IMG/VR virus record: IMGVR_UViG_3300017971_000250
Location: 1-64,000 of that record
DNA length: 64,000 bases
Reading direction: 5' to 3' (one strand)
Source: a virus
Shown: piece by piece, positions 1 to 64,000 of the stretch
How positions within the stretch are numbered: the stretch's first letter is position 1
Layout of the letters: each line of letters begins with the position of its first letter
Translations under genes and position numbers: made by a program
Notes under the pieces: model-generated
Told to the model about the DNA's origin: nothing
The model's input: only the letters and a program-made list of their open reading frames with translations
The model's database searches: none

Positions 1-1500
1 GGGGGAGGGGCACTTTGCCCCCGACGAAGCCCTACCGCCGCCCGTGTCCGCCCCCGGCCGCTGACCCGGCCCTACCGCCCGGGGTGTTCGGTACGGCCCC
101 GGCACGCCCGCCGTGTGGGGATCGGCTGGATTCTAGCCGGATCAGGCCCGCCCCGGCCCGGCTGACCCCGGGGACCCCCGCCCGGCCTCGCCTCACCGCC
201 TGATCACCCTCCGCCCCGGGGGGAGGGGGAGGCTACCCGGCGCGCCCGGCCTCGCCCCGGGGGCTGATCAGGACCCCGCCCGGGGGAGGTGACACCCCCG
301 GGGGAGGGGCTGACCCCCTGGAGGACATCGGGAGAACATCGGAGAACATCACCGGCCCCCGGCTGACCCCGGGACCCGCGCCCGGGCTGGCCGCCGTGGC
401 CGCCCTGCTTCTGTTTGCTTCTGTGGCTAAGTTGCGCGCTTTGCCGCACTTAGCGTCCGCCGCACTGTGTCTGCTGCACTGTCTGTGCTGTGCTGGTGTG
501 CGCCTGCTGCGTGGCCGCTGCTGAGCGCGTGATCAGCAGGTGATCAGGCCCGGGACAGCACCCGGGGCAGATCAGGCTAAGTGGCGGTGTGTGCGGCAGT
601 TAGGCGGATTCGGGCCGTCGGCGCGGGCGGCCCGGGACCGCACCGGAGGGGACCGGAGGGGGAGCAGGGGGAGGCACGCGGGGAGCGCGCCTTCCGCAGG
701 GGCTCAGGGTGATCACTCGCCCTTGCCAGGCCACGCGCCCGCGTTTGGGCCGTCCCGCGTAGGTTCGCCGCCCGGGGTTCGCGGCTGTAGTGGCCGCCGT
801 TCACCCGGGGGAGTTTGCCGTGACCGAGCGCCCGGGGTGTTCACGCTGACCCGCGCCTTTGTGGGGGACGCCGCCCGTAGGACCTGATCAGTTTGCGTGT
901 GGTTGCGCGTATGCCCCTCGCCCGTATCCGCCCGCCCGCTAGGGTGAGCGCCCTTTCGGTTTGCGCCCGTTCGCGCCGTGTGTTACCCGGGGTGTGCGGG
1001 GTTTGGGACCGGCCCTGCTTGTCGCCGACGTTTAGGGAGTTAGCGGGTTTATCGGCTCTCCACTTCTGAAAGGGTAGCCGGGCGCGTTACCCGCGCACGC
1101 CTTTGCCGAGGGGGAGCCCTCTACCTGGTAGCCGCGCCCTTTCCCTTTGTCGCCCTTCCTGCCTACTCCCCGGGGGTCTTTTTTTTGCCGTTTGGACCCG
1201 GGGTTGCTTTGTCCCGATGAGCGCGCCGCCCGTGCGATCACCCCGGCCGCCCCGGCTTGTTGCTCGCCCCGATGAGGTCACCCGGCGCGCCCCGCGCGCC
1301 CGCGTACCCGCGCAGGCCCGAATCAGGGAGGGGGACGGCCCGGAATCGGCCGCCACGCTTACACCGGCCCCGCGTCCCGGCCCCGGGGGTCGATCTAGGT
1401 ATCAGCGCCCCGGAACCCGGGAGAGAGGCCCGTAGAGGCCCTCAAACGCAATTCGGCCCTCCGGCCCGCGTCACCGGCCGGAAGGCCCTGGTCCCTGGAA
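1..1500. repeat. GC-rich, repeat-rich, apparently non-coding region; possible genome end
   Basis: Only Pro/Arg/Gly-rich low-complexity ORFs. Recurring GGCTGACCCC (about 160, 307, 361), TGATCA (about 201, 265, 530, 541, 710, 885) and tandem GGAGAACATC x2 (about 331-350). Lies downstream of the last minus-strand gene. Confidence 0.45.
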
Positions 1501-1565
1501 TGAGGCGCGCCCCGGGACCCGCGACCGGGAGACGCGCCGTGTGGCGGCCCTGACCCCGAGCCGCG

Positions 1566-1799
1566 CTATGGTGGCCAGGGGAGGTCGTAGCGCCGCGCGA
1601 AGGCCCGCGCGTGCCGCGTACACCGCCCCGAGGTCGCCTGCCGCCGAACGTAGACCCAACCGCGCCGCATGAGGACCTTTGGAGGGTAGCTCCAGGACGC
1701 CCGGTAGCGCGCCACCTCCCCGCACCCGGGAACCGCGCAGGCCCCGCACTGGTCCCGCCGCCGTAACCGCTCGATCATGTGAAGCTCGCCCGCCATCAC
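1566..1799 (-). CDS. small hypothetical protein with Cys/His (possible Zn-binding) motifs
   Basis: Start overlaps the stop of the upstream gene; CAVPGC and CTRH motifs. Confidence 0.55.
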   Translation of the reverse strand: MMAGELHMIERLRRRDQCGACAVPGCGEVARYRASWSYPPKVLMRRGWVYVRRQATSGRCTRHARAFARRYDLPWPP

Positions 1800-2113
1800 T
1801 CTTCCTCTTCCGAATCCACCATCATTCCGTCCAGCGCTTCCCCAACAATCTTGCGGGACGCCGCGAGCATCAATCTGTCCTCGTCTTCGTCGCCGTTACG
1901 ATCAACCAACATCACTCGCAGGATCTTCTCGATATACAGCGCCCAATCACCAAACCTGTCGGTGTCATACTCAGCAACCGACAGCCCCTCCCCACCGGGC
2001 AGCACACTGATCACCATCTTATGCTCCATGCAGCAAATCAGATAATCGACCAGGAAGTCGGCGGCCGCCTCAAACTCGACATCCTCCTTCCCTTCAAGCT
2101 CCATCACATCCAC
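1796..2113 (-). CDS. acidic hypothetical protein
   Basis: Globular-looking 105-aa ORF in the coupled minus-strand gene chain. Confidence 0.65.
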   Translation of the reverse strand: MDVMELEGKEDVEFEAAADFLVDYLICCMEHKMVISVLPGGEGLSVAEYDTDRFGDWALYIEKILRVMLVDRNGDEDEDRLMLAASRKIVGEALDGMMVDSEEEE

Positions 2114-2354
2114 GCCCTCCCGAGACGATGATCAGCCACCGCCCGTCCTCCAACTCAATCTCGCCCCACTTCTTTCCGTGGCCACAGCAGGAGCCCCTCA
2201 TGTTGACGCCACTCTCCTGGAGCGCCCGGACGATCGGGGCAATGCACGCATCGATCCGCATCCGTTTCCACTTCGCGCGTCCCGAGCAGCTCAGGTCGGC
2301 GGGGATCCGCACACGGACCAACTCATGCGTGCCCCACTTACACACAGTCACCAT
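2094..2354 (-). CDS. phage hypothetical protein (IDxCIAP...SCCGHG motif)
   Basis: RIDACIAPIVRALQ...SCCGHG resembles a motif I recall from phage hypothetical proteins. Confidence 0.7.
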   Translation of the reverse strand: MVTVCKWGTHELVRVRIPADLSCSGRAKWKRMRIDACIAPIVRALQESGVNMRGSCCGHGKKWGEIELEDGRWLIIVSGGRGCDGA

Positions 2355-2541
2355 CCACGTCGGGACCTTCGGGAGCCGAGGCGAGATCCCCGTATTTCTC
2401 CCACGCCGCCGAGAGCCGCTCGTAGACGAGCACCGCCAGCTTCTCAGCCTGCGCGAGGGGCATCTGTGGAGGCCCCCACGTCTAGACCAATTCGTTGATC
2501 GCCCGCTTCACTTCCGTCGGATTGAACTCCTCGTGCTCCAT
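2338..2541 (-). pseudogene. 68-codon ORF interrupted by an in-frame TAG at 2482-2484
   Basis: GGAGG SD precedes ATG 2541. Reads MEHEEFNPTEVKRAINELV*TWGPPQMPLAQAEKLAVLVYERLSAAWEKYGDL...CV*, and the protein-like text continues past the amber codon. Confidence 0.5.
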
Positions 2542-2549
2542 CTCGCCTC

Positions 2550-3611
2550 CTAGACCACAAACGGCTTCTTTGCCGCAGGCCCTGCGATACGCATCGGGGC
2601 TTCGTACCAGATCCGAAGCTCGGGCTTGTTCGACCCCGCCTCCATCGAATCGAAGGTCTTGATCGCGCTGCTGAGCCCGTACAGGCAAAAGAACCAGGCT
2701 TCGTCCCAACGGTTGAGAAGCTCGGTCCGGAAGCCCGCTTCGTCCGCGAGTACGAGGTATCCCGTCCCCCCCGCGAGCGCCCGTGCCGTTGCGAACTTCT
2801 TACCCGTATCCCGATCGGTGTCGTCGCCCTGCGCGCCGCTCGAAGTCCACGCCGAGCCGCTTTTGTAGTTGTTCCAGGTCGCCTCAGTGATCACCGAATC
2901 GTCCCGCTTGATCACATAAGAGTCATAGCTCATCCCGCCCGCGCCCGCGTCGGTACAGTAGGCGCGAAGCTGCGCCCTGATAACCGACGCCCCGGCAGGA
3001 AACCGGGGCAGCGGTCCGATCCGGAACATCGGGAAGTCTCCCGAACTGCCCGCGCCCGAGAAATAGAACGAACTCAGGCCCGCCTTGACCGTCGTCGGGT
3101 CGGTCTCGTCGAGGTAGGAGTCGGCGAGGCATCCCGTGCTCAAGTCCATCCGGTGCGAGATTGGAGCATAGCTCGTACCCGGAACCACGATGATCAAACG
3201 GTCGCAGGTCGGGCAGCGCGCCCAGTGCGTCGCGCTCGCCTCGGCAGGATGGTCGTTCCCGCTCGCCCCGGGAGCGCCCGCGTTGAGACTGATCGACTGG
3301 ACGTCGGCGGAGCTACCATGCGCCTTGCAGGTGATCGTAGGCGTCGCCGACTTGAGGATGATCGTGGTCAGCGGAGCATGGTTGCCCGTCGTCGTGCGCG
3401 CGATGGTCGGCCAGCGCTTCGTCGCCGAAACGATAGGGGAGCCGAAAGAGATCGTCGTAGAGATTGCGGTGACTTCGATGTTGAGGTCTAGCTGCACCGT
3501 TCCAAAGGCAAGACCCGACACGATCCCGGATGGGGAGACGTTCAGGTCTAGCTGCGGGCTGCCGAGCGCCGCCGTGGACGCGATACCGCCCGCTCCTGTG
3601 ATATCAGGCAT
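2550..3611 (-). CDS. DNRLRE-like domain protein with N-terminal virion-protein repeats
   Basis: C-terminal DSYLDETDPTT...AQLRAY...ATWNNY...AW...SMEAGSNKPELRIWY pattern. N-terminus has three GIASTAALGSPQLDLN-type repeats like those in 47327..50266. GGAGG SD. Confidence 0.7.
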   Translation of the reverse strand: MPDITGAGGIASTAALGSPQLDLNVSPSGIVSGLAFGTVQLDLNIEVTAISTTISFGSPIVSATKRWPTIARTTTGNHAPLTTIILKSATPTITCKAHGSSADVQSISLNAGAPGASGNDHPAEASATHWARCPTCDRLIIVVPGTSYAPISHRMDLSTGCLADSYLDETDPTTVKAGLSSFYFSGAGSSGDFPMFRIGPLPRFPAGASVIRAQLRAYCTDAGAGGMSYDSYVIKRDDSVITEATWNNYKSGSAWTSSGAQGDDTDRDTGKKFATARALAGGTGYLVLADEAGFRTELLNRWDEAWFFCLYGLSSAIKTFDSMEAGSNKPELRIWYEAPMRIAGPAAKKPFVV

Positions 3612-3701
3612 GACACACCTCCGCCGTCAGTATATCCTGCCGCGTGAGCGCCCGCAGCAACCACTCCGCCGTCTACCCGATCTTCGCAGTCGAGCGAGCG
3701 C

Positions 3702-3827
3702 TCACCGCTTCCTTCCTCGCAGGTAGACGCGCAACAGCCCGACCCCCAAACTCAGCAGCGCCGCCCCCAAACAGAGAGCGAGTAACTGCTCGACCGCGCG
3801 CGCCCATTCTACGAAAAACTCGTCCAT
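3702..3827 (-). CDS. 41-aa single-pass membrane protein (not in ORF track)
   Basis: TGATG overlap with the upstream gene; MDEFFVEWARAVEQLLALCLGAALLSLGVGLLRVYLRGRKR has a hydrophobic helix and a basic tail. Confidence 0.55.
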   Translation of the reverse strand: MDEFFVEWARAVEQLLALCLGAALLSLGVGLLRVYLRGRKR

Positions 3828-5530
3828 CACCAAGGACGCCCCGCCTCTACCTTCACCGTTTCGATCACCGGGCTCCAGCGCCCGAGCACCTGCGCCCGCA
3901 GGCCGAGGTAGGTTGTCCCTTCACCCACGACGATCAGGCCGCCACGCCGCAGGTCTTTCCAAACACGCTCCGTCGCCTCCTCGACCGTCGCCGCCCCGCC
4001 GATCGTAACCGGCCGCATCACCTGCCGCGCCGCGTCCCACGTCTCCGCCGTGATCGAATCGGGCGAGGCCCGGAGGTGGTAGACCGTCTCGACGTCGGGG
4101 AGGTTGCGCAGGCCATACCACTGAGGCCAGACGAACCGCCACCACGATCGAACTGTGAAGTGCTGCCCGTCGCACCAGTAAGTGAACCGCGCGTCCAGCG
4201 ACCCGATCCCGTTACGGGGCTGCGCGTTGGGGTTGACTTCGACCAGACCGTATCGGTAGCCACGCGTGTAGAGCGTATCCTGTCCGTGCAGCTCTTTCTG
4301 GAACTCTCCGCTCGGTTGCCCAAGATCCATGTCCCACACGCGTGGCCAATAGAACAACCGCCCCGTCCCGCCTTGCCCCTGATGCGTAACCTGCGCCATG
4401 CCCTGCCCGCCTAAGAGCGCCGTGCCCGTTGCGAGCCGTACCCGACGAGGTGTGCTGTTCGGGTAGCGCGGATCGTGGTAGGCAGTGATCCACGCAACGT
4501 CCCATCCCTGGAGCCGGTCCGGCAACCCGGGACGCCCGAAGGCTTGCTCCTGGAAATAGTATCCGATCCCGTTCGAGCCGTAGAACCAGTCCCACCAGTC
4601 CATGTGACGCGAGGAGGCCATGAAGTTTTCCATCTTCATCCCGCTAAGCTGGAACCGCCACATCGGATCGCCATAGTTGGAGCCGTCGTTGACGAGCACC
4701 ACCATCTCGGGATGCTCATTAACGAACGGACCGAAGTCCCTCCAGAACGAGAAATTCTCCATGCGCGTCAACAGGTCGTAAGGCTGGTTTCCATCTTCGG
4801 AGCAGCTACGACAGGTGCCCTCCGCGATCCCGTCACGGTTTGGATCCGCGTCGCAAAGTACCTCCCGCGAGACCGTACCGAGGCAGTCGCTGAAGACCTC
4901 CAGGATGAGCGCGTTCTGTGCCGCGCCCTCATAGTTGTCCCACGACCACGGCTCCCCGATCCCGGGTTCGCCGAAGCGATGAAGCAGCAACCACGGCAGG
5001 ACGACCTCCGCGATCCATTCCGAAGCCCGCAGGCCCTTCGACGTCCCGTAGGTGCCGACCGGGCAGTGCCGCGTCCAGTTTAGGAACGTCCAGAAGTCGG
5101 AGCCGCCGTAGTCACGGATCCGTTCGCCCCTGGTGTTGTAGAGCCACCAGTCATTCTGCTGCGCGTAGAATCCGATCAGCCGTAGCGGGCTCCAGGTCGT
5201 GTCGGCGTGCCACCAGTCCGATTCGTCGTAGACCGCCCATTGAGGCTGCCAGGCATAGATGAACCTCAGATCGCGCTCGCCCCCTATCCGCGACCGGCGA
5301 TCCCGAAGCTCCCTGTACATCTCGGGACGGTCGAAGGTCACCACGACGTCGTGCCAGGCGATCGTATCGCGCGCCGCCTCCGACCAGTGCCCGATCGAGT
5401 GCGTGTAGACGAGCGAGCCGGGGAAGCCACGCTTCCCCTTCGTCGCATCGACCGGAGCAATCCATCCCGCGAGCCCCTGAAGGAGTAGGAAACCGAGAAA
5501 GACCAGAAGACCGATCAGCAGCCGTTTCAT
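3827..5530 (-). CDS. secreted putative glycoside-hydrolase-like protein
   Basis: Signal peptide MKRLLIGLLVFLGFLLL; aromatic-rich body with RLATGTALLG...WDMDLGQP and a C-terminal YHLRASPDSITAETWDAA (Fn3-like) motif. Confidence 0.55.
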   Translation of the reverse strand: MKRLLIGLLVFLGFLLLQGLAGWIAPVDATKGKRGFPGSLVYTHSIGHWSEAARDTIAWHDVVVTFDRPEMYRELRDRRSRIGGERDLRFIYAWQPQWAVYDESDWWHADTTWSPLRLIGFYAQQNDWWLYNTRGERIRDYGGSDFWTFLNWTRHCPVGTYGTSKGLRASEWIAEVVLPWLLLHRFGEPGIGEPWSWDNYEGAAQNALILEVFSDCLGTVSREVLCDADPNRDGIAEGTCRSCSEDGNQPYDLLTRMENFSFWRDFGPFVNEHPEMVVLVNDGSNYGDPMWRFQLSGMKMENFMASSRHMDWWDWFYGSNGIGYYFQEQAFGRPGLPDRLQGWDVAWITAYHDPRYPNSTPRRVRLATGTALLGGQGMAQVTHQGQGGTGRLFYWPRVWDMDLGQPSGEFQKELHGQDTLYTRGYRYGLVEVNPNAQPRNGIGSLDARFTYWCDGQHFTVRSWWRFVWPQWYGLRNLPDVETVYHLRASPDSITAETWDAARQVMRPVTIGGAATVEEATERVWKDLRRGGLIVVGEGTTYLGLRAQVLGRWSPVIETVKVEAGRPW

Positions 5531-5544
5531 AACGCCCTCCCTGG

Positions 5545-6312
5545 CTAGATTTCCAATGCGCCCTGCTCGTCCTGCGTGTCTTGTTCGTCCTCGTCCTCGT
5601 TACCTTCCTCCAGCCTACGGATCGCGACCTGTACCTTCCCGGGGTCTCGCTCGACACCAACCACGCGCCGCCCCAAATCCCGCGCCGCCTTCAAGACCGG
5701 CCCCGTCCCAAAGCAGGGATCCAGGACCTTATCGTTCTCGCCGCTGGAGGTTTCGATCATCTTCCTGACGAGCCAGACGGGCTTGCGCGCCCGCCCGTTG
5801 AGCTTCTTCTCACTACAGGCCGCGCCGACGAGCACGTTGTGGATGTACCCGCCCGGCGCGAAGCGATAGGCTTTGTCGTTGCCGTCCCAGGCACCGAAGA
5901 CGCCCCCCTCGGCCGCGTTCAATGGATGCCGGAACCCGAAGGCGGGAGATGGATTGGTCTTGTGCCAGAAGAACGGCACCCAAGGGTGGAGCCCCGCGTC
6001 ACGCGCCGCCTGGCGGACGATGTCAAGCCGCCAAATATCATAGAAGCACCACCAGAGCCCGCCAGGCTTCAGGAGCCGTTTGATCTGGACGAAGAGCCCG
6101 GAGAGGTCGAAGGGTTCGTGGTCCCATTCCCCGAAGTCGTGATCGCGCTCATATCCGCACTGGACGAAACGAGAGCGCCGCTTGCTGATCTTGTAAGGCG
6201 GATCCGCGATCACCAGGTCCACGGTCCCCCCGCGCAGCCCCGGGAGAACGTCCTCCCAACGCGCCTCGTAGACCTTGATCCCCTTCTCCTTGTAGGCGGC
6301 CCGAATCGCCAT
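5545..6312 (-). CDS. DNA amino-methyltransferase (N4-C/N6-A, beta class)
   Basis: Catalytic DPPY near the N-terminus; KP motif and SAM-binding DPCFGTG near the C-terminus. Confidence 0.9.
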   Translation of the reverse strand: MAIRAAYKEKGIKVYEARWEDVLPGLRGGTVDLVIADPPYKISKRRSRFVQCGYERDHDFGEWDHEPFDLSGLFVQIKRLLKPGGLWWCFYDIWRLDIVRQAARDAGLHPWVPFFWHKTNPSPAFGFRHPLNAAEGGVFGAWDGNDKAYRFAPGGYIHNVLVGAACSEKKLNGRARKPVWLVRKMIETSSGENDKVLDPCFGTGPVLKAARDLGRRVVGVERDPGKVQVAIRRLEEGNEDEDEQDTQDEQGALEI

Positions 6313-6554
6313 CAGTCGTCGGCTTCCTTGAGTCGAAGCCCCTTGATCGCCGTGAAGAGAAAGCGCTCGGAATTGTTGAGCACCGCCTGGTACGGCAGGT
6401 CAGCCGTCACGCCCTGAATCTCGATCGGTTTGAACTCGACGCCCGTCAGGCGGTCGTCCTTGCGGATGAACCCGTCGTGCGTCAGAAGCACGATCTTCTG
6501 CCCGATCAGCATCCCCAAATCAATCTGCCACTGAATCGTTACCTTGTTCGGCAT
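6312..6554 (-). CDS. hypothetical protein
   Basis: 80-aa ORF coupled to its neighbours. Confidence 0.65.
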   Translation of the reverse strand: MPNKVTIQWQIDLGMLIGQKIVLLTHDGFIRKDDRLTGVEFKPIEIQGVTADLPYQAVLNNSERFLFTAIKGLRLKEADD

Positions 6555-6759
6555 CGGCCTCGCCCCCCTTGTTCCGCTTGACCTTGTTTGCGCATTCCTC
6601 GCTACACCACATCTTCGAACGCGGGATATCGCACCCGCACGAAAGGCAGCGCGCGATCTTGAAGATACTCAATCGGCCCTGCTCCCGTAGCTGCCGGAAG
6701 AGGGTCAACTCGTCGCCCACGCAATAGGGTCTCTCTAGTTTTTTCTCGGTGCTTCCCAT
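6520..6759 (-). CDS. Zn-ribbon protein (CxxC...CSxxC)
   Basis: CLSCGCDIPRSKMWCSEEC; start taken at ATG 6759. Confidence 0.6.
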   Translation of the reverse strand: MGSTEKKLERPYCVGDELTLFRQLREQGRLSIFKIARCLSCGCDIPRSKMWCSEECANKVKRNKGGEADAEQGNDSVAD

Positions 6760-7142
6760 GTCAAATCCCCTCCGCAGTCGTAGACCCGGAAATTGCAACA
6801 TGGCTGCTGCACCCGCTTCGTCGGCGTGTCGCAATTGCGATCACGCAACTGAACCGACGGAGATCCGTTCGTGCCAACCCTGATCCGGACCGCCTGTTCT
6901 CCCGTCATGGCGTAAAGCTCGATGTAGGACACGCCTCCGTCAGAGACAGTCCAAAGCCCCCGCAACGAACCGCCCGCATCGACTAGCTCGAATCGCTGCG
7001 CGCGGACGACGCCCGAATCGGCCGTGGCGATGTGAACCTGGACCGCGAGGACGCCCACGAACACCAACGCCGCAATCCCCACCGCAACAAGAGACCCCAC
7101 GTACCGACGGAGCCATCTCTGATGTCTAAGTAACTCGTTCAT
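6735..7142 (-). CDS. membrane-anchored hypothetical protein
   Basis: N-terminal TM helix followed by a VVRAQRFELVDAGG beta-rich motif. Confidence 0.65.
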   Translation of the reverse strand: MNELLRHQRWLRRYVGSLVAVGIAALVFVGVLAVQVHIATADSGVVRAQRFELVDAGGSLRGLWTVSDGGVSYIELYAMTGEQAVRIRVGTNGSPSVQLRDRNCDTPTKRVQQPCCNFRVYDCGGDLTWEAPRKN

Positions 7143-7930
7143 CTTGTCTCTCCTTTCACCGCCCGGAGGACCGCACGCAGGTCGGTTCGGAATGACTCCA
7201 ATTCGCCCGCGTTACGGATGCGCCCGGGCAAGAGCGCTGCGGGATGATACGTCGCCAGCACCGGGATCGAATCCGCCTCGTCTCCAGTATCGCAGTCGGG
7301 CGGAAGCCAATTCCCCACGCCCGGGAGCCATTGCCCCCGCCAGCGCGTGATGCCGACCTCTCCCGTCAGCACCGTCAGAGCCGCGCCCCCAAGAGCAAGG
7401 ATAGCCTTCGGACGCGCAGCCTGCACGATTTCCCGAAGGCGCGGCGCGCACGCCTCCACCTCATCCGGCATCGGGATCCGGTTGCCGGGAGGCTTGCAGC
7501 CGAGGACGTTCGTGATGTAGTGCGCAACCACGTCGTTCCACTGTACCTTTAGCTCCCGCATCAGTAGCTCGCCCGCAGGCCCGACGAACGGGAGCCCCTT
7601 CCGATCCTCCTGCGCCCCGGGAGCCTCACCAACAAGCACGACCTCGGCGGGAAGGCCGCCCTTACCATAAACAACATTCGTGCGCCCCTTCGCAAGGCGG
7701 CACCGCTTGCAGGTCGTCCAGTAGCGCATCAGGTCCACCGTCGCGCCCGCCCACTTCATCGAGCCCCGTGCCGAGGTAGGGTTCACTCTCACTTTCCCCT
7801 CCGCATCAAAGTCGAACTGGAAAACCGTAACGTCGTCAACGTCGCGTCCCTCCGAGGGAAAGTAGCCGCGCGCCCTCGTGATCGTAGAGACCGCCCCTTC
7901 GGGTAGGATCAGGTTTGCCGCGGCATCCAC
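7139..7930 (-). CDS. uracil-DNA glycosylase, family 4
   Basis: CxxCxL Fe-S motif, VGEAPG, PFVGPAG, TNVLGCKPP, TYHPAA. Confidence 0.92.
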   Translation of the reverse strand: MDAAANLILPEGAVSTITRARGYFPSEGRDVDDVTVFQFDFDAEGKVRVNPTSARGSMKWAGATVDLMRYWTTCKRCRLAKGRTNVVYGKGGLPAEVVLVGEAPGAQEDRKGLPFVGPAGELLMRELKVQWNDVVAHYITNVLGCKPPGNRIPMPDEVEACAPRLREIVQAARPKAILALGGAALTVLTGEVGITRWRGQWLPGVGNWLPPDCDTGDEADSIPVLATYHPAALLPGRIRNAGELESFRTDLRAVLRAVKGETR

Positions 7931-8640
7931 CTATCATCGGCCACCAACCACTCACGCCCAAGCACACTCACCGGCCGCGCCATCGTCGCACGGTTGAACG
8001 CACGGATCTCCGCCTCCGCCAGGTCCCTCATCTTGATCACGCCCTTACGGAGCAGGTCTTCGGTCCACGCCATGCGCGCAAGGCAGCAAGCGTCAGCGAG
8101 GTCACCGAGCACGGTGTTGACGCCCGCCTGCGTGAGCCCCTTGACGACCGCGACCACCTCGTCCAGCCCTGGCCACCAGCGCTCCACGACGGCCCCGATC
8201 ATCTGCTCAGGCTCGGGATCCCCTTCGTGCGCAGAGAACAACTTGACGTCCATCGGATTGTGCAGTCGCAGCTTCGAGCCGGAGGTGAGCGCCAGGTAGC
8301 GCGCGATCCCGCTGATCGCCGCGATGTCGTGCTGCCCCCGCGTCCGGGAGCCGAAGGCGAACTCCTCGATCGCCACGAAGTCCGGCCGTCGTATCTGGAA
8401 CCAGTGATCGAGTAGCTGCCCCCAAAACTGCAGCCGCGCGACGTGAAGGTAGTCGGGGTCCCTACCGCTCGCCTTCTTCATCTTCGCAACCGGGAGGTGG
8501 TGGCCGCACCCGAGCGCGCCCTTGCGCACCGCCTTCTGGACGTCCGTGACGTAACCGTACCAGGCAGGCTTGCCATCGTCGCCTAGCTCGACGACGGCCC
8601 CGTGATTCGTGCTCAGGTCGTAGCCGTGGAAGCGAGGCAT
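7909..8640 (-). CDS. RuvC-like Holliday junction resolvase
   Basis: GYDLST, AIEE and DLADA acidic motifs in RuvC order. Confidence 0.75.
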   Translation of the reverse strand: MPRFHGYDLSTNHGAVVELGDDGKPAWYGYVTDVQKAVRKGALGCGHHLPVAKMKKASGRDPDYLHVARLQFWGQLLDHWFQIRRPDFVAIEEFAFGSRTRGQHDIAAISGIARYLALTSGSKLRLHNPMDVKLFSAHEGDPEPEQMIGAVVERWWPGLDEVVAVVKGLTQAGVNTVLGDLADACCLARMAWTEDLLRKGVIKMRDLAEAEIRAFNRATMARPVSVLGREWLVADDRWMPRQT

Positions 8641-8939
8641 TATGGCCGCAGCCCTCGTAGCACCGAATCTGCGTCCTCAAGGCTCCGATCGATCCTGTGG
8701 ACCCGCGCGCGTAACTCGGCGAGCCGGTTCATCACCGCCCCAATGTGATCGCTCGGCGGAGGATCCTTCTCGGGATTCATCGCCTTCTCGACCGTCTTCG
8801 GTTCGTCGCGGTCACCGAATGCCGACGCGCGAATCGACCGCGCCCGCTCCTCCAGAGCAGAGACTACCTTGTCGGTCTCTTCGAACTCCGTCCAGACCGT
8901 GCGTGCTCGGCACGCGCCGTCCTGCCCGCCCTCGTACAT
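8640..8939 (-). CDS. hypothetical coiled-coil protein
   Basis: GGAGGAG SD; 99-aa ORF in the gene chain. Confidence 0.6.
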   Translation of the reverse strand: MYEGGQDGACRARTVWTEFEETDKVVSALEERARSIRASAFGDRDEPKTVEKAMNPEKDPPPSDHIGAVMNRLAELRARVHRIDRSLEDADSVLRGLRP

Positions 8940-8954
8940 TTCACTCCTCCCTTC

Positions 8955-9728
8955 TTATGGACCGCTGTCGACGTTCTCCTCGTCGGCGATCACTTCATCG
9001 TCGGCCTTGCCGCCAAGGTTCCCGAAGCGTGTCTCCCTCGGGATCCCGGGGACCTCGACGCCCTGCGCGAGCGCGGGGTCGGACGTCCCGTCTCCAATCG
9101 GATCCCCGCTCCCATCGCCGACCGTAACCGAGTCGCCCCCCGCCCGGTAGGCGACGATCGAATCCGATGCCGCCGCGAAGGCCGCCCGCGTCCCCATCCC
9201 GGTCCCCGAGTAGCCAGCCGACTGCGCCGCCACAAATCCGAGGTTCTGCCGTGCATCCTGGAGCGCGTTCTGGTCTGCCGCCAGGAAGACGAACTGCCAG
9301 CCCCGGACCTCGCGCCGCTGATCAATCATCGCCTGAACCTGATCGCGTTTGTACTCCCGGCTCGCGTTCTCCTGGCCGTCGGTCAGGATCACGACCACGA
9401 CCTTCTCGGGCTGCTCCGCGTCGGGCAGCTTCTCGATATCCTCGTCGAGCGTCGTGATCGCGCGCCCAATCGCATCGTAGAGCGCCGTCTGTCCTCGCGG
9501 CGCGTAGGTGCTCTGGTCCAGGAACGGGACCGCGAGGATCTTCTCGGTCCGGTACGGCTCCTGGTATTCGTGATCGAAGAGAATCAAACTCAGCGTCGCC
9601 TCCCCGGGCGCTACCCGCTGCCCGTGGACGAATCGGTTGAACCCCTCGATCGCGTCGTCCCTGATCGCCGCCATCGATCCAGAGCGGTCGACGACCGCCA
9701 CGATAGCTGTAAGTCCTACCTTCGGCAT
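8955..9728 (-). CDS. VWA domain protein
   Basis: MIDAS DRSGSM, TALYDAIG, ILTDGQENAS. Confidence 0.88.
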   Translation of the reverse strand: MPKVGLTAIVAVVDRSGSMAAIRDDAIEGFNRFVHGQRVAPGEATLSLILFDHEYQEPYRTEKILAVPFLDQSTYAPRGQTALYDAIGRAITTLDEDIEKLPDAEQPEKVVVVILTDGQENASREYKRDQVQAMIDQRREVRGWQFVFLAADQNALQDARQNLGFVAAQSAGYSGTGMGTRAAFAAASDSIVAYRAGGDSVTVGDGSGDPIGDGTSDPALAQGVEVPGIPRETRFGNLGGKADDEVIADEENVDSGP

Positions 9729-9739
9729 CTTGCCCTCCC

Positions 9740-9991
9740 TTACAATCCCAGGTCGCCCTGGCAGTTGTCTCGCGGTCGTGGGGGATCGGTCATTCGATAC
9801 TCGAAGTCGCTCGTCCCCGGAACGCGCCGCTTGACGATGTTGAACCCTTCATCCCGTAGCTCCCGAAGGCGGCGCAGGCCCTCCGGAGCAGGCCGCTCCG
9901 GGGTGCCCGCCGCCCCGCAGACCTCCTGGCCGCCATGCCATTCCCCGTCGCACATCAGAAGCCGGACCCTATCGCGCCCCGCGTCACCCAC
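9740..9991 (-). CDS. small winged-helix/HTH protein
   Basis: DGEWH...EGLRRLRELRDEGFNIVKRR; GTG start after GAGGT (start inferred). Confidence 0.6.
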   Translation of the reverse strand: MGDAGRDRVRLLMCDGEWHGGQEVCGAAGTPERPAPEGLRRLRELRDEGFNIVKRRVPGTSDFEYRMTDPPRPRDNCQGDLGL

Positions 9992-10223
9992 GGGGCGAAA
10001 CCTCAATGTCCCAACCCATCCCCTGTATGATCGAAAGCGCCTGCGCATGAAACTCCGGGGGCAGATTCTCGAAGTCGAAGACCGCGTCGACCGTCCCAAC
10101 CACCTTACCGCCCTTCCGCTCCCTGAAAACGATCATGTCCACGAAGTGCGCCTTCGGCTCCGAGATCACCGTGACCGCCTGGCCGTCGATAATCACGACG
10201 CCCCGTTTACGCTCACCGCTCAT
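9984..10223 (-). CDS. hypothetical protein
   Basis: ATGA overlap with the sbcC stop; start MSGERKRG. Confidence 0.6.
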   Translation of the reverse strand: MSGERKRGVVIIDGQAVTVISEPKAHFVDMIVFRERKGGKVVGTVDAVFDFENLPPEFHAQALSIIQGMGWDIEVSPRG

Positions 10224-12880
10224 GCCGCCTCCAGAATCGAGACGCCGCCTTCCTTCACCGCCCGGAAGGTCCGCTCGAAGACGTCGCTCATCGCAGGCGC
10301 GTGCGAGATCACCACGATCGAGTGCCGCTTCGCCCGCAGGTGAGTCAGTAGGTCCACGACGCGCGCCTGCCCGGTAGCGTCCAGGCCGTCGAGCGCCTCG
10401 TCCATGATCAGCAGGTCGATGGCCGCCCGCTCGCGCCGGGCAACCAGGTCCATCAGCGCCAGGTCGGCCGCGATGGTTATCTTCCTCCACTGGCCTCCGC
10501 TCGGCTGGACGTTGCCCGCGCCCTCGACGTCGACGACGATGCTGAACTTGTCTCGCTTGCCGCCGCCCTTGAGCGCCGCCTCGGTATCGTAGGCGACCCG
10601 GACATCCCCATCGCTCAAGACCTCCAGGTAGCCGTTCGTCAGGTCGGCAAGCTCGCCGATGATGTCGTCGAGGATCTGACTGCGCAGGCCCTGGTTGCCG
10701 AAGCCGCGCACCCAAAACTCCGCGACCGACACTGCCTCCTCCGCGCGGTCTCGCTCGCCCTTCGCCGCATCAATCTCGCCCGCCAGCCGTTTGCGCTCCT
10801 TCCCCACCGCCGCCAGCCTCTTCGACAATCGCTCTGCTGTCTGCTGCAAGGTCCGCACCTGCTCGGCGACCCCGTCGATCCCGACCAGGTCCCGCCGCGC
10901 CGCTTCGAGTCCATCCCTGATCGCATCCCGATCCTTGACCTCCTGCTCTAGCTCGCGTTCGTCCTCCTCGGCGCTGCTGAGTGCCTTCACCGCAGCCGCA
11001 CGCTCCTTGTCCGCCTTCAATGCCTTGCTCGTATGCGCCGCCGCCGCCCTCTTCAGAGATTCGATCGTGGCCGCGACGGTCTCCGCCCCGGTCGGCGTCC
11101 CGCATTCCGGGCACTTGCCTTCGTCCACGAAGGCCGCAACGCGGTCCAGCTTCTCGGAAGCCGCGCGCGTCTCCGCCTGGCTCGTCTGCCGCAGTCCGGC
11201 GATCTTGCTCGATAGCTCCCGCTGCTGCTGCCGGAGCGCCCGCAGGTCGCCTTCGAGGTCACCGGACTCCTCCAACGTCGCCTCCGCCTCGGAGATTGTT
11301 TCGACCAGCGCCTGACGCCCCGCCGTCCGAACCTTGAGCCGTTCCTGCTGCTCCCGGTTCTCCTGAAGGTCGTCTTTGATGCCCTGAAGGTCCTGCCCCT
11401 GCAACGCGGTCTCCAACGGTACGATCCGCGCCGCCGCCGCGTCGCGCTCGCGCTCGGCTGCGGTCCGCTCAGCCTTCACGAACTCCAGCGCCAGGTCCAG
11501 ACCGTCCAGCCGCAGCACCCGGAAGAGGATCGCCTTGCGCTCGGAGTCGGTCGTGCGAGGCATCGCAAACCGCGAGTGGTCGTCCTGCCCGTAGAGGACT
11601 GTCGAGCGGAAGGTTCGGAAGTCGAGCCCGAGCAGCGCCTCGATCTGTTTCTGCGTCTCGGTCATAACCGGCCGCGTGACGTCCTTGCCCGCGTGGGTCA
11701 GCGTCAGCGTGCCCTGCTTCTTGGTCCTCGTTCGGGTGACGAGGTAGGTCTCCCCATCGACGATAATCTCCTGCGTGCCGACCGCCTCCTTCGCCCCGCG
11801 CCGAATGACCTCCTCGTAGCGGTCGCCTTCGATCGTCTCCCCGAAAACGATCCACGACAGCAGCTTCGGTAGGTGGCTCTTGCCGCTATTATGGACCACA
11901 ACACCATTCGCAATGAAGCTGTCCGCGCCCGGGACAGTTATATCGTACACATCAGCCACTCCAGCGGGCTCAACCGAAAGAACAGTGTGGTTCACCGCCT
12001 CTCGTTCCCGCTTGGCACGGAATAACGCACGCATCGTCTCGCTGCGCTTGCGCCTCGTCTCCACGCTCTGCGCGCGTCTCGAATTCGCTGCGCGCATCCT
12101 CGCCTTCGTTTCGGCCGTATGGTGCTTCCCCTTCATCCCACGAGGATGAATCCCCGTTCTCTGCCACCCCAATTTGCCAGCTCGGTTACGCTCGCTCGTA
12201 TGCTGCGAGAGATGCTCTCCACGATTCTTCCATTCCAGATTCCCAATGGAATGATCGAACGGATTACCGTTCAGATGATGAACCTGCTTGTCCCGGAAAC
12301 GCGGTCCGTGTACGGCCCTGCAGACAAATTGCTGCTCACTCACAGCCTGCGAACGTCCCGTCCAATGAATCAGCGTCCTCCACCCTCCCGCCCCTCTCCG
12401 ATACATCGAACACAATCGATCTCCGGGACGAAGATCCCCCAAAGCCCTCCACGTTTGCCCGTCCGAAAGAAGGACCGGATGATCAGCAGTCCCAACAAGC
12501 TCCTGTGGCGGGATGTATTTTTCACCCTGCCCCGCCCCCTGTCGCGTCGCATACTTCGAAAGCATCACCCGAATCACGGGGGCGGACTTCTTGGTCAAAA
12601 CAACTCGCGAAGCTCTCCGAATCACAATTCGCCCATCCGACCACGCATAAACCCAGGGGCGCTCTCCCACCAAATCCCCGATCGGGATCCCTTTTGGAAA
12701 CCGACGCAGATCGCGTGGACAATCAATCAACGTCTCTCCCACTAAACAGCCGTTCGAGCCCGCCGAGGTGGTGTCGTGATTGTCGCCGTCGATCAGGGTG
12801 AGCCCGGGAAGGCTCCAGTCGAACTCGACCTCTTTGAAGGGACCGAAATCACGCCCGCTCATCTTGCCGAATTGGATCAT
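10220..12880 (-). CDS. sbcC: SbcC/Rad50/gp46-like recombination ATPase, intein-containing
   Basis: Walker A GSNG|SGKS split by an intein, coiled coils, Zn-hook CPEC, signature PSGGQ, Walker B LLIMDE, ISH. Confidence 0.92.
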   Translation of the reverse strand: MIQFGKMSGRDFGPFKEVEFDWSLPGLTLIDGDNHDTTSAGSNGCLVGETLIDCPRDLRRFPKGIPIGDLVGERPWVYAWSDGRIVIRRASRVVLTKKSAPVIRVMLSKYATRQGAGQGEKYIPPQELVGTADHPVLLSDGQTWRALGDLRPGDRLCSMYRRGAGGWRTLIHWTGRSQAVSEQQFVCRAVHGPRFRDKQVHHLNGNPFDHSIGNLEWKNRGEHLSQHTSERNRAGKLGWQRTGIHPRGMKGKHHTAETKARMRAANSRRAQSVETRRKRSETMRALFRAKREREAVNHTVLSVEPAGVADVYDITVPGADSFIANGVVVHNSGKSHLPKLLSWIVFGETIEGDRYEEVIRRGAKEAVGTQEIIVDGETYLVTRTRTKKQGTLTLTHAGKDVTRPVMTETQKQIEALLGLDFRTFRSTVLYGQDDHSRFAMPRTTDSERKAILFRVLRLDGLDLALEFVKAERTAAERERDAAAARIVPLETALQGQDLQGIKDDLQENREQQERLKVRTAGRQALVETISEAEATLEESGDLEGDLRALRQQQRELSSKIAGLRQTSQAETRAASEKLDRVAAFVDEGKCPECGTPTGAETVAATIESLKRAAAAHTSKALKADKERAAAVKALSSAEEDERELEQEVKDRDAIRDGLEAARRDLVGIDGVAEQVRTLQQTAERLSKRLAAVGKERKRLAGEIDAAKGERDRAEEAVSVAEFWVRGFGNQGLRSQILDDIIGELADLTNGYLEVLSDGDVRVAYDTEAALKGGGKRDKFSIVVDVEGAGNVQPSGGQWRKITIAADLALMDLVARRERAAIDLLIMDEALDGLDATGQARVVDLLTHLRAKRHSIVVISHAPAMSDVFERTFRAVKEGGVSILEAA
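11888..12748 (-). mobile_element. intein (287 aa) with in-frame HNH and NUMOD3-like endonuclease, inserted in the SbcC P-loop
   Basis: Starts CLVGET; block B GTADHP; VHHLNGNPFDHSIGNLE (HNH); GKHHTAETKARM; ends VYDITV...NGVVVHN followed by Ser. Confidence 0.93.
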
Positions 12881-13056
12881 ATCCCAGTCGCCTCCCCGTC
12901 GCCGCCGTAGCCATAGCTGCGCTGCCGCTCAAGCCGCGCGCGCAACCGCTCCCTCTTGATCGCACGCTTCGACGCCAGGTGGTCCGAGATAACGCCGAGC
13001 CCCCATCCGAGAATGAACGTCCCAATCGAAAGCAGCGCCACTCCCCAGTCCGGCAT
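12877..13056 (-). CDS. small membrane protein
   Basis: MPDWGVALLSIGTFILGWGLGV hydrophobic helix and basic tail; coupled at both ends. Confidence 0.6.
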   Translation of the reverse strand: MPDWGVALLSIGTFILGWGLGVISDHLASKRAIKRERLRARLERQRSYGYGGDGEATGI

Positions 13057-13478
13057 CACTCGATTCTCCTGAACCGCGACCCCGCGTAGCCGCTCTCCCA
13101 CGGCGGCACGCCGATCTTGTACGGGTTATACCACCAGAACCGTTCGATGAACTGCTGCGCGACGACCTCAATCGTATCGCGCGGGACCCATCCGAGTAGG
13201 GTAGGCCCAATCACGAAAGTCGAATCGGGCTGCCAGAGCGTGTCGGGCTCCGTCGAGTAGGCCATCATCGATACCTCGTAGCGCCCGGGTTCGACACCCT
13301 CCGGGAGCCCATAGGTGATCTTGAATAGCTGGAGCGAATCCTCGGGCGGGCTCACCAATTCGATCAACGCCCTGCCCGTGACGTGCTGCCGCTTGAAGAG
13401 AACCGTCCCCTCGTCCTGTGCCGCAGCCGCCGTCACCAGCGCGACCGCGAGCGCCGCCATCAAGATTGCTGTTCGCAT
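13056..13478 (-). CDS. secreted hypothetical protein
   Basis: Start MRTAILMAALAVALVTAAAA (signal peptide); TGATG overlap. Confidence 0.65.
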   Translation of the reverse strand: MRTAILMAALAVALVTAAAAQDEGTVLFKRQHVTGRALIELVSPPEDSLQLFKITYGLPEGVEPGRYEVSMMAYSTEPDTLWQPDSTFVIGPTLLGWVPRDTIEVVAQQFIERFWWYNPYKIGVPPWESGYAGSRFRRIE

Positions 13479-13987
13479 CACGACCTCCCCTGCGTCGGGA
13501 AGTCGCCGACCCGACGCCCTTTCGGCCTCGAACCCCCCGCCGCCTTCGCCGCCGCGCGGTCGTCCGCCTGCGCCTTCTTGTGTTCGAGGAAACGCATCAG
13601 CGCCTCCGGTCGCGCGCCGAAGGCCATCTCCAAGCCCGGCTCCTCGGGTTGCGCCAGGTAGGCGCGCATCGAAACCTGCGACCGTAGCACCGGCAGGTGG
13701 AGCGCCCGCGCAAGCTCCTCCTCGGCCTTCGCCCCCTCTGATTCCTCCCATCCCGGGAGCAGGTACACCGCGTCGCAGCGCGTCAGCGCCTCCAGATATC
13801 CCATCAGAAACGCCTCATCGGGAATCCCCGCTGCCCTGTGAAAGAATCGCGTGTTGGTGTGGGGGCAGAACGCCATCCCGCCCGCGCGCCAAACCTCCAA
13901 CGCCGCCTCCTCCGCTACCCGGACCCGCTGCTCGACCTCCCAGGCCGTCTCGCCCCGGAACGGACCCACGATAAAGACCACCCTCAT
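13478..13987 (-). CDS. DUF4406 / nucleoside 2-deoxyribosyltransferase-like protein
   Basis: VFIVGP...CPH...CDAVYLLPGWEESEGAKAE. Confidence 0.8.
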   Translation of the reverse strand: MRVVFIVGPFRGETAWEVEQRVRVAEEAALEVWRAGGMAFCPHTNTRFFHRAAGIPDEAFLMGYLEALTRCDAVYLLPGWEESEGAKAEEELARALHLPVLRSQVSMRAYLAQPEEPGLEMAFGARPEALMRFLEHKKAQADDRAAAKAAGGSRPKGRRVGDFPTQGRS

Positions 13988-15150
13988 AGCTTCTCCCCCG
14001 CCGCGCTCAGCGCCCGCTCCCCTAGCTCCAGGACCCGCGCGCGGTCCAGCCCCTCGGGGTTCTGTTGCTCGACGTATCCCCGCATCGCAGCAGGGATACT
14101 GATCGTGCCGCCCGCCGTCTTCTTGATCTTGAGCCTGCTCTTTGCCGCCGCCGTGACGACGTGCGTCACCTTCACGAGCCGCACACCGACCTCACGCTGG
14201 AGCATCTCGTATTGACTAGTCCACTCCTCGGTCCGCTTGACCGCATCCTCGGTCCCATGAACCTGCACCCAAACGTAGTCGCCCGCCTGCGGGGCGGCCG
14301 CCTGCCCCGTTTCATCATCGACGTCGACGCGCAGCTTGCCGCCCTCGATCGTCGCCTGAACCGGGATTACATGAAACTTCGGCACGCTCGTAACGCGGAC
14401 CTTCGTACGCTCGACGATCTTGGGGCCTTCGATCGAGATATCCCAAAAGCCCCGCTCGCTCCCCGCGTCGCCGAAGGTATGCTGTAGCGGGGCACCGAGG
14501 TAGAAGATCTGGTCCGTGATGTCTTGAGGGTCGTGGTAGTGACCAAGGATAGCGCCCGCAAAGGGAGCAAGCTCCTGCGGTCGGATCCCGTCGGGAGCGA
14601 TCCACTCCCCGGAGCGAACGCCGACGATGGTCTGGTGACCGACGACGAAGGTGTCCTTCGCCCACTTCTGCTCAGCCGCCTCCTCCAGAATCTCGCGCGT
14701 GGCCATCTTGGGCTTGTAGGAGACCGGGAGAAAGCGCACGCCCCCGAATTCCTCGGGGGGCAAAGGCCGCTCCTCGGCATCATAGATCCGGATCCGGTCT
14801 TCCCCCATCTCGCTCAGCGCGTCGAGCGTATAGTAGACCGCCGCCGCGTCGTGCGCATCGTGGTTGCCACCTATCATGTGGATCCGATTCACCGCGTCCG
14901 TAGCGAGCAGCTTGTGAAGGGTCCGAATGACGGCCCGCAGGGTGATCGCATCGAGCAGCCGCTTATCGAATAGGTCGCCAGCGATCCAGAGGTCCTCGAT
15001 TCCGTTCGTCTGCGCGTAGCGCCCCATCTCCTTGAGCACGGAGACCGTATCGATCAAGCGGTCCGTGATCAGGGAGTCCGCTCCGCGCTTCGCATAGGGG
15101 AGCCCGTTGTAGATGTGGACATCGGCGGTCCAGAGCGCACGGTAGCTCAT
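13984..15150 (-). CDS. sbcD: SbcD/Mre11/gp47-like metallophosphoesterase nuclease
   Basis: ADVH, AGDLFD, GNHD, GHQ, LGHYH; close to sbcC. Confidence 0.9.
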   Translation of the reverse strand: MSYRALWTADVHIYNGLPYAKRGADSLITDRLIDTVSVLKEMGRYAQTNGIEDLWIAGDLFDKRLLDAITLRAVIRTLHKLLATDAVNRIHMIGGNHDAHDAAAVYYTLDALSEMGEDRIRIYDAEERPLPPEEFGGVRFLPVSYKPKMATREILEEAAEQKWAKDTFVVGHQTIVGVRSGEWIAPDGIRPQELAPFAGAILGHYHDPQDITDQIFYLGAPLQHTFGDAGSERGFWDISIEGPKIVERTKVRVTSVPKFHVIPVQATIEGGKLRVDVDDETGQAAAPQAGDYVWVQVHGTEDAVKRTEEWTSQYEMLQREVGVRLVKVTHVVTAAAKSRLKIKKTAGGTISIPAAMRGYVEQQNPEGLDRARVLELGERALSAAGEKL

Positions 15151-15187
15151 TGCGACGCCTCCAGGATCGTCTCCATGATCCGGTCCA

Positions 15188-15358
15188 TCAATTCATCGGC
15201 CCTATCTCACCATCCTCGGGACAACCAAGCCGCGCCTCGAAGTAGGACACCAGTGCGATCGCCAGGTTGTCCTCGAAGCTATCGCTATTCTCAATGGCAT
15301 CGAGGCAGCCAACCTTCTGACGGATCTCCTCCCACCTCCGCGATCCTTTTTCAATCAC
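15188..15358 (-). CDS. 56-aa hypothetical protein, possibly frameshift-truncated
   Basis: GTGA overlap; MIEKGSRRWEEIRQKVG...; another frame continues DELMDRIMETILEASQ* up to the sbcD start. Confidence 0.4.
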   Translation of the reverse strand: MIEKGSRRWEEIRQKVGCLDAIENSDSFEDNLAIALVSYFEARLGCPEDGEIGPMN

Positions 15359-15522
15359 TGCGCCTCATCCTCCCCGAATGCCTTCTTGATTGCGGCCTCG
15401 ACGACCCGGGGCTTCGACCACCCATCGACGCGCATTTCGACGTCGCCACAGTCCTTGCACTTCCGAATTAGGATGTAGCCGTCATAAAACAAGATATCGA
15501 ACCGATCGTGCTTGCACATCAT
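15355..15522 (-). CDS. 55-aa Cys-containing protein (not in ORF track)
   Basis: ATGA overlap; MMCKH...RKCKDCG. Confidence 0.55.
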   Translation of the reverse strand: MMCKHDRFDILFYDGYILIRKCKDCGDVEMRVDGWSKPRVVEAAIKKAFGEDEAQ

Positions 15523-15716
15523 GCGCCCCGCACGCTCACCTGGACGAGGACCGCCTTCGGGGCCGGGTCGCCGAGCACCTTCTTGGCGATGTAGATGTTC
15601 GCTACCGGAGCCTCGGGGTCCTTCGCCTCGTAGCGGATCGAATGCTTGCAGACCTTCCCCTGCTCCAACTCGATCGCGATTCCGTCTCCGCCCTCGGCCA
15701 GTTTCTGATCACTCAT
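15519..15716 (-). CDS. hypothetical protein (65 aa)
   Basis: GGAGG SD, ATGA overlap with the recA stop; MSDQKLAEGG... Confidence 0.65.
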   Translation of the reverse strand: MSDQKLAEGGDGIAIELEQGKVCKHSIRYEAKDPEAPVANIYIAKKVLGDPAPKAVLVQVSVRGA

Positions 15717-16789
15717 TGTTTCCTCCCGAATTTGAGCTTCGCCTCGATCGCCTCCAGGACCTCGGTCCGATCCGCGATCAGCTTCCGAAAGCCCCGGACG
15801 CCCTGCCACTTGATCGGCTTGCCGCCGTTGGTGAGCGGAGGCATATCGTACCAACCGCCCGCACCCGAATTCAGGACGCCCTCCTTCTCCGCCTGCCGGA
15901 GCAACGCGTCCTCGTAGTCGACGCCCTCTCCGAAGCGAACCACGAAGTCGGCCTTCGCCCACGGCATCCCAATCTGGCTCTTGATGATCGTAGCCTCGAC
16001 GTTCTGCGCGACCGCCTTGCCGCCCCCCTCCTCGCCGCCATCCTTGACCTGCTTGCGCCGCGCCAGGTCGATCACCAGCGCCGAGTAGAACTCCGGAGCC
16101 CGGCCGCCCGCGATCTTCTTGCGCGCCTTGTAGGCTCCGATCATCTCGCGCGTTTGGGAAATGAAGACGAGCGCAACCGAGAGCCCGTCCATATCCACGA
16201 TCAGCTTCGGAAGGATCCAGGACATTACACTCGCCTGCGAGCCCGGGCGCGGGGAGTCGCCATAGTCGGACTCGTAGTCGCCCTCCGCAATCGCCGCGTT
16301 GATCGAATCGAGCACGACGAGCACCGGGGTCGCCGCGTCCTTCTCCCGCACCGCCGTCACCATTCCCCTCAGCAGTTGACAGCACTCCTCTAGGTGCTTC
16401 GGTCGCGGAACGATCAGGTCCCCCAACTTCACCCCTAGATCCCGCGCGTATCCCCAGTCCGCCTTTCGCTCGGCATCGATGAAGACCGCGATGCCGCCGC
16501 GCTCCTGGACCTCCGCGCATAGCTGAAAACCGAGCGTCGTCTTCCCGGTAGACGGATCGCCCGTGATGATTGTCAGGCGCGCGAGCGGAACGCCCCCGCG
16601 CTTCGTCGCGGCGTCCAGGGTCGGACAGCGAGTCGAGATCACCCCCGGGATGGTGAGCGGGACCTCGCTACCGAGACGCACCAGGCCGTCGCCTCGGCCC
16701 TTCCCCATTGACGAGACGATCCGGCTCACCAGCCGGTCGCTCGGCGGACGCCGCGACGTCTTCTTCTTCACGCTAGCCAGCCTTCGCAC
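15713..16789 (-). CDS. recA: RecA/UvsX recombinase
   Basis: ISTRCPTLD, Walker A GDPSTGKT, FIDAE, VLDS, FISQTR, GGRAPEFYS. Confidence 0.93.
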   Translation of the reverse strand: MRRLASVKKKTSRRPPSDRLVSRIVSSMGKGRGDGLVRLGSEVPLTIPGVISTRCPTLDAATKRGGVPLARLTIITGDPSTGKTTLGFQLCAEVQERGGIAVFIDAERKADWGYARDLGVKLGDLIVPRPKHLEECCQLLRGMVTAVREKDAATPVLVVLDSINAAIAEGDYESDYGDSPRPGSQASVMSWILPKLIVDMDGLSVALVFISQTREMIGAYKARKKIAGGRAPEFYSALVIDLARRKQVKDGGEEGGGKAVAQNVEATIIKSQIGMPWAKADFVVRFGEGVDYEDALLRQAEKEGVLNSGAGGWYDMPPLTNGGKPIKWQGVRGFRKLIADRTEVLEAIEAKLKFGRKQ

Positions 16790-18074
16790 GCCGTGCTGAC
16801 TTCCGCTTCGCTCCGGCCGTTCCGGTCTTGCGCTTCTTCTTGTCTAGCTCCTGCCGAAGACGCGACACCGATTCGGGCTGCTCCGGTTCGGGAGCCTTCG
16901 CAGGGTTCTCCTTACCGTCCTCGCCCTCGCCATCAAAAGGGATGCCGTCGTCCTCGTCGTCCAGGACCTCGTCGTCCTCGTCGTCCAGGACCTCGTCGTC
17001 GTCCCCAACCACGAGCGGGGTCACCTTCATGGTCGGCTTCGCCTTGACGCGTTTGCCGTCGTTCGTCGTGAAGATCGCAAGGCCACCTTCGATGCCCTCG
17101 AACTTCCCCTCGCGCCCCTTGAAGCCATACCACTCGCCGACCTCCGCGTCCTGCGCGGGGATCTCCTCAGCGGGCTCGGCCTCTTCCTCTTCCTCTTCCA
17201 CGTCGTCGTCGTCGTCGCCCGGCTCGCGCTCCTCCGGGGCAGCGGATTCGTCTTCGTCGTCTTCGAGAGCGGGGCCGTCACTCTCCTCAACCTCGGCCTC
17301 CTCGTCCTCTTCGGCGACCGCAACGCCCTCCAGGAACCCCGCCGCCGTCGGGCGGTCATAGCAGAGCTTTGCCGCCATCTGATACATATCGCCGGAGCCG
17401 CCGTGCTGGAGCGCGTCTTCGATCATGGCCACCATCTCGTCGCCGAGCCGCTTCGGCTTCTGCGCCGTCGTAGCGTCGACCGATACCTTGTACTTCGTGC
17501 CGTGCTTGCCCGAGCCGACACGGTTCACGCGCGCAAAGATCGCGGCATCGTAGTCGCTCGGGTCGTCGAACTCGCCAAAGATATCGAGCAGGCCGTCGTA
17601 GATCGTCCAGCCCTCGAAGATCGGGACGACCTCGTAGGGCTCCAACTTCTTCCATCCCGCCCCGCCACTACGGCGGAACGCGATCGGCACGACGTTCCAC
17701 AAATACTTCCACTTGAGCTTCATGTCCTCGGCCGCCTCACCCGTCACCGCGCCGGAAGCGAGCGCCTCGCAGACCGGGCAGCCGCCTTCGATGTCCTTCT
17801 CCGCGAGGAACTCCTGAATGAATGGGTGCGCCAGGATCTTGTTTTTCGCCGGATCCAGACAGACCACCATCTTGTTGTCCGGCCCGACGCCGTAGTGAAC
17901 CGCGACCGGATAGACGCATCGCTTGTCCTCGGGTCGACAAACCGGGCAAACGAAGATCAGCGTGTCGCCCTCGTTGAACCCGAAGAAGTCCTTGCGCCCG
18001 CCTTCGAAGCGAGCCAGCCGCATCGATTCGGTGTCGGTCTTACGACTCGCCCGACGTCTCGTCTTCACCGCCAT
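16773..18074 (-). CDS. gp32-like single-stranded DNA-binding protein with long acidic tail
   Basis: VHY...C...CPVCE zinc motif, YLWNV, G..TKYKV, very acidic C-terminal half; lies between uvsY-like and recA. Confidence 0.7.
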   Translation of the reverse strand: MAVKTRRRASRKTDTESMRLARFEGGRKDFFGFNEGDTLIFVCPVCRPEDKRCVYPVAVHYGVGPDNKMVVCLDPAKNKILAHPFIQEFLAEKDIEGGCPVCEALASGAVTGEAAEDMKLKWKYLWNVVPIAFRRSGGAGWKKLEPYEVVPIFEGWTIYDGLLDIFGEFDDPSDYDAAIFARVNRVGSGKHGTKYKVSVDATTAQKPKRLGDEMVAMIEDALQHGGSGDMYQMAAKLCYDRPTAAGFLEGVAVAEEDEEAEVEESDGPALEDDEDESAAPEEREPGDDDDDVEEEEEEAEPAEEIPAQDAEVGEWYGFKGREGKFEGIEGGLAIFTTNDGKRVKAKPTMKVTPLVVGDDDEVLDDEDDEVLDDEDDGIPFDGEGEDGKENPAKAPEPEQPESVSRLRQELDKKKRKTGTAGAKRKSARRAKAG

Positions 18075-18606
18075 CAGACTCTCCCTTCTTGCGCCGACGC
18101 CGCGAACGCGACATCGCCGCCTCCATCTTGCCCAGTTTCTCTTCCTCGGTCTTCGTGGTCGGCTCATCGCTCGGGTCCTCGCCGACACGACCGTGGATTT
18201 CCTCCGCTCGTTCACGGCCGAGCATCCGCGTCAGGATTTCGGCCTTCTGCCGGAAGCAGTCGAAGAGAACGCGCGCCTTGGCCGCGTTCGATTCAGCCTC
18301 CGCGATGTTGTCCTTCAGGGCTCGGAACGCGGGGTCCTGCTCCATGAAGGCGACCGCCTTCCACTCGGCCGGATCCTTCCCCTTGTCTCCCGTTCCCATC
18401 TGTGCGGTCAGCGCCTGGCCGCGCCAGCTTCGGTACGCGATGTCAGCACGCTCGCGCTCCCCAACCGCCGCCGCCCACACCGCTCCCCAAAACCCCATCT
18501 CCGCACAGACCCTTTGCCGCGCCGCTTCCGGGGAGCCGGTGATCGTTAGCTCCTTCTCGATATCGACGACGTGGGTTTCCCCGTCGACGACCATTTCAAT
18601 CTTCAT
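18040..18606 (-). CDS. UvsY-like recombination mediator
   Basis: Helical protein (EKELTI...FRQKAEIL); syntenic with SSB and RecA; GGAGG SD before ATG 18606. Confidence 0.55.
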   Translation of the reverse strand: MKIEMVVDGETHVVDIEKELTITGSPEAARQRVCAEMGFWGAVWAAAVGERERADIAYRSWRGQALTAQMGTGDKGKDPAEWKAVAFMEQDPAFRALKDNIAEAESNAAKARVLFDCFRQKAEILTRMLGRERAEEIHGRVGEDPSDEPTTKTEEEKLGKMEAAMSRSRRRRKKGESDGGEDETSGES

Positions 18607-18707
18607 CGTGCCCTCCAGCGGGGGCGAGCAGGGGCCGGTTCGAGTCGCCGAGGAACCGATGTGAACCACTGCGCCCGTCGCGGCATCCCTGCTCCCCGCA
18701 TCGTTTG

Positions 18708-19040
18708 CTATCCTGTGCCACGCCCTCTTCCCATGAGCCGTCTCCGAACGTGGTCCCGGAGCGACTGGAGCGGTCTGAATCGAAACTCCAGCCCGGCCGG
18801 GACGACGCGGTTTCGGATGCGTCTCGACCCCGGACTAACCGGGACCCGCTGCACCCGCTCCTCGCGGGGCCGACCATAGAAGCGCCCGAACCGAGGTATC
18901 ATCACCTGGCGTCCCGTCAGGACCGCCTCGGTGATTTGCTTGAAGAGCGCCCGCGCCTCATCGGGTTCGACTCCAGCGTCCTCACATAGCTGCGCGAACG
19001 AATAGAGCTTCAGCGATGAGACCTTTCTCGAACGTGGCAT
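18708..19040 (-). CDS. HU/IHF-like DNA-binding protein
   Basis: GRQVMIPRFGRF...VPAG..FRFRP..SLR arm motif. Confidence 0.85.
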   Translation of the reverse strand: MPRSRKVSSLKLYSFAQLCEDAGVEPDEARALFKQITEAVLTGRQVMIPRFGRFYGRPREERVQRVPVSPGSRRIRNRVVPAGLEFRFRPLQSLRDHVRRRLMGRGRGTG

Positions 19041-19075
19041 CCTTCTGCCTCCTTCCCTATGTGCGGCCGCTGTCC

Positions 19076-22000
19076 CTACTGGCGCACCTGATCAAACTGG
19101 ATCGGGCAAACTTCGTCGGCAATGCAGATCGCCTCCGCCGCCGTCCAATCCGGCTCCTTCGCGGAATCCACAAGCGCCTGCGAGACTTCGATTTGCCAGC
19201 CGCGCTTGCCGATGCGCGACCACACCTTGGAGAAGTTATCGTGCAGCCATTTCTCATTCGGAACGAGCGCGCGCAACGCGCCCGCCTTCAGGAGCGCCAG
19301 CGCGACGCCACGATGGCAGCGCCGCCGATCGACGCGCTCCGCGAAGTCAACGAAGTCCTGATATGGCTGCGTCTTCACAATCGCGCCGACCGCAGCCGGA
19401 CCGACGCCTTTGATCGTGATCAGGCCCGCAACGATGTCCCGCTTATCGAGCCCCCACGTCCGGCCCGCGAGGTTCACGTCGGGCGGCAGGACGCGCACTC
19501 GCAGTCGTCGCGCCTCGCCCACAAAACGGTTTCGTGCCTCCTCCCCGGGAGTGTGGGTCAGCAGCGCCCACACGAATTCCGTGGGGAAGTAGGTCTTCAA
19601 GTACATCTCCCGGTAGGCGATCAGGCCGTAGGCGGTCGCGTGGCTGTTATGGCTTACGATTCCGTTCGAGAGGGCAAAGAGGTGGGGCGAATCGACTTCG
19701 AGGTCAACCATCGGCCTCGGTCCCAGGGAACGAATCGATACAAGTCGCCGATACAGATAAGGCCCGGCTGCGGATTCCGGATCGCGCTGAGGACCAGATC
19801 GCGACACCACTCCCGCAAATGACCGCCCGTTGTGAAACAATCCAAAGAAATCCGGACCATCGCAAACATCCGCCGGGCCGCCTCCTGATTGAGCATCGCA
19901 TCGCGTTCCAAAACCAGTACCAATCGCTCCTCCCCAAAAATCGGACGAAAGTGATGCAGCCCATCCACCTCGATCCATTCTCCCGGCAAGACGAAATCGA
20001 CCTGTCTCCTTTTCAACCCACATCGCACCTGCGCGTCTCGTCTCGCACCCGGAACTAGATCTGCAATACATTCCTCCAAACGAGACCTTGTACGACGACG
20101 CGACCCGGCCGCCGACATTGCCCGACCTCGCGCAAGAATCGCGGCGATCTTCTCGGGATTCCTGCACCGCCATTCGCGGAGGACTTTCGAACGCCGCTCC
20201 TGAATGTCCGCACGAGCCGAAGTCTTCTTCGCGGTTTCGGATCGAATCCGCTGAAAGCGCTCTCGATACTGATAGCACACCCTCTTCAACGTCTCGGACC
20301 GAATCCGACGACGCACCCCAGGAAACTTCGAGCAAGTCCGAGAATGATTCCATTTCTCCGCTCTGGTTCGAAAAACGAGATCGCAGCACGTCGCCCGCCA
20401 TCCCCCGGGACGTGCTCGGAATGGCCGCCCACGCAACCGCCGCTTTGAAATCAACGACCTGCCGAAGCGACAGGATTCCCTTGTTTGTGAGGAACCGATG
20501 CCCGATCGAACACGTGACTTTCGAACCATCATCGAAGGTTGCCTCCAGTGCCTCAACAAACCCATGGTCATGAACCGCACGAACCGACGCCGGGCGTGCC
20601 CCCCGAGGCCCGCAGACATAGACAAGATCCCCTTGCCGGATTTCGCCCGCAGGTTTCTCTCCATCTGCAGTAGCAACACCCTGTGCGATGTCAACCGATT
20701 TATTGAAGATGTAAGCTCCCGCGTGCATCATCGCCTCGGCCAGGCCCTCCGCCTCCCGCTTCTGCATCCCGCGCGATATCGCGCCATCGACGAATGGCCG
20801 GAGCGCCTTCTTGACCGCCGCCTTGCCGTGCTTCTTACCGACCATCTTGCGGACCTTGTCGGCGTCCTCCGGGGTGTAACCACCTAGCTCGCGCAGCAAT
20901 CGGATCATGTGTTCCTGGTAGATAATCGCGCCCCGGCTCTCACGGCAGATCGATGCCACTATCGGATGCGTCCCCTTTGCCGCCCGGACGCCGATTCGTT
21001 TTCGCTTCCGATAGGTGTCCGAAAGACCGCTGTGCGACACGCCGGGTCGCCCGAGCGCGTTCAGGATAGCGACCTCCTCGAAGCTCTCGAACTTGAGCCC
21101 CTCGCAGAGCCGGTGCGCGAGCGGAGTGTCTAGCTGAAAAATCCCCGCGAGGTTGCGCCGCGTGAACCCCACCAGCACCTTCGGATCGTTCAGACTGATC
21201 GCAGTCAGGTCGGGCGCTCGCTTGCCTCGCCGCTCGATCGCCTCCAGGGCGTCACGGATCACCTTCAGGTTGTGGAGCCCGAGGATGTCCAGCTTGACGA
21301 GCCCGAGCGCCTCGACGCCGTGCATATCGAGCGCCGTGACCGGGACGCGCTCGCCGTTGCTCTCGCGCGACTCCAGGGGGCAAACGTCGACGATCGGCTC
21401 GGGGGAGATCACGACGCCCGCAGGATGAACCGTGAGCGCCTTCGTCGAACCCTCCAGCTTCAGCGCCGTCTCGACGACGGGCGGATACTTCTGTGCGAAC
21501 TTCCTGCAAGCCGCCTCATTCTCAAACGGCCCCTTGAGCCCGCCCTCGTCTATCTCGGTCTGCGTGATGTACTTCTCCGGGATGAGCGGGATCAATTCCT
21601 CGATCTCCCGAATCGGAACCTGGAAAACGCGCCCGACGTCTTTCAGGCACTGCCGCCCGCGCATCGTCGAGCGCGCCGAGATGCGAGCGAAGTGATCGGC
21701 CCCGTAGACCGCCTGCAGATGCGCCAGCACCTCGTCGCGCTGGTCGCTGGCAAAATCACAGTCGATGTCCGGCAGATCGCTGTTTGAAACAAGAATGCCA
21801 CCAGCGAAGTATTCATGCTGGCCCTCTACCGAGAGGTCATAGACGGGACCGGAGAGAACGATTCGTCTGATGCTCGTGATCGTCGCTCGCGCCAGCGAGC
21901 CCATCGCAGCTTGTTCGCGCAACTCAGCGAGCAACATTCCTGACTCCTGGTCACGGGGGCGCGGAACATCGCTCCACACCACACACATGCACGATCGATC

Positions 22001-24274
22001 ATCTTGAACCCGGCATATTTGATGCGTCTGGACGTTTCCACAAGGACATCCGTCAATCCCGCCCCCCTGATACTCCTGACAAAATCGTCCTGATAGAGCA
22101 CCCGTAGGCGATCGCCAAGAAGCCGCTTCGCCAAGATCAGCTTGCGTCCATCCTGACCACGCCATCCCTTCAATTCGTAGAAGAGATCCTCCTGTGGGAG
22201 ATAGAAGTCGGGGCAATACGTCGTCCCGTCTGCCAACCGAAACCGCTCCGCCTCGTATCGGTAGTCCATGCCCATCCGGCGCAACAAACGCGCGAAGTCC
22301 GCCTCCAGCCCTGAACGCACGAAATGGCCCAGGTCGGGACGGTATCCGGCCCGCCCCCGCGAATGCGTTCTTGTTCCTTGCAAAGCCCGCCCACACTTCC
22401 GGGAGCACGCCTTCTGCCGCTTCCCGCCCTTGAATTCCATTCCACAAACACAACACTGTCGATGGTGACTCCGAACAACCGCAAGGTAACGACATCGCTC
22501 GCTGCAATAGATTTGATTCCCAGTCCTGCGACGAAATACTCGGTCGCACCAAGGACATTCCGTTTCGCTCCCCACCTTCACCCACACGGGAGGACGGCTG
22601 CGTTTCGCCGGAGGAATCATCATCGAACGGGTATGGCATCTCCGACTGCAATACTTTCTCTTCTGCGACGGATAGGCCCTGATTGCCATCCCGCAAACAG
22701 GACAGTAGCTCGTCACCAACTTCGAGCTTACAGGCCGCCGCCTTCTCGTACCCTTCTTTGCGCCTGCCTCGCCTGAAGATTCTGTGCCCATAAGTACAGC
22801 GTACTAGAAAAGGCTTTCCGTCGCTAGTCGTTCCTTCGATTTTCACCCCCGGCTCTTTGCCCCACCGCGCATGGCGTGCCAGAACCCGCCGCAAGCCCAT
22901 CCGCGTCCAAACCATCATCCCCGGCCGGACGTCATGGATCGGAAGTGCCCCCACAGAAGTCGACACCAGCGTCTCCCCGGGAAAACACCGCCCGGGAGCG
23001 AGGAAGCGCTCGAACATGAGCCCGTGCCGGATCGGATCGATCTGCGTGATCCCGAGCAGGTAGGCGACCAGGCTGCCACCAACCGAACCGCGCCCCGGCC
23101 CGACCATGATCCCTTCCTGCTTCGCCCAGTCGTAAAGCTCTTTGACCGCGAGGAAGTAGTCGACGACGCCACGCTCTTCGATTGTCGCTAGCTCGTGATT
23201 GAGACGGGTCTCGTATTTGTCGTCCGCCCCATGAAGCAATCCACCGTTCGAGAGATACGCCAGCGCCAACAGGCAGCTTTCCTGTAGATAATCGGCGTGC
23301 GTATGGCCGACCAAGACCTTGATCGGCGGCACGACGGGATCCCGGCGCGGTAGCTCGCTCAGCGCCGCGCACCGTTCGGAGACCTCCCTCGTGCGCAGGA
23401 CAGCCCCGTCCGTAAAGGTCGCCCGCAGCCGGGGATGATTCGCCCTGAACGCCCGGACCATTTCGTCCTGGCTTCGCAGATGATACTCGCGCGTCTTGAG
23501 CCGGAACCTGGTCGGGCTCAGTAGGACGCCATGGGTATGAATCGCAAGCAGCGCTTCCTGGTAACGCCAGTCGTCCGCGTCAGGATAATGCGCGTCCTGT
23601 GTGGCGACCGCAGGAATGCCGAGCGCCTCGCCGATCTCGTAGAGCGCCTCGTTGGCGACCCGTAACTCGTCCAGGTCGTGCGGCATGATTTCCAGATAGA
23701 AGCGGTCGCCGAGCCGCTCCTGGAATTCCTCCGCGAGCGCGATCGCGTCCGAAGTCCGTCCCTGGTTCACCGCCAGCGAAACCGGCCCGACCATGCAACC
23801 GCTCAGAACGATCAGGCCCTCGGAGTGTTTCCAGAACGTCGGCAGGTCCACGCACGGCCGCCAGTGAAATCCCTCCAGCCAGGCGATCGAAGTTAGCCGG
23901 TAGAGATTGCGGAGCCCGGTTTCGTTCATGGCCAGGAGCGTCAGGTGCTGTCTGGTGAGTCCGCGCCGCTCCTCTTCAGCCTTCAGGATTTCGCGCCGCC
24001 TCCGGTACGGGGTCCCTTTGGTGATCTCTTTGATCTCTTCCTTCGAGAACCCGCGCCACGCCATGTCCTCGATCACATAAAGCTCGACGCCGAAGATCGG
24101 CCGGATGCCGAGACGCTGCGCCGCCTTGTCGAAGTCGTGAATCCCGCGCAGCGTGCCGTGCTCCGTAGTCGCGATCGCGTCGTGACGCATTTCGAGCGCC
24201 CGCTTGATGAACGCGGCAGGCTTCCTGAAACCGTCGAATCCCGTGTGATCGGTGTGAACGTGAAGATGAATCAT
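19076..24274 (-). CDS. dnaE: DNA polymerase III alpha subunit (PHP + Pol) with two inteins
   Basis: HLHVHT PHP start (ATGA-coupled at 24274), GPGRGS, FERFL, PDIDCD, HPAGVVI, KLDILG, YQE, FNK|SHA, PPDVN, IKGVG. Confidence 0.96.
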   Translation of the reverse strand: MIHLHVHTDHTGFDGFRKPAAFIKRALEMRHDAIATTEHGTLRGIHDFDKAAQRLGIRPIFGVELYVIEDMAWRGFSKEEIKEITKGTPYRRRREILKAEEERRGLTRQHLTLLAMNETGLRNLYRLTSIAWLEGFHWRPCVDLPTFWKHSEGLIVLSGCMVGPVSLAVNQGRTSDAIALAEEFQERLGDRFYLEIMPHDLDELRVANEALYEIGEALGIPAVATQDAHYPDADDWRYQEALLAIHTHGVLLSPTRFRLKTREYHLRSQDEMVRAFRANHPRLRATFTDGAVLRTREVSERCAALSELPRRDPVVPPIKVLVGHTHADYLQESCLLALAYLSNGGLLHGADDKYETRLNHELATIEERGVVDYFLAVKELYDWAKQEGIMVGPGRGSVGGSLVAYLLGITQIDPIRHGLMFERFLAPGRCFPGETLVSTSVGALPIHDVRPGMMVWTRMGLRRVLARHARWGKEPGVKIEGTTSDGKPFLVRCTYGHRIFRRGRRKEGYEKAAACKLEVGDELLSCLRDGNQGLSVAEEKVLQSEMPYPFDDDSSGETQPSSRVGEGGERNGMSLVRPSISSQDWESNLLQRAMSLPCGCSESPSTVLCLWNGIQGREAAEGVLPEVWAGFARNKNAFAGAGRIPSRPGPFRAFRAGGGLRAFVAPDGHGLPIRGGAVSVGRRDDVLPRLLSPTGGSLLRIEGMAWSGWTQADLGEAASWRSPTGALSGRFCQEYQGGGIDGCPCGNVQTHQICRVQDDRSCMCVVWSDVPRPRDQESGMLLAELREQAAMGSLARATITSIRRIVLSGPVYDLSVEGQHEYFAGGILVSNSDLPDIDCDFASDQRDEVLAHLQAVYGADHFARISARSTMRGRQCLKDVGRVFQVPIREIEELIPLIPEKYITQTEIDEGGLKGPFENEAACRKFAQKYPPVVETALKLEGSTKALTVHPAGVVISPEPIVDVCPLESRESNGERVPVTALDMHGVEALGLVKLDILGLHNLKVIRDALEAIERRGKRAPDLTAISLNDPKVLVGFTRRNLAGIFQLDTPLAHRLCEGLKFESFEEVAILNALGRPGVSHSGLSDTYRKRKRIGVRAAKGTHPIVASICRESRGAIIYQEHMIRLLRELGGYTPEDADKVRKMVGKKHGKAAVKKALRPFVDGAISRGMQKREAEGLAEAMMHAGAYIFNKSVDIAQGVATADGEKPAGEIRQGDLVYVCGPRGARPASVRAVHDHGFVEALEATFDDGSKVTCSIGHRFLTNKGILSLRQVVDFKAAVAWAAIPSTSRGMAGDVLRSRFSNQSGEMESFSDLLEVSWGASSDSVRDVEEGVLSVSRALSADSIRNREEDFGSCGHSGAAFESPPRMAVQESREDRRDSCARSGNVGGRVASSYKVSFGGMYCRSSSGCETRRAGAMWVEKETGRFRLAGRMDRGGWAASLSSDFWGGAIGTGFGTRCDAQSGGGPADVCDGPDFFGLFHNGRSFAGVVSRSGPQRDPESAAGPYLYRRLVSIRSLGPRPMVDLEVDSPHLFALSNGIVSHNSHATAYGLIAYREMYLKTYFPTEFVWALLTHTPGEEARNRFVGEARRLRVRVLPPDVNLAGRTWGLDKRDIVAGLITIKGVGPAAVGAIVKTQPYQDFVDFAERVDRRRCHRGVALALLKAGALRALVPNEKWLHDNFSKVWSRIGKRGWQIEVSQALVDSAKEPDWTAAEAICIADEVCPIQFDQVRQ
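19646..20698 (-). mobile_element. DnaE intein 2 (351 aa), inserted at YIFNK|SHATAY
   Basis: Starts with Ser (SVDIAQGV); block B TCSIGHRFLT; ends MVDLEVDSPHLFALSNGIVSHN followed by Ser. Confidence 0.92.
19654..20532 (-). CDS. Vsr/DUF559-like endonuclease in the +1 frame inside intein 2
   Basis: SRLE...QVDFVLPGEWIEVDGLHHF...RDAMLN...MVRI. GGAGG (20542-20546) lies 9 nt before ATG 20532. The frame is open from 20694. Confidence 0.83.
   Translation of the reverse strand: MMVRKSRVRSGIGSSQTRESCRFGRSLISKRRLRGRPFRARPGGWRATCCDLVFRTRAEKWNHSRTCSKFPGVRRRIRSETLKRVCYQYRERFQRIRSETAKKTSARADIQERRSKVLREWRCRNPEKIAAILARGRAMSAAGSRRRTRSRLEECIADLVPGARRDAQVRCGLKRRQVDFVLPGEWIEVDGLHHFRPIFGEERLVLVLERDAMLNQEAARRMFAMVRISLDCFTTGGHLREWCRDLVLSAIRNPQPGLICIGDLYRFVPWDRGRWLTSKSIRPTSLPSRTES
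21782..22987 (-). mobile_element. DnaE intein 1 (402 aa), inserted at FLAPGR|SDLPDID
   Basis: Starts CFPGETLV; block B CTYGHRIF; LEVGD; ends VYDLSVEGQHEYFAGGILVSN followed by Ser. Removing it restores the DnaE catalytic region. Confidence 0.93.
21826..22791 (-). CDS. Zn-finger + PD-(D/E)XK endonuclease in the +1 frame inside intein 1
   Basis: Four CxxC...CSxxC modules; RSGLEADFARLL...YRYE...YCPDFYL...FYELKG. Offset (24274-22791) mod 3 = 1. Start uncertain: ATG 22791, TTG 22719 or GTG 22716. Confidence 0.85.
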   Translation of the reverse strand: MGTESSGEAGAKKGTRRRRPVSSKLVTSYCPVCGMAIRAYPSQKRKYCSRRCHTRSMMIPPAKRSRPPVWVKVGSETECPWCDRVFRRRTGNQIYCSERCRYLAVVRSHHRQCCVCGMEFKGGKRQKACSRKCGRALQGTRTHSRGRAGYRPDLGHFVRSGLEADFARLLRRMGMDYRYEAERFRLADGTTYCPDFYLPQEDLFYELKGWRGQDGRKLILAKRLLGDRLRVLYQDDFVRSIRGAGLTDVLVETSRRIKYAGFKMIDRACVWCGAMFRAPVTRSQECCSLSCANKLRWARWRERRSRASDESFSPVPSMTSR

Positions 24275-24798
24275 GGCGTCTGTGTTCCTATGTGACCGAG
24301 AGGCACCACGCGCATCTTGAGCTTGCCGCTCGGAGATCGCGGGGCGGTGTGGTTCAACCACGCCTCGACGATATCGCGTAGCTCGGCGGGAAAGGTCTCG
24401 GTCAGCATCCACTCCAGATAGCCGCGCCCTTCCTGTGGATCACTCGCTAGCTCTGAAACGCTGTGCCCCGCATGGCGACCGAATTGGAGAATCGCATCAG
24501 TCGGCACACCCCCGAGCGTCGACGGCACAATCGCATAGTTTGCCCGGGGACGCTGCTTCCCGCGCGATCCGGGAACCTTACTCTCTCTCATCGCTGAAAG
24601 GTCCACGGCGCGATTCGGTGTCTTCACAACCCGGTCACCTTCCTGCCCGCCCATCCCCTCGATCAGATCCTTGAGTTGGGCTTCCGAATCCTTCTCGTCC
24701 GCCGTTGCTCCTGGAACCGCGTCGTCGCCGCCTTCGTCCTTCTTCTTGGGGAGGAACTTGCGGCGCATCTCGTCGAGTGATTTGCCTTCAGCGCTCAT
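24271..24798 (-). CDS. hypothetical protein with C-terminal FG(K/R)H..G...YLxW (DUF3820/ExoX C-terminal-like) motif
   Basis: LQFGRHAGHSVSELA...GYLEWML; start MSAEGKSLDEMRRKFLPK. Confidence 0.65.
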   Translation of the reverse strand: MSAEGKSLDEMRRKFLPKKKDEGGDDAVPGATADEKDSEAQLKDLIEGMGGQEGDRVVKTPNRAVDLSAMRESKVPGSRGKQRPRANYAIVPSTLGGVPTDAILQFGRHAGHSVSELASDPQEGRGYLEWMLTETFPAELRDIVEAWLNHTAPRSPSGKLKMRVVPLGHIGTQTP

Positions 24799-24799
24799 C

Positions 24800-25624
24800 T
24801 CACCAAGCCCTCCTGATTGCTTTCCCGACGCCCGCGAGCCACTTCCACTGCTTGACCGTTGCGACGTCCAATTCCGATGCCGGGGGCGGGGCCTCGGATG
24901 GGAGTCCTTTGATCTTGGCGGCATCGACCTTGAGCGGGGGGAGGTTATTGAAGGCACCAGCGTGCAGCGCGCCCTGAAGTGCGCGGGCGGCCTTTCCCCG
25001 TAAATGCTTCTCAAAACTATCCTTCTCTCCCTGCGCGACCCATCGGTCCTCGATCGCCTTCTCCGCCAGCATCGCAGACGCGACGCCGATCAGGTATTCG
25101 AAGAGGCCCTCCAACGTACCGGCCGCCGCCCCCACGAGCGAAGACTCGTCGATCTTGATGAAGCCCGCGAGGTCCGGCTTGCCGCGTCCGCTGAGCCCAA
25201 ACCGAAACGAATAACAATCCTCCATCGGGATCCGCTCGACCTGGACCGTCATGTTCATCGCGTGGCCGGGACCGCCGTCCCATTGATTCCTCGTCTTCGG
25301 GAACATCCCCTCGACTGACGTGCCGATCTGGCCCGCCGCACTGGCGACCGCCTTGATCGCTTCGGCAGCCTGCTGGACCGTCGCTCCCGACTGAGCAGCC
25401 AACTGTGCCGCTTGCCGCACACGCTCTTCTAGCTTCTGCCGCTTCCTCTCCTCCGCGCGCGCCGAACGTAGCTCTCTCGCCTTCGCGCGTTCCTCGCGCA
25501 GCTTGCGGCCCTGCTCCTCGCGCACCTTGCGCGCGGCTTCCTCGGCGACCTTCTCGGCAGCGATCTCCTCCTCCGTCTTCGGGAGGAACTGTCGCCGCAT
25601 TTCCTCGATCGTCTTTCCCATCAC
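24800..25624 (-). CDS. hypothetical coiled-coil protein
   Basis: 274-aa ORF, coupled to neighbours. Confidence 0.7.
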   Translation of the reverse strand: MMGKTIEEMRRQFLPKTEEEIAAEKVAEEAARKVREEQGRKLREERAKARELRSARAEERKRQKLEERVRQAAQLAAQSGATVQQAAEAIKAVASAAGQIGTSVEGMFPKTRNQWDGGPGHAMNMTVQVERIPMEDCYSFRFGLSGRGKPDLAGFIKIDESSLVGAAAGTLEGLFEYLIGVASAMLAEKAIEDRWVAQGEKDSFEKHLRGKAARALQGALHAGAFNNLPPLKVDAAKIKGLPSEAPPPASELDVATVKQWKWLAGVGKAIRRAW

Positions 25625-27039
25625 TCCTCGGGGAGACCGATATGCAAGTCGAGCGCCGCGCCCGCGATCCGCTCCGTGACAAACTTGACCGCGTCGCGGT
25701 CGACCATCTGGAGGATGCTTCTGAACGCGCCGTGCTTGCGGGGCTTCACGAACTGCTCCAGCTTGCCCTTGTAGACCACGTGGTCAGGACCGAAGGGCAA
25801 CTGGACGTGTATCGCTCCCAGGTTCCGCTTCGGCCAGAGCCGGATGAACGAGACCTCTTTCCCGTCGACGACGCGGTAGCCGGTCAAGAACCCGCCCTTC
25901 TCCGCTACCGTCAGGAAGCACTCGCCCTCGTTCGGCTGATCGGGATCGTCGGCGGGGAGAATCCCTAGCTCCTCCAGCAGCGCGACCCAAAAGTCCTCGG
26001 CTAGCGTCTGGACCTCCTCGGCCGTGATCTGCGTCTTCGGCGGGGGAGGAGGCTCGCGCTTGGCCTTGAGAGCCGTTTTCGCGGGCTCTCCCGGCCCCGG
26101 GACCGCCTTCCGGTCCAACCGGCCGCCCGGCTTCCCCTTCACCGGCCTCGGGGGCTCCTGCGGCTTCGCCGGTTCCCCGGCCCCCGGAGGCCCCTCCACC
26201 ATGCCCGCAGGCGCGTGCGCCTCGGCCCCCTTCCCGGCCGACGCCTTCAGGCTCGGCGGGGGCTCGTAGGGACCGAACCGATCCAGTAGCTCCCCGGTCA
26301 GCTTCACGATCGCCGCGTGGTCGAGCGGGGTGCCGTCGGGCTTGCTCGTCGCCTCCTCGATCGGCTTCCCCTGCGTCCGGCAGAAATCCTGGAGCGCCAT
26401 GCAGCGCTCGCGCCAGGTGCAAGGCGGATCCAGCTTCCCGCGCTTCGGATCATAGGAGCCGTCACAGACCCGCTCCTCGACGTGATACCCGACGCACCCA
26501 GGATGCGCAGGCTGCGCCTTTACCTTCGGCTTCGGAGCCGTAACCGACTTCGCACCCGGGGTGCCCGGCCCGGGGACGCCTTCCTCTTCGACCGGCTCCT
26601 CCTCGACGATGTCGTCGTCATAGTCGTCGGCTTCGATTTCCTCCAGGTCGTCCTCCTCCATCGCCTCGACCGCCTCTTCGAATTTCATCAGGTCGGGATC
26701 GTCGTGCTCGCCGCGTTCGGCAGCCGCCGTCGCCGCGAGCTTCCTGTACCACGCGACCGCGTCGCTGAGGCTGCCAGAATCGGCACCACTGATTTCGCCC
26801 GTATCGATGTCGAGATCCCCGACCGCAACGACCGTCGCGTGCTGCCCGGCCTTCTTGTTCGACAGAAACAGGACGTGCCCCCACGGATACATTTCGATCT
26901 TGCGCGTCCAATCTTCGGTCTCAAAGCTCGCCATGGGCTCCTGCGCGAAGCCGTCAACCGGACGCGGATCCAGCTTGTGCTGCCGCATCACCTTCGAGAC
27001 GAATGCCGTGTCCCAAAACTTCCCACTGACTTCAATCAT
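25621..27039 (-). CDS. multi-domain hypothetical protein with acidic/Pro-rich linkers and a Cys motif
   Basis: GGAGG SD; PGCVGYH...CDG...PCTWRERC. Confidence 0.7.
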   Translation of the reverse strand: MIEVSGKFWDTAFVSKVMRQHKLDPRPVDGFAQEPMASFETEDWTRKIEMYPWGHVLFLSNKKAGQHATVVAVGDLDIDTGEISGADSGSLSDAVAWYRKLAATAAAERGEHDDPDLMKFEEAVEAMEEDDLEEIEADDYDDDIVEEEPVEEEGVPGPGTPGAKSVTAPKPKVKAQPAHPGCVGYHVEERVCDGSYDPKRGKLDPPCTWRERCMALQDFCRTQGKPIEEATSKPDGTPLDHAAIVKLTGELLDRFGPYEPPPSLKASAGKGAEAHAPAGMVEGPPGAGEPAKPQEPPRPVKGKPGGRLDRKAVPGPGEPAKTALKAKREPPPPPKTQITAEEVQTLAEDFWVALLEELGILPADDPDQPNEGECFLTVAEKGGFLTGYRVVDGKEVSFIRLWPKRNLGAIHVQLPFGPDHVVYKGKLEQFVKPRKHGAFRSILQMVDRDAVKFVTERIAGAALDLHIGLPEE

Positions 27040-27664
27040 CGGTTCCTCCTGACGTCCTGACGTCCAACGTCACCGCCGCGAGCCCTCGACTACGCGATAA
27101 ACTGCGGCGGACCTGATCGATCGTGAGCCCGGTGAAGAGCGCGATTGCCTCCCTGCTCACCCGCCTGCGGACCCGCGCGAGTAGGTTCCGATCCAAGACT
27201 ACCAGCTCGGGCGGCGGGGCGATGCGTAGATACAACACGCCACGGTCGCATGGCGATAGCTCCTTCCAGAAGCCCCGCTGCCGCTCGCGCCACTGAATGA
27301 AGTCACTCCATGCCCACGCACGCGGTTGGCGCGGGGCCGCTATCGGTAGCTGCAGCCCGTTCAGGCTGACCAGTCGTCTGCGCTCGTTGCGCACCGCGAC
27401 CACACGATCCCGGAGGTAGCAACGAACCATCGCCGCTATCAGACCATCGATGGTTTTGACGTTCGGCCTGTTGCGGTATTCCTGGATCGCGTAGAGCGCC
27501 AGCATAGCTCCCTCGCTCTCCATGTCGCTCCGCTCCAGATACGGGTCGTCACCGTAGCGCCGCACCTGGCTCCGAACGATCCGCAACCATCGCTCCGGTG
27601 CCTCTTCAAAGATCCGCACCGCGTCGGGTTTCGGGGTCCAGCCCTCCGGGATCGCGCGTCGCAT
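27032..27664 (-). CDS. sigma-70-like transcription factor
   Basis: Region-2-like DMESEGAMLALYAIQEY...VRCYLRD and a C-terminal HTH SREAIALFTGLTIDQV. Confidence 0.6.
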   Translation of the reverse strand: MRRAIPEGWTPKPDAVRIFEEAPERWLRIVRSQVRRYGDDPYLERSDMESEGAMLALYAIQEYRNRPNVKTIDGLIAAMVRCYLRDRVVAVRNERRRLVSLNGLQLPIAAPRQPRAWAWSDFIQWRERQRGFWKELSPCDRGVLYLRIAPPPELVVLDRNLLARVRRRVSREAIALFTGLTIDQVRRSLSRSRGLAAVTLDVRTSGGTDD

Positions 27665-27666
27665 TT

Positions 27667-28155
27667 CTATCCCTCCTGCTCGTCGTCCAGGACCTCGTCC
27701 TCACCGACAGGCTTCAGGACCCGCGCCGACACTTCGACGTCCGGGGAGTCGTCGCCGCTCTCGATGAGCACCTTCGCCCATCCGTTCGCCGCTCGCTCGC
27801 CGCTGGACCAGGTGATGAACTTCGCGGGGATGTCCTCGCCTTGGTAACGGACCGTCACCGTGTCGCCGAGGCTGAACTCGTCCTCGTTGCAGGAGGCCCA
27901 CTTCGAGGTTCGCTCGGCATCCTCGAAAAGGCCGCCCGCGTTCAGGCCCGCGCGCGCCAGCTTGACCGCCGCCTGAAAGACAATCCGCGTCCGGGGCGGG
28001 ATGCCCTCACCGTCGGTGCCCTTCACGAAGACATCGCCGATCCGCTTGCCGAGCGCGATCACCGCGTCGTTCTTCTTGAGCACGTCCAACTCCTGCTTCC
28101 GCTCGGCCGCCCGCTTGCGGTCCGCCAGCTTCTGCTCGTCGGTTCTCGTTGCCAT
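27667..28155 (-). CDS. hypothetical protein
   Basis: GGAGG SD; 162 aa. Confidence 0.7.
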   Translation of the reverse strand: MATRTDEQKLADRKRAAERKQELDVLKKNDAVIALGKRIGDVFVKGTDGEGIPPRTRIVFQAAVKLARAGLNAGGLFEDAERTSKWASCNEDEFSLGDTVTVRYQGEDIPAKFITWSSGERAANGWAKVLIESGDDSPDVEVSARVLKPVGEDEVLDDEQEG

Positions 28156-28192
28156 CTCTCACTCCTCCATCGGGCTCTCGCCCGTTCAGGGT

Positions 28193-30250
28193 TTAGGTCG
28201 TCCGCCGTTCGGGCTTGCGCCCGTCCCTGCGGTCGACCAGCAACCGGCTCAGCACCCTCATTAGTGCGGCCGGAAACGTCGCCAGGTTATCGACCTGGAA
28301 CCAGGTCGGGTAGTAGTGGCGCGGCGCGTCCGTCTGGATCCCCGCGCCGATGCACTCGATGCCCGCCTTGCCCGCGCGCTTGACGATCTCGCGTAGGTGG
28401 TCGCCGAGAATCTGCTGCGAGTCCCAACCCGATGGCTCGTAGGGCTGGCCGTCGCAGAAGGTGATCAGGATCTTACGTTCCTCGGGGCGGGTCGCTAGCT
28501 GGCGTGCCGCGAAAAGCACCGCCTCGTCCTCCGGGGTGCAGCCGTCCGCCGTGATCCCCATCATCTTCAGGCGGGTCTCTTTGCCGTAGCGCTCCTCCCA
28601 GTCCTTGTAGATCCGGATGCGGACCCGGTTGAACCGGGTGTAAGGCCCCTCGACGCGGATCCCGCTGCACTCCGAGTCGTAGCCGCAAACCATGAAGCTC
28701 GCGCCGTTGACCTTCGAAAGGCACTCGCTCATCGCCAGCGCCGCCGCCCGCGCGTAGGTGGTTCTGTTGTTGCTCTGCATACTGTCCGACTCGTCGATCA
28801 CGATCGCGACCGCCGCGCCGAGCTTCTCACCGGGCTCGCGCTCGGCGAAAACCCTGCGGTTGCCGAGCCGCACGCTGTAGAGGGTCGAGGCGTCAACCGA
28901 ACCGCGCTCCTTGCCGCCGCGCCAGGTCGCCGCCGCGCGCGTCCGCAGGACCGCGAGGATCTTCTGCTTCAGTGTCGTGGCTGGTCCGTGGACCTCCTTG
29001 GCCACGCTGTTCAGGATCTTCTGGCGCTGGTCACGGTCGCTATCCTTGACCCGCTCGCGGATCACCCGGTCCATCGCCTGCGCCTGGGGATGCGGCAGGT
29101 AGCGGCGGTTCCCCTGCGCGTCCAGCGCCGCCGCCGCTTCGATCTGCTTGCGGACCTCGTCCTTCACGTCCAGCGTCTCGGGGAGGCCCTCGTTCAGCTT
29201 CCGGGCGAAATCGTCGCGCTCTGGATTCGGCTGGCTCTGCTGGCCGCCCTCGTTGCCCTCACCGCCGCCCGGCTTGTTTTCGTCACCGCTGCTCGGCTTG
29301 CGTCCCTTCCCGGGCTTGCCTCCGCCCGGGGTGCCCGGCTCGCTGCTCTCTTCGCCGCTGCCCTCGCCGCCGTCACCGTCGCCGCTCTCATCACCCTGGT
29401 CGTCGCCGTCCGTCCCGTCGCCCTCGCCCGCATCGCCATCCTCATCACCCTCGTCGCCGCCCTTGCTCTTTCCGCCCTGGCCGCTGCCCGGGGTGCCCGC
29501 GCCCTGGTCGTCGCCCTCTTCACCGCCGTCGCCCTGGTCCATCGGCTGCGGCGGCGGGGGGATCAGGTTCTTGATCCGCTCAACGGTCTCGCGCGCCAGC
29601 TTCAGCGCGTCGTCGACGCTGGTCTGGTGCTTCGCCCGCTCGATCAGGTCGGTCAGCATATCGGCTACCGCCCGCGCGCCCGGGGAAAGGTAGCTGTCGT
29701 CCGCACCCTGCGCCCGGTCGATAATCGCGCAGCCGATCTCCCACCAGGGGTCGGGGGTTTCACCGGCCGCGATCTTCTGGCCGTTGCGCTTGCGCATGAA
29801 GGAACCGAGGCGGGAAAGGTTCTCCGCGACCCCAGGGTAGTCAGCGCGACCGCCCGCCTCGATCCGAATGTCCTCGTAGGCGTTCAGCAGCATCGTCTCT
29901 TTGGCGATGGTCAGGATCAGGTTCTGGTCCGGCTTCGGGCTCCGAAGCTCCCGCTCCATCCGTCCCTGCTGCGCCTTCATAACGCTCATCGGCGAGGTGT
30001 AGCGCAGGCCCGCCCGCGTCGCCTCCTTCGCCCGGGCCTCCTCACGAACGTGCAGCCACTCGTGATCGATCATCCCCTCCAGCAGCCGCTGGTCGGCGTC
30101 CCGAAGGTAGTCGGCGTTTGCCGGGATCGCGATCACGTTGCCGTCCGTCGCGCAACCCGCGCCCGTCAGGACAACCCTCACGTCGCGCTGCTGTGAGAAC
30201 ACCCTGGCAATTTTCTCAAAATACGATTCCAACCGTGCCGCCGTCTTCAT
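28193..30250 (-). CDS. CobT-like VWA / metallopeptidase-motif protein
   Basis: GCATDG, DHEWLH, NAYEDIRIE, Gly/Asp-rich linker, DESDSM MIDAS, CDGQP. Confidence 0.85.
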   Translation of the reverse strand: MKTAARLESYFEKIARVFSQQRDVRVVLTGAGCATDGNVIAIPANADYLRDADQRLLEGMIDHEWLHVREEARAKEATRAGLRYTSPMSVMKAQQGRMERELRSPKPDQNLILTIAKETMLLNAYEDIRIEAGGRADYPGVAENLSRLGSFMRKRNGQKIAAGETPDPWWEIGCAIIDRAQGADDSYLSPGARAVADMLTDLIERAKHQTSVDDALKLARETVERIKNLIPPPPQPMDQGDGGEEGDDQGAGTPGSGQGGKSKGGDEGDEDGDAGEGDGTDGDDQGDESGDGDGGEGSGEESSEPGTPGGGKPGKGRKPSSGDENKPGGGEGNEGGQQSQPNPERDDFARKLNEGLPETLDVKDEVRKQIEAAAALDAQGNRRYLPHPQAQAMDRVIRERVKDSDRDQRQKILNSVAKEVHGPATTLKQKILAVLRTRAAATWRGGKERGSVDASTLYSVRLGNRRVFAEREPGEKLGAAVAIVIDESDSMQSNNRTTYARAAALAMSECLSKVNGASFMVCGYDSECSGIRVEGPYTRFNRVRIRIYKDWEERYGKETRLKMMGITADGCTPEDEAVLFAARQLATRPEERKILITFCDGQPYEPSGWDSQQILGDHLREIVKRAGKAGIECIGAGIQTDAPRHYYPTWFQVDNLATFPAALMRVLSRLLVDRRDGRKPERRTT

Positions 30251-30909
30251 GACCGCGCCCCCTTGGCGGCATTGCAGCTCCGATGCGCCGCCTGCAGATT
30301 CTCGGGTGTCGTCTTCCCTCCCACCGCGATCGGAGTAACGTGATCAACCTCCGCCGAAAGCGGATGCGGGAACGAGAGCGTCGGATCAATCGCCCCACCA
30401 CAAAGCCCACAAATCCAACCGTCTCGTTCAAGAATTCTCGTCCGCGCAACAGCCGCGCCCTTTCCGGCACGGGCTCTGCGATTCCTGTTCCTCATTACCT
30501 TGACCGCCCGGGGGTTTCGCTTCCGCCACCGCTCATTCCGCTCCCGCGCCCATTCGGGATCCGCCTTCTGCCGTGCATTCGCTGCAGCAATCACTCGCTC
30601 GCGGTTCTTCTCGTACCACCGCCTCTGCGCTCTACGAACCCTGTCAGGGTTCGCCAGACGCCAGGCTTCGCTTCCCGCCCGAATGCGCCCGGGGTTCGCC
30701 ACTCGGTAGCACCGCGCCCGTTCGTTGTCCTTCGCCGCATTCGCCGCGTGTCTAGCACGCCGCCTAGCACGAATCGAATCGCCCTCCCTCTCCCGATAGC
30801 GACGATCACAAATCGCCTTCCCGCACCGTCTCGAACACCCACGCTGATCGCGCCGCCAAGGAACAAACGCCACCCCACAAGATCCACACACACGCTCCTG
30901 GAGGTTCAT
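30247..30909 (-). CDS. free-standing HNH endonuclease
   Basis: N-terminal CxxC...CSRRC; RDGWICGLC...VDHVTPIAVGG...NLQAAHRSCN; ATGA overlaps at both ends. Confidence 0.9.
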   Translation of the reverse strand: MNLQERVCGSCGVAFVPWRRDQRGCSRRCGKAICDRRYREREGDSIRARRRARHAANAAKDNERARCYRVANPGRIRAGSEAWRLANPDRVRRAQRRWYEKNRERVIAAANARQKADPEWARERNERWRKRNPRAVKVMRNRNRRARAGKGAAVARTRILERDGWICGLCGGAIDPTLSFPHPLSAEVDHVTPIAVGGKTTPENLQAAHRSCNAAKGARS

Positions 30910-32138
30910 GGCTCGCTCCTCCCGAAGTGACGCTGCAGGACCCCCGCGACGAACTTGCGGTCGTCGGGTCCGAGCTTGTTGAGCACCGCGATCTCCGAGG
31001 CGCGCCGCGTCCCTAGCTGCCCGCTCTTCTCCGCCCAGGAAAGTAGGCGGCGCAGGCTGAAGGTGCAGCCGCAGTCCTCGTTGGCGTAGCCGAGGCGAAC
31101 CGTCGTGGCTACCTCCACCATCTTCTCGGCCTTGCTACGCTCGATCCCGGTCTTGGCCACCAGGATCCCGATCTCCTTGCTGCCTACCGGGTAGCCTTGC
31201 TGGATCACGATTCCGAAGCGGTCCAGGAAGGCTTCGTTCAGGACGTTGGTCCCGGTATAGAGCCCGGTGTCGTCGCCGCGCCCGAGCGTGTTGGCGGTAG
31301 CGATGATCCGGAAGGTCGGCGCGATCCTCACGACCCGGCCACCGTCGCCCGTCAGGACCAGGCGGCGGTTCTGCTCTAGCAGCGCCTGTAGCGCGAAAAG
31401 AATCTCGGGCGGAGCCGCGTCGATCTCGTCAAGCAGGAGCGCGTATCCCCGGGTCGCCGCCGTAGGCGCGATGCCGTCCTTCCAGGTCACGATGCTCTGC
31501 CCGGTCTCGGGATCGACGTCCAGGACCTTCTCACCGAGAAAGTCGGCCGCCCTGAAGTCGCCGTTCAGGTTCACCCGGATCGTCGGCCAGTTGAGGATGC
31601 TCAGTAGCTCCAGCGCCCCGCTGCTCTTGCCGCAGCCGGTCGGCCCTACGATCAGGACGTTGTCGTCATTGGCCAGCCCGAGCGCGAGCGCCTGCAGGCT
31701 CTCGTCGTCGAATTCATAGTGGGGGTCGTGCTCGGGTACGAAAGCCCGGTCCCGCTCGCTCAGGTCCGCGCGGATCCGAATCTTCACCGGCCCGAACTCT
31801 AACTCGGTGCCGAACAGGTCCTCGGCCTCGTCCTTCGGTAGCGAGGGATCGGCGGCTTGCGCCGTCTGCGCATCCGTCTTTGCCGCCATCACCTTCGCAA
31901 CCCGCTCCTTCTCCTTCTGCCTGCGTGCCCGGCTCCAGCGACCCTTCTGGCCGACGCTGCCCTTCTTGCTCGCAGCCACGCCGATGGTCTCCGCACCCGG
32001 GTGCTTCTCCCGATACTGCTCGGTGCTCATCCCGTGGACGAGCCCGAGGTGGGTCGATAGCTGCTCGAAGCGCTTACCGCACTCCAGGCACTCGACCTTG
32101 CCGTCGCCTTTCATGGTTCCCTGGTTCATCGGTTCCAT
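30906..32138 (-). CDS. CobS/CbbQ/MoxR-type AAA+ ATPase with N-terminal C2H2 (MucR-like) Zn finger
   Basis: GPTGCGKS, LLDEID, IATANT, NEAFLDRF; CLECG...HLGLVHGMSTEQYREKHP. Confidence 0.88.
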   Translation of the reverse strand: MEPMNQGTMKGDGKVECLECGKRFEQLSTHLGLVHGMSTEQYREKHPGAETIGVAASKKGSVGQKGRWSRARRQKEKERVAKVMAAKTDAQTAQAADPSLPKDEAEDLFGTELEFGPVKIRIRADLSERDRAFVPEHDPHYEFDDESLQALALGLANDDNVLIVGPTGCGKSSGALELLSILNWPTIRVNLNGDFRAADFLGEKVLDVDPETGQSIVTWKDGIAPTAATRGYALLLDEIDAAPPEILFALQALLEQNRRLVLTGDGGRVVRIAPTFRIIATANTLGRGDDTGLYTGTNVLNEAFLDRFGIVIQQGYPVGSKEIGILVAKTGIERSKAEKMVEVATTVRLGYANEDCGCTFSLRRLLSWAEKSGQLGTRRASEIAVLNKLGPDDRKFVAGVLQRHFGRSEP

Positions 32139-32151
32139 CTCCCCTCGGCCC

Positions 32152-32391
32152 CTAGCTCAGCACCTTGACTTCGCGCTCGCCGTGGTCGGCCGCGTAGCGG
32201 ATCGCCATCCTCTTCGCCTCGGCGAAGGAGCCGACCTGCCAGAAACGCTCGCTACCAATCTCGAAGGCCCAGTGGCCGTAGCCGCGCGGCTTGCGTCTAT
32301 GCGCCCACTCGAACTCGGTCGTCACGACCCTCACGCTGCTCTGCGCTACCCGCGCCTCGCTTCCCGTTCCCGTCTGGCTTCCCTGGTTCAT
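32152..32391 (-). CDS. small phage hypothetical protein
   Basis: GAGGAGG SD; H.RKPRGYGHWAF motif. Confidence 0.7.
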   Translation of the reverse strand: MNQGSQTGTGSEARVAQSSVRVVTTEFEWAHRRKPRGYGHWAFEIGSERFWQVGSFAEAKRMAIRYAADHGEREVKVLS

Positions 32392-32437
32392 CGGTTCCTC
32401 CTCGGTTCCGGCCGGGGCCCCTTCCCCAACCACCATC

Positions 32438-32466
32438 ATTATCGTCTCGGCCGCCCAGGAAGTCCA
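32438..32466 (-). promoter_or_regulatory. sigma70-like promoter TGGACT-N17-GATAAT
   Basis: Intergenic gap, 17-bp spacing, upstream of a strong SD. Confidence 0.55.
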
Positions 32467-32528
32467 GAGAAATCTTCGCCGATCCCCCAACTTTCTGCTA
32501 TCGCCTACGGCCGCCGCCACTTACGGGG

Positions 32529-33599
32529 TCACAGCAGCCCCCTCAATCGCCTGGTCACGGCCGCCCGCAGCGCCGATTCCAACGGCCGCGCGCCCTGGAC
32601 CGCGCGCCTCAGCACATCGGGCGGGGCCTCCCCGGGGTCGCCGTAGCCTTCGAGGTCGTCCGTGATGCACGCGTCGATTCCGGCCCGGATGATTTGCTCG
32701 ATCGCTTCGTCGTGCGCCTCGGGGTCGAGGCTCAGCACCAGCCGCGTTCCGCCTAGCATTCGAATCGTGCGCAGCGGTCCGAGCCCCTTACCGAGCAGCG
32801 CGACCGAAGCGAAGCCCGCGCGATCGTAGGCGAGCACATCGAAGACGCCCTCGGCGATCACGAGCGCCCGCTTGCCCGCCGCGATACGGGACGCCGCCTG
32901 AAACCATCCGAAGACCAGCTTGCCCGTCCCCGGCCCCGAGAGGTATCGGATCTCGGCCGCCTTCGAAACCGCACGCGCCGTGAAGCTCAATCCCTCGGGA
33001 CAAACGACCGGGAAGATGATCCTGCCGGAGTAGCGACCCGAATTGCAAAAGCCGATCTCGTAGCGCCGCGCCTGCTCGCGCGTCACCCCACGCTCCTGGA
33101 GATACTTCGGGAAGCGCCACACCGGATCACGACTGCTGTCGTAGATAGGCTCCAGCCCGGGGATGCGCTCCTTCGCCAAAATCGCAAGCGCCCCGAGATG
33201 CGTGTTCGCCCGCCACTCGATAGGTCCCTGCGGAGCGGACACGGGCCGGTGCGGTGTCCGGTTTTTGTCCCTTGTCCGGACTGCTGACCCGAAGCCAGCA
33301 CCTCCCCGCACTTCGATCACCAGTGCTGCCTTGGCCTCGTGGGGTTCGAGCCCTTCGTGCTCTGCGTAGAGCGGAGCGAACCCGGATCCCTTGCGCCCGC
33401 ATCGAAAACAGATCCAAGCCCCGCGCTCATGGGTGCCGTGCTCGTCTTCCCACTCTTCGAGATTGACGTAGCAGCGGTCGGCGCTCTTGCAATCTTCGAA
33501 CGGACACGGCCCGACCATCTGAGGAACCTTCCCGGTCGACGGCCGGTAGCCTGCCGCTTCGAGGTATCCCTCTAGGTCGAACTCGTCCAGGAAGCCCAT
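32529..33599 (-). CDS. DNA primase (Zn-binding + TOPRIM)
   Basis: CPF...CFRC, YLQERG, RIIFP, IAEGVFD, LDPE, DPGE. Confidence 0.88.
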   Translation of the reverse strand: MGFLDEFDLEGYLEAAGYRPSTGKVPQMVGPCPFEDCKSADRCYVNLEEWEDEHGTHERGAWICFRCGRKGSGFAPLYAEHEGLEPHEAKAALVIEVRGGAGFGSAVRTRDKNRTPHRPVSAPQGPIEWRANTHLGALAILAKERIPGLEPIYDSSRDPVWRFPKYLQERGVTREQARRYEIGFCNSGRYSGRIIFPVVCPEGLSFTARAVSKAAEIRYLSGPGTGKLVFGWFQAASRIAAGKRALVIAEGVFDVLAYDRAGFASVALLGKGLGPLRTIRMLGGTRLVLSLDPEAHDEAIEQIIRAGIDACITDDLEGYGDPGEAPPDVLRRAVQGARPLESALRAAVTRRLRGLL

Positions 33600-34891
33600 C
33601 AGGTATCACTCACTGGCGGGGCCTTGATCAGCATCCGGGAGAAGTCGCAGACCGCCTGCACCCTGAATCGCGCGCGCCGCGTTCGGCCCTTGCTGATCCA
33701 GATATCCCGATGCGTCTCGCGGTCGAGGTTCGGGTCCTCCGGCATATTCACGCTCAGCACGATCGACGCGATCTCGCCCTTGCTCTGCGCGCCCCGGAGG
33801 TGCCGCGTTCCCGCCATCTTTCCCTCGGCCGATTTGTCCGCCTGCGTCATAACCCAAAGGCCCGCGTCGTGGCGTTGCGCCAGGCCCGCGAGCCTTCGGT
33901 AAACCGTCGTCAGATAGGCCCATCCATACTTCGGATCGAACGTGCCGCCCTCGCCCATCTTGAGGTGGTCAGGCGAGTCGAAGACGACGAGGTCCGGGAT
34001 GAAGCCCCGGGCCTCTAGCTCCGTCCACGCCGCCTCGACGTCGGCCACGGTCGCCTGCTCGACGCCGATGTAGAGGACCTGTAGCTGCTCGGCCAGCCGC
34101 TTGTGATTGCGCTTCAACCAGGTCGTCAATAGCTGCTTGTGCGCGCCGCTGTAGCTCCCGCTTTCGATCAGCGCGTGCGGGATCCGCGTGAACCGCGAGA
34201 TCACCCGCGAGGTCGTCACCCGCTCCCCGTTCTCCGAATCGACATGGAGGACCCGGAAGCCCTGCCGGATAGCCGCGAAGTCGAGCGAGACGCCGAGCGA
34301 GGATTTGCCGTGCCCGGTGACGCCGAAGACGATGCCTAGCTCGCCGCGCCCGATCCCGTCGATGACTTCGTCCAGCGCGTAGAGCCCAGTCGGGATCCGC
34401 TCGGCCCCGGGGATGTGGAGGAGATTCTTGGGGACGAGGGGACGCGCGCTCGGCCGCGACGACGACACGACGCCGCCAGCGAAGGTGCGGTCCAGGAGCG
34501 CGAGTGCCGCCTCGTCCTGTCCCTTCTCAAACCGTTTCGTCGCGCGGTCTATCGTGGTCAGCACCCGCCGCTTCGTCTGCCGCTTGGCGAGCATCCGCGC
34601 GACCACGCGCGGCCGCGCCTCGGGGACCGCCGTGGCAATCCCGTCGAGCGCATCATTGAGCGGATCGTGGAGGTCCGGGGGCAGCGCGAGCACCGCCGCC
34701 CGGAGCGCCGTCATGGACGGGGACTCGCCCGTTGCCTCGTAGGTTTCAACGACCTGTTTCCAGAGCCATCCGTGCTCGGGCTCGGCCCACTCGTAGCCGC
34801 CTAGCTCGGCGATCGTGGAGGCGCAGGACCCGCTGTCAACGATACAACGATGCAACAAGCAGGCTTCCAACTCGCCCCACTTCGCCTCCAT
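33599..34891 (-). CDS. DnaB/gp41-like replicative helicase
   Basis: IPTGLYALD, GVTGHGKS, SEN, VVFD, TQ, KGR; adjacent to primase. Confidence 0.85.
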   Translation of the reverse strand: MEAKWGELEACLLHRCIVDSGSCASTIAELGGYEWAEPEHGWLWKQVVETYEATGESPSMTALRAAVLALPPDLHDPLNDALDGIATAVPEARPRVVARMLAKRQTKRRVLTTIDRATKRFEKGQDEAALALLDRTFAGGVVSSSRPSARPLVPKNLLHIPGAERIPTGLYALDEVIDGIGRGELGIVFGVTGHGKSSLGVSLDFAAIRQGFRVLHVDSENGERVTTSRVISRFTRIPHALIESGSYSGAHKQLLTTWLKRNHKRLAEQLQVLYIGVEQATVADVEAAWTELEARGFIPDLVVFDSPDHLKMGEGGTFDPKYGWAYLTTVYRRLAGLAQRHDAGLWVMTQADKSAEGKMAGTRHLRGAQSKGEIASIVLSVNMPEDPNLDRETHRDIWISKGRTRRARFRVQAVCDFSRMLIKAPPVSDT

Positions 34892-34906
34892 GCGAACCCC
34901 CCGATC

Positions 34907-35662
34907 CTAAAGCGTATCGCCATCACTCTCGTCCACCTCCCGTCGTTTGCACCCGCGTGCAAGATACTCGCGTCGCGCACGCCCCATCGATGGCCACGGG
35001 AGACGAAGCCAGATGTGCGTTTGCCCGCGACGCGATTCCAATAACTTCCTCGTATTCTCGTCGGCCTCCTTGACCGCCGCGCGATCCTCGCGCTCCCCGG
35101 GAGGGATCCACTCGGGCACCATGCTAAGCACTGCGGGACCGACAACATTGCGCAGCGGCGGATACCGAAGATGTCCAGGTCTGCGATAGTAGTCCTCCGC
35201 GACGTCGAAGAGGCGCTCGACCGTGAAGCCGTACTCCAGCAACCACGTCGCACCCTTCTTACAGAGAGCGTCCGCGTTGCCGCCGTAATCCCGCCAGGCA
35301 ACAACGGGACGGTTATGGGCGGAAGCCCATCGGGCAGCGTAGGTGCGACGGATCGTCTCGGCGAGACCGTCGACGGCCGCATACCAAAGCGCGCGACGCG
35401 CACTAGATCGGGAGCGCTTCCATTCAAGAAGCACCAATCGATCCTCCTCGCTGAGCGCTTGCCTTCCCGCGATGAGGCTCACCTGATAGGGTTTCTTCTT
35501 CCCAAGCACCGGAAGCGCGATCTCCCGGGGACGGCCCACTCCCTTCCGTCCCTCCCGCCGCTTCTTACACATGGACGGTTCCGATTGGCGCTTTTCCTGA
35601 TCACGATATGGCATGATCCCTTCCGGAGATGGGGTAGACAGGTTTGAATTTTGCGATTTCAT
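34907..35662 (-). CDS. hypothetical protein next to the origin candidate (possible initiator or loader)
   Basis: ORF between the AT-rich element and the helicase; function inferred from position only. Confidence 0.55.
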   Translation of the reverse strand: MKSQNSNLSTPSPEGIMPYRDQEKRQSEPSMCKKRREGRKGVGRPREIALPVLGKKKPYQVSLIAGRQALSEEDRLVLLEWKRSRSSARRALWYAAVDGLAETIRRTYAARWASAHNRPVVAWRDYGGNADALCKKGATWLLEYGFTVERLFDVAEDYYRRPGHLRYPPLRNVVGPAVLSMVPEWIPPGEREDRAAVKEADENTRKLLESRRGQTHIWLRLPWPSMGRARREYLARGCKRREVDESDGDTL

Positions 35663-35684
35663 ACCTAACCCTTTGCAGCAAGCG

Positions 35685-35802
35685 AAGATCAGATTTTAGG
35701 CAAAACCCGGACCTCCCTAAGAATTAAGAATTAAGAATTAAGAATTAAATCTCTCTCTTATATATATAAGAGAGGTGGCCTTTTTGCCTGAAATCTGATC
35801 TT
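35685..35802. other. putative replication origin: 21-bp inverted repeats flanking (TAAGAAT)4 and a 22-bp AT-rich palindrome
   Basis: AAGATCAGATTTTAGGCAAAA (35685-35705) and TTTTGCCTGAAATCTGATCTT (35782-35802); TAAGAAT x4 at 35718-35745; CTCTCTTATATATATAAGAGAG at 35753-35774. Confidence 0.65.
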
Positions 35803-35928
35803 GCGATCCCGCATAGCGTTAACCCTGATCAGCCCCATAATCCAATTTGTCGCTCCAGCATTCCGAGGAGCCGCTCGGTATCGCGGAGGGTAGGGGCGCA
35901 ACCCCGAGCGGTCTCCCCGTGGGACTGA

Positions 35929-37449
35929 TCACAGTCCCGAACTCCCCGGGAGCAGGTCGTCCGGTATCCGTGCCGGACGCGTCATTCCCTCGATCACCCT
36001 TATCCTGAACCCCCGCGTCTCGTCGTAGAGGTCAAGCCGCGCAAGTGAATGCTCTTGCATGTGCCTTTGCCCCAAGTCGGCGAAGTCGATCACAATAGCG
36101 CGCGTCTTGCCTTCCGAGACCGTCAGGTTCCGAAGGCGCTGCATGACCGCGATCCGGCTCTTTCCTCCCTCGGCATTGATCACCACTTCAAGCTCCGGGA
36201 TATCGACGCCCTCTCCCAGGATGGTCCCGATCACGACCGCGACCTTGCGCTTCTGGAACCGCTCGACGACGCGCCGCCGCCGCGCGGGAGGCGTCGAGCC
36301 GTGGAGCGTCTCGACCTCGACGCCGCGCGCGCTCAGCATCTCCTCCAGCCGCCGCATCTGATCAAGCCGCCCGGTGTCGATGAGTGTCAGCAGGCCCGCC
36401 TTCGCAGCCTGCTCGGCCAGGTCCGCAATCGTCGCGTTACGCTCCTCATTGTTGGCGATGAACTCCGAGTAAGTCCGCCCGTAGCGCCAGCGCTGCGGAG
36501 CGCCGTGCAGCGGCATCCGGTAGAGCAGGACGGTCGGCTGTAGCAGATGCCCCTCCTGAATCAGCCGCTCGATCGGGACCTCGTAGCGGATCGGCCCGGT
36601 GCAGGCCCGCACCCAAATCGCCGAGCGCTCCTGTGGGATGTCGGGATCCTCGAAGAGCGTCGCGCTGAGTCCTATCTTCCCAAAGGCATCGGTGCGCATG
36701 ATCGGTTTGCGCCATTCATCGGCACGCATGTGGTGGACCTCGTCGATCAGGAGTAGATCCGTCTTCGCCTCCAGAGCCCGCGCCTCGCGTGGTCGCGCAA
36801 GCAGCGTCTGGACCGTTGCTACCGTGACCCACCTCGGATCCCATTCCCCGGAGCCGCAGACGCCGATCCATTCGTCCCTGAACGAACGCGGATGCAGATA
36901 GCTGCGGAGTGCCCGCGCGGTTTGCCCGAGGAGCATTTCCGATTCGACGACGAAAAGCGTGCTCCAGCCTAGCTCCGCGAGGATGCGCCCGGCGATGAGC
37001 GTCTTGCCCCCACGGATCGGGACCTTGATGATACCACGCGGGGCGAGTCCGCGCACGCGACATCGGTCGAGGATTGCGCGCACGGCTTCGCCCTGGTAGC
37101 CGCGCGGATCGGGACCAACCCACTCGAAATCCATGCGCCCCTTCGGCCGCCGCCGCTTATCAGCGAATCGGTATCCCTTCAGGTGGCGCTGCGCGACGGC
37201 GAGGAGTCCGGTAGGAATGAGGAGGGGCTTCGGCTCACCGCGCTTCCCGCGCCGGGAGCGCCGCACTAGCTGGATCCGGCCGTCCCACACGCCGCTCTGG
37301 AACTTATCGGTGTGCTCGTGTCCGGCTACTAGATAGGCGGTCTCCTTGCGGAGCGCTTCGAGTGCGGTCCTGCCTCGCCTAGTAGCCTCCAGCCCTAGAA
37401 CCCGAATGTAGTCGTTGTGGACGATGATCACGAGTTGCGCCCCCTCCAC
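35929..37449 (-). CDS. SF2 DEXH helicase (UvsW/XPB-like)
   Basis: RGYQ, GGKT, DEVH, LSAT, GEGVDIP, MQRLR. Confidence 0.92.
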   Translation of the reverse strand: MEGAQLVIIVHNDYIRVLGLEATRRGRTALEALRKETAYLVAGHEHTDKFQSGVWDGRIQLVRRSRRGKRGEPKPLLIPTGLLAVAQRHLKGYRFADKRRRPKGRMDFEWVGPDPRGYQGEAVRAILDRCRVRGLAPRGIIKVPIRGGKTLIAGRILAELGWSTLFVVESEMLLGQTARALRSYLHPRSFRDEWIGVCGSGEWDPRWVTVATVQTLLARPREARALEAKTDLLLIDEVHHMRADEWRKPIMRTDAFGKIGLSATLFEDPDIPQERSAIWVRACTGPIRYEVPIERLIQEGHLLQPTVLLYRMPLHGAPQRWRYGRTYSEFIANNEERNATIADLAEQAAKAGLLTLIDTGRLDQMRRLEEMLSARGVEVETLHGSTPPARRRRVVERFQKRKVAVVIGTILGEGVDIPELEVVINAEGGKSRIAVMQRLRNLTVSEGKTRAIVIDFADLGQRHMQEHSLARLDLYDETRGFRIRVIEGMTRPARIPDDLLPGSSGL

Positions 37450-37489
37450 CTCTACTGTGCGGGGGAGGCGCTGACCGGCGCAGGAATTT

Positions 37490-37825
37490 CTAGCGGGAGA
37501 GGAAGTAGATCAGGAGCGTTATCCCGCAAGGCAACAACGCCCCGAGCAGGCCCCACATGGCACTCATTCCCTTGAGCTTCAGCGCCAGCGGGGAGATCCG
37601 TTCCTCGACGCACTTCTGCTCAGCCCTCTGCCGTTCGAGCCGAACGGACGCGATCTCTCTCGTCCACTTGAGATCGAGCGTATAGATCGCCTCCAGAAGC
37701 TCCTGCTTTGCCTTAACCAACTCCTTGCCGCCATCGCTGATGGCGTCGCGTAAATCTTTGAGGTCTTCGGTGACGTTCTGCGCCCACTCACGCAGTGGGT
37801 CGTCCCTCGGGATTCCGTTCGGCAT
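37490..37825 (-). CDS. coiled-coil protein with C-terminal TM helix (possibly lysis-associated)
   Basis: C-terminal WGLLGALLPCGITLLIYFL; last gene of the lysis cluster. Confidence 0.6.
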   Translation of the reverse strand: MPNGIPRDDPLREWAQNVTEDLKDLRDAISDGGKELVKAKQELLEAIYTLDLKWTREIASVRLERQRAEQKCVEERISPLALKLKGMSAMWGLLGALLPCGITLLIYFLSR

Positions 37826-38279
37826 CGGGCGGCTCCTTCACAAGGTCGAGTAGCTCCTCCATCGGTCCCGGCCAGCGCGGATCTCCCGGGAGGGTCATGG
37901 CGAGGAACCAGGTGTCTACGGGGAACTCGGCGCGGTGCGCCGTGTTCGGTTCCAGAGTTATCGCTTCATGTTGCGCGACTCGCGTTTCGGTCCAATCTTC
38001 AATCGGGGTGTCGGCACGCCCCGAGCGAACAATCATCTCTCCCCTGATCACCGCGAGCACCTCGCGGCACGAATGCGTGTGGCTCGGAAAGACTGAACCG
38101 GCGCTGCAGAATGTGCGAGCGACTGCGCAGTCGTGATTCTTGAAGAGCCCAACGGAAAGCCCGGTCCCCTCCTCCATCTTGATCTGCTGAGCGAAGAGGT
38201 TGTTGCACCCAAGAAGCTCCGCGTAGTTTGGGATCTGTTTTGCCAGCCGCTCCAGCTTATCGATGCGCTCCGGGTTCAT
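37788..38279 (-). CDS. cupin-domain protein
   Basis: FPSHTH..REVLAVIRG...LEPNTAH; start MNPERID after GGAGGAG. Confidence 0.82.
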   Translation of the reverse strand: MNPERIDKLERLAKQIPNYAELLGCNNLFAQQIKMEEGTGLSVGLFKNHDCAVARTFCSAGSVFPSHTHSCREVLAVIRGEMIVRSGRADTPIEDWTETRVAQHEAITLEPNTAHRAEFPVDTWFLAMTLPGDPRWPGPMEELLDLVKEPPDAERNPEGRPTA

Positions 38280-38289
38280 CACTCTCCTC

Positions 38290-38607
38290 CTACAACAGCC
38301 CGTCCCAAAACCCGCGCCCGATCGACTTTCGGACCCGTCCCCTCGGGATGCCCCATACGACCGAGACACCCTTCGGGCCGCCCTGACGGAACGACGTGCG
38401 ATACTCGAAGCGGGTCTTGTCGGGGTCGTACTGCCGGAAGCGCAGGAAGTTGGCGGCGCGATCTAGACCGTCGATCCGGTAGTCGTGCTCGTTCAACCAC
38501 CTGCGCGCCCGGCTCTCATCCCAAAGGTCCCTGTCAAATAGGACGCTCTGAGCGTGCGTCTTGTTCGGAGCCGATCGTCCGACCCTCGGCTTCCCGATAT
38601 GGATCAC
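38290..38607 (-). CDS. hypothetical protein (QSVLF...A..WL..H...RFRQ.DP motif)
   Basis: Recognisable small viral domain motif; function unknown. Confidence 0.7.
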   Translation of the reverse strand: MIHIGKPRVGRSAPNKTHAQSVLFDRDLWDESRARRWLNEHDYRIDGLDRAANFLRFRQYDPDKTRFEYRTSFRQGGPKGVSVVWGIPRGRVRKSIGRGFWDGLL

Positions 38608-38610
38608 CGA

Positions 38611-38883
38611 CTACGACCTCCGCGTGACCTCGTTCTTGATGGTCAGCAACAGATTGTCCGACTTCGCCTGCGCCCACCGTGCGCGGATCGTGTTCCAGCC
38701 GACGAGCAGGATTCCCGCATCGGCCAGCAGCATATCGAGGAACGAGAACCGCCCCTCCATCATCAGCACCAGCGACAGCAGACCGAACGCGACCATTCCA
38801 AGGATCGCCGTCCAGCCGCTGCCCGTCTTGAACATCGCCGCGAACGCGGACCAGATTTCCCTTGGGCTCGGTATCGATGGCAT
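38611..38883 (-). CDS. holin-like membrane protein
   Basis: Two hydrophobic segments; directly downstream of the endolysin. Confidence 0.6.
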   Translation of the reverse strand: MPSIPSPREIWSAFAAMFKTGSGWTAILGMVAFGLLSLVLMMEGRFSFLDMLLADAGILLVGWNTIRARWAQAKSDNLLLTIKNEVTRRS

Positions 38884-38898
38884 TCCAGACCTCCCTCT

Positions 38899-39465
38899 CT
38901 AGACCCCGGTGTTCGAGGCGTTCGGGGTTCCGATTTCAATTCCCGGGCTCCACAGTCGTCGCGTGCCCAGGATGCGGTCGGTATCGTACTCTCCAACGCC
39001 GACCGCATTCTGCTGGTTGCCGCCTAGCAACAGCACCTTCCCGCCATCAAGCCCCGCGAAGAACCCGACGTGTCCCGTAGCATTGATCACCTCGGGACCC
39101 GGTTGGTTGCCGCCGCCCCGTTTCAGGACGACGACGTCGAAGCCGACGCGCGCGTCCGTGATCTTGATCACTGGCGTGCCGACCTGGAGCCAGGTCCGGG
39201 CGCGCAGCGACTTCGAGCGCGGGAGCCGTAGGAGCCACGCGACGTAGTTTACGAACGCGCTGCACCACGCGACCTCATCGTTCTCTGGCCAGTCAGCATC
39301 GAGCTTCAGCATCGCCAGCACCTGCGGGTTGTCCTCGCGCCCCGGGATCTCCTGGACCCCGACGAACCGTTCTGCTAGCTGATAGGCCGTCAGCACCAGG
39401 CCCTGCGGCTGCGGGGACGGCGGCGGCAGGAACCAGAACGGCGACATGGACATCCGTCCCGCCAT
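38899..39465 (-). CDS. NlpC/P60 (TIGR02594-type) endolysin
   Basis: EVAWCSAFVN, ARTW, GHVGFF, LGGNQ. Confidence 0.88.
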   Translation of the reverse strand: MAGRMSMSPFWFLPPPSPQPQGLVLTAYQLAERFVGVQEIPGREDNPQVLAMLKLDADWPENDEVAWCSAFVNYVAWLLRLPRSKSLRARTWLQVGTPVIKITDARVGFDVVVLKRGGGNQPGPEVINATGHVGFFAGLDGGKVLLLGGNQQNAVGVGEYDTDRILGTRRLWSPGIEIGTPNASNTGV

Positions 39466-39816
39466 CTAGTTTCCCCTTCCCGCCCCGGGAGGTGCGGGGG
39501 TCTTCCTGCCATCACCAGACGGACCGTCCTTCTTGGCGGCTGCGTCAATGCGATTTAGCTCCTTGAGCACCATCGCTTCGCAGACCTCCCGACCGCCGAG
39601 GATCTTGAGGTGGCGTTCCTGGATCTGTGCCAGGCGCGCCTGGAGCGCGCGCACCTCATTCTCGATCGCTGGCTCCTTCTCGATTAGCTCGTACCATTGA
39701 GCAACGAGCGACTTCAGCGTTTCGTTCGGCTGGTTGTCCTGCCTTTGCAGAACGGCTAGCAGCCGGTCGTCGCGCAGGATCGTTCTTGCCATCTGCTGTG
39801 GCTGATTTCGGTCCAT
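39466..39816 (-). CDS. coiled-coil hypothetical protein
   Basis: SD-led 116-aa ORF after the tail fibre gene. Confidence 0.65.
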   Translation of the reverse strand: MDRNQPQQMARTILRDDRLLAVLQRQDNQPNETLKSLVAQWYELIEKEPAIENEVRALQARLAQIQERHLKILGGREVCEAMVLKELNRIDAAAKKDGPSGDGRKTPAPPGAGRGN

Positions 39817-39833
39817 GACTTCTCCTCTCCTTG

Positions 39834-42800
39834 TTATGGGACGATCGCGTTCAGCGTAGCGTCGCCGATCGACCCGGTTCCAGAAACGCTCAACGACCCG
39901 TCGAGTATGTTACCAATGACCGTGCAGTATGCGCCGGTCGAGGTGATATCGTTCATGTAGGCACCACCAATGCAGCAGTTGCCGGTGATCGAGCAGTAAT
40001 TCCCGTCGTTGTAGATCGCGTCGGTACCGCTCGCCGTTCCGTGGTTTCCCGTGATCGTCGTATTCTGGCACGTGTTGTAGATAAACTTTCCGGCTGCGAT
40101 GTAGCCGCTGTTTCCCGCAATCGTCAGACCGTGATCCGTCGAGTAGTTGGTTTCGATTCCCCTTGTCAGGGTGCCGGTCCCGGTGATGTTGATATAGTTG
40201 TCACGAATGAACGCGTGGCCAGCGGTCAGTCGGATTCCGTATATCGTCTCCCCACTAGATGCGCTGCCGGTAAACTTGCAATCACTGATGTGCGTGTAGG
40301 TCGCGCCCGTCACGATGACCCCGCCTTGGGTTCCGCCCACACCGGTGACCGACGACTCGCACTTGCTAATATGCACAGTCTCGGCATTTGCGATTTGTGC
40401 AAAGATGCGGGCCGTGTTCGATTCACAATCGCGGATCGTGATAGTAGACGTGCCCCCTTCGATATTGAAGATCGTCGGAGTGACCGAGCCCGTGTTCCAG
40501 TAGAAGCGACAGTCCTCAACTAGGAGCCGGTGGAATTGGTAGGAAGCAGTGTCGGACCGGAAAACGGTCACGCCCGCAGGGTCCGTCATGCAATTAGAGA
40601 AGCGGCAATCGCTCACACGCAGGTTGTAGATCGATCCGCCGTAGGCTCCAACGAAGGTGCGCCACGGATAATCGTTGTAGCGATTCAGAATCCGACAGTG
40701 AAGAAACGCGATGTCCCACGTTGCCGTTCCAACATAGAAGAGGTTGCTGTTCACATACGATCCCGTGTGCTCGTAGACAAACGTCAGGTCGCGGAAGGTG
40801 ATGTTGGTGACGGACGGAGAGCCCTGCGTTCTGAAAAGCCAGCTCGGCGTGCCCGTCCCTTCCCAAATAATCGCGGCGGTGCCGAAGTCCGATTCGGTCC
40901 CGTATCCCCACCAGGCCGACTCGTCGGCGTGGCCAACACCCCGGATCGTCAATCCCGAGTGCTCGGGCCGGAGGTCGTAGCCGCCGAGGCCGGTGAGGTC
41001 CGTCGTACCGACGATCACGATTTCAATTTCCGGCCACTCCATTGACGTCAATTGCGCCCGGACGTCGCGCACCCAATTGAGCGCCTCGAATAGGTTAGCG
41101 AAGTCGCAAAGCGAATCTGGATCCGCCGAGGAGCCGACCGTGACGACGTGCCGCCGCCCGACGGTGCCGATGAACGGCCGCCCTGAACGAAGATCGGTCA
41201 CCGCCGAACTGTCCGTAACCGCCGCCCCCAGGACGAGCGTATCTCCGGCTGCCGGGTAGGCGGTCGCCTGCGTCGTCGTGGAGGTGATCGTCCCCGCGTT
41301 GGTGATGTAGATGTAGTTGGTCTGGTTCGTTGCGAGCGTAAGCTCCGTCGTGCCCGAATAGGTGTACCGTACCCCGTTCACAATCGCCGAGCCCGTGTTG
41401 ACCGTGACCTTCGGGGGGCTGCTGCCAGTGATCGAAAGCGCGAGGTCGTTTAGATTTTCCTGGACGCCCGATACCCGAAGCCCCGCAGACGCGGTGCGGA
41501 TTTCATCGATCGCCCCGAGCAACGACTGCGCGCCGGTATTGAGCTGCGTCCCTCCGGTTTCACTGTTGCTGCTTAGCGGGATCCCCGCGCTCGGAGTGAT
41601 GTACTGATCGTCGAGATAGAGCGGACCGGCTCCAGTGTCACCACGGAGCTTTGCTGGAGAGCCGCGCATGAGGATTTCGCCGTCCTCGATGCGGAGACCG
41701 CCACGCCCCACTCCGGTGTTCCGAATCCAGAAGTAGCGTTCACTTGGGTCGGAAATCTGCGCGACCAGGTAACGCAACGTGTTGTCGTAGTACATCTCCC
41801 AATAGCCACTGTTCCCGTAGAAAAATAGTGGTGGCGAACTCCCCGAAGGATTGATTCCGAGGAAAATCGGTCCGTCGGTCTTGATCCCAAAGACGCCACC
41901 GCCGCCATCGTTGCGCACTTCGAGATAGCTCTCTCCGCCGACCGCGTCGTTGCGGCGGATCGTGATACCGCTGCTCTCCGCATAGATTTCACGGTCAATG
42001 CTACTTGCCGCAAAGATGATTTTACCGCCCGGGTCGGCCTCGTCGTCGTCGCCGATGTAGAGGTTCGACCAGCGATCGTAGGGGGCCGAGTCGGTTTTCT
42101 CCCCCGCATGAAGCCGTAGCTGCGACCAAAGCTCCATCGTATCGGTGCTCGGGTCGTCGCCGACCTCCGTGCTCCCGAGCACGATTTCGACGTCGGTGAT
42201 TGTCTCCGAGCCGCCAACGACTAGGTCGCCGCTCATCGTGACGTCGCCGTCCTTGTCAACTTTGAAGACCGGCGTTCCCCCGGTATCGAGCACGCTGATC
42301 TGACGCTGGTCCGCCGCCTCCCCCGCGTAGACCTGGACCGCGACCTTGGCGTGTGCGTTGACCGGGTCGTACTCGATGAAGTCCTGCGCGAAGATGGCCA
42401 GGTCGCCGTGGAGGTTCTGGAGCGACAAATCGATCGAGGAGATTGTATTGCCGCTGGCCGCCGCCGTGACCTCGGCGAGGTACACGACTCCCGCGACCCC
42501 AGTAAGGTCCTGGACCGCCTTGCGTTTGATCTTCGGGCCGATCAGCAGCACCCGGTAGTCGGCAGCCGTCGTTGACGGGGAGTCCTGGCCTAGATGCGCC
42601 GTCGTGAGGATCGAGTTGTTCGGGTTGCTGTAAGTGACCGCAACCTCCTCGAAGGCCACGTCAGCGTCCTGGCTCTGCGGCCCCGGGCCGCCGTCCTGGA
42701 CCGACTTCAACCAGACCCGCACCGTGCGTCCGGAGTGATCGTAGCCTGACTCCAGGAGCGAATTGACCGTCACCCGGAGGCCGCCGCCTTCGACCGCGAC

Positions 42801-43229
42801 CGAATCCGGGGTGCCGAGCACGCCGATCTCTTCCTCGAAGTAGTCGTACTCGTACTCGCCAGTGCGCGGGTTCGTGACGACGCCCTGATCAGTCAGGGCG
42901 AACTCGAAGCCGAGGTGGTAGAGGTCGGTTGCCCCGGGGTCGGGCGGGATCTTGATCCCCTGGAGATACGATTCCCCCGCGCTGCCCTCCAGGAGGTGCC
43001 CGTCGCCATCAGTGCTAGCGAAGGCCGCAGCCGCCGCGATGTCGACCTTGTTCGGCGAGGCGCTGGCCGCGACGGTGACCTGCGTGTCGAACGCGCCGTC
43101 GCTCCGAAAGATTCTGCTCAGGGCGCTCTCGACCGCCCCGGCCGTGTAGTCGAGAACGCGGTCGCGCCAATCCTCCAGCGAGAGGATTCGCTTATTGAAC
43201 ATGTGGACCTTTTTGCTACCAGTCGCCAT
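39834..43229 (-). CDS. tail fibre/spike with C-terminal pectin-lyase-like beta-helix
   Basis: Follows the baseplate genes; C-terminal I.GN / V.DC.F beta-helix repeats. Confidence 0.78.
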   Translation of the reverse strand: MATGSKKVHMFNKRILSLEDWRDRVLDYTAGAVESALSRIFRSDGAFDTQVTVAASASPNKVDIAAAAAFASTDGDGHLLEGSAGESYLQGIKIPPDPGATDLYHLGFEFALTDQGVVTNPRTGEYEYDYFEEEIGVLGTPDSVAVEGGGLRVTVNSLLESGYDHSGRTVRVWLKSVQDGGPGPQSQDADVAFEEVAVTYSNPNNSILTTAHLGQDSPSTTAADYRVLLIGPKIKRKAVQDLTGVAGVVYLAEVTAAASGNTISSIDLSLQNLHGDLAIFAQDFIEYDPVNAHAKVAVQVYAGEAADQRQISVLDTGGTPVFKVDKDGDVTMSGDLVVGGSETITDVEIVLGSTEVGDDPSTDTMELWSQLRLHAGEKTDSAPYDRWSNLYIGDDDEADPGGKIIFAASSIDREIYAESSGITIRRNDAVGGESYLEVRNDGGGGVFGIKTDGPIFLGINPSGSSPPLFFYGNSGYWEMYYDNTLRYLVAQISDPSERYFWIRNTGVGRGGLRIEDGEILMRGSPAKLRGDTGAGPLYLDDQYITPSAGIPLSSNSETGGTQLNTGAQSLLGAIDEIRTASAGLRVSGVQENLNDLALSITGSSPPKVTVNTGSAIVNGVRYTYSGTTELTLATNQTNYIYITNAGTITSTTTQATAYPAAGDTLVLGAAVTDSSAVTDLRSGRPFIGTVGRRHVVTVGSSADPDSLCDFANLFEALNWVRDVRAQLTSMEWPEIEIVIVGTTDLTGLGGYDLRPEHSGLTIRGVGHADESAWWGYGTESDFGTAAIIWEGTGTPSWLFRTQGSPSVTNITFRDLTFVYEHTGSYVNSNLFYVGTATWDIAFLHCRILNRYNDYPWRTFVGAYGGSIYNLRVSDCRFSNCMTDPAGVTVFRSDTASYQFHRLLVEDCRFYWNTGSVTPTIFNIEGGTSTITIRDCESNTARIFAQIANAETVHISKCESSVTGVGGTQGGVIVTGATYTHISDCKFTGSASSGETIYGIRLTAGHAFIRDNYINITGTGTLTRGIETNYSTDHGLTIAGNSGYIAAGKFIYNTCQNTTITGNHGTASGTDAIYNDGNYCSITGNCCIGGAYMNDITSTGAYCTVIGNILDGSLSVSGTGSIGDATLNAIVP

Positions 43230-43241
43230 AGCTCCACCTCT

Positions 43242-44429
43242 CTACCCGCAGAAGCTGCTGGAGGTCGTGATCCCGTCTGGACCGTGGATCGCCCATCGTA
43301 GCGGCCGCCTCCAAACCTCCATGTTATCAATCTGATTGTTCTCCGTCGACCCCGCGCTGTTCCCGATGTAGATGGTTCCGTAGCGCAGGGACGTCGATTC
43401 GCCGCCCGACGGCGACTCGTACTGCAACACATCGTCAATGTAGACTTTCAGATACGGCGCGGGGTCGTTGATCGTCTCGATGCGTAGCTTGTAGAAAGCC
43501 CCCGGGACAATCGTGATTCCGCCAATCGCGTCTCCCGAGTAGATCGTTGTGGGGATGCCGGTTGCCCACCTTCGGATGATAATCTGCGGGGACGTGTCGG
43601 TGATCTGAATCGAGAGCAGCGAACTGCCCGAGAGCCTGTACCAGCAGACGAGATGGTCGTTTCCCGTCACCCCGAGCAGAAATTTGTGAACGATGGTGTA
43701 GTCCTGCAATTCGGTCACCGGGACGATCTCGATATTCGGTTCGTAGAAGCTCCCCGGGACGATATTGAAAACGCCGCCTTCAATGTAGGAGAGCGTCCCC
43801 GTTCGACGCGTCCATCGGTCCAACGACCCGCTGAAGGTATCGAGGAAGTCCATCAGGACCGCCTCGATGTACTCGTTCGTCGGGCGCATCAAGCCGATCA
43901 GATCCAGCAGCAGGATTTCGTCGATCGTGCCGTTGTCCATGATGCGTATCGTGGAGACGAACGGACTGCGTGGCGGGGTCTCGCTCGTGATAATCCAGGG
44001 ATCCGTGCCGATCTGATCGAGCCCGATCTGCGTTTCCCCGACGACGAAGCGGTAGTCAAACCAGTCCTGGTACATCGGCGTGCGCCCGGTGAATTGGATC
44101 CCGAGTGAAACGACACCCTGCCCCGTCCCCTTCTGCCGCCAGAACGGGACGGCCGTGTCGACCAGCTTTCGAAGCGTGGCGACGCTGAGCCGGTCCGTGA
44201 TCTCAGCCAGGTCGGCCGTGAATCCGACGTGCGGCAGCAGATACTTCACCAGCGCGTCCGGGCAGGCCCCGGGGCTGTCGGTATTCTCCAGCGACCGGAT
44301 CCGCGTTTCGGTTTCGTCGAAGTGATATTGCGGTCGCTCCAGGAGCGCCTGCAGGAGCCCGCCTCCTAGCTGCTCGTCGAGCGTGCGGAGCGCCAGGATG
44401 AGGGAGTCGTATAGGGTCGGCTTTTCCAT
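43242..44429 (-). CDS. baseplate wedge protein (P2 gpI-like N-terminus)
   Basis: CPDALVKYL...VG...RKLV...WRQKGT; follows baseplate J. Confidence 0.72.
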   Translation of the reverse strand: MEKPTLYDSLILALRTLDEQLGGGLLQALLERPQYHFDETETRIRSLENTDSPGACPDALVKYLLPHVGFTADLAEITDRLSVATLRKLVDTAVPFWRQKGTGQGVVSLGIQFTGRTPMYQDWFDYRFVVGETQIGLDQIGTDPWIITSETPPRSPFVSTIRIMDNGTIDEILLLDLIGLMRPTNEYIEAVLMDFLDTFSGSLDRWTRRTGTLSYIEGGVFNIVPGSFYEPNIEIVPVTELQDYTIVHKFLLGVTGNDHLVCWYRLSGSSLLSIQITDTSPQIIIRRWATGIPTTIYSGDAIGGITIVPGAFYKLRIETINDPAPYLKVYIDDVLQYESPSGGESTSLRYGTIYIGNSAGSTENNQIDNMEVWRRPLRWAIHGPDGITTSSSFCG

Positions 44430-46607
44430 CTAGGCCACCATCGTGAGGGTGATCGTCCCGATTGTCGGTAGCTCGCGCGCCGCCATCACCACGTCCGACG
44501 CGGGAGCCGTGAGCACGACGTTTCGTGGATACGGGGCCGTGCCCATGATCGCCGCGATGATTCGGCTGCGTGGGATGTCCTCGCCGAAGTCCCACTCGTA
44601 GGTCACGCCATCGCTCCTAAGCGCCCCGGCCGAGAGGAAGGTAGCGAGTGCCGATTCGATCGCCTCCTGCTCGCCGCCGTAGACCGTAGCCGTGACGTCG
44701 ATCGCGTGTGGGGTGTAGTTTGAAGCGGTCGCCTCGGTATTCAGGAGCAGCACGCCGCGCGTCGTCCGATCCGCCGTGCCATTGAAGTACTCCTCCAATT
44801 CGGTGAGGTAGTCGGTCGGCACCGTGGAACCGCCCGCGCCCACCACCACCACCTCGACCGTCTTGTCCCCGAAGCTCTCTTCGATCGCGAGCGCCCGCCC
44901 GAAGGGCTTGGTGCTGTCTGCGGCCTCGAAGTCCTTAGTCAACAGCTCGATGTCCTGCGGAGTGACGCCACGCCCCTGAACTCGTAGCTCGGCCGGGCCG
45001 GTGATCTTCGCTAGCTCCAGCCCCGCCTCCGTGGAGCCCTCCGCTACCGCGTAGCCGCTGGCCGCGCGCGGATTCGTGATCGCTCCGAGGTACGCATTAC
45101 CCGCACGGTTGACCGTGATCGTCCCCGCACCAACATTGCCATTCTGCTCTTCGAGCACACGATAGGCGGCGCTGATATTATCGGTCCCCGCATCGGGGGT
45201 CTTGCCGTTCGTCCCGTCGCCGAACTGGATCGTCGCTCGGCCGTCATTGTCAAATATCACCCGGAAGTGCTTGCTCTGATAGGTGGAGTTGATGAAGTTG
45301 TCGACCCGCGTCCACGCCTCGTCACCGCTACCCTCATCGACGTAGACGATCAACGTCACGTCGTCGATCACGGGATAGTTTGCAAACGTGAATTCCTGAT
45401 TTGCCATCCCGTCCGAGGAGCCGAGCGGATCCTCAGAGTAGGCTTGTCCCTGCGTCGCGCTCGATAGCAGGTAGCGGTCTCCGGTTGATGGATCATAGGC
45501 AGCAAGCGAAGGGATCGAACCGCCCGAGGCGCTGATCACCCGGAAGCGGATCCAGTAGGCTTCGACTTGCGCCCCCGTAGGACCAAGCAACAGCTTCTTC
45601 CAGTCCAACGTCGTCGTTTGCGGGAGCGTAAAGGAGAGCGATTTCGTCCCCGTGATCTTGAGCATCCCCGTCTCGTCGACGACGTCGGGGAATTCCTGCC
45701 AAAGCGAGCCGACGCTGTAGTCCTCGGTGTCGGTCGAGATCGTTGCCTGGCCTAGCTTGCCAGCCGTGTCGACCTTGTTGACCCCGCCCGAATAGTAGAC
45801 CGCGAGGTCGTCCTCGTAGGCCCCGGTCAGATTGCACTTCACCCGGACGAGTGTGCCTGTGCGATCGCTCGTACCAAGCCAGTCGTTCAATTCGAGCGTG
45901 ATGTAGGTCGTTTGATCCGTAACCGAATCGGGGGTTGTGTCTTCGAGGTCGCCGTCATAGTACTCCCAAACGCCCTGCGTGAGGCCGCTAGCGGCGGTGC
46001 TGACGTACATCGCCAGCGTGCTCCAGAGCATATCGGTGTGTCCGAAGTAGAGCAGGTCCCCGGCTTCAGGAGCCCCTGCCCATCCCGGAGTCACCGCCGC
46101 GCCGATGGTGTGCGTCGTCCATGTGCTCGTCGACTCATCATAGGAAAAGATGTCCGTAAGCTCGTCGGTCCGTGCTGTCGCAACATCTGTCAGCACCTCG
46201 AATTGGATCCCCTCCGTCTCGGCGGTCGCCTCAGTCGCAAAGGCGGAGTTGGCGGGGATCACCGTCGTCTGCGCGGTGAACTCGCGCGAAAGCTCGAAGA
46301 GTAGATCGGCGACGGCGGGGTTCGGCTGGTCGAGCGTGACGCCGATCAACGCCAGGTGCGCTGCGACCGAAGTCCGCAGACGCGCGGTCGTGATAAAGCG
46401 CTCGCGCGCAACGGCATCGAGCAGCACGTTGTTGAGGTGTGCCGCCAGTGCGACCGACCGCAGGATCTGGATGTAGGGTTCGGCGGGGTCCTCGTCGTCC
46501 AGGTCCGGGAGAGCCGTCCGGTTGTAGAGGATGAGGTCCTCTAGAATCTCGGGATAGTAGAAGCCCGAATACTCGAAGTCGGGAACTTCAATCGTGACCG
46601 ATGGCAT
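44430..46607 (-). CDS. baseplate J/gp47-like protein
   Basis: ERFITTARLRTSV..., IQFGDG.NGK.P, RGVT..DIE. Confidence 0.85.
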   Translation of the reverse strand: MPSVTIEVPDFEYSGFYYPEILEDLILYNRTALPDLDDEDPAEPYIQILRSVALAAHLNNVLLDAVARERFITTARLRTSVAAHLALIGVTLDQPNPAVADLLFELSREFTAQTTVIPANSAFATEATAETEGIQFEVLTDVATARTDELTDIFSYDESTSTWTTHTIGAAVTPGWAGAPEAGDLLYFGHTDMLWSTLAMYVSTAASGLTQGVWEYYDGDLEDTTPDSVTDQTTYITLELNDWLGTSDRTGTLVRVKCNLTGAYEDDLAVYYSGGVNKVDTAGKLGQATISTDTEDYSVGSLWQEFPDVVDETGMLKITGTKSLSFTLPQTTTLDWKKLLLGPTGAQVEAYWIRFRVISASGGSIPSLAAYDPSTGDRYLLSSATQGQAYSEDPLGSSDGMANQEFTFANYPVIDDVTLIVYVDEGSGDEAWTRVDNFINSTYQSKHFRVIFDNDGRATIQFGDGTNGKTPDAGTDNISAAYRVLEEQNGNVGAGTITVNRAGNAYLGAITNPRAASGYAVAEGSTEAGLELAKITGPAELRVQGRGVTPQDIELLTKDFEAADSTKPFGRALAIEESFGDKTVEVVVVGAGGSTVPTDYLTELEEYFNGTADRTTRGVLLLNTEATASNYTPHAIDVTATVYGGEQEAIESALATFLSAGALRSDGVTYEWDFGEDIPRSRIIAAIMGTAPYPRNVVLTAPASDVVMAARELPTIGTITLTMVA

Positions 46608-46608
46608 C

Positions 46609-47004
46609 CTACACCTCCACCTGCGCGACGCCGCTCAGCGCAGTCGCGTAGAGGATGCTGATTTCCTCCTCGCGCGTCGTTTCGAGATTGACGTAGCGCA
46701 CCTCGCAGTGAAGCTCCTGGCTCACCTGATCAGCGGTGAAGATCGGATATCCCTGCGAGAGCCGGGCGCGGCCCTCGCGCTCCAGCCGCTTGAAGAGCGT
46801 GGCGATGTTGCGCGAGATTCGGGCGCGCGTCGTTGGATCGTCGACGTCGAAAACCATCGCCGACCCGATCCCGATATCTTGGAACGGATTGGAGCTTTCG
46901 CAATCGGAGAGGTTGAGCACGATGACCTTGCGAAGCTGGTCCTCACCCCGGACCGTTTCGAGTCGCCCCGCACTCGCCTGTATTGGTATCCTTAGTCCCT
47001 TCAT
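46609..47004 (-). CDS. gp25/GpW-like baseplate protein
   Basis: Size and position directly before baseplate J; start MKGLRIP. Confidence 0.7.
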   Translation of the reverse strand: MKGLRIPIQASAGRLETVRGEDQLRKVIVLNLSDCESSNPFQDIGIGSAMVFDVDDPTTRARISRNIATLFKRLEREGRARLSQGYPIFTADQVSQELHCEVRYVNLETTREEEISILYATALSGVAQVEV

Positions 47005-47330
47005 TATGTCGTCACCGGGTCGAGGTTCTCGTAGACCTGAAAGGTCTCCCGGCTCGACCACCACTTCCCCGTGGGGAATTCGAGATAGGCTTGCATCTCC
47101 CAAGGCCCCGCTTCGTCGATATCACCGAGGACCGTCTCGTACTTCAGAATGCCGTCGGTGCCGTCCGTGTCGAACTCGGCCGTCTTCTCGATGATCGTTC
47201 CGCCCGGCTTCTTGAACCGAAACTTCTTGACCGTCGCCGCGCTGATGTTCTGAACGGCACCCTCCTCCATGATCCGGGCCTTGAGAGCGGTCCCGATATC
47301 TCCAACGTGGACTTCTTCGGTTGCGCTCAT
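47004..47330 (-). CDS. BppU-like Ig-fold virion protein
   Basis: GDIGT...DGTDG.LKY....DIDEAG.W..Q motif. Confidence 0.65.
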   Translation of the reverse strand: MSATEEVHVGDIGTALKARIMEEGAVQNISAATVKKFRFKKPGGTIIEKTAEFDTDGTDGILKYETVLGDIDEAGPWEMQAYLEFPTGKWWSSRETFQVYENLDPVTT

Positions 47331-50266
47331 AGCTCCACCAGCTCCTTGTAGATTTCGCGGTCGATCGATAGGTCCATCTGCTGCACGCGGTTCAAGACCT
47401 GATCGACCTGCTGGTTCCGATTCAAAACTAGGTCCGGCTGTGCCGAACGATTGATGCGGATCTCGACTAGCTCCGCCCGGTTCAGTTTCAGGTCCGCCAC
47501 GAGGATATCACGAACGGCGGCTCCGAAGTAGACCGTAGCCGAGCCGAACGCGACTGTGGAGGCGATGCCGTTGCCCGAGCAATTGATGACCTGCATCAAT
47601 TGCTGCACCAGCACCGTTCCGAAAACGACGCCCGACGCGATCCCGTTCGCCGTGATGTTGAGGTCTAGCTGCGGGCTGCCGAAGGCGGCGGTCGACGCGA
47701 TCCCGGTCGGGGCAATGGTGAACCCGACCGAGGCCGTTCCGAAGGCGGCGGTCGACGCGATCCCACTCGGGGCGATATCGAGGGTCAGCTTTGCCGTGCC
47801 GAAGGTAGCCGTGGAGGCGATGCCGCTCGGGGCGATGCTGAGATTTAGCTGCGGGCTGCCGAGCGTAGCCGTGGAGGCGATGCCGCTCGGGGCGATGCTC
47901 AGCTTGACGTGGGCCGTGCCGAAGGTAGCCGTGGAGGCGATCCCCGTACAGGTGATCGTTTGCGGTCCCGCTTCCGGCTGGACCGTAGCGGTCCCGAACG
48001 CGACCGTGGGGGCGATACCGTTCGCCGTGATGTTGAGGTCTAGCTGCGGGCTGCCGAAGGCGGCGGTAGGGGTGATGCCCGTGGGGGCGATGCTCAGCTT
48101 GACGTGGGCGGTGCCGAAGACGGCGGTAGGGGCGATGCCGCTCGGTGCGACATCCTGATCCGGAGAGACCGTAGCGGCCCCGAACGCCGCCGTGGGGGCA
48201 ATGCCCGTCGTAGTGATATTGAGGTCTAGCTGCGGAGTCCCGAAGGCGGTCGTGGAGGCGATCCCGTTGCCGGAGCAGTCGATTGTTTGCCCCGTCGTGA
48301 CCGAGGCCGCTCCGAACGCGACCGTGGAGGCGATCCCGCTTGCCGTGATGTTGAGGTCTAGCTGCGGGGCCCCGAACGCAGCCGTGGAGGCAATACCACT
48401 CGGGGCGATGCTCAACTTGACGTGGGCGGTTCCGAAGGCGGCGGTAGGAGCAATGCCGCTCGGGGCGACATCCTGCTCGGGCGCTACTGTTGCCGTTCCG
48501 AAGGCGGCGGTAGGAGCGATGCCTGTGGGAGTGATGTTGAGGTCTAGCTTCGCGGTTCCGAAGGCGACCGTGGGAGCAATGCCCGAGCAGATGATTGTTT
48601 GTCCCGCTGCTACCGTCGCGGTTCCGAACGCGACCGTGGAGGCGATGCCGCTCGGGGCGATGCTCAGCTTGACGTGGGCCGTGCCGAAAGCGGTCGTGGA
48701 GGCGATGCCGTTTGCCGTGATGTTGAGGTCCAGCTTCGCGGTGCCGAAGGCGGCGGCTGGAGGAATCCCGCTTGGGGCGACGTTGAGGTCTAGCTGCGCC
48801 GTTCCGAACGCGACCGTGGAGGCGATTCCGGACGGAGCGACTTCCTGATCAGGTGCTACCGTCGCGGTTCCGAACGCGACCGTGGAGGCGATGCCGTTCG
48901 CCGTGATGTTGAGGTCTAGCTTCGCGGTTCCGAAGGCTGCTGTTGGCGCAACACCACTCGCCGTGATGTTGAGGTCTAGCTTCGCGGTTCCGAACGCGAC
49001 CGTGGAGGCGATGCCGTGGTCGGTGCAGTCGATCTCCTGCGCTACTTGCGTCTCGACCGTGGCGGTTCCGAAGGCGACGCCCGACGCGATACCGTTCGCC
49101 GTGATGTTGAGGTCTAGCTTCGCGGTTCCGAACGCGACCGTGGAGGCGATGCCGTTACCCGAGCAACTGATCGCTTGCTCGGGCTTGACTAGGATCTCGC
49201 AATAGATCGCCGTGCAGCGCCCCGTGCCAAGGGAGAAGACGTTGAGATGAACGCCGCCCTGGTAGTCGTTGAAATAGGTCGGCGTCCAGGGATCGTTCGT
49301 GTGCCCGAAGTCGACGAGGTCCATCTTCGTGCGGAAGACATAAGAGCTTCCAGGATTGTTATTCGTGGTCGTCGTATCGTCGACGCTGTTCGACCGCGAA
49401 ATGTAGCGCAGATTGATCGTCCCACCAGCCGTTTTCACAACATAATAGAGACGCAGGCAGGCGATCACGTCGCCATCGTTCATCCCGACCGTCGAGTAGT
49501 TTTCGAAGGTGACTAGCTCTTTCTGCCCATTCGTGAGAGAAGAAATGTAGTCGGAGTCGCTGGTGTGGGGCAATTCGTCGACGTCGGTGTAGTCACCACT
49601 CCATGCTGTATAGTAGCCATTCCCGTCAGGCAGCGCGATCGGGACCTCGAACTCCGAGTCCATCCGGCTCGTGTCGACAACAAAATCGTCAATGTAGATC
49701 GTGAAGGCGCTAGAGCTTCGACGGATGTAGTCGCCAAAGTAAATCCGGTCGGCCGACTCGCTCGAAAAGTCCGCAGTCCCGGAGTACTCAAGATCGCCAT
49801 TGATGTGAAGCTCATAGTTACCAGACGCCCCGCCGTCGCACCGCACCTCGATCCGATACCAGGTATCGGTTGCGAGGACCGTCGTCCCGGTGCCCTGCTC
49901 GTTGCTGTTCTTGTCGTAGAGATTGAGCTTCCCGTCGCTGGTGAGCCCGATGTAGCACATCTGCTTATTCGTCTGCGTGCGATACTGGAGGATCTCTTCG
50001 TGGCCAGACGAAGGGCGCGACGCCGCGCGGAGATAGAAGCAGACCCACGCCGGGCTGATACCGAGAAACGTCGCCAGCGTGCCTTCAGCATTGCCGGAGG
50101 CGTCGCCAATCGAGGCGTAGTTTGTCGTCGCGCCGTCACCAGTGATCTTCATAGACCGATCACCAGTGCGGACAATCGAAGACTCTAGTGCGACCGATCC
50201 GCTCGTGACCAGGAAGTAGGCTGTTAGGTCACGAACCTCCAGGCCGCCGAAGGCGCGCAACGCCAC
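47327..50266 (-). CDS. large virion protein: LamG-like N-terminus plus about 26 tandem ~20-aa repeats
   Basis: DTWYRIEVR...INGD beta-sandwich, then GIASTVAFGTAKLDLNITAN repeats. Confidence 0.75.
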   Translation of the reverse strand: MALRAFGGLEVRDLTAYFLVTSGSVALESSIVRTGDRSMKITGDGATTNYASIGDASGNAEGTLATFLGISPAWVCFYLRAASRPSSGHEEILQYRTQTNKQMCYIGLTSDGKLNLYDKNSNEQGTGTTVLATDTWYRIEVRCDGGASGNYELHINGDLEYSGTADFSSESADRIYFGDYIRRSSSAFTIYIDDFVVDTSRMDSEFEVPIALPDGNGYYTAWSGDYTDVDELPHTSDSDYISSLTNGQKELVTFENYSTVGMNDGDVIACLRLYYVVKTAGGTINLRYISRSNSVDDTTTTNNNPGSSYVFRTKMDLVDFGHTNDPWTPTYFNDYQGGVHLNVFSLGTGRCTAIYCEILVKPEQAISCSGNGIASTVAFGTAKLDLNITANGIASGVAFGTATVETQVAQEIDCTDHGIASTVAFGTAKLDLNITASGVAPTAAFGTAKLDLNITANGIASTVAFGTATVAPDQEVAPSGIASTVAFGTAQLDLNVAPSGIPPAAAFGTAKLDLNITANGIASTTAFGTAHVKLSIAPSGIASTVAFGTATVAAGQTIICSGIAPTVAFGTAKLDLNITPTGIAPTAAFGTATVAPEQDVAPSGIAPTAAFGTAHVKLSIAPSGIASTAAFGAPQLDLNITASGIASTVAFGAASVTTGQTIDCSGNGIASTTAFGTPQLDLNITTTGIAPTAAFGAATVSPDQDVAPSGIAPTAVFGTAHVKLSIAPTGITPTAAFGSPQLDLNITANGIAPTVAFGTATVQPEAGPQTITCTGIASTATFGTAHVKLSIAPSGIASTATLGSPQLNLSIAPSGIASTATFGTAKLTLDIAPSGIASTAAFGTASVGFTIAPTGIASTAAFGSPQLDLNITANGIASGVVFGTVLVQQLMQVINCSGNGIASTVAFGSATVYFGAAVRDILVADLKLNRAELVEIRINRSAQPDLVLNRNQQVDQVLNRVQQMDLSIDREIYKELVEL
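47530..49160 (-). repeat. coding tandem repeat array (units of about 60-78 bp)
   Basis: About 26 GI(A/P)(S/P)TxAFG units counted in the translation. Confidence 0.9.
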
Positions 50267-50272
50267 GGAACT

Positions 50273-50707
50273 CTACTCTTTCTCAAAACACCGGCCCCCC
50301 GGACAGTGATAGTCCGAAGACCGAATTCCTGGAGGATCTTTCATTTTCCAAAGCTCCAGATTCTCGGGACGGTTATCATCTCGCTTCCCATTCTTGTGAT
50401 GGACCCGTTCTCCCGAAAGAAGGGGGCGGCCAAGGATTCGAGACATGACAAAACGGTGTTCGAGCACATAGACCCCCCGTTTCCCCCAGGTGCTTCCCGA
50501 AGCATTGGGATGTCCTGGCGCATACCGCCAGATGTAGCCATTTGGTCCCCGAATTTTCTGTCGTGGCTTTCGCTCTCCCTGCCGCCATTCCCTCTTCCGC
50601 GCACAGGAACGCGAACAGGTCCTCACCCTACCATCGGGCCGTTGTTTGAATTCGCCACCACAAATGGGACAGATCGCGGCAACCCATCGCCTTTGTTCCA
50701 GTTGCAT
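50273..50707 (-). CDS. free-standing HNH endonuclease
   Basis: CPIC...CSRSC, YVLEHR.VM...VHHKNGKRDDNRPENLELW; start at ATG 50707 after AAGGAGG. Confidence 0.9.
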   Translation of the reverse strand: MQLEQRRWVAAICPICGGEFKQRPDGRVRTCSRSCARKREWRQGERKPRQKIRGPNGYIWRYAPGHPNASGSTWGKRGVYVLEHRFVMSRILGRPLLSGERVHHKNGKRDDNRPENLELWKMKDPPGIRSSDYHCPGGRCFEKE

Positions 50708-50712
50708 TGATC

Positions 50713-50737
50713 GGTTCCTCCTTTCCAAAGGAGAACC
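50713..50737 (-). promoter_or_regulatory. hairpin sequestering the HNH ribosome-binding site
   Basis: GGTTCTCCTT-TGGA-AAGGAGGAACC: 10-bp stem with one bulge, covering AAGGAGG. Confidence 0.65.
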
Positions 50738-50757
50738 TACCAATGGGACTATAGTGC

Positions 50758-51192
50758 CTACAAGGCAAAGATCTTATTCGCGCCCGAGTCCCAGGTGACA
50801 TTGATGTCGCCGTCGTTCGGGGTCACCGGGAGCCCCGTCGCCGTGTCGATGAAGGCGATCAGCGGGCTCGTCGAGGCGGTCCCCGTGTCCTTGTAGATCA
50901 CGAGCGACTCGCACGGGTCTCCGGACGCGACCGCAGAGAAGACCGTATCAGCCGCGTCGAAGACGCCACCCGTGATCGCCTTCGAGCTAAGGTTCGCCGT
51001 CGTCGCCACGATCCCCGCCGAGATGTCGTCGAGGTACTCATCGGTCGCCGGGACCGGAGTATCGAGCGCGTGGTCGACAAGGCAGACCTTGATGTTGTCG
51101 TCGATCAGGTCGACCGCCGTACCGCTCGTGGTTCCGAGCGTGCCGGGGTCCATGATCTTCTCCTTGTACTTCGTGAAGAGCGCGTTTGCCAT
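50758..51192 (-). CDS. virion structural protein
   Basis: MANAL...GVFDAAD...GLPVTPNDGDINVTWD...IFAL family pattern; GGAGG SD. Confidence 0.75.
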   Translation of the reverse strand: MANALFTKYKEKIMDPGTLGTTSGTAVDLIDDNIKVCLVDHALDTPVPATDEYLDDISAGIVATTANLSSKAITGGVFDAADTVFSAVASGDPCESLVIYKDTGTASTSPLIAFIDTATGLPVTPNDGDINVTWDSGANKIFAL

Positions 51193-51203
51193 TGTTCCTC
51201 CTC

Positions 51204-51797
51204 CTAGAACACCGTGCAGGTGTTCGTCACAGGCAACGGCCCCGTTGGCGGCGGGGTCGTATCGAGACCACTGATCAGGACCGTCACGTCCGCCGTGGTC
51301 GCGTTGTGAAAGCACTGCGCGATCGCGAGCGCTTTCGCTGCTCCATCCGTGGAGAGATTATTGAACTCGGAAAGCAGCGCCGCCTGAAGCGACGTCCCGA
51401 CGGCCGCTATCACCGCGCTCGTGTTCTCCACTGCGAAAATCTTAGTGCCCGATCCCTGGTTTGCACAGGGCGGACTTCCCGTCCCCGAAATCAGCGAGCC
51501 GACCGCGAAGCTCCCCCCGGTCCAGTAGGCGACGAATGCGGCCGCCATCGCCGCCGCCGCATCGGCCGCCGTCCAGGTGCTCAGCATCGCATTGAGCGCC
51601 GAGCGGAATCCGGACGGGGACTTCGAGGCGACCGAATCGCCGGAGTAGTCCTCCGCATCGCTCGCGTAGGTGTCATAAGCGTCACGGATCCGGTCCAGCG
51701 CCTCCGAGCGCGTGCTCGACCAGTAGAACCCCCCGGCCCCGGGATCGAACATCGGCAGGAACTCGTCCCGCAGTTTCGTGACGCTGAGGCTCATCAC
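51204..51797 (-). CDS. putative spike-associated structural protein
   Basis: Coupled directly after the spike gene. Confidence 0.6.
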   Translation of the reverse strand: MMSLSVTKLRDEFLPMFDPGAGGFYWSSTRSEALDRIRDAYDTYASDAEDYSGDSVASKSPSGFRSALNAMLSTWTAADAAAAMAAAFVAYWTGGSFAVGSLISGTGSPPCANQGSGTKIFAVENTSAVIAAVGTSLQAALLSEFNNLSTDGAAKALAIAQCFHNATTADVTVLISGLDTTPPPTGPLPVTNTCTVF

Positions 51798-52597
51798 TTC
51801 ACCTTGTGGTTTGATGAGAGCGCGCTCGACGGCAGGTTCGTCTCCGATACCGTCGGCGGTCCGCTCGGCCCCGTACCCGTAGGATGGATGTGCGCATTGT
51901 ACTTCGAGACGTGACCGTCGAGCCAGGTCTTGACGTCGTCGCCCCGGAGAATCGCCTGGGTTGCTCCCTTGTCAAGTTTGATATTCGTCGCGTGAACCGT
52001 GGTCGTTCCGTCCGCCGCCATCACGATAAACGAATCGCTCGCCTTGGATTGGATCGTTACCGTCCCATCGGGCTCCATCTTCAGAAGCGTCTCGTCCTCG
52101 GTAGACTGCAGCGTGATCACGCCGTCTTGATCCATCTCAAAAAACGTGATCCGGTTCTTGTGCTTGACCGTGATCACCTCGGCGTCCTTGGTATCGTCGA
52201 AGATCACGACGTGCCCGCTCGGTGACATAAAACCCCGGCGCTTCGGGTAGTTGGCCTCCGTGAAATGCGCCGGGGGCTTGAGCGCCATCGAGAACGGCCC
52301 CGTCAGGTAGCGAGTCGTCTTGGGATTGGAAACGAAGCTCTCCCAGGGTGCCGAGTCCCCACTTGCCTCGATCAGCACCTCCAGGATCACGCGCGTCTCT
52401 AGCTCCGGGATGAAGAACCAGCCTGCCCCACCTGTGGCGTCCATCGTCGGCTTCGATGCGCAGCCGCCCGCAGGCGGGATCCAAAACGGAAGCGCGATGC
52501 CCTTGGCAACCAGGTCCTGGCACTCGACCTTGATGCGTCCGAGCTTCTCGGGATCGTCGTTATCCGTAACGATTGCGTTATAGCGTTCCCACTTCAT
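51794..52597 (-). CDS. baseplate central spike (gpV/gp5 OB-fold)
   Basis: DNDDPEKLGRIKV, FFIPE, SGHVVIFDD, C-terminal HIH. Confidence 0.88.
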   Translation of the reverse strand: MKWERYNAIVTDNDDPEKLGRIKVECQDLVAKGIALPFWIPPAGGCASKPTMDATGGAGWFFIPELETRVILEVLIEASGDSAPWESFVSNPKTTRYLTGPFSMALKPPAHFTEANYPKRRGFMSPSGHVVIFDDTKDAEVITVKHKNRITFFEMDQDGVITLQSTEDETLLKMEPDGTVTIQSKASDSFIVMAADGTTTVHATNIKLDKGATQAILRGDDVKTWLDGHVSKYNAHIHPTGTGPSGPPTVSETNLPSSALSSNHKVK

Positions 52598-53922
52598 ACC
52601 AGCACCTTGTTTGCGATGAACTCGGTCTCGTAGGCGAGCCCGCCGCCGAGGTCCATCTTGTGACGCACTGCGTGGAAATAGTACGCGCCGGAGAGCCGTG
52701 GCCCGAGCCCCTGTAGCTCATGGACCTGTCGCTTCTGAAGTAGCTCGCAGCCGACGGTCTTCCCGCGCGCCATGACGAAGTGATCCTTCCGCTGCCGGAA
52801 CCACTCGGTCGCCCAGTTTGCTGCCTCGGCCAGGCCCCCGAAAGGCCGCCCCGCAATGACGTCGATCGAGACGCCGCCCGCCGCCATTCGGAATTTCGTG
52901 CTGCTGGTGATCGCGTCCATCAGCACCTCCTCCGAAGCGCCCGCGCCCTCCTCGGGATCCTCGGTGCCCTCCGCCTGGGTCCGCCGACTCGCGCGCCCGG
53001 TCCCCTTGCGCCATTTCGGATCCGGCCCCATTGCGTTCTCGACCAGGACGGTGCTGACCCAGGAATGGTAGTCCTCGCTCCAAGCTAGAACGTGGACGTC
53101 CGTGATCGTATCGCGGATCCCATAGTCAAGCTCGATTTCCAGGAGCGTACTCTCGTCGCCTTCGTTGTACTTGAAGACCAGCTCAGGCTTGATGTTGTAG
53201 CGCTCCGGGATGCGCTTCCAATTGCAAACCCAACGCCGCAGGTCGCGGTCCCAATCGATCCAGAACTCGAAGTTGTTGAGCGTGGCCAGGATGCGAAGGA
53301 ACTCGTAGTCGGACATTCCTTTCGGCTGGACGAGCCCCTCGCCCGGCTCAAAGGTCTTCGCGCTCGTGATCGGATCGATGTTCGGATGCAGGCCCCACTT
53401 CTTTGCGATCTCGCGCACGATTTCGTGGTGCTGCTTCTCGACATAGACCTGCCCGGAGTCCTCCTTCTTTTCGTTCGTGGGGTCCTCGACGGCCGCGCGC
53501 ACGCGCGTCTCTGCACCGCCCGTGATCTCGCCTTCCATGTTCATCAGGAAGAACGCCTTGTCGTGACCGAGAATCTCCAGCATGGGAACGCCGTCGGCAG
53601 GGAACTGCGGAAGGTGACGCGCAAGGATCGCGCGCCCGATAAACTTAAGGCTCGCCTCGCCTCCGTATCCCATGAAGACATCGACCTCGTTGCCGGGCTG
53701 AAAAACCTTGTGGGACACCAGGTCGGGAGGCAGGTCGCCGGAGGTGAAACCGAAGCCCTGGTTGATAACCGAGATGCGAAGCTCGTCGGATAGGTCAACC
53801 GCCGACTCGAATTCGACGGTGCTGATCAGGCGCGAAATGTCCCCCGTGACATCGTTGCCCTCAACGACGAGAGCGACGCGCGGGACGAGGTCCTCTCCGT
53901 ATGCTCGCTCGACCAATGCCAT
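52594..53922 (-). CDS. baseplate hub (gpD/gp27-like)
   Basis: GNEVDVFMGYG, Q..SDYEFL..LA, LGPRLSGAY...VRH. Confidence 0.85.
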   Translation of the reverse strand: MALVERAYGEDLVPRVALVVEGNDVTGDISRLISTVEFESAVDLSDELRISVINQGFGFTSGDLPPDLVSHKVFQPGNEVDVFMGYGGEASLKFIGRAILARHLPQFPADGVPMLEILGHDKAFFLMNMEGEITGGAETRVRAAVEDPTNEKKEDSGQVYVEKQHHEIVREIAKKWGLHPNIDPITSAKTFEPGEGLVQPKGMSDYEFLRILATLNNFEFWIDWDRDLRRWVCNWKRIPERYNIKPELVFKYNEGDESTLLEIELDYGIRDTITDVHVLAWSEDYHSWVSTVLVENAMGPDPKWRKGTGRASRRTQAEGTEDPEEGAGASEEVLMDAITSSTKFRMAAGGVSIDVIAGRPFGGLAEAANWATEWFRQRKDHFVMARGKTVGCELLQKRQVHELQGLGPRLSGAYYFHAVRHKMDLGGGLAYETEFIANKVLV

Positions 53923-53924
53923 CG

Positions 53925-54743
53925 CTACAACACATGGGACACGCGCGACTTGCGGCGGTCCTCAAAAAGCTCCCTTCGCATCGTGCTCGCCGCAGTCGTC
54001 CGCACCAGCGGGATCGAGTATGGGGTCGGTGTGAGGCCCCGGAATCGACTCGGCTTCAGGACGTCGACGGTCTGCCCTCCCACCAGGAATTCCTTTGACG
54101 GATTGCGCCTCCGTAGGAGGTCGCCCTTGAGCGCCTCCTTGTAGTGCAGCCGGGCAAGCTCCTCCCAGGTATCCCCGGTCCGGACGATGTGATGAAACGT
54201 ATCACGGTCCAGATCGGCGAGGCTCGGAATCTCGATCCCGAACGGCTCGTAGTGCTTCAGGCGCATCCGGAACTGGACGGTGCGTAGCTGCTGTCCCGGG
54301 CCGGTCCCGAGCAGCGCCCCGTAGAGCCGATCAGCAATGACCCCGGTGATCGTATCGTTTGCCCGGGGCTCGCCGTACTCAATGCCGCCGACCGATTCGA
54401 TAATGACGCTGGTGTCGATGATGAAGTCGCCCCAGGAGAAGGTCCAGAGGGGCGGCCGCTTGAGCGTCGCGTTCGCGCGCACCGCCGCGATGAGCGCCTC
54501 GACCTTGTCCGAAATCGTGTCGGTCGTCCGCTCCGCGAAGAGCAGCGCCCGGAAGGAGTAGGTTTCCGATTCCTGCGTGACGTATTGGAGCACGGGATGA
54601 TCGCGTCCGAAGGCGGACTTCTCCGCCCAATTGGACGCCACGTTTCGAATGAAACGATCCGGGACGAACTGGAACTCGATCGCCCGGTATCCTTCGTCGT
54701 TCGGATCCAACCTCGGCTTCGGTGCTCGTTTCAGAATACCCAT
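53925..54743 (-). CDS. tail tube initiator (gpU-like) with LysM domain
   Basis: FQFVP...LQY...PP...FSWG; HIVRTGDTWEELA..HY LysM. Confidence 0.8.
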   Translation of the reverse strand: MGILKRAPKPRLDPNDEGYRAIEFQFVPDRFIRNVASNWAEKSAFGRDHPVLQYVTQESETYSFRALLFAERTTDTISDKVEALIAAVRANATLKRPPLWTFSWGDFIIDTSVIIESVGGIEYGEPRANDTITGVIADRLYGALLGTGPGQQLRTVQFRMRLKHYEPFGIEIPSLADLDRDTFHHIVRTGDTWEELARLHYKEALKGDLLRRRNPSKEFLVGGQTVDVLKPSRFRGLTPTPYSIPLVRTTAASTMRRELFEDRRKSRVSHVL

Positions 54744-54753
54744 CGCTCTGCTC

Positions 54754-57700
54754 CTAGACCCTGACCGGGGTCATGTCGACGGCGCGCACGATCAGCGACC
54801 GCCGCTGCCACGGTTTCGTCTTCGCGCCCGCCCGGTCCCGGATGCCGACGCGATACTTCTCTGTGGCGACTGCGACTTTCTGACCGTCGATCTCGACGTT
54901 GGTGACATGAGTCATGTCAATTGGTGGGATCTCTTCTCCTTCCTCCTCTCCACGCTTCTCTCTGATCGTCTCCGCTAGCTGCTCCTCAAGTGATTTAGGT
55001 TTTCCCCCATACAGCTCCTCCATCATCTTCTCATAAGGCGTTACCGGATGCGTGGGGGCGAGCGAAATTTCCGATTCGCTAAGCTCGCGGAGTCCCTGGA
55101 CCGCACCCGACAGGTCGATTCCGATCTTCTTCGCAATTCCAGAAATCGAATCCAGGATAGTCGCCAAGATTCCCGCTGCCGTCCGCATTGGGGTGAGGAG
55201 CCAATTCACAAGCTGGACGCCGAATTCTCCGACCTTCCGTGCCGCCTCCGCGAACAGTTTGATCATCGCCGGAAGCACCATCGCAACGTATTTACCCGCT
55301 TGAATGAAGAGCCAGACGAGGGGACGGAACGCGGCCCATAGGATCTTCCCGACGACCACTAGTCCTTTAATCGCCACTCCGATGAGTTTGAAGATGATCA
55401 CGAGCACGTCAGCAATCGGGCGCATCGCGGACATCCAGGTGCCGCCAACCTCACCCGCCGCCTGTCCGAACATACCCAATACATCCCCCATGACCGTCCG
55501 GAACAGATCACCGATCGGGGCGACGGCTTCCATGAACGCATCGATCACGGGCCCGAATATCAGGCTGAGTTTGTGCCAGGTTGTTCTCACGAATTCGATC
55601 GACTTTCCAAAGCCCGATGCAATAGCGCCGCCAATACGCCCAAACATCTCACCCGTGCTCTCGCCACGTTTCTGAAGTAGAAGCAGCAGCACACCCACGA
55701 TCGCCCCGACAATCCCGAGCGCCTTGAGTGATCCCGCCGCCGCCCCGGCACCTCGGGCAATCCAGGATCCCGCCCGGCCGAAGCGCCCGGCCGCGACGGC
55801 CGCCCCGATCAAAGCGCCCTCGGTCTTCGCCGTCGCCGGAGTCGTCCGCGCTGCCGCTGCCCCGATAGCCTGAAGCCCGGCCGCCGCCGCCGCCGTTCCG
55901 CCCGCCGCCTGGGTCCCCGCCGCCCCAAGGCCCCGAAGCGCACCGGCAGCCCCCGTGATGGGGCCTGTGGCTGTCGTAGCGGCCGTCCCTGCCTCTCCAA
56001 GCGCCGTGGCGGTAGCTTGGACCGGACCGGGAGCCGTTAGGGCCGCTGTGCGCAGCGCTCGCATTGCCGATGCCGCGCTGAGGGTTCCGCCCGCCGCCAT
56101 CTCGGCTTTGATGGCTTCGTCGCTCAGCGCCGTCGAGGTCCGGTAGATCGGCGTCGCCGCCTGGGAGGCCGCCGTACCAACCGCCGAGGTCCCGACCGCC
56201 GCCGCCTCGGTCGTAGCCGCTGCCGCTCCAGCCGCCGCGCCCAGGGTCCCGACGCCAGTAGCCGCCGCTGCTGACTCAGCACCGGCAGCAGCCGCTGATG
56301 TCCCCATCCCCAGTAGGCCGCCGCCGAGCCCAGTGACCACGCCGATTGCGCCCCGGACGATGTTGACCCCTCCGGTCAGGATTCCGAAGAGCCCGCCGAA
56401 GGCGAACTTCAAACCAACGACCGACAGCAACACCGGCCCGGCCACCGCGCCCACGAGCGCGATGGTCGTTGCGAAACGTGCCGCCGCGCGGATCCCTTCC
56501 TCACTCATTGACGTTAGTCCGAGCGCCTCGGCTCCACGCTTGACCGTATCGAAGAGCCCCGTGACCGCGTCGGCAATTCCCTGGACCGCCTCGAAGATCC
56601 CCCGAGCGATCGCAACCGCCGTCTCTGGATTGAGGAAGCTATCCTTCTCCGCCCCCATCATCACCGCAATCGAACCGACCGACTCCATCTGGTCCCGGAC
56701 ATTCTGGAGCGGGTCGGCAACGCCCGCCTGGACCGCGCGCATCCCGAAGACGATGCTGTTGAGCCCATCGATCACGCGCCCGATGGCGATAGCAAACGGC
56801 TCCTCGAATTTCTCCTCCAGGGTGATCCAGAATGCCTCGACGGACGCGCCCACCATCTTGAGCGCCCCCGAGACGTTCTTGAGCCGCGTATCGGCCATCC
56901 GCTTCGCGGCCCCGTCCGCACCCTCGAATTGCTTGGTCAACTCCTGGAGCCGTCCCGCCTCCGTCTTCAGGAGCGCATTCCCGGCACGCATCCCCCGGAT
57001 CCCGAATAGCGTCTGCAGCGCGCTCTCCTTCTGGACCGGGGTGAGCTTTTCGAGCCCTGTGCGAAGACGATCAACAACCGTTCCGAGACCGTAGGTTGTC
57101 ACGCTAACCTGGTGTGCCTGCAGCCCCATATCCATGAGCAGCTTCTTCGCCTGCTTCGATGGGCTCGCCAGGTGGATCAGCATTTGCGAGAAGTTTGTCC
57201 CCGCCATCGACGCGCGGACACCACGGTCGGCCATGACCGCAAAGGCGGCCGTCGTCTCTTCGAGGCTGATATTCATCATCGACGCCTGCGCCGCGCCGTA
57301 GACGAACGACTCCCCGAGCATTCGGATGTTCGTATTGGCGCTGGCCGCCGCGTTCGCAAGGACATCGGCAACGTGCCCCGCGTCGCTGGCGTCGAGGTTC
57401 ATCCCCCGGACCGCGATGGAGATGATATCGGCGGCCTCGGCCATCTCCAGCCCTTCGGCTGCGGCTGCGGCAAGAACACCCGGGGTCGCCCCCAGGACTT
57501 CGTTGACGTTGAAGCCCGCGCGGGAGAGAATCTCCATCGCGTTAGCGACCTGGGTTCCGGTGTAGACGGTCTGTAGAGATAGATCGACGGCGTTCTGACG
57601 CAGCCGACTCATGTCCTCGCTGGTTGCATTCGTGATCGCCTGGACGCCGGACATTCCCTCGTTGAACTTCGTCGCGGAGCGGACGCCCATAGCGACCGGG

Positions 57701-57822
57701 ACGGTGAGCGCAAGAAGGGAGCCGCCAAGAGCACCGGCTCCCATCGTGACCTGGCTCATGCCCTGCTTCATCCGGCCGACCGATGCGTGCAGTGACTGGA
57801 ACTGCCGCTGCGTTTGTCGCAT
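54754..57822 (-). CDS. tape measure protein (TP901 family); true start probably about 21 codons further upstream
   Basis: T.YT..QVA.AM..L.RAGF...A..AD...NT motif and Ala/Gly-rich helices. The frame is open up to a TGA at 57895-57897. Confidence 0.92.
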   Translation of the reverse strand: MRQTQRQFQSLHASVGRMKQGMSQVTMGAGALGGSLLALTVPVAMGVRSATKFNEGMSGVQAITNATSEDMSRLRQNAVDLSLQTVYTGTQVANAMEILSRAGFNVNEVLGATPGVLAAAAAEGLEMAEAADIISIAVRGMNLDASDAGHVADVLANAAASANTNIRMLGESFVYGAAQASMMNISLEETTAAFAVMADRGVRASMAGTNFSQMLIHLASPSKQAKKLLMDMGLQAHQVSVTTYGLGTVVDRLRTGLEKLTPVQKESALQTLFGIRGMRAGNALLKTEAGRLQELTKQFEGADGAAKRMADTRLKNVSGALKMVGASVEAFWITLEEKFEEPFAIAIGRVIDGLNSIVFGMRAVQAGVADPLQNVRDQMESVGSIAVMMGAEKDSFLNPETAVAIARGIFEAVQGIADAVTGLFDTVKRGAEALGLTSMSEEGIRAAARFATTIALVGAVAGPVLLSVVGLKFAFGGLFGILTGGVNIVRGAIGVVTGLGGGLLGMGTSAAAAGAESAAAATGVGTLGAAAGAAAATTEAAAVGTSAVGTAASQAATPIYRTSTALSDEAIKAEMAAGGTLSAASAMRALRTAALTAPGPVQATATALGEAGTAATTATGPITGAAGALRGLGAAGTQAAGGTAAAAAGLQAIGAAAARTTPATAKTEGALIGAAVAAGRFGRAGSWIARGAGAAAGSLKALGIVGAIVGVLLLLLQKRGESTGEMFGRIGGAIASGFGKSIEFVRTTWHKLSLIFGPVIDAFMEAVAPIGDLFRTVMGDVLGMFGQAAGEVGGTWMSAMRPIADVLVIIFKLIGVAIKGLVVVGKILWAAFRPLVWLFIQAGKYVAMVLPAMIKLFAEAARKVGEFGVQLVNWLLTPMRTAAGILATILDSISGIAKKIGIDLSGAVQGLRELSESEISLAPTHPVTPYEKMMEELYGGKPKSLEEQLAETIREKRGEEEGEEIPPIDMTHVTNVEIDGQKVAVATEKYRVGIRDRAGAKTKPWQRRSLIVRAVDMTPVRV

Positions 57823-57899
57823 CGCCCCAACGGCCCGACTATTGTCGAAGCTGAGGACTGCGCCTATGCCGACATTTTCAAACAGGTTGGGCTCTCAAT

Positions 57900-58427
57900 C
57901 TACGGCCCCACATGACTCCAATTTGTCCTGTCAAGAACAAAACGGATCGTGCTGCGCGTGACGCCGTATTCACGCGCTAGAGCACCGATATTCAATTCGG
58001 GAAACCGGAATCGCCGTTGTCGGATCTCACGCACCTGTGCTTCGGTAAGTTTTGCCCGCGAATGCGTTTCACCACGCGTCCCTGGACCACGCATGTGACC
58101 CTTCGTCGCTGCGTCCTGAATGTTGTCTTTCTGCGTTCCTAGAAATAGGTGATCAGGATTCACACAAAGGGGGTTATCGCAATGGTGACAAACCTGCAGA
58201 CCGCGTGGAATCGCTCCGCGATGAAGGATCCAGGAGGCACGATAAGCCGTTGTCCGCTTCCCGTTGTCTAGAACGGTTTGTCCCCTGGACTGATCGACTC
58301 CGCACCGCGCTCCGGTCCAGAGCCAGCAACCGGACCGATTCCGTTGGATGTACTGATAGAATCGCTCCCGTAGAGGAATCCGTGCGAACGTCCCATCATC
58401 GCAACGCACTGCGTTCAGATTTGCCAT
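57900..58427 (-). CDS. free-standing HNH endonuclease
   Basis: CWLWTG...AYRASW...VCHHCDNPLCVNPDHLFLGTQKDN, then AKLTE.QV HTH. Confidence 0.92.
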   Translation of the reverse strand: MANLNAVRCDDGTFARIPLRERFYQYIQRNRSGCWLWTGARCGVDQSRGQTVLDNGKRTTAYRASWILHRGAIPRGLQVCHHCDNPLCVNPDHLFLGTQKDNIQDAATKGHMRGPGTRGETHSRAKLTEAQVREIRQRRFRFPELNIGALAREYGVTRSTIRFVLDRTNWSHVGP

Positions 58428-58454
58428 CGTCGCCCACCTTGTAGGTGTCGCCGT

Positions 58455-58700
58455 CTATCGTTTGCGGCCGCGCGTCTTCGGAACCAGTAACCGAGCTAGT
58501 TGTCGGACAGCTCCACCAAACGCGCCGACCTCTTGCTGCCTTCTTTTAAGCTCCTTCCCCACGAACTCCGCGTGAGCCTCGCGCTCTCGACTCGTCATGT
58601 GGTGGACCTCCGTCCAGGTCAGTCCACCGTGATACACCAAGAAGAAAATCTCCTCGGCTATTTCTCTCCACTCTCGGAGGGGGAAGAGAGCCCGAAAAAA
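58455..58700 (-). CDS. tail assembly chaperone -1 frameshift extension
   Basis: Frame entered by -1 slip at T TTT TTC; EEIFFLVYHGGLTWTEVHHM..RE motif typical of GT/E' extensions. Confidence 0.75.
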   Translation of the reverse strand, partial: FFRALFPLREWREIAEEIFFLVYHGGLTWTEVHHMTSREREAHAEFVGKELKRRQQEVGAFGGAVRQLARLLVPKTRGRKR

Positions 58701-59593
58701 ACGTCGTAACTCCACTCGATCGTCTGCATCAGCGACCGCGCGCACTTCTCGCAGTCCGCCTCGATGAATAGCTGCGGTCCCGCCATCGACTCCTGGACGG
58801 CAGCCATCAACTCATTCTTGGTCTTGACCCTCATCCGCGCCCGCTCCAGATCCTGCAGCGTCACGATGATCGGTTTGCCGTCTAGCTCCTTGATCGCGCC
58901 TTTGAGCATCACCATGTCCCGGATCGCGGGGTTGAAGGCATGAATCCCCTCCAGCGCCGGGGTATCCATCGCTGCCCACTCGATCGGTCCAATCGTGAGC
59001 GCCGTCCCCGTTTCCTTTCCGAAAGTGATCGGCTCGTCGAGGATATGCTCGAAGGTCTGATCGACGAGCGTGTCCTCCTCGCCGTCCCCGTAGTCGATCA
59101 CCTTGACGTCGAGGTCGTTCAAGTCGGTGCTGAAGCGGAAGGTTGACCGGCAACCGGGGCAAGTGATCCCGATCGGGAACTCGGTGCCGAGCGATTCGAC
59201 GCGGACCCAAAAGTAGGTGTAGAGAACGTCCATCATTTGCATCTTGGCCAGCGCGACGAGCCGCTCCGACTTCTTCATCTTCTCGAAGTCGTGCGGCCCT
59301 AGCTGCGTGCAGGTGACGGACAGCACCTCGGAGACCAGGCGGCCAGCCGTGAGGCCCTTCGCCTTCGCCCGGAAGCCACCGATCTCCTTTTCCTCGGCAA
59401 GCGTGAATTCACGAACGCCGATCGTGCGCTCGAACTTCTGACCGGAAGGAATGCCGACAGGAAGGCGCGCCCCTAGATCGCCGAGGGTCGTCGTTCGATA
59501 CCGCGCGATCTTGAGGGGCGCATCAGCCGTTGCCGTTTCGGATTCTGCCTTCTTCATGCCAGGCGACACGCGCCTGATCTTCTTCTCGTCCAT
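58658..59593 (-). CDS. tail assembly chaperone (T4 gp26-like, two CxxC)
   Basis: Between tube and tape measure; RVESLG...CPGC, CEKC. Confidence 0.75.
   Translation of the reverse strand: MDEKKIRRVSPGMKKAESETATADAPLKIARYRTTTLGDLGARLPVGIPSGQKFERTIGVREFTLAEEKEIGGFRAKAKGLTAGRLVSEVLSVTCTQLGPHDFEKMKKSERLVALAKMQMMDVLYTYFWVRVESLGTEFPIGITCPGCRSTFRFSTDLNDLDVKVIDYGDGEEDTLVDQTFEHILDEPITFGKETGTALTIGPIEWAAMDTPALEGIHAFNPAIRDMVMLKGAIKELDGKPIIVTLQDLERARMRVKTKNELMAAVQESMAGPQLFIEADCEKCARSLMQTIEWSYDVFFGLSSPSESGEK
58694..58702 (-). promoter_or_regulatory. programmed -1 frameshift slippery site GTTTTTTTC
   Basis: GAC GTT TTT TTC GGG, ten codons before the chaperone stop; classic position upstream of the tape measure gene. 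Confidence 0.78.
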
Positions 59594-59751
59594 CGATCCT
59601 CCAATCGCCCCGTGGGGCTTGTGAGGTTAGAGCCTGCACTGACTGGAGCGGGTCCCGTCACTGCGGCCGTGAATGATCGGTTTGCGCACTCGTAGCATCG
59701 ACGCTCGCGCCTACCGCCTCATCCCTCTAAGACCCGACCAGCCAGGACCCG

Positions 59752-60192
59752 CTAGACCGGGATCACTTCGTCGACCGAGAGCGCCCAGGAGATATTCACG
59801 ATGTCGCCATCGTTCGCCATATCGAGGTCAGGCGAACTCCGGCTCGTCGGGAATACTCCGATCAGCGAGTAGGATCGGAACCCGGTGCCGTCCACGGTCT
59901 GCATGATGAGCGTCGCAGCCTTCTTGTAGGTCGGGCTGCCCGCCTTCGCCTCACCGAACCACAACTCCATCGCTGCGATTTCGGTATCGTGATGCGCGGG
60001 GAGCGCGATGGTGACTTCGGTCGGGTTGGTATCCCCGCCCGTCGCCCGCGTCCGATCCGGAAGATCGGTCGTTAGCAGCTCCTCGCTGATTCCACTGACC
60101 GTCACTGGCGTCAGTGGCGGAAGCCCAATCACATGAAGCTCGTAACGATTCGTTGCGATGTGATTGGGCTGGAGTGTTCCTTTCAGACCCAT
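59752..60192 (-). CDS. tail tube protein (gp19-like)
   Basis: 146 aa downstream of the sheath; VSGI...W...YKK.ATL...YSL.GVFP. Confidence 0.82.
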   Translation of the reverse strand: MGLKGTLQPNHIATNRYELHVIGLPPLTPVTVSGISEELLTTDLPDRTRATGGDTNPTEVTIALPAHHDTEIAAMELWFGEAKAGSPTYKKAATLIMQTVDGTGFRSYSLIGVFPTSRSSPDLDMANDGDIVNISWALSVDEVIPV

Positions 60193-60244
60193 CTTTCTAC
60201 CTCCAGGCTTGCACCGCTAGCGCGTGCGGCCAGTGGCCTCGTTT

Positions 60245-60511
60245 CTAAGTCTCGTAGTCGACATACTGCGTGCCCGCGCTCGCCGCACTCGGCGTCAGCG
60301 AATTCTCGGGCGCGCCAGTATCAGGCAGCGAGCACCTCGATGCTGCGTAGGAGCTACCCGGGCACTCGTGGGTGTGTGCGTTGTACTTCGTGCGCAGGTC
60401 TTTCAACTCCTGCACGATGGCGAAGAGCACGTCCTTGACATTCGAGTCGGTGAACCGATCCGTGCCGATCCCGCCCTCGCCGATTGACTTCCTGACTGTT
60501 ACGACCGCCAT
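60245..60511 (-). CDS. small protein with KYNAHTH motif
   Basis: Strong GGAGG SD; short coiled coil ending in HxH. Confidence 0.65.
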   Translation of the reverse strand: MAVVTVRKSIGEGGIGTDRFTDSNVKDVLFAIVQELKDLRTKYNAHTHECPGSSYAASRCSLPDTGAPENSLTPSAASAGTQYVDYET

Positions 60512-60624
60512 CGTCCTTTTCCCTCCTCCTATGAGTGGGTTGTTGCGGGAGCGGAAATCGAATCCGCTTCTTCGTGGTTATGAGCCACGCGAGATGCCTT
60601 ACCTCCCCCCCCCGCGTCAATCCC

Positions 60625-62910
60625 CTATGCCGTCTGCTCGAACACTCCGTCCTTGCTGATCGTGATCACGAACCGCTCGATGGTGTCCGCAAGCTGGAGC
60701 GCGATCTCCGCGTAAAGCTCTCCAGCCGCCCGCGTCGCAGCGGTGTTGATATCATCGTCCACCTTCAGCGAGCAGGCTTCGTCGAACGTCGCGCCGCGCA
60801 GCGCCCGCTTCCGCCACTCCGGCAGGAAGTAGTCCCTCAGCGTCGAAAGGATCTTCTGCTGCATGACCGCATCATTGATTTCGAAGATCGTCCAGTCGAA
60901 GGTCTCGCGCAGCGTGTTCTCGTAGTGGCTCATCATGGCGCGGTGATGCAGGAAGCGCCAGGCCGAGTCGATTGCGATTGTGCGAGCGCCCCAAAGGATG
61001 CAATTGCCCTTCTGGATCTTGACGACGTTGATGCCCTGCGGAGTCAGCACCTCCTCACTGAGCCGCGTCGCGTCCAGACTGACGACCCGCGACAGAACCA
61101 CGCTGGTCCCGGCCGGGGCCTTGTGATATCCGTCGTAGTCCTTCGCAATCTTGGCAACGCGTCCGAGGATCGCTCCGGTGAGCGGGACCGACTTCAGCAT
61201 TCCAGACTTGTCGGGGTCGTCGACGTTCCCGTAGCTCGGGAAGTAGGTCCGAGCGAAGTCGTTACGCCCAATGGTGCTGTTGATGAATTCGATCGCGTCG
61301 TTCTCCGTGAGCTTCGACGGATCGATTTCCACCTGGAACACCCAGTTTTTCCCCTCGGCGAAGTTAATCCCGGCCTTCTGAACCGTCGCGGAGTAGGCTC
61401 CGGGGGTCGCAACGTGAACGAGCCCTTTGTTCTCTCCGACCAGCTCGTTCAGATAGCTCAGGTCGGTATCGAAGTGCGTGGCGGTGTAGTCGGCGTCGGC
61501 AACGCCCGCGATCCCGTCGTACCCGTTGAAGAGACCCTGCGGATACTGGACCATAAACGAGTCATTGATCGCGCCGCTGGTCGTCAGGTCGCCAACCGAG
61601 ACGGTGAGCGTGTTGACCGTGTTGTCGATGATGCGATAGCGCTCGTTCGGTGCGTTGATCTTGTCGGGATAGATGTACCCGCCGATCAGCGCGTCCGGCT
61701 CCCAGGGGAAGTAGTTGATCACGATCTCGTCGTCCTCGGTCGCGCCGGTCGGCGTGATCGTGAACGGAGGAACGTCCGGGCAGCCCGCGTACTGTGCCGC
61801 GAGCGTTTCGGCCGCACCGATCTTGACCTCGTAGCCGTCGGCGAAGGTCGCATAGACGTCCATCGTCGTCACCGTCGCCAGAACGACGCACCGGATCTTG
61901 ACCGGGTACTTCATCGTCTGCGTCAGCGTACCGAGCGCGACGGTGTAGGTGCCCGTCCCGGTGTAGGAGTACTGGTAGGCTTTCGAAGTCAGCACCGTCG
62001 CGGTGACCGCGCTGATCAGCCCGTAGTCGTTCGCCGGGCGGCGCTTCGGATCGGTGTTGCCGCCGTTGTTATCGGTGACCACGATTTCGTGGTTGTTCGA
62101 GTCGTCGTTGATCAGATTGAGGAAGTAGTACTCGGACGCGGGGTCCATCGAGAGGTTCGGATAGTAGAGCGTCGGGTCCCCGTCGACGTAGACGCGCAGG
62201 CTCCACAGCGTAGTGGAATCCGCCTCGCCGTCGCCGATTTCCAGGGTGATCTGCTTCGTCGCCGTCCGCTCAAGCTCCAGGGTGTACCCTTCGTCCGCAT
62301 CGCTGTTCCAGTCGGTCTCCATCGTCGAGTCGGCGGTGACCGTGATCACGCCCGCCGTGGTGTTGGAGACGATCGTGTAGGTCTTCGTGGTGACGGCATC
62401 CAACTTCACCTTGCCGCCCGCCCACTCATTGAGCTTCATCGTGATGCCGGTCGTCAGCGTGGTCTCGGTGATGTTCCCGGCCCCACCGAACTCCCCGGCC
62501 ATAACTCGGGTGCGGCCTCCCCAACGGCCGCCGTTCTTCGCCTCGACCTTGATCACCGCCAGCTTATTCGTGGCGGGGCTGTTGAGGCTCTCGCGCGACC
62601 ATAGGTTGATGAACGCCTTGACCTCCGTGCCGTCCGTCACGCGGCAGAGATGAAGCTCACCCGCGCCGCCGCTGTGATTGAAGAAGTCCTGGCAGGCATC
62701 GGGCAGCGTGCTGTAGTCTACCCGGCCCCCGCAGAGCCGCTTGAAATCACGAGCGCTGTAACACGAGATCAGCTTCGTGGTGTCTCCCTTCTCCAGCATC
62801 CCGACAAAGGCCGTGACGCCGAGGGGAGCCCTCTGGAGTGACTTTCCGGCATCCGCCTCAATGACCGCCACGCCAGGCCCGCGCGTCGGACCGTATCTCC
62901 TCTGTGCCAT
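60625..62910 (-). CDS. contractile tail sheath protein
   Basis: PGVAVIE, TAFVG..EKG, HKAPAG, GINV...WGART, FEIND. Confidence 0.93.
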   Translation of the reverse strand: MAQRRYGPTRGPGVAVIEADAGKSLQRAPLGVTAFVGMLEKGDTTKLISCYSARDFKRLCGGRVDYSTLPDACQDFFNHSGGAGELHLCRVTDGTEVKAFINLWSRESLNSPATNKLAVIKVEAKNGGRWGGRTRVMAGEFGGAGNITETTLTTGITMKLNEWAGGKVKLDAVTTKTYTIVSNTTAGVITVTADSTMETDWNSDADEGYTLELERTATKQITLEIGDGEADSTTLWSLRVYVDGDPTLYYPNLSMDPASEYYFLNLINDDSNNHEIVVTDNNGGNTDPKRRPANDYGLISAVTATVLTSKAYQYSYTGTGTYTVALGTLTQTMKYPVKIRCVVLATVTTMDVYATFADGYEVKIGAAETLAAQYAGCPDVPPFTITPTGATEDDEIVINYFPWEPDALIGGYIYPDKINAPNERYRIIDNTVNTLTVSVGDLTTSGAINDSFMVQYPQGLFNGYDGIAGVADADYTATHFDTDLSYLNELVGENKGLVHVATPGAYSATVQKAGINFAEGKNWVFQVEIDPSKLTENDAIEFINSTIGRNDFARTYFPSYGNVDDPDKSGMLKSVPLTGAILGRVAKIAKDYDGYHKAPAGTSVVLSRVVSLDATRLSEEVLTPQGINVVKIQKGNCILWGARTIAIDSAWRFLHHRAMMSHYENTLRETFDWTIFEINDAVMQQKILSTLRDYFLPEWRKRALRGATFDEACSLKVDDDINTAATRAAGELYAEIALQLADTIERFVITISKDGVFEQTA

Positions 62911-62923
62911 CGGCAATCCCTCC

Positions 62924-64000
62924 TTAGCTAATCGTCACGGCGGCATCGCCCGTCAGCTTCACCGACTGGATCGGGTAGACGCCGTCCTGATCAGTCAACA
63001 CTCCGCGAGTGTGGAAGTACAAATCTGCGATCTCAAACCGTGCTTGGCTGGAATGGAGCCCCTCGGCTGTCGGAACCGTCGTCGAGCGAAACTCGTCAAC
63101 GAGCCGGAGCCCGAAAGGTTCGTCTGTTCCGTTCGTCCGCATGATCCGATTGGCCTCGAAGAACTTAGTTGTCTCCTCCACCAGGCGCTGCAGGTCAACA
63201 CCTCTCGCCGCCGTCGCTATGATATCACAGAGAAAGGTCATGCGATAGGGCGGGGGAAAGACCAGGATCGTTGGATCGACCGCGTCTTTGTCCGTAACCG
63301 AATCACGCAGCGCCGTCGGGTGCGTCCCCGTCGGCGTCAGGCCCGTCAGCACCAGGGCCGGGACCTTTTCTAGCTCGATGAAGTCCGGGCTCGTCGCTTC
63401 GAAGACAAGCTCGGGCTCGATGGTCGCCTCGATGAAGGCGACCTTGGACGATGCCAGCGACCCGGAGAGCGTGATAATCTGCGTCGTCGAATTGTAGCTG
63501 CTGAGTAGATCGCTCAGGTGACCGGAGTCGTCGGTGTGGTTGTAGACCGCATCCACGCCGACGATCTGGTAGGTCATTTTTGTCGCCGTCAGCACCGCGC
63601 CGAGGTCGATAGAAGACGAACCAGCCCCATTCGTAACAAACCTGGCGACCGGCCGCACCGCCGCAGACATCGCAGGTAGCAGCGTCCGGTAGACCAGGTC
63701 CTCCTGCTCGCTCCGAAGGTTTGCCTCGTAGGCGAGGCGGAGCCCTCTCAGGATCGGCGTGTAGCTCTTGTTCGTCGTTTTGAGATTGACCACGATCCGG
63801 AGGGTCCGCGTCGCGGTCGCAATGTAACTGCTTATATTCGTTGCGATTTCCGCTTCGGCGTTCCAGGTGCTCGTCCCCTGCTCCCAGGCCGCACCGTTCC
63901 AGAACCACTGGTTCGTGCCGTCGTGGAGCCGGTATTTGGTCGAGGTGACGACGGTCTCGCCGCGCGTCATTCCCTGCTCGACCTCCGCCTGGAACGCGAC
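62924..64000 (-). CDS. neck/tail-completion-like structural protein (5' truncated by the window)
   Basis: Frame is open to the window edge; lies immediately upstream of the sheath. Confidence 0.55.
   Translation of the reverse strand, partial: VAFQAEVEQGMTRGETVVTSTKYRLHDGTNQWFWNGAAWEQGTSTWNAEAEIATNISSYIATATRTLRIVVNLKTTNKSYTPILRGLRLAYEANLRSEQEDLVYRTLLPAMSAAVRPVARFVTNGAGSSSIDLGAVLTATKMTYQIVGVDAVYNHTDDSGHLSDLLSSYNSTTQIITLSGSLASSKVAFIEATIEPELVFEATSPDFIELEKVPALVLTGLTPTGTHPTALRDSVTDKDAVDPTILVFPPPYRMTFLCDIIATAARGVDLQRLVEETTKFFEANRIMRTNGTDEPFGLRLVDEFRSTTVPTAEGLHSSQARFEIADLYFHTRGVLTDQDGVYPIQSVKLTGDAAVTIS

Follow-up and report, generated by a model that had tools for sequence, protein, structure and literature searches.

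The phage dnaE gene analysed here very probably contains a class-1 intein with a captured homing-endonuclease gene nested in its +1 frame, the polymerase frame across it having been purged of stops by selection. In textbook inteins the homing endonuclease is an in-frame domain. We propose that the ribosomes making the polymerase read through the nuclease gene and that, because they must do so, selection would have removed all the polymerase-frame stops by changes that are silent in the nuclease. The polymerase-frame product of the overlap would then be a meaningless linker, probably disordered, which leaves with the intein on splicing. Intein 1 presumably splices, and the nuclease, which may be translated on its own from an internal ATG on the dnaE mRNA, would cut intein-less dnaE alleles of co-infecting phages, by which the whole element would spread.

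Intein 1 and the gene nested in it

The gene lies on the minus strand of an 85-kb phage record, and all coordinates are those of the window, the stretch of 64,000 nt that was analysed. The ORF encoding DnaE (DNA polymerase III alpha) extends over 19076-24412 (minus strand), has 1778 codons counted from a GTG and hosts two inteins; its probable start is the ATG at 24274, which gives a 1732-aa form, and a 1732-aa protein (P0155) is on record. Pfam recognizes the PHP, DNA_pol3_alpha, finger and HHH_6 domains in DnaE. Frame 0 contains no stop from codon 1 to codon 1779, and on this ground a fractured gene or split intein was rejected for intein 1.

Intein 1 (21782-22987, minus strand) comprises 402 codons, DnaE residues 476-877, begins with Cys1 and ends with Asn followed by Ser, and is inserted directly before the catalytic PDIDxD motif of DnaE. 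Its boundaries are exact, as 11 intein-less phage DnaE relatives align without a gap across the PGR/SDLPDID junction, and the 402 intein columns hold at most four residues in any of them. The N-terminal splicing region (22706-22987, minus strand, frame 0; intein residues 1-94) carries block A, CFPGET, and block B, TYGH (22784-22795), and the C-terminal splicing region (21782-21892, minus strand, frame 0) carries blocks F and G, VYDLSVEG...ILVSN, followed by Ser, so that the normal splicing blocks read at both ends in the earlier note are all present. The splicing residues Cys476 (the nucleophile, residue 1), TYGH, Asn877 and Ser878 (+1) are likewise in place, the penultimate residue being Ser in place of the usual His. 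The profile of the intein C-terminal region, TIGR01443, matches intein 1 at 17.2 bits (cut-off 15.6), Pfam matches at the two ends fall below their cut-offs (Intein_splicing, 26.8 vs 35.8; Hint_2, 18.4 vs 28.4), and a single-sequence AlphaFold2 model of frame-0 intein 1 (pLDDT 35) neither shows nor excludes a HINT fold or disorder. We read intein 1 as a class-1 intein, set in a phage Pol III alpha gene where the catalytic PDID motif lies.

The +1 frame of intein 1 holds an ORF at 21826-22791 (minus strand) that is open through 321 codons and is closed by a TAG. Its ATG (22789-22791) falls within the TYGH codons of block B and its TAG (21826-21828) in the VYDLSVEG codons of block F. The nested nuclease occupies the usual position of an endonuclease, between splicing blocks B and F and on the same strand, and its conserved part (residues 30-297; 21901-22704, minus strand), which comprises three zinc modules, the nuclease core, a helical region and a fourth zinc module, falls entirely between the splicing regions of intein 1 (alignment A1). 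The host frame is contiguous across this intact out-of-frame endonuclease ORF. Its middle part, a linker of 269 codons overlapping the nuclease gene (21893-22699, minus strand), is free of stops and has no Pfam match at E≤10, and G, S, P and R together make up 39% of its residues vs 25% in the exteins. In the centre of intein 1, GC content by codon position comes to follow the +1 frame. What the earlier note had described from the letters, a complete ORF in the +1 frame with its stop inside the C-terminal block, set against roughly 270 stop-free and motif-less filler codons of the host frame, is what we find.

Four CxxC...CSxxC zinc modules (C30/33/48/52, C79/82/96/100, C113-116/129/133 and C269/272/287/291) and the nuclease motifs RSGLE, PDF and ELKG are present in the +1 ORF, in agreement with the earlier reading of a zinc-finger nuclease. 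The predicted PD-(D/E)XK core, which is T7 endonuclease I-like (residues 142-261; 22009-22368, minus strand), includes E163, P194-D195 and E206-x-K208, all invariant or at least 90% conserved among the 45 sequences of alignment A1. A word-indexed protein search with the nested nuclease returned a single weak match; an exhaustive protein search at E≤1e-3 returned 3,585 homologues, of which the best shares 40% identity over 232 residues, and all 4 invariant and 17 near-invariant residues of the family are kept in the nested nuclease. Gene callers missed the nested gene, protein collections being without the nuclease though the host protein is present.

Profile and structure searches match the +1 protein to T7 endonuclease I and to PD-(D/E)XK folds. 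With the family profile A1, the matches include T7 endonuclease I (1m0d; E=1.6e-13) and Bax1 (E=4e-8); on its own the nuclease sequence reaches 21.6 bits against PF05367, short of the 29.1 that Pfam requires, and its closest homologue, P0005, passes at 30.0 bits. The AlphaFold2 model of the nuclease has a mean pLDDT of 83.8, with the core above 90, and its structure matches by VIA-align are TnsA (Z 7.9), VRR-NUC (7.1), Vsr (6.8) and I-Bth0305I (6.8), while Foldseek against the PDB gave weak matches only (E≥0.02). The model thus predicts a restriction-endonuclease-like PD-(D/E)XK fold. The +1 frame of intein 1 carries a genuine and intact protein-coding gene, the product of which is predicted to combine a T7-endonuclease-I-like PD-(D/E)XK core with four zinc modules.

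Selection on the two reading frames

Across the overlap the dnaE frame contains 0 stops, as against a mean of 13.4 expected from synonymous shuffling of the +1 ORF, and none of the 2000 shuffles reached zero; by the same shuffling, the third frame has 12 stops vs 9.8 expected. Any host-frame stop would begin with a T at the wobble position of a nuclease codon, and a change from T to C at that position is always synonymous. The nuclease has 68 codons that end in T and 69 that begin with AA, AG or GA, and there is not one case of adjacency between the two kinds vs 14.7 expected. The pyrimidine-ending nuclease codons are T0:C27 before codons beginning AA, AG or GA vs T68:C52 elsewhere (Fisher p=5.8e-9). 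The polymerase frame is held open by selection and not by chance, and the earlier note's suggestion to that effect is upheld by the absence of stops together with the wobble bias. This provides a codon-level reason why a +1 arrangement is tolerable, as a wobble T-to-C change removes a host stop and is silent in the nuclease. Since stops were avoided through nuclease-silent changes only, the nuclease protein would itself have been under selection while the stops were being purged.

The second intein of the gene (19646-20698, minus strand), inserted at FNK/SHATAY, has the same layout as intein 1. Its +1-frame ORF (19654-20694, minus strand), a Vsr/DUF559-like nuclease, has a likely start at ATG 20532 with a GGAGG upstream at 20542-20546; it has no match in Pfam, PHROG or NCBIfam and none by phmmer against the PDB. 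The relatives of intein 2 (L021-L025) share its nested layout, and among them the substitutions at host positions 1/2/3 number 118/57/30 in the overlap vs 51/36/91 in the 5' extein. Across the overlap the substitutions fall on the wobble position of the nuclease, and the amino acids of the host frame are free to change; in the intein-2 family the +1 endonuclease frame is under purifying selection. In the pair L022 and L024 the intein differs by 4% and the exteins by 20-26%, a divergence compatible with transfer of intein 2.

Expression, alternative explanations and origin

No Shine-Dalgarno-like motif precedes the nuclease ATG at 22791, a motif that 29 of the 43 first ATGs in the window have (background 13%). 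A promoter scan found no sigma-70-like promoter near the nuclease start, and the mRNA structure there is only mildly weak, within the least-structured 14% of windows. An ATG without a ribosome-binding site, in a frame that is +1 relative to the host, would suit programmed +1 frameshifting by ribosomes that translate the polymerase, by which the N-extein and the N-terminal intein half are fused to the nuclease. We consider this very improbable, as a +1-frame stop at codon 536, four codons ahead of the ATG (within codon 541), confines any shift to the short stretch leading to the first zinc module, neither a slippery site nor a stimulatory element was seen in that stretch, and the homologues of the nuclease are stand-alone proteins of equal length. 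The same want of a Shine-Dalgarno motif and promoter would also be expected of a silent or decaying relic, in which the need for the polymerase keeps the host frame open while the +1 ORF, neither expressed nor active any more, is intact only through its recent arrival; the homing-cycle model predicts decay after fixation (bioRxiv 10.1101/2025.01.02.630785), and no relatives of intein 1 were found in which purifying selection on the nuclease could be seen. A relic is nonetheless unlikely, since the 321 codons are all open, whereas the converse shuffling, of frame-0 codons, leaves 4.6 stops expected in the +1 frame and frees it of stops in only 0.25% of shuffles. Moreover, the nested nuclease retains every invariant and near-invariant residue of its family, its predicted fold is confident, and the purging of stops by nuclease-silent changes alone implies selection on its protein meanwhile.

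It is also conceivable that the overlap has a true dual function and that the frame-0 middle is a working domain, for example a splicing regulator, as its 269 residues are fully open and the single-sequence model neither shows nor excludes structure in them. Yet no family matches this stretch at E≤10, G, S, P and R are over-represented in it, its codon-position GC pattern follows the +1 frame and, in the intein-2 family, the host frame is free at the amino-acid level across the overlap, all of which leaves a dual function with very little probability. Finally, the nuclease could be truly in frame and displaced by two compensating indels, an artefact of sequencing or assembly; the sequence is metagenome-assembled at a depth of about 14x, and contigs, not raw reads, were compared. 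Against this, the DnaE protein is identical in the JGI, ENA and Logan assemblies, and Logan contigs from two DNA runs matched over 3.7 kb without a difference or an indel; no RNA run was listed as carrying the sequence. These contigs are equal in length and may derive from the sample that yielded the record, which makes them weak as independent support. In addition, the layout recurs in the second intein of dnaE and in that intein's relatives on other contigs, and neither the stop-free host frame (0 vs 13.4) nor the T0:C27 bias can arise from indels. That a simple assembly indel cannot explain the layout, as the earlier note had argued, is thus borne out, and we regard an artefact as next to inconceivable.

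We prefer, then, a nuclease gene captured by an intein, and the relatives of the nuclease bear on where it came from. Homologues at viral loci are free-standing ORFs in 80 of 80 cases. In the tree of the core the nested nuclease adjoins P0005, within a set with 96% support that is made up of 40 viral proteins, all free-standing, and 32 short proteins from the database and contains no in-frame intein copies; a related branch is the in-frame endonuclease domain of bacterial dnaE inteins at a different site. The nuclease is one of a large group of phage genes, free-standing and pairing repeated zinc modules with a T7-endonuclease-I-like PD-(D/E)XK core; most likely a gene of this free-standing kind inserted itself into a smaller intein. 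Scans of viral contigs with the nested nuclease and with P0005 gave no close copy, an extein-based scan gave 18 distant phage dnaE loci (≤36% identity), none carrying intein 1, and a search with the intein region of DnaE gave, besides the window's own protein, nothing but an unrelated intein in a terminase; by protein searches and by viral-contig and extein scans no relatives of intein 1 with the same nested layout were found. A divergent contig that co-occurs in the two DNA runs joins 21341 to 23081 with 530 letters between them, where about 533 would be expected without intein 1; as it matches only 28-30 bases per side, an intein-less relative is at best hinted at.

It is possible, though we put it forward tentatively, that one nuclease family is seen here in three states of a proposed pathway, free-standing, nested out of frame and fused in frame, and that the nested state is a real evolutionary intermediate. 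From the +1-nested state, a later pair of indels could yield a canonical in-frame intein endonuclease. If true, the three states would provide direct comparative support for the view that large inteins originated by splicing first, with the endonuclease captured later. Within the same reading the family may, with similar reserve, be one not yet listed among intein endonucleases.

Comparison with known systems

Endonucleases encoded by overlapping genes bear on whether large inteins originate by capture of free-standing endonuclease genes, on the uncoupling of endonuclease expression from host-protein synthesis and on how gene callers miss nested genes. The earlier note took the architecture to be undescribed, a claim that does not hold, as intein endonucleases encoded out of frame are on record from 1998 and from preprints of 2025-2026. 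Out-of-frame or antisense homing endonucleases inside contiguous inteins have already been described (bioRxiv 10.1101/2025.01.02.630785; bioRxiv 10.64898/2026.09.14.751524), and Gorbalenya 1998 is cited in the former for antisense LAGLIDADG endonucleases and in the latter for homologues that lie in other reading frames of the dnaX intein.

A close parallel in layout is offered by the actinobacteriophage inteins of Gosselin, Arsenault and Gogarten (bioRxiv 10.1101/2025.01.02.630785), in which, as here, the phage intein is contiguous, its host frame is free of stops and the endonuclease has an ORF of its own, in a different frame and flanked by the splicing blocks; the origin proposed there, an intein invaded by a free-standing endonuclease gene, is also the one proposed here. 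On the same strand they have an endonuclease VII-like gene, read in frame 3, their Vsr-like and LAGLIDADG genes being antisense, whereas the cargo of intein 1 consists of zinc modules and a T7-endonuclease-I-like nuclease in frame +1. Pol III alpha is named among the intein hosts in that preprint, the text of which has no match for 'endonuclease I', 'zinc' or 'DnaE'. Like intein 1, the cyanobacterial dnaX intein (Phillips, DeSimone and Gogarten, bioRxiv 10.64898/2026.09.14.751524) resides in a replisome gene and has an overlapping-frame endonuclease; the endonuclease frame is under purifying selection, the host frame is relaxed across the overlap, and secondary invasion of a mini-intein is the suggested origin. 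That endonuclease is a LAGLIDADG enzyme encoded by a '+2ORF' within a bacterial gene, for which numerous relatives allowed dN/dS analysis, whereas intein 1 has a PD-(D/E)XK nuclease in +1 of a phage gene and no close relatives were found.

Fractured genes (Dassa et al. 2009, PMC2677866) likewise have a free-standing gene of PD-(D/E)XK fold, Vsr-like (EDxHD), at the endonuclease position of an intein, and phage-type replication genes, dnaE included, are affected; the host is there split into two ORFs and rejoined by trans-splicing, whereas intein 1 is contiguous. The insertion element of the ShiLan phage methylase (PMC11855218), which may or may not be an intein, is reported to resemble intein 1 in having no stops in the host frame and in concealing an endonuclease, there an HNH; host gene and nuclease both differ. 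Bacterial dnaE inteins from Chloroflexota, Patescibacteria, Acidobacteriota and Acidimicrobiia MAGs have zinc-module and endonuclease-I-like domains of the same nuclease family as intein 1 (44-56% core identity, the zinc modules also matching in some) and share dnaE as the host. Unlike in intein 1, the nuclease is in frame there and the intein is in the finger domain, some 200-300 residues past PDID, and these copies fall outside the 96%-supported clade of the nested nuclease. Intein 1 opens no new category, its layout having already been published; what is new here is the nuclease family and the insertion site, and to the known systems it adds a cargo of zinc modules with a T7-endonuclease-I-like core, placed at the catalytic motif of a polymerase.

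Overlapping nuclease and polymerase frames in intein 1

The Pol III alpha (DnaE) gene lies on the minus strand at 19076-24412, within a window drawn from an 84.9-kb IMG/VR virus record, and encodes PHP, polymerase, finger and HHH domains; ATG 24274 is its probable start, giving a protein of 1732 residues that is itself on record. It carries two inteins on the same strand, intein 1 (22987-21782, DnaE residues 476-877) and intein 2 (20698-19646, residues 1239-1589). Alignment with eleven intein-less phage relatives showed that intein 1 is an exact insertion, located after the conserved ...PGR and before S-x-x-PDIDxD, where it adjoins the catalytic aspartates. Intein 1 begins with Cys1, contains TYGH as block B and closes with VYDLSVEG...ILVSN, after which comes Ser; in the penultimate position, Ser stands in place of the usual His. 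The NCBIfam C-terminal intein model scores above its cut-off and the Pfam intein models match both ends below theirs; splicing of intein 1 is predicted.

Across dnaE the +1 frame contains 39 stops in all and is open only within intein 1 (codons 536-862) and intein 2 (codons 1228-1586), and the 42 stops of the +2 frame are spread throughout. The +1 ORF of intein 1 (21826-22791, minus strand, 321 codons) begins with an ATG within the TYGH codons and ends with a TAG within those of block F. The conserved part of the nuclease (residues 30-297) lies wholly between the splicing regions, where intein endonucleases canonically reside, and so what is functional in one frame coincides only with unimportant sequence in the other. 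Codon-position GC in the exteins, the DnaE parts outside the inteins, is 0.67/0.42/0.79, and this high-low pattern shifts to the +1 frame in the centre of intein 1. The 269-residue linker of the polymerase frame that overlaps the nuclease gene has an excess of G, S, P and R. The nested layout, which the earlier note had read from the sequence, is confirmed.

An exhaustive HMMER search with the +1 protein yielded 3,585 homologues at E<=1e-3 (357 at 1e-10), most of them 200-400 residues long; the closest, P0005, shares its domain order, with 40% identity over 232 residues. When 45 family members are aligned, the +1 protein retains all four invariant residues (S160, E163, P194 and D195) and 17 of 17 near-invariant ones, among them E206, K208 and, of the 16 zinc-module cysteines, the eight that belong to modules one and two. 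Profile comparison links the family to T7 endonuclease I (1m0d, E=1.6e-13) and to Bax1. The nuclease core is hit by PHROG families that carry an endonuclease or Holliday junction resolvase annotation, and the match of a family named HNH endonuclease is limited to the zinc modules. The AlphaFold2 model built from the alignment has a mean pLDDT of 83.8, exceeding 90 in the core, and comparison of the core with PD-(D/E)XK nucleases gave Z values of 7.9 for TnsA, 7.1 for VRR-NUC, 6.8 for Vsr and I-Bth0305I and 6.4 for Bax1, which are middling by themselves and consistent with the sequence evidence. The search of both frames that had been proposed finds a zinc-module/PD-(D/E)XK nuclease family and fold in the +1 frame and no Pfam match at E<=10 in the frame-0 linker, and the +1 protein is predicted to act as a nuclease. 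Elsewhere in the window, 54692-54886 (plus strand) weakly matches the zinc-module part (E=6.6e-4, 33% identity) with two internal stops, possibly the relic of a further endonuclease gene.

Selection on the two frames

When the synonymous codons of the +1 ORF were shuffled (n=2000), keeping protein and codon content, a mean of 13.4 polymerase-frame stops appeared over the ORF and none of the 2000 shuffles was free of stops. There is no general shortage of stops, since the third frame contains 12 as compared to 9.8 expected. A host-frame stop requires a T-ending nuclease codon followed by one starting with AA, AG or GA; the 68 and 69 codons of these two kinds never adjoin, as opposed to 14.7 expected adjacencies. 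Accordingly, pyrimidine-ending codons of intein 1 are T0:C27 before AA/AG/GA and T68:C52 elsewhere (Fisher p=5.8e-9), and intein 2 shows the same wobble signature (T0:C17 versus T76:C55, p=1.6e-6). NNT and NNC always specify the same amino acid, and hence every host-frame stop can be removed with the nuclease protein untouched, which we propose is the reason that the +1 arrangement is viable. The shuffles and the wobble bias uphold the proposal that the polymerase frame is held open by selection.

Intein 2, inserted at FNK|SHATAY, is laid out like intein 1, its +1 cargo being an unrelated Vsr/DUF559-like nuclease with GGAGG (20542-20546) nine bases upstream of its likely ATG at 20532. The host frame is open through the +1 nuclease ORF in all five metagenome contigs with intein-2 relatives: L021, a dnaE fragment rich in GC whose insertion site is likewise FNK|SH; L022, L023 and L024, AT-rich phage dnaE genes; and L025, in which the sequence after the intein differs and is non-dnaE. 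Between L022 and L023, differences at host codon positions 1/2/3 number 118/57/30 in the nuclease core, most of them at the nuclease wobble position, 51/36/91 in the 5' extein and 16/11/32 in the N-terminal splicing block. This shows that intein-2-type layouts are maintained via selection on the nuclease frame. L022 and L024 differ by 4% in the nuclease core and by 20-26% in the exteins, suggesting recent transfer of their intein. Protein searches, viral-contig scans and 80 viral loci with the nuclease family revealed no intein-1 relative laid out in this way; by analogy with the intein-2 relatives, it too may be maintained by selection on its nuclease frame.

Expression and origin of the nested nuclease

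No Shine-Dalgarno-like motif precedes the intein 1 nuclease ATG, although one precedes 29 of the window's 43 first ATGs (background 13%). The mRNA around this start is only moderately unstructured, and no promoter-like site was found near the ATG. The identical DnaE protein is present in three assembly collections. The read-level check consisted of contigs of two sequencing runs, X1 and X2, which may derive from the source sample; over 3.7 kb they agree with the window at every base. An 18-kb contig from these runs (~11x depth) matches the window to either side of intein 1 (at 21341 and 23081) over stretches of 28-30 bases, with 530 bases between the matches versus 1739 in the window and 533 expected without intein 1. 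It may come from a divergent phage in the same runs whose dnaE lacks the intein, and if so, a potential target for homing, which is the presumed role of the +1 nuclease.

The family occurs in two other settings. All 80 viral loci obtained by family-alignment retrieval are free-standing ORFs of 230-500 codons, none with a second open frame across it. In bacterial genomes a related nuclease lies in frame within long ORFs at 39 of 41 loci, 34 with the dnaE-type PDxD motif, in MAGs of Chloroflexota, Patescibacteria, Acidobacteriota and Acidimicrobiia. In 29 mapped bacterial ORFs it falls several hundred residues beyond PDID and ahead of FNKSH, and in five database proteins (P0029, P0038, P0043, P0053 and P0072) Pfam places it within an intein splicing domain in the finger domain, from about residue 630. 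The bacterial inteins thus occupy a finger-domain site that differs from that of intein 1; a NUMOD3 motif often accompanies their nuclease. In a FastTree phylogeny of the nuclease core, whose resolution is limited by its 121 columns, the intein 1 nuclease adjoins P0005, both within a group with 96% support made up of 40 free-standing viral proteins plus 32 short ones from databases, without any in-frame bacterial copy. These sequences are most economically explained by the entry of a free-standing phage endonuclease gene into an intein. An insert with ~13 expected host-frame stops may at first have been tolerated by passing through a split-intein stage (Dassa et al. 2009). GC dips at both inteins (19650-20700 and 21750-22950) to 0.55-0.60 versus 0.62-0.67 in the flanks, and GC3 is 0.65 in the nested nuclease versus 0.79 in the exteins, consistent with foreign, partly ameliorated DNA.

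Relation to described inteins

The first reading of the sequence also noted a putative third intein at 11888-12748, hosted by an SbcC-like gene and carrying an HNH-NUMOD3 nuclease in frame; if real, endonucleases of the canonical and the out-of-frame kind would be combined in one phage. The interpretation in the earlier note holds in part: its architecture and the selection that keeps the polymerase frame open stand, and the nuclease may be made as it proposed, but its view that an out-of-frame intein nuclease was undescribed does not hold. Gosselin, Arsenault and Gogarten (bioRxiv 10.1101/2025.01.02.630785) reported actinophage inteins whose frame 3 holds an endonuclease VII-like gene, as well as antisense LAGLIDADG and Vsr-like genes, and proposed that free-standing endonuclease genes invade inteins. 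Phillips, DeSimone and Gogarten (bioRxiv 10.64898/2026.09.14.751524), who credit Gorbalenya 1998, described an out-of-frame LAGLIDADG gene under frame-specific selection in a cyanobacterial dnaX intein. What is new here is the cargo family of zinc modules with a T7-endonuclease-I-like core, which we did not find listed among intein endonucleases in the papers compared, the insertion site at the polymerase catalytic motif, the presence of two unrelated +1-nested nucleases within one gene, and a single nuclease family seen free-standing, nested and in frame.

Follow-up and report, generated by a model that had tools for sequence, protein, structure and literature searches.

Inteins with an out-of-frame endonuclease were reported by Gorbalenya (1998), as cited in two preprints, one by Gosselin, Arsenault and Gogarten (10.1101/2025.01.02.630785) and one by Phillips, DeSimone and Gogarten (10.64898/2026.09.14.751524). 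For actinobacteriophage genes encoding terminase, polymerase, capsid and ThyX, these preprints describe open reading frames (ORFs) of antisense LAGLIDADG, antisense VSR-like and frame-3 endonuclease VII-like type; they also describe a +2 LAGLIDADG ORF in cyanobacterial dnaX. Such non-canonical inteins are contiguous, their splicing blocks are read in a host frame that is kept open, and an endonuclease ORF of the free-standing type lies between the blocks in another frame. According to the proposal of their authors, they arose when a mini-intein was invaded by a free-standing endonuclease gene; the idea of invasion had been published before, by Dassa 2009 (PMC2677866) and Gosselin et al. (10.1101/2025.01.02.630785). 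In the fractured genes of Dassa et al. 2009 (PMC2677866), among them phage dnaE, the host is broken into two ORFs and trans splicing is required; a nuclease of the Vsr-like family is associated with them, its 3' end overlapping the start of the C-intein coding sequence by tens of bases, and hairpins were reported upstream of the endonuclease genes. The model put forward for these genes contains no out-of-frame contiguous state. The gene of the prototype EDxHD nuclease, I-Bth0305I (Taylor et al. 2011, PMC3239194; structure 3r3p), lies in a group I intron of phage recA; the enzyme combines an N-terminal DNA-binding region with a C-terminal nuclease domain of Vsr-like fold, in which E, D, H and D are conserved. 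E. coli Vsr itself (1cw0, 1vsr) is a nickase of very-short-patch repair, and possesses neither a zinc-finger nor a helical N-terminal region. In this report, we focus on a contiguous intein of a phage dnaE gene which carries a Vsr-like gene on the sense strand in the +1 frame, an arrangement for which no report was found in the literature.

The window, that is, the whole stretch of DNA that was analysed, comprises 64,000 nucleotides of a viral contig (IMG/VR record IMGVR_UViG_3300017971_000250), and all features described here lie on its minus strand. Its dnaE gene, for the alpha subunit of DNA polymerase III (19076..24412), is a single open frame of 1778 codons with two inteins inside, and its product matches the Pfam families PHP, DNA_pol3_alpha, finger and HHH_6. 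An independent Logan assembly of the reads, from a run that may be the source sample, agreed with 19000-24500 without a single difference or gap, at about 14x coverage. Among public sequencing runs, no RNA run was listed as containing the sequence. Within the central part of each intein, the codon-position GC content adopts the +1 phase.

By its splicing residues and a predicted HINT fold, intein 2 (19646..20698, 351 aa) is a contiguous mini-intein, inserted at YIFNK/SHATAY and bounded by Ser1 (TCG at 20698-20696) and Asn351 (AAC at 19646). S64-I-G-H67, H350-N351 and Ser+1 are all present; among allelic inteins at the same dnaE site, position 1 is S, T or C, and H67 and N351 are invariant across 14 of them. 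The N-terminal splicing domain (residues 1-96, 20411..20698), which holds block B with S64-x-x-H67, is delimited by conserved columns and mini-intein matches, while the C-terminal domain (residues 312-351, 19646..19765) contains blocks F and G, running from VDLEV to NGIVSHN, and is likewise conserved; both domains are modelled with pLDDT >90. The frame-0 model matched the Ssp DnaB, Ssp DnaE, gp41-1 and Npu DnaE inteins in Foldseek with E values of 7e-6 to 1e-4; against Pfam, intein 2 gave only sub-cut-off matches to Intein_splicing and Hint_2. Between the two domains lie 215 residues of filler (97-311, 19766..20410), which are stop-free, unconserved and predicted to be disordered, with pLDDT <50 and without secondary structure in the model. 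The boundaries and the frame-0 filler proposed by the sequence-only reading are thus confirmed. Splicing of intein 2 may be presumed, because dnaE would otherwise be disrupted.

The +1 frame relative to dnaE is open for 346 codons (19654..20694), ending at its own TAA (19656-19654), which sits inside block G, 8 nt short of the intein end; read from the candidate ATG at 20532, it comprises 292 codons. The SRLE, VDFV, IEVDGLHHF and RD motifs noticed earlier are all found in it. The predicted nuclease model, with pLDDT >90 across residues 45-275 (numbered from ATG 20532), consists of zinc-finger, helical and Vsr-like parts. A zinc-finger-like motif, C49/C50...H63...C67, lies at 20323..20388; the family pattern is C-x12-H-x3-C-x2-C, the final Cys of which is replaced by Phe in the window nuclease, and one finger is present here versus two in close relatives. 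Fold and alignment place a Vsr-like (EDxHD-type) catalytic domain at residues ~150-275 (19708..20085). Nine residues that are invariant in 36 aligned relatives (D179, E188, D190, G191, H194, F195, D211, R227 and G262) are all retained, including the putative catalytic E188, D190, H194 and D211, together with D179. The top structural match of the model was E. coli Vsr (1cw0_A: Z 11.1, rmsd 4.2, 133 aligned; 1vsr: Z 10.3), and I-Bth0305I followed with Z 9.0 and rmsd 2.8 over 91 of 97 residues; unrelated structures next in the list reached Z <=6, except for mitoribosomal RAP-like proteins and 3hrl. The nuclease family numbers 293 clusters at E<=1e-3, and the closest relatives show 39-44% identity. 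Its gene occupies the intein loop in which an endonuclease domain normally sits.

The assignment of a Vsr-like nuclease to the +1 frame holds. The label 'DUF559-like' describes fold and motif and not Pfam membership, since the window nuclease matched no Pfam family at E<=0.1, including Vsr and DUF559 (PF04480); three of the 36 relatives do match DUF559, with E values down to 4.7e-5. The intein 2 ORF matched nothing in NCBIfam and, in PHROGs, at best with E ~0.03. A search of the nuclease profile against PDB sequences gave no sequence-level match to I-Bth0305I; the sole match obtained, TPR-like, was rejected as spurious.

Selection on the two frames can be separated. With 0.034 +1-frame stops per codon in the other genes of the window as a baseline, an open run of 346 codons has a chance expectation of ~7e-6. 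When the nuclease protein was held fixed and its synonymous codons were resampled, frame 0 was open in 0.3% of trials for intein 2, in 0.04% for intein 1 and in none of 3000 for the sister locus L003; across 15 related viral loci with a GC content of 35-61%, the probability of an open frame 0 ranged from 10^-2.4 to 10^-21.6. By these estimates, selection acts strongly to keep stops out of frame 0, which contradicts the earlier view of the mini-intein as a 'neutral' safe harbour. Between the window and L003, the middle of the intein is 53-57% identical in the +1 frame and 13-26% identical in frame 0, whereas at the intein ends the pattern is reversed, frame 0 being better conserved than +1. True double coding appears limited to the two ends of intein 2. 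At the nuclease end it covers blocks F and G (19657..19765), where the end of the fold and a disordered tail, ...WLTSKSIRPTSLPSRTES, are encoded, and this tail is kept among relatives as the +1 reading of VDLEV...HxF.

The locus thus shows what defines a non-canonical intein: an ORF between the splicing blocks, a stop-free host frame and conservation in the endonuclease frame. It differs from the reported examples in having a Vsr-like nuclease gene that runs on the sense strand, invariably in the +1 phase, and is situated in dnaE at FNK/SH, in that the 3' end of the nuclease gene is overprinted on blocks F and G, in its occurrence in uncultured phages and bacterial chromosomes, and in that two such inteins with two nuclease families share one gene. 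The general kind of layout had already been described; that it exists, and is kept by selection, in many phages and bacteria is confirmed here. With the fractured genes it shares the nuclease family, the phage dnaE host and the overlap with the C-intein start, but the window dnaE is not fractured, its host frame being continuous across the nuclease gene. The nuclease resembles I-Bth0305I in catalytic fold and domain order and, putatively, in the conserved E, D, H and D residues, and differs from it in being encoded in an intein rather than in an intron. The tie of the EDxHD family to self-splicing elements and fractured genes extends to this branch, whose members lie in contiguous inteins or between the split-intein halves of dnaE.

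Intein 1 of the same gene (21782..22987, 402 aa, C...VSN/S) also encloses a +1 ORF (21826..22791, 321 aa), with zinc-ribbon repeats and an endonuclease I-like PD-(D/E)xK domain, the product of which matches phrog_1271, phrog_9019 and endonuclease I. The nucleases of the two inteins have no mutual similarity, which bears out the proposal of two unrelated families in the same +1 arrangement within one gene. A pattern scan of viral sequences revealed no close relative of the intein 1 nuclease, and only one protein relative was found; its proposed identity with the first endonuclease of the fractured locus L004 was rejected (BLASTP E = 1.0). Since two composites with unrelated nucleases occur in one essential gene, the same route was followed on at least two occasions.

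Fifteen viral loci and 15 dnaE genes of bacteria show nesting in the +1 frame like that of intein 2, in most cases at the FNK/SH site, and the expected recurrence of the layout was thereby established. Queried by tblastn with the nucleases of the window and of L018, GenBank phages yielded no match, nor did two scans of metagenome contigs and the first scan of genome contigs. The two closest protein relatives (P0004 and P0005) probably lie in inteins as well, to judge from their tails alone. Because the phase is constantly +1 across the loci of this nuclease family, because the tail over blocks F and G is shared and because the contiguous forms make up one clade, repeated independent out-of-frame invasions, which the sequence-only reading had proposed, are not needed for the Vsr-like family; its +1 layout looks to have been mostly inherited as one composite element. 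At the FNK/SH site there are also fractured split-intein alleles (L004-L007, L021, L029 and L032), of which L021 is nested within the contiguous clade, and two mini-intein remnants, L026 (190 aa) and L027 (188 aa), which retain 46 and 89 codons of the +1 ORF, respectively. The position of L021 and the remnants at the same site point toward a further reading, which we advance tentatively, at slightly less than even likelihood: the contiguous intein and its overprinted Vsr-like gene may form one old mobile composite element that has spread across phage and bacterial dnaE and a few other genes, and which may also be the missing intermediate on the way to fractured genes of the Dassa type, and hence to natural split inteins, once frame 0 gains a stop.

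We consider it highly probable that the locus represents a contiguous mini-intein at FNK/SHA with a complete, +1-overprinted gene for a Vsr-like (EDxHD) homing endonuclease, a gene that is translated separately and places both frames under selection. Translation in frame 0 would run through the whole precursor, the 215 codons over the nuclease gene yielding a disordered linker, after which the HINT halves would fold and excise the insert by splicing. The nuclease would be produced from the same mRNA as a separate protein by internal initiation, most likely at ATG 20532 behind the GGAGG. To judge from its family, it would cut the intein-less dnaE of co-infecting relatives near FNK/SHA, and recombinational repair would then copy the entire composite of intein and nuclease. 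With a linker in frame 0 and a separate nuclease in +1, selection would act on protein sequence in the +1 frame and only against stops in frame 0.

The start of the nuclease is the part of this mechanism for which another choice has to be weighed. The Shine-Dalgarno-like GGAGG (20542..20546) lies inside the frame-0 codons CTG GAG GCA, 9 nt before an ATG ATG (20527..20532) within the GAT GAT G of FDDG, so that all signals fall within codons for L-E-A-T-F-D-D-G; these signals and the length of about 292 aa are exactly as first read. The ribosome-binding site does not exceed background, as ~11% of the +1-frame start codons in the genes of this GC-rich genome's window have a Shine-Dalgarno-like motif of at least 5 nt, and the GGAGG is not significant on its own. 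Among 15 candidate starts compared, a GGAGG precedes only ATG 20532/20529, and L003 also has ATGATG with GGAG upstream; RNA around 20532 was less structured than in 188 of 200 shuffles, with no significant structure in the fold. The GATGAT codon pair was dropped as a sign of selection for ATGATG, because 31% of Asp codons are GAT, which the intein itself favours, and because low-GC relatives show ATGATG followed by stops. Separate translation might begin elsewhere, at ATG 20571/20565 upstream or at TTG 20454/20436 just before the conserved PGGW/zinc-finger region, where the start of most relatives falls. Most relatives start at a different position from ATG 20532, 7-15 codons ahead of the first zinc finger, and relatives other than L003 have GGAGGT or AGGAG with an ATG or GTG at that distance; in the product read from ATG 20532, the initial 34 residues show no conservation and are predicted to be disordered, conservation and model both beginning near residue 40; and a GC-rich hairpin (20474-20458) adjoins TTG 20454, comparable to the hairpins of Dassa 2009 (PMC2677866). 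None of these four alternative codons, however, has a Shine-Dalgarno-like motif, and terminator-like hairpins are no commoner in the region than in shuffles (2 found versus 1.7 expected). TTG is, moreover, a weak start codon. Initiation at one of these sites is therefore rather unlikely, though by no means negligible, and ATG 20532 behind the GGAGG remains the best candidate.

The nuclease gene might be a silent or decaying relic within a mini-intein with a long linker, its frame still open through recent invasion; the reduced and altered zinc-finger region would fit this, as would a ribosome-binding site without statistical support, the failure to find a sigma-70-like promoter in 19400-21200 and the decay products L026 and L027 at the same site. 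A relic is nevertheless improbable, since the 346-codon frame is intact against chance, the nine invariant residues are kept, a fold is predicted with high confidence and the codon-position GC remains in the +1 phase. Canonical inteins mostly have their endonuclease in frame, and two compensating shifts would restore that usual arrangement here, which could suggest assembly indels, or ribosomes that shift to +1 and back. Against this stand the identical second assembly, the same +1 offset at >30 independent loci from many samples and the nuclease stop codon inside block G; in addition, a frame 0 held free of stops at probabilities down to 10^-21 would be pointless if it were untranslated. An artefact or bypass of this sort is largely refuted and extremely improbable, and the separately translated, overprinted nuclease gene remains our preferred reading.

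Gene-calling programs annotate one of the two, the polymerase or the nuclease, so nucleases of this kind are easily missed or deemed spurious ORFs. The mini-intein, which presumably splices across a disordered linker of 215 residues, is also of some interest for intein engineering. Dual coding is here under measurable selection, with one frame that only avoids stops and another that preserves protein sequence. Contiguous, fractured and degraded alleles at one dnaE site connect studies of non-canonical inteins with those of fractured genes and split inteins; a single site holding all three states offers a way to test the origin of natural split inteins.

The dnaE gene of the window, itself part of an 84.9-kb viral record, encodes DNA polymerase III alpha (19076-24412, minus strand) as a single open frame of 1778 codons with PHP, DNA_pol3_alpha, finger and HHH_6 domains. 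It contains two inteins on the same strand, intein 1 (22987-21782; 402 aa, C...VSN/S) and intein 2 (20698-19646; 351 aa, S...SHN/S), the latter within the conserved motif YIFNK/SHATAY. In an independent Logan assembly of two public runs, which possibly represent a single data set and possibly the source sample, 19000-24500 recurs with 0 differences and 0 gaps at ~14x, and therefore compensating assembly frameshifts are not the explanation of the arrangement described here. In this genome of 63% GC, codon-position GC gives a strong coding signal, and in intein 1 and intein 2 alike the +1 phase takes over in the middle of the intein. The same run(s) also hold a second contig (18.3 kb, depth ~11) that matches short conserved dnaE stretches flanking intein 1; its 530 letters there correspond to 1739 of the window (21341-23081), and since this 1209-nt gap is close to the 1206 nt of intein 1, a dnaE relative without intein 1 may coexist in the sample.

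Intein 2 combines an intein with a homing endonuclease gene in a second reading frame, and this composite is genuine and under selection. Read in the dnaE frame (frame 0), the intein possesses Ser1, S64xxH67, His350-Asn351 and Ser+1, and an AlphaFold2 model based on an alignment of 13 allelic inteins folds with pLDDT >90 at residues 1-96 and 312-351, while residues 97-311 fall below 50 and lack secondary structure. The folded part matches the mini-inteins Ssp DnaB (E 7e-6), Ssp DnaE, gp41-1 and Npu DnaE. The +1 ORF begins at 20694, ends with a stop at 19656-19654 (346 codons) and contains the motifs SRLE, VDFV, IEVDGLHHF and RD. The product counted from 20532 (292 codons) is modelled with pLDDT >90 over residues 45-275 and <50 over 1-34 and 280-292; its parts are a zinc-finger-like motif, a helical stretch of ~90 residues and an alpha/beta nuclease domain. 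Its fold is Vsr-like, the top match being E. coli Vsr (1cw0_A, Z 11.1, rmsd 4.2, 133 aligned; 1vsr, Z 10.3), followed by the I-Bth0305I catalytic domain (3r3p, Z 9.0, rmsd 2.8, 91/97) and the DUF559-like 3hrl (Z 7.9). No match to the window protein was found among Pfam or NCBIfam models, and DUF559 is matched by 3 of 36 relatives. The family is small (293 clusters at E<=1e-3 in an exhaustive profile search), and all nine residues invariant among 36 aligned relatives, namely D179, E188, D190, G191, H194, F195, D211, R227 and G262, are retained. The extent of the folded nuclease (19708-20400) and that of the frame-0 filler (19766-20410) coincide almost exactly. Structured double coding is limited to ~20 codons on the 3' side, where intein blocks F and G, read in +1, give the end of the nuclease and its tail.

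The +1 layout of intein 2 exceeds chance expectation. Since +1-frame stops occur at 0.034 per codon in the window's other genes, a run of 346 open codons is expected ~7e-6 times. When the nuclease protein was held fixed and synonymous codons were redrawn at the frequencies that the phage uses, 0.3% of trials for intein 2 left frame 0 without a stop, as did 0.04% for intein 1 and 0/3000 for L003, a sister locus from a different phage (53% GC) with one dnaE intein at the same site and its nuclease in +1. Between the window and L003, identity in the middle of the intein is 53-57% in +1 against 13-26% in frame 0, and the two intein ends are 33-47% identical in frame 0. Across viral loci, the probability of an open frame 0, computed from the extein's own off-frame stop rate, ranges from 10^-2.4 to 10^-21.6 per locus. 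The sequence-only reading, which had treated the intein as a neutral safe harbour for an invading gene, thus misdescribed what is a selected composite.

That reading had also proposed that one gene harbors two unrelated nucleases, both in +1, and this holds because the intein 1 ORF (22791-21826, minus strand; 321 aa) has family matches of its own and the two nucleases share no detectable similarity (E 1.5). The intein 1 ORF matches phrog_1271 (2.8e-21), phrog_9019 and phrog_945 (endonuclease or resolvase) and, weakly, Pfam Phage_endo_I; its sole database relative bears PF05367. Its ATG at 22791, the first start to follow a stop in the +1 frame, lies within the block B codons TAT GGG, and has no SD-like motif upstream.

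The coordinates and motifs of the sequence-only reading all proved correct, and its observation is confirmed; its interpretation is partly supported, the weakest part being how the nuclease is expressed. Internal initiation requires the fewest assumptions and is consistent with the family. In favor of ATG 20532, a GGAGG (20546-20542), a 9-nt spacer and ATG ATG (20532-20527) do lie within the LEATFDDG codons; among 15 in-frame ATG/GTG/TTG codons upstream of the conserved region, GGAGG precedes only 20532 and 20529 (by 9 and 12 nt), and the RNA nearby shows less structure than most shuffled versions (z +1.49). L003 likewise has ATGATG inside FDDG, with GGAG 4 and 7 nt upstream. Against it, SD-like motifs of >=5 nt precede ~11% of the start codons found in the +1 frame of the window's genes, so about one match per 15 candidates is expected; the 34 residues that follow are unconserved and unfolded; and other relatives carry GGAGGT, AGGAG or TAAGGAG with ATG/GTG at a different position, 7-15 codons ahead of the first zinc finger. 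ATG 20532 is a candidate, with a roughly even chance of being the nuclease start. Hairpins have been described upstream of such endonuclease genes (Dassa 2009, PMC2677866). A GC-rich hairpin (CCTGTCG-CTT-CGGCAGG, 20458-20474, minus strand) followed by a T-rich run lies within the intein N-domain directly before a +1-frame TTG at 20454; such sites are no more numerous here than in shuffles.

The layout recurs in other inteins, as had been anticipated. The closest proteins to the window nuclease, P0004 and P0005 (43-44% identity), likewise have C-terminal tails derived from blocks F and G. Of 26 loci from a second scan of viral sequences, 14 have the nuclease ORF nested in +1 of a long host ORF; with L010 and L012 being near-copies of L009 and L011, 12 distinct nested loci are counted (L009, L011, L013-L020, L022-L025; GC 35-61%). 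The majority lie at YGFNK/...SN/SH of dnaE, and four are in other host proteins. In these four non-dnaE hosts (L009, L011, L014, L019), where Pfam matches only the intein itself, the presence of the intein-plus-nuclease composite suggests that it has moved to new host genes. Identical layout and site were found in 15 dnaE genes of bacterial MAGs, from Beggiatoa, Thiomargarita, Ca. Venteria, Thiothrix, Competibacteraceae, Methylococcaceae, Myxococcales and Omnitrophota; no relative was found in GenBank phages at tblastn sensitivity. Many allelic inteins at the dnaE site have Thr rather than Cys/Ser as residue 1 (L013, L020, L022, L023, L025 and several bacterial loci, L040-L044 and L048). In L015 (4917-6062), the +1 nuclease frame lacks the block G stop and continues into the C-extein coding region for 46 nt beyond the intein end.

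The same FNK/SH site also carries fractured dnaE genes of the Dassa type (PMC2677866) in L004-L007, L021, L029 and L032, in the order N-extein with N-intein half, free-standing Vsr-like gene, and C-intein half with C-extein. In L004 (1581-7725), dnaE is fractured twice: the GPARG/C break holds an unrelated 323-aa endonuclease-like ORF between split-intein halves, and the FNK/SH break carries the Vsr-like gene. Mini-inteins at this site in L026 (4673-5242, 190 aa) and L027 (4652-5215, 188 aa) retain +1 ORF remnants of 46 and 89 codons, from the 3' part only, which suggests that the composite has decayed by deletion. Contiguous forms make up a single clade (SH-aLRT 100) in a midpoint-rooted tree of 24 nucleases from a quick maximum-likelihood run; the fractured L021 is nested within this clade (support 90), the remaining seven fractured forms are its sister clade, and the window pairs with L003 (support 98); the loci were sampled with a pattern covering the overprinted tail, and therefore the +1 arrangement is favoured among them. 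In L021 (3-2841), the frame of the N-part is open to 857, its final codons overlapping the nuclease frame, which is open from 854 and reaches its first Met after one codon; such an overlap would allow translational coupling. The C-part of L021 starts at an internal Met ~35 codons upstream of block F.

Out-of-frame or antisense endonuclease genes within contiguous inteins go back to Gorbalenya 1998, as cited in 10.1101/2025.01.02.630785 and 10.64898/2026.09.14.751524. Actinobacteriophage inteins contain antisense LAGLIDADG, antisense VSR-like and frame-3 endonuclease VII-like ORFs (10.1101/2025.01.02.630785), and cyanobacterial dnaX contains a +2 LAGLIDADG ORF with frame-specific dN/dS (10.64898/2026.09.14.751524). 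The nuclease family and its fractured-gene context were described by Dassa 2009 (PMC2677866) and Taylor 2011 (PMC3239194). Full-text searches in a collection made up mostly of non-subscription journals turned up neither a contiguous dnaE intein with a Vsr-like gene in +1 on the sense strand nor an allelic series at one dnaE site. Intein 2 is thus a variant of a recently described kind, the intein with an out-of-frame endonuclease gene.
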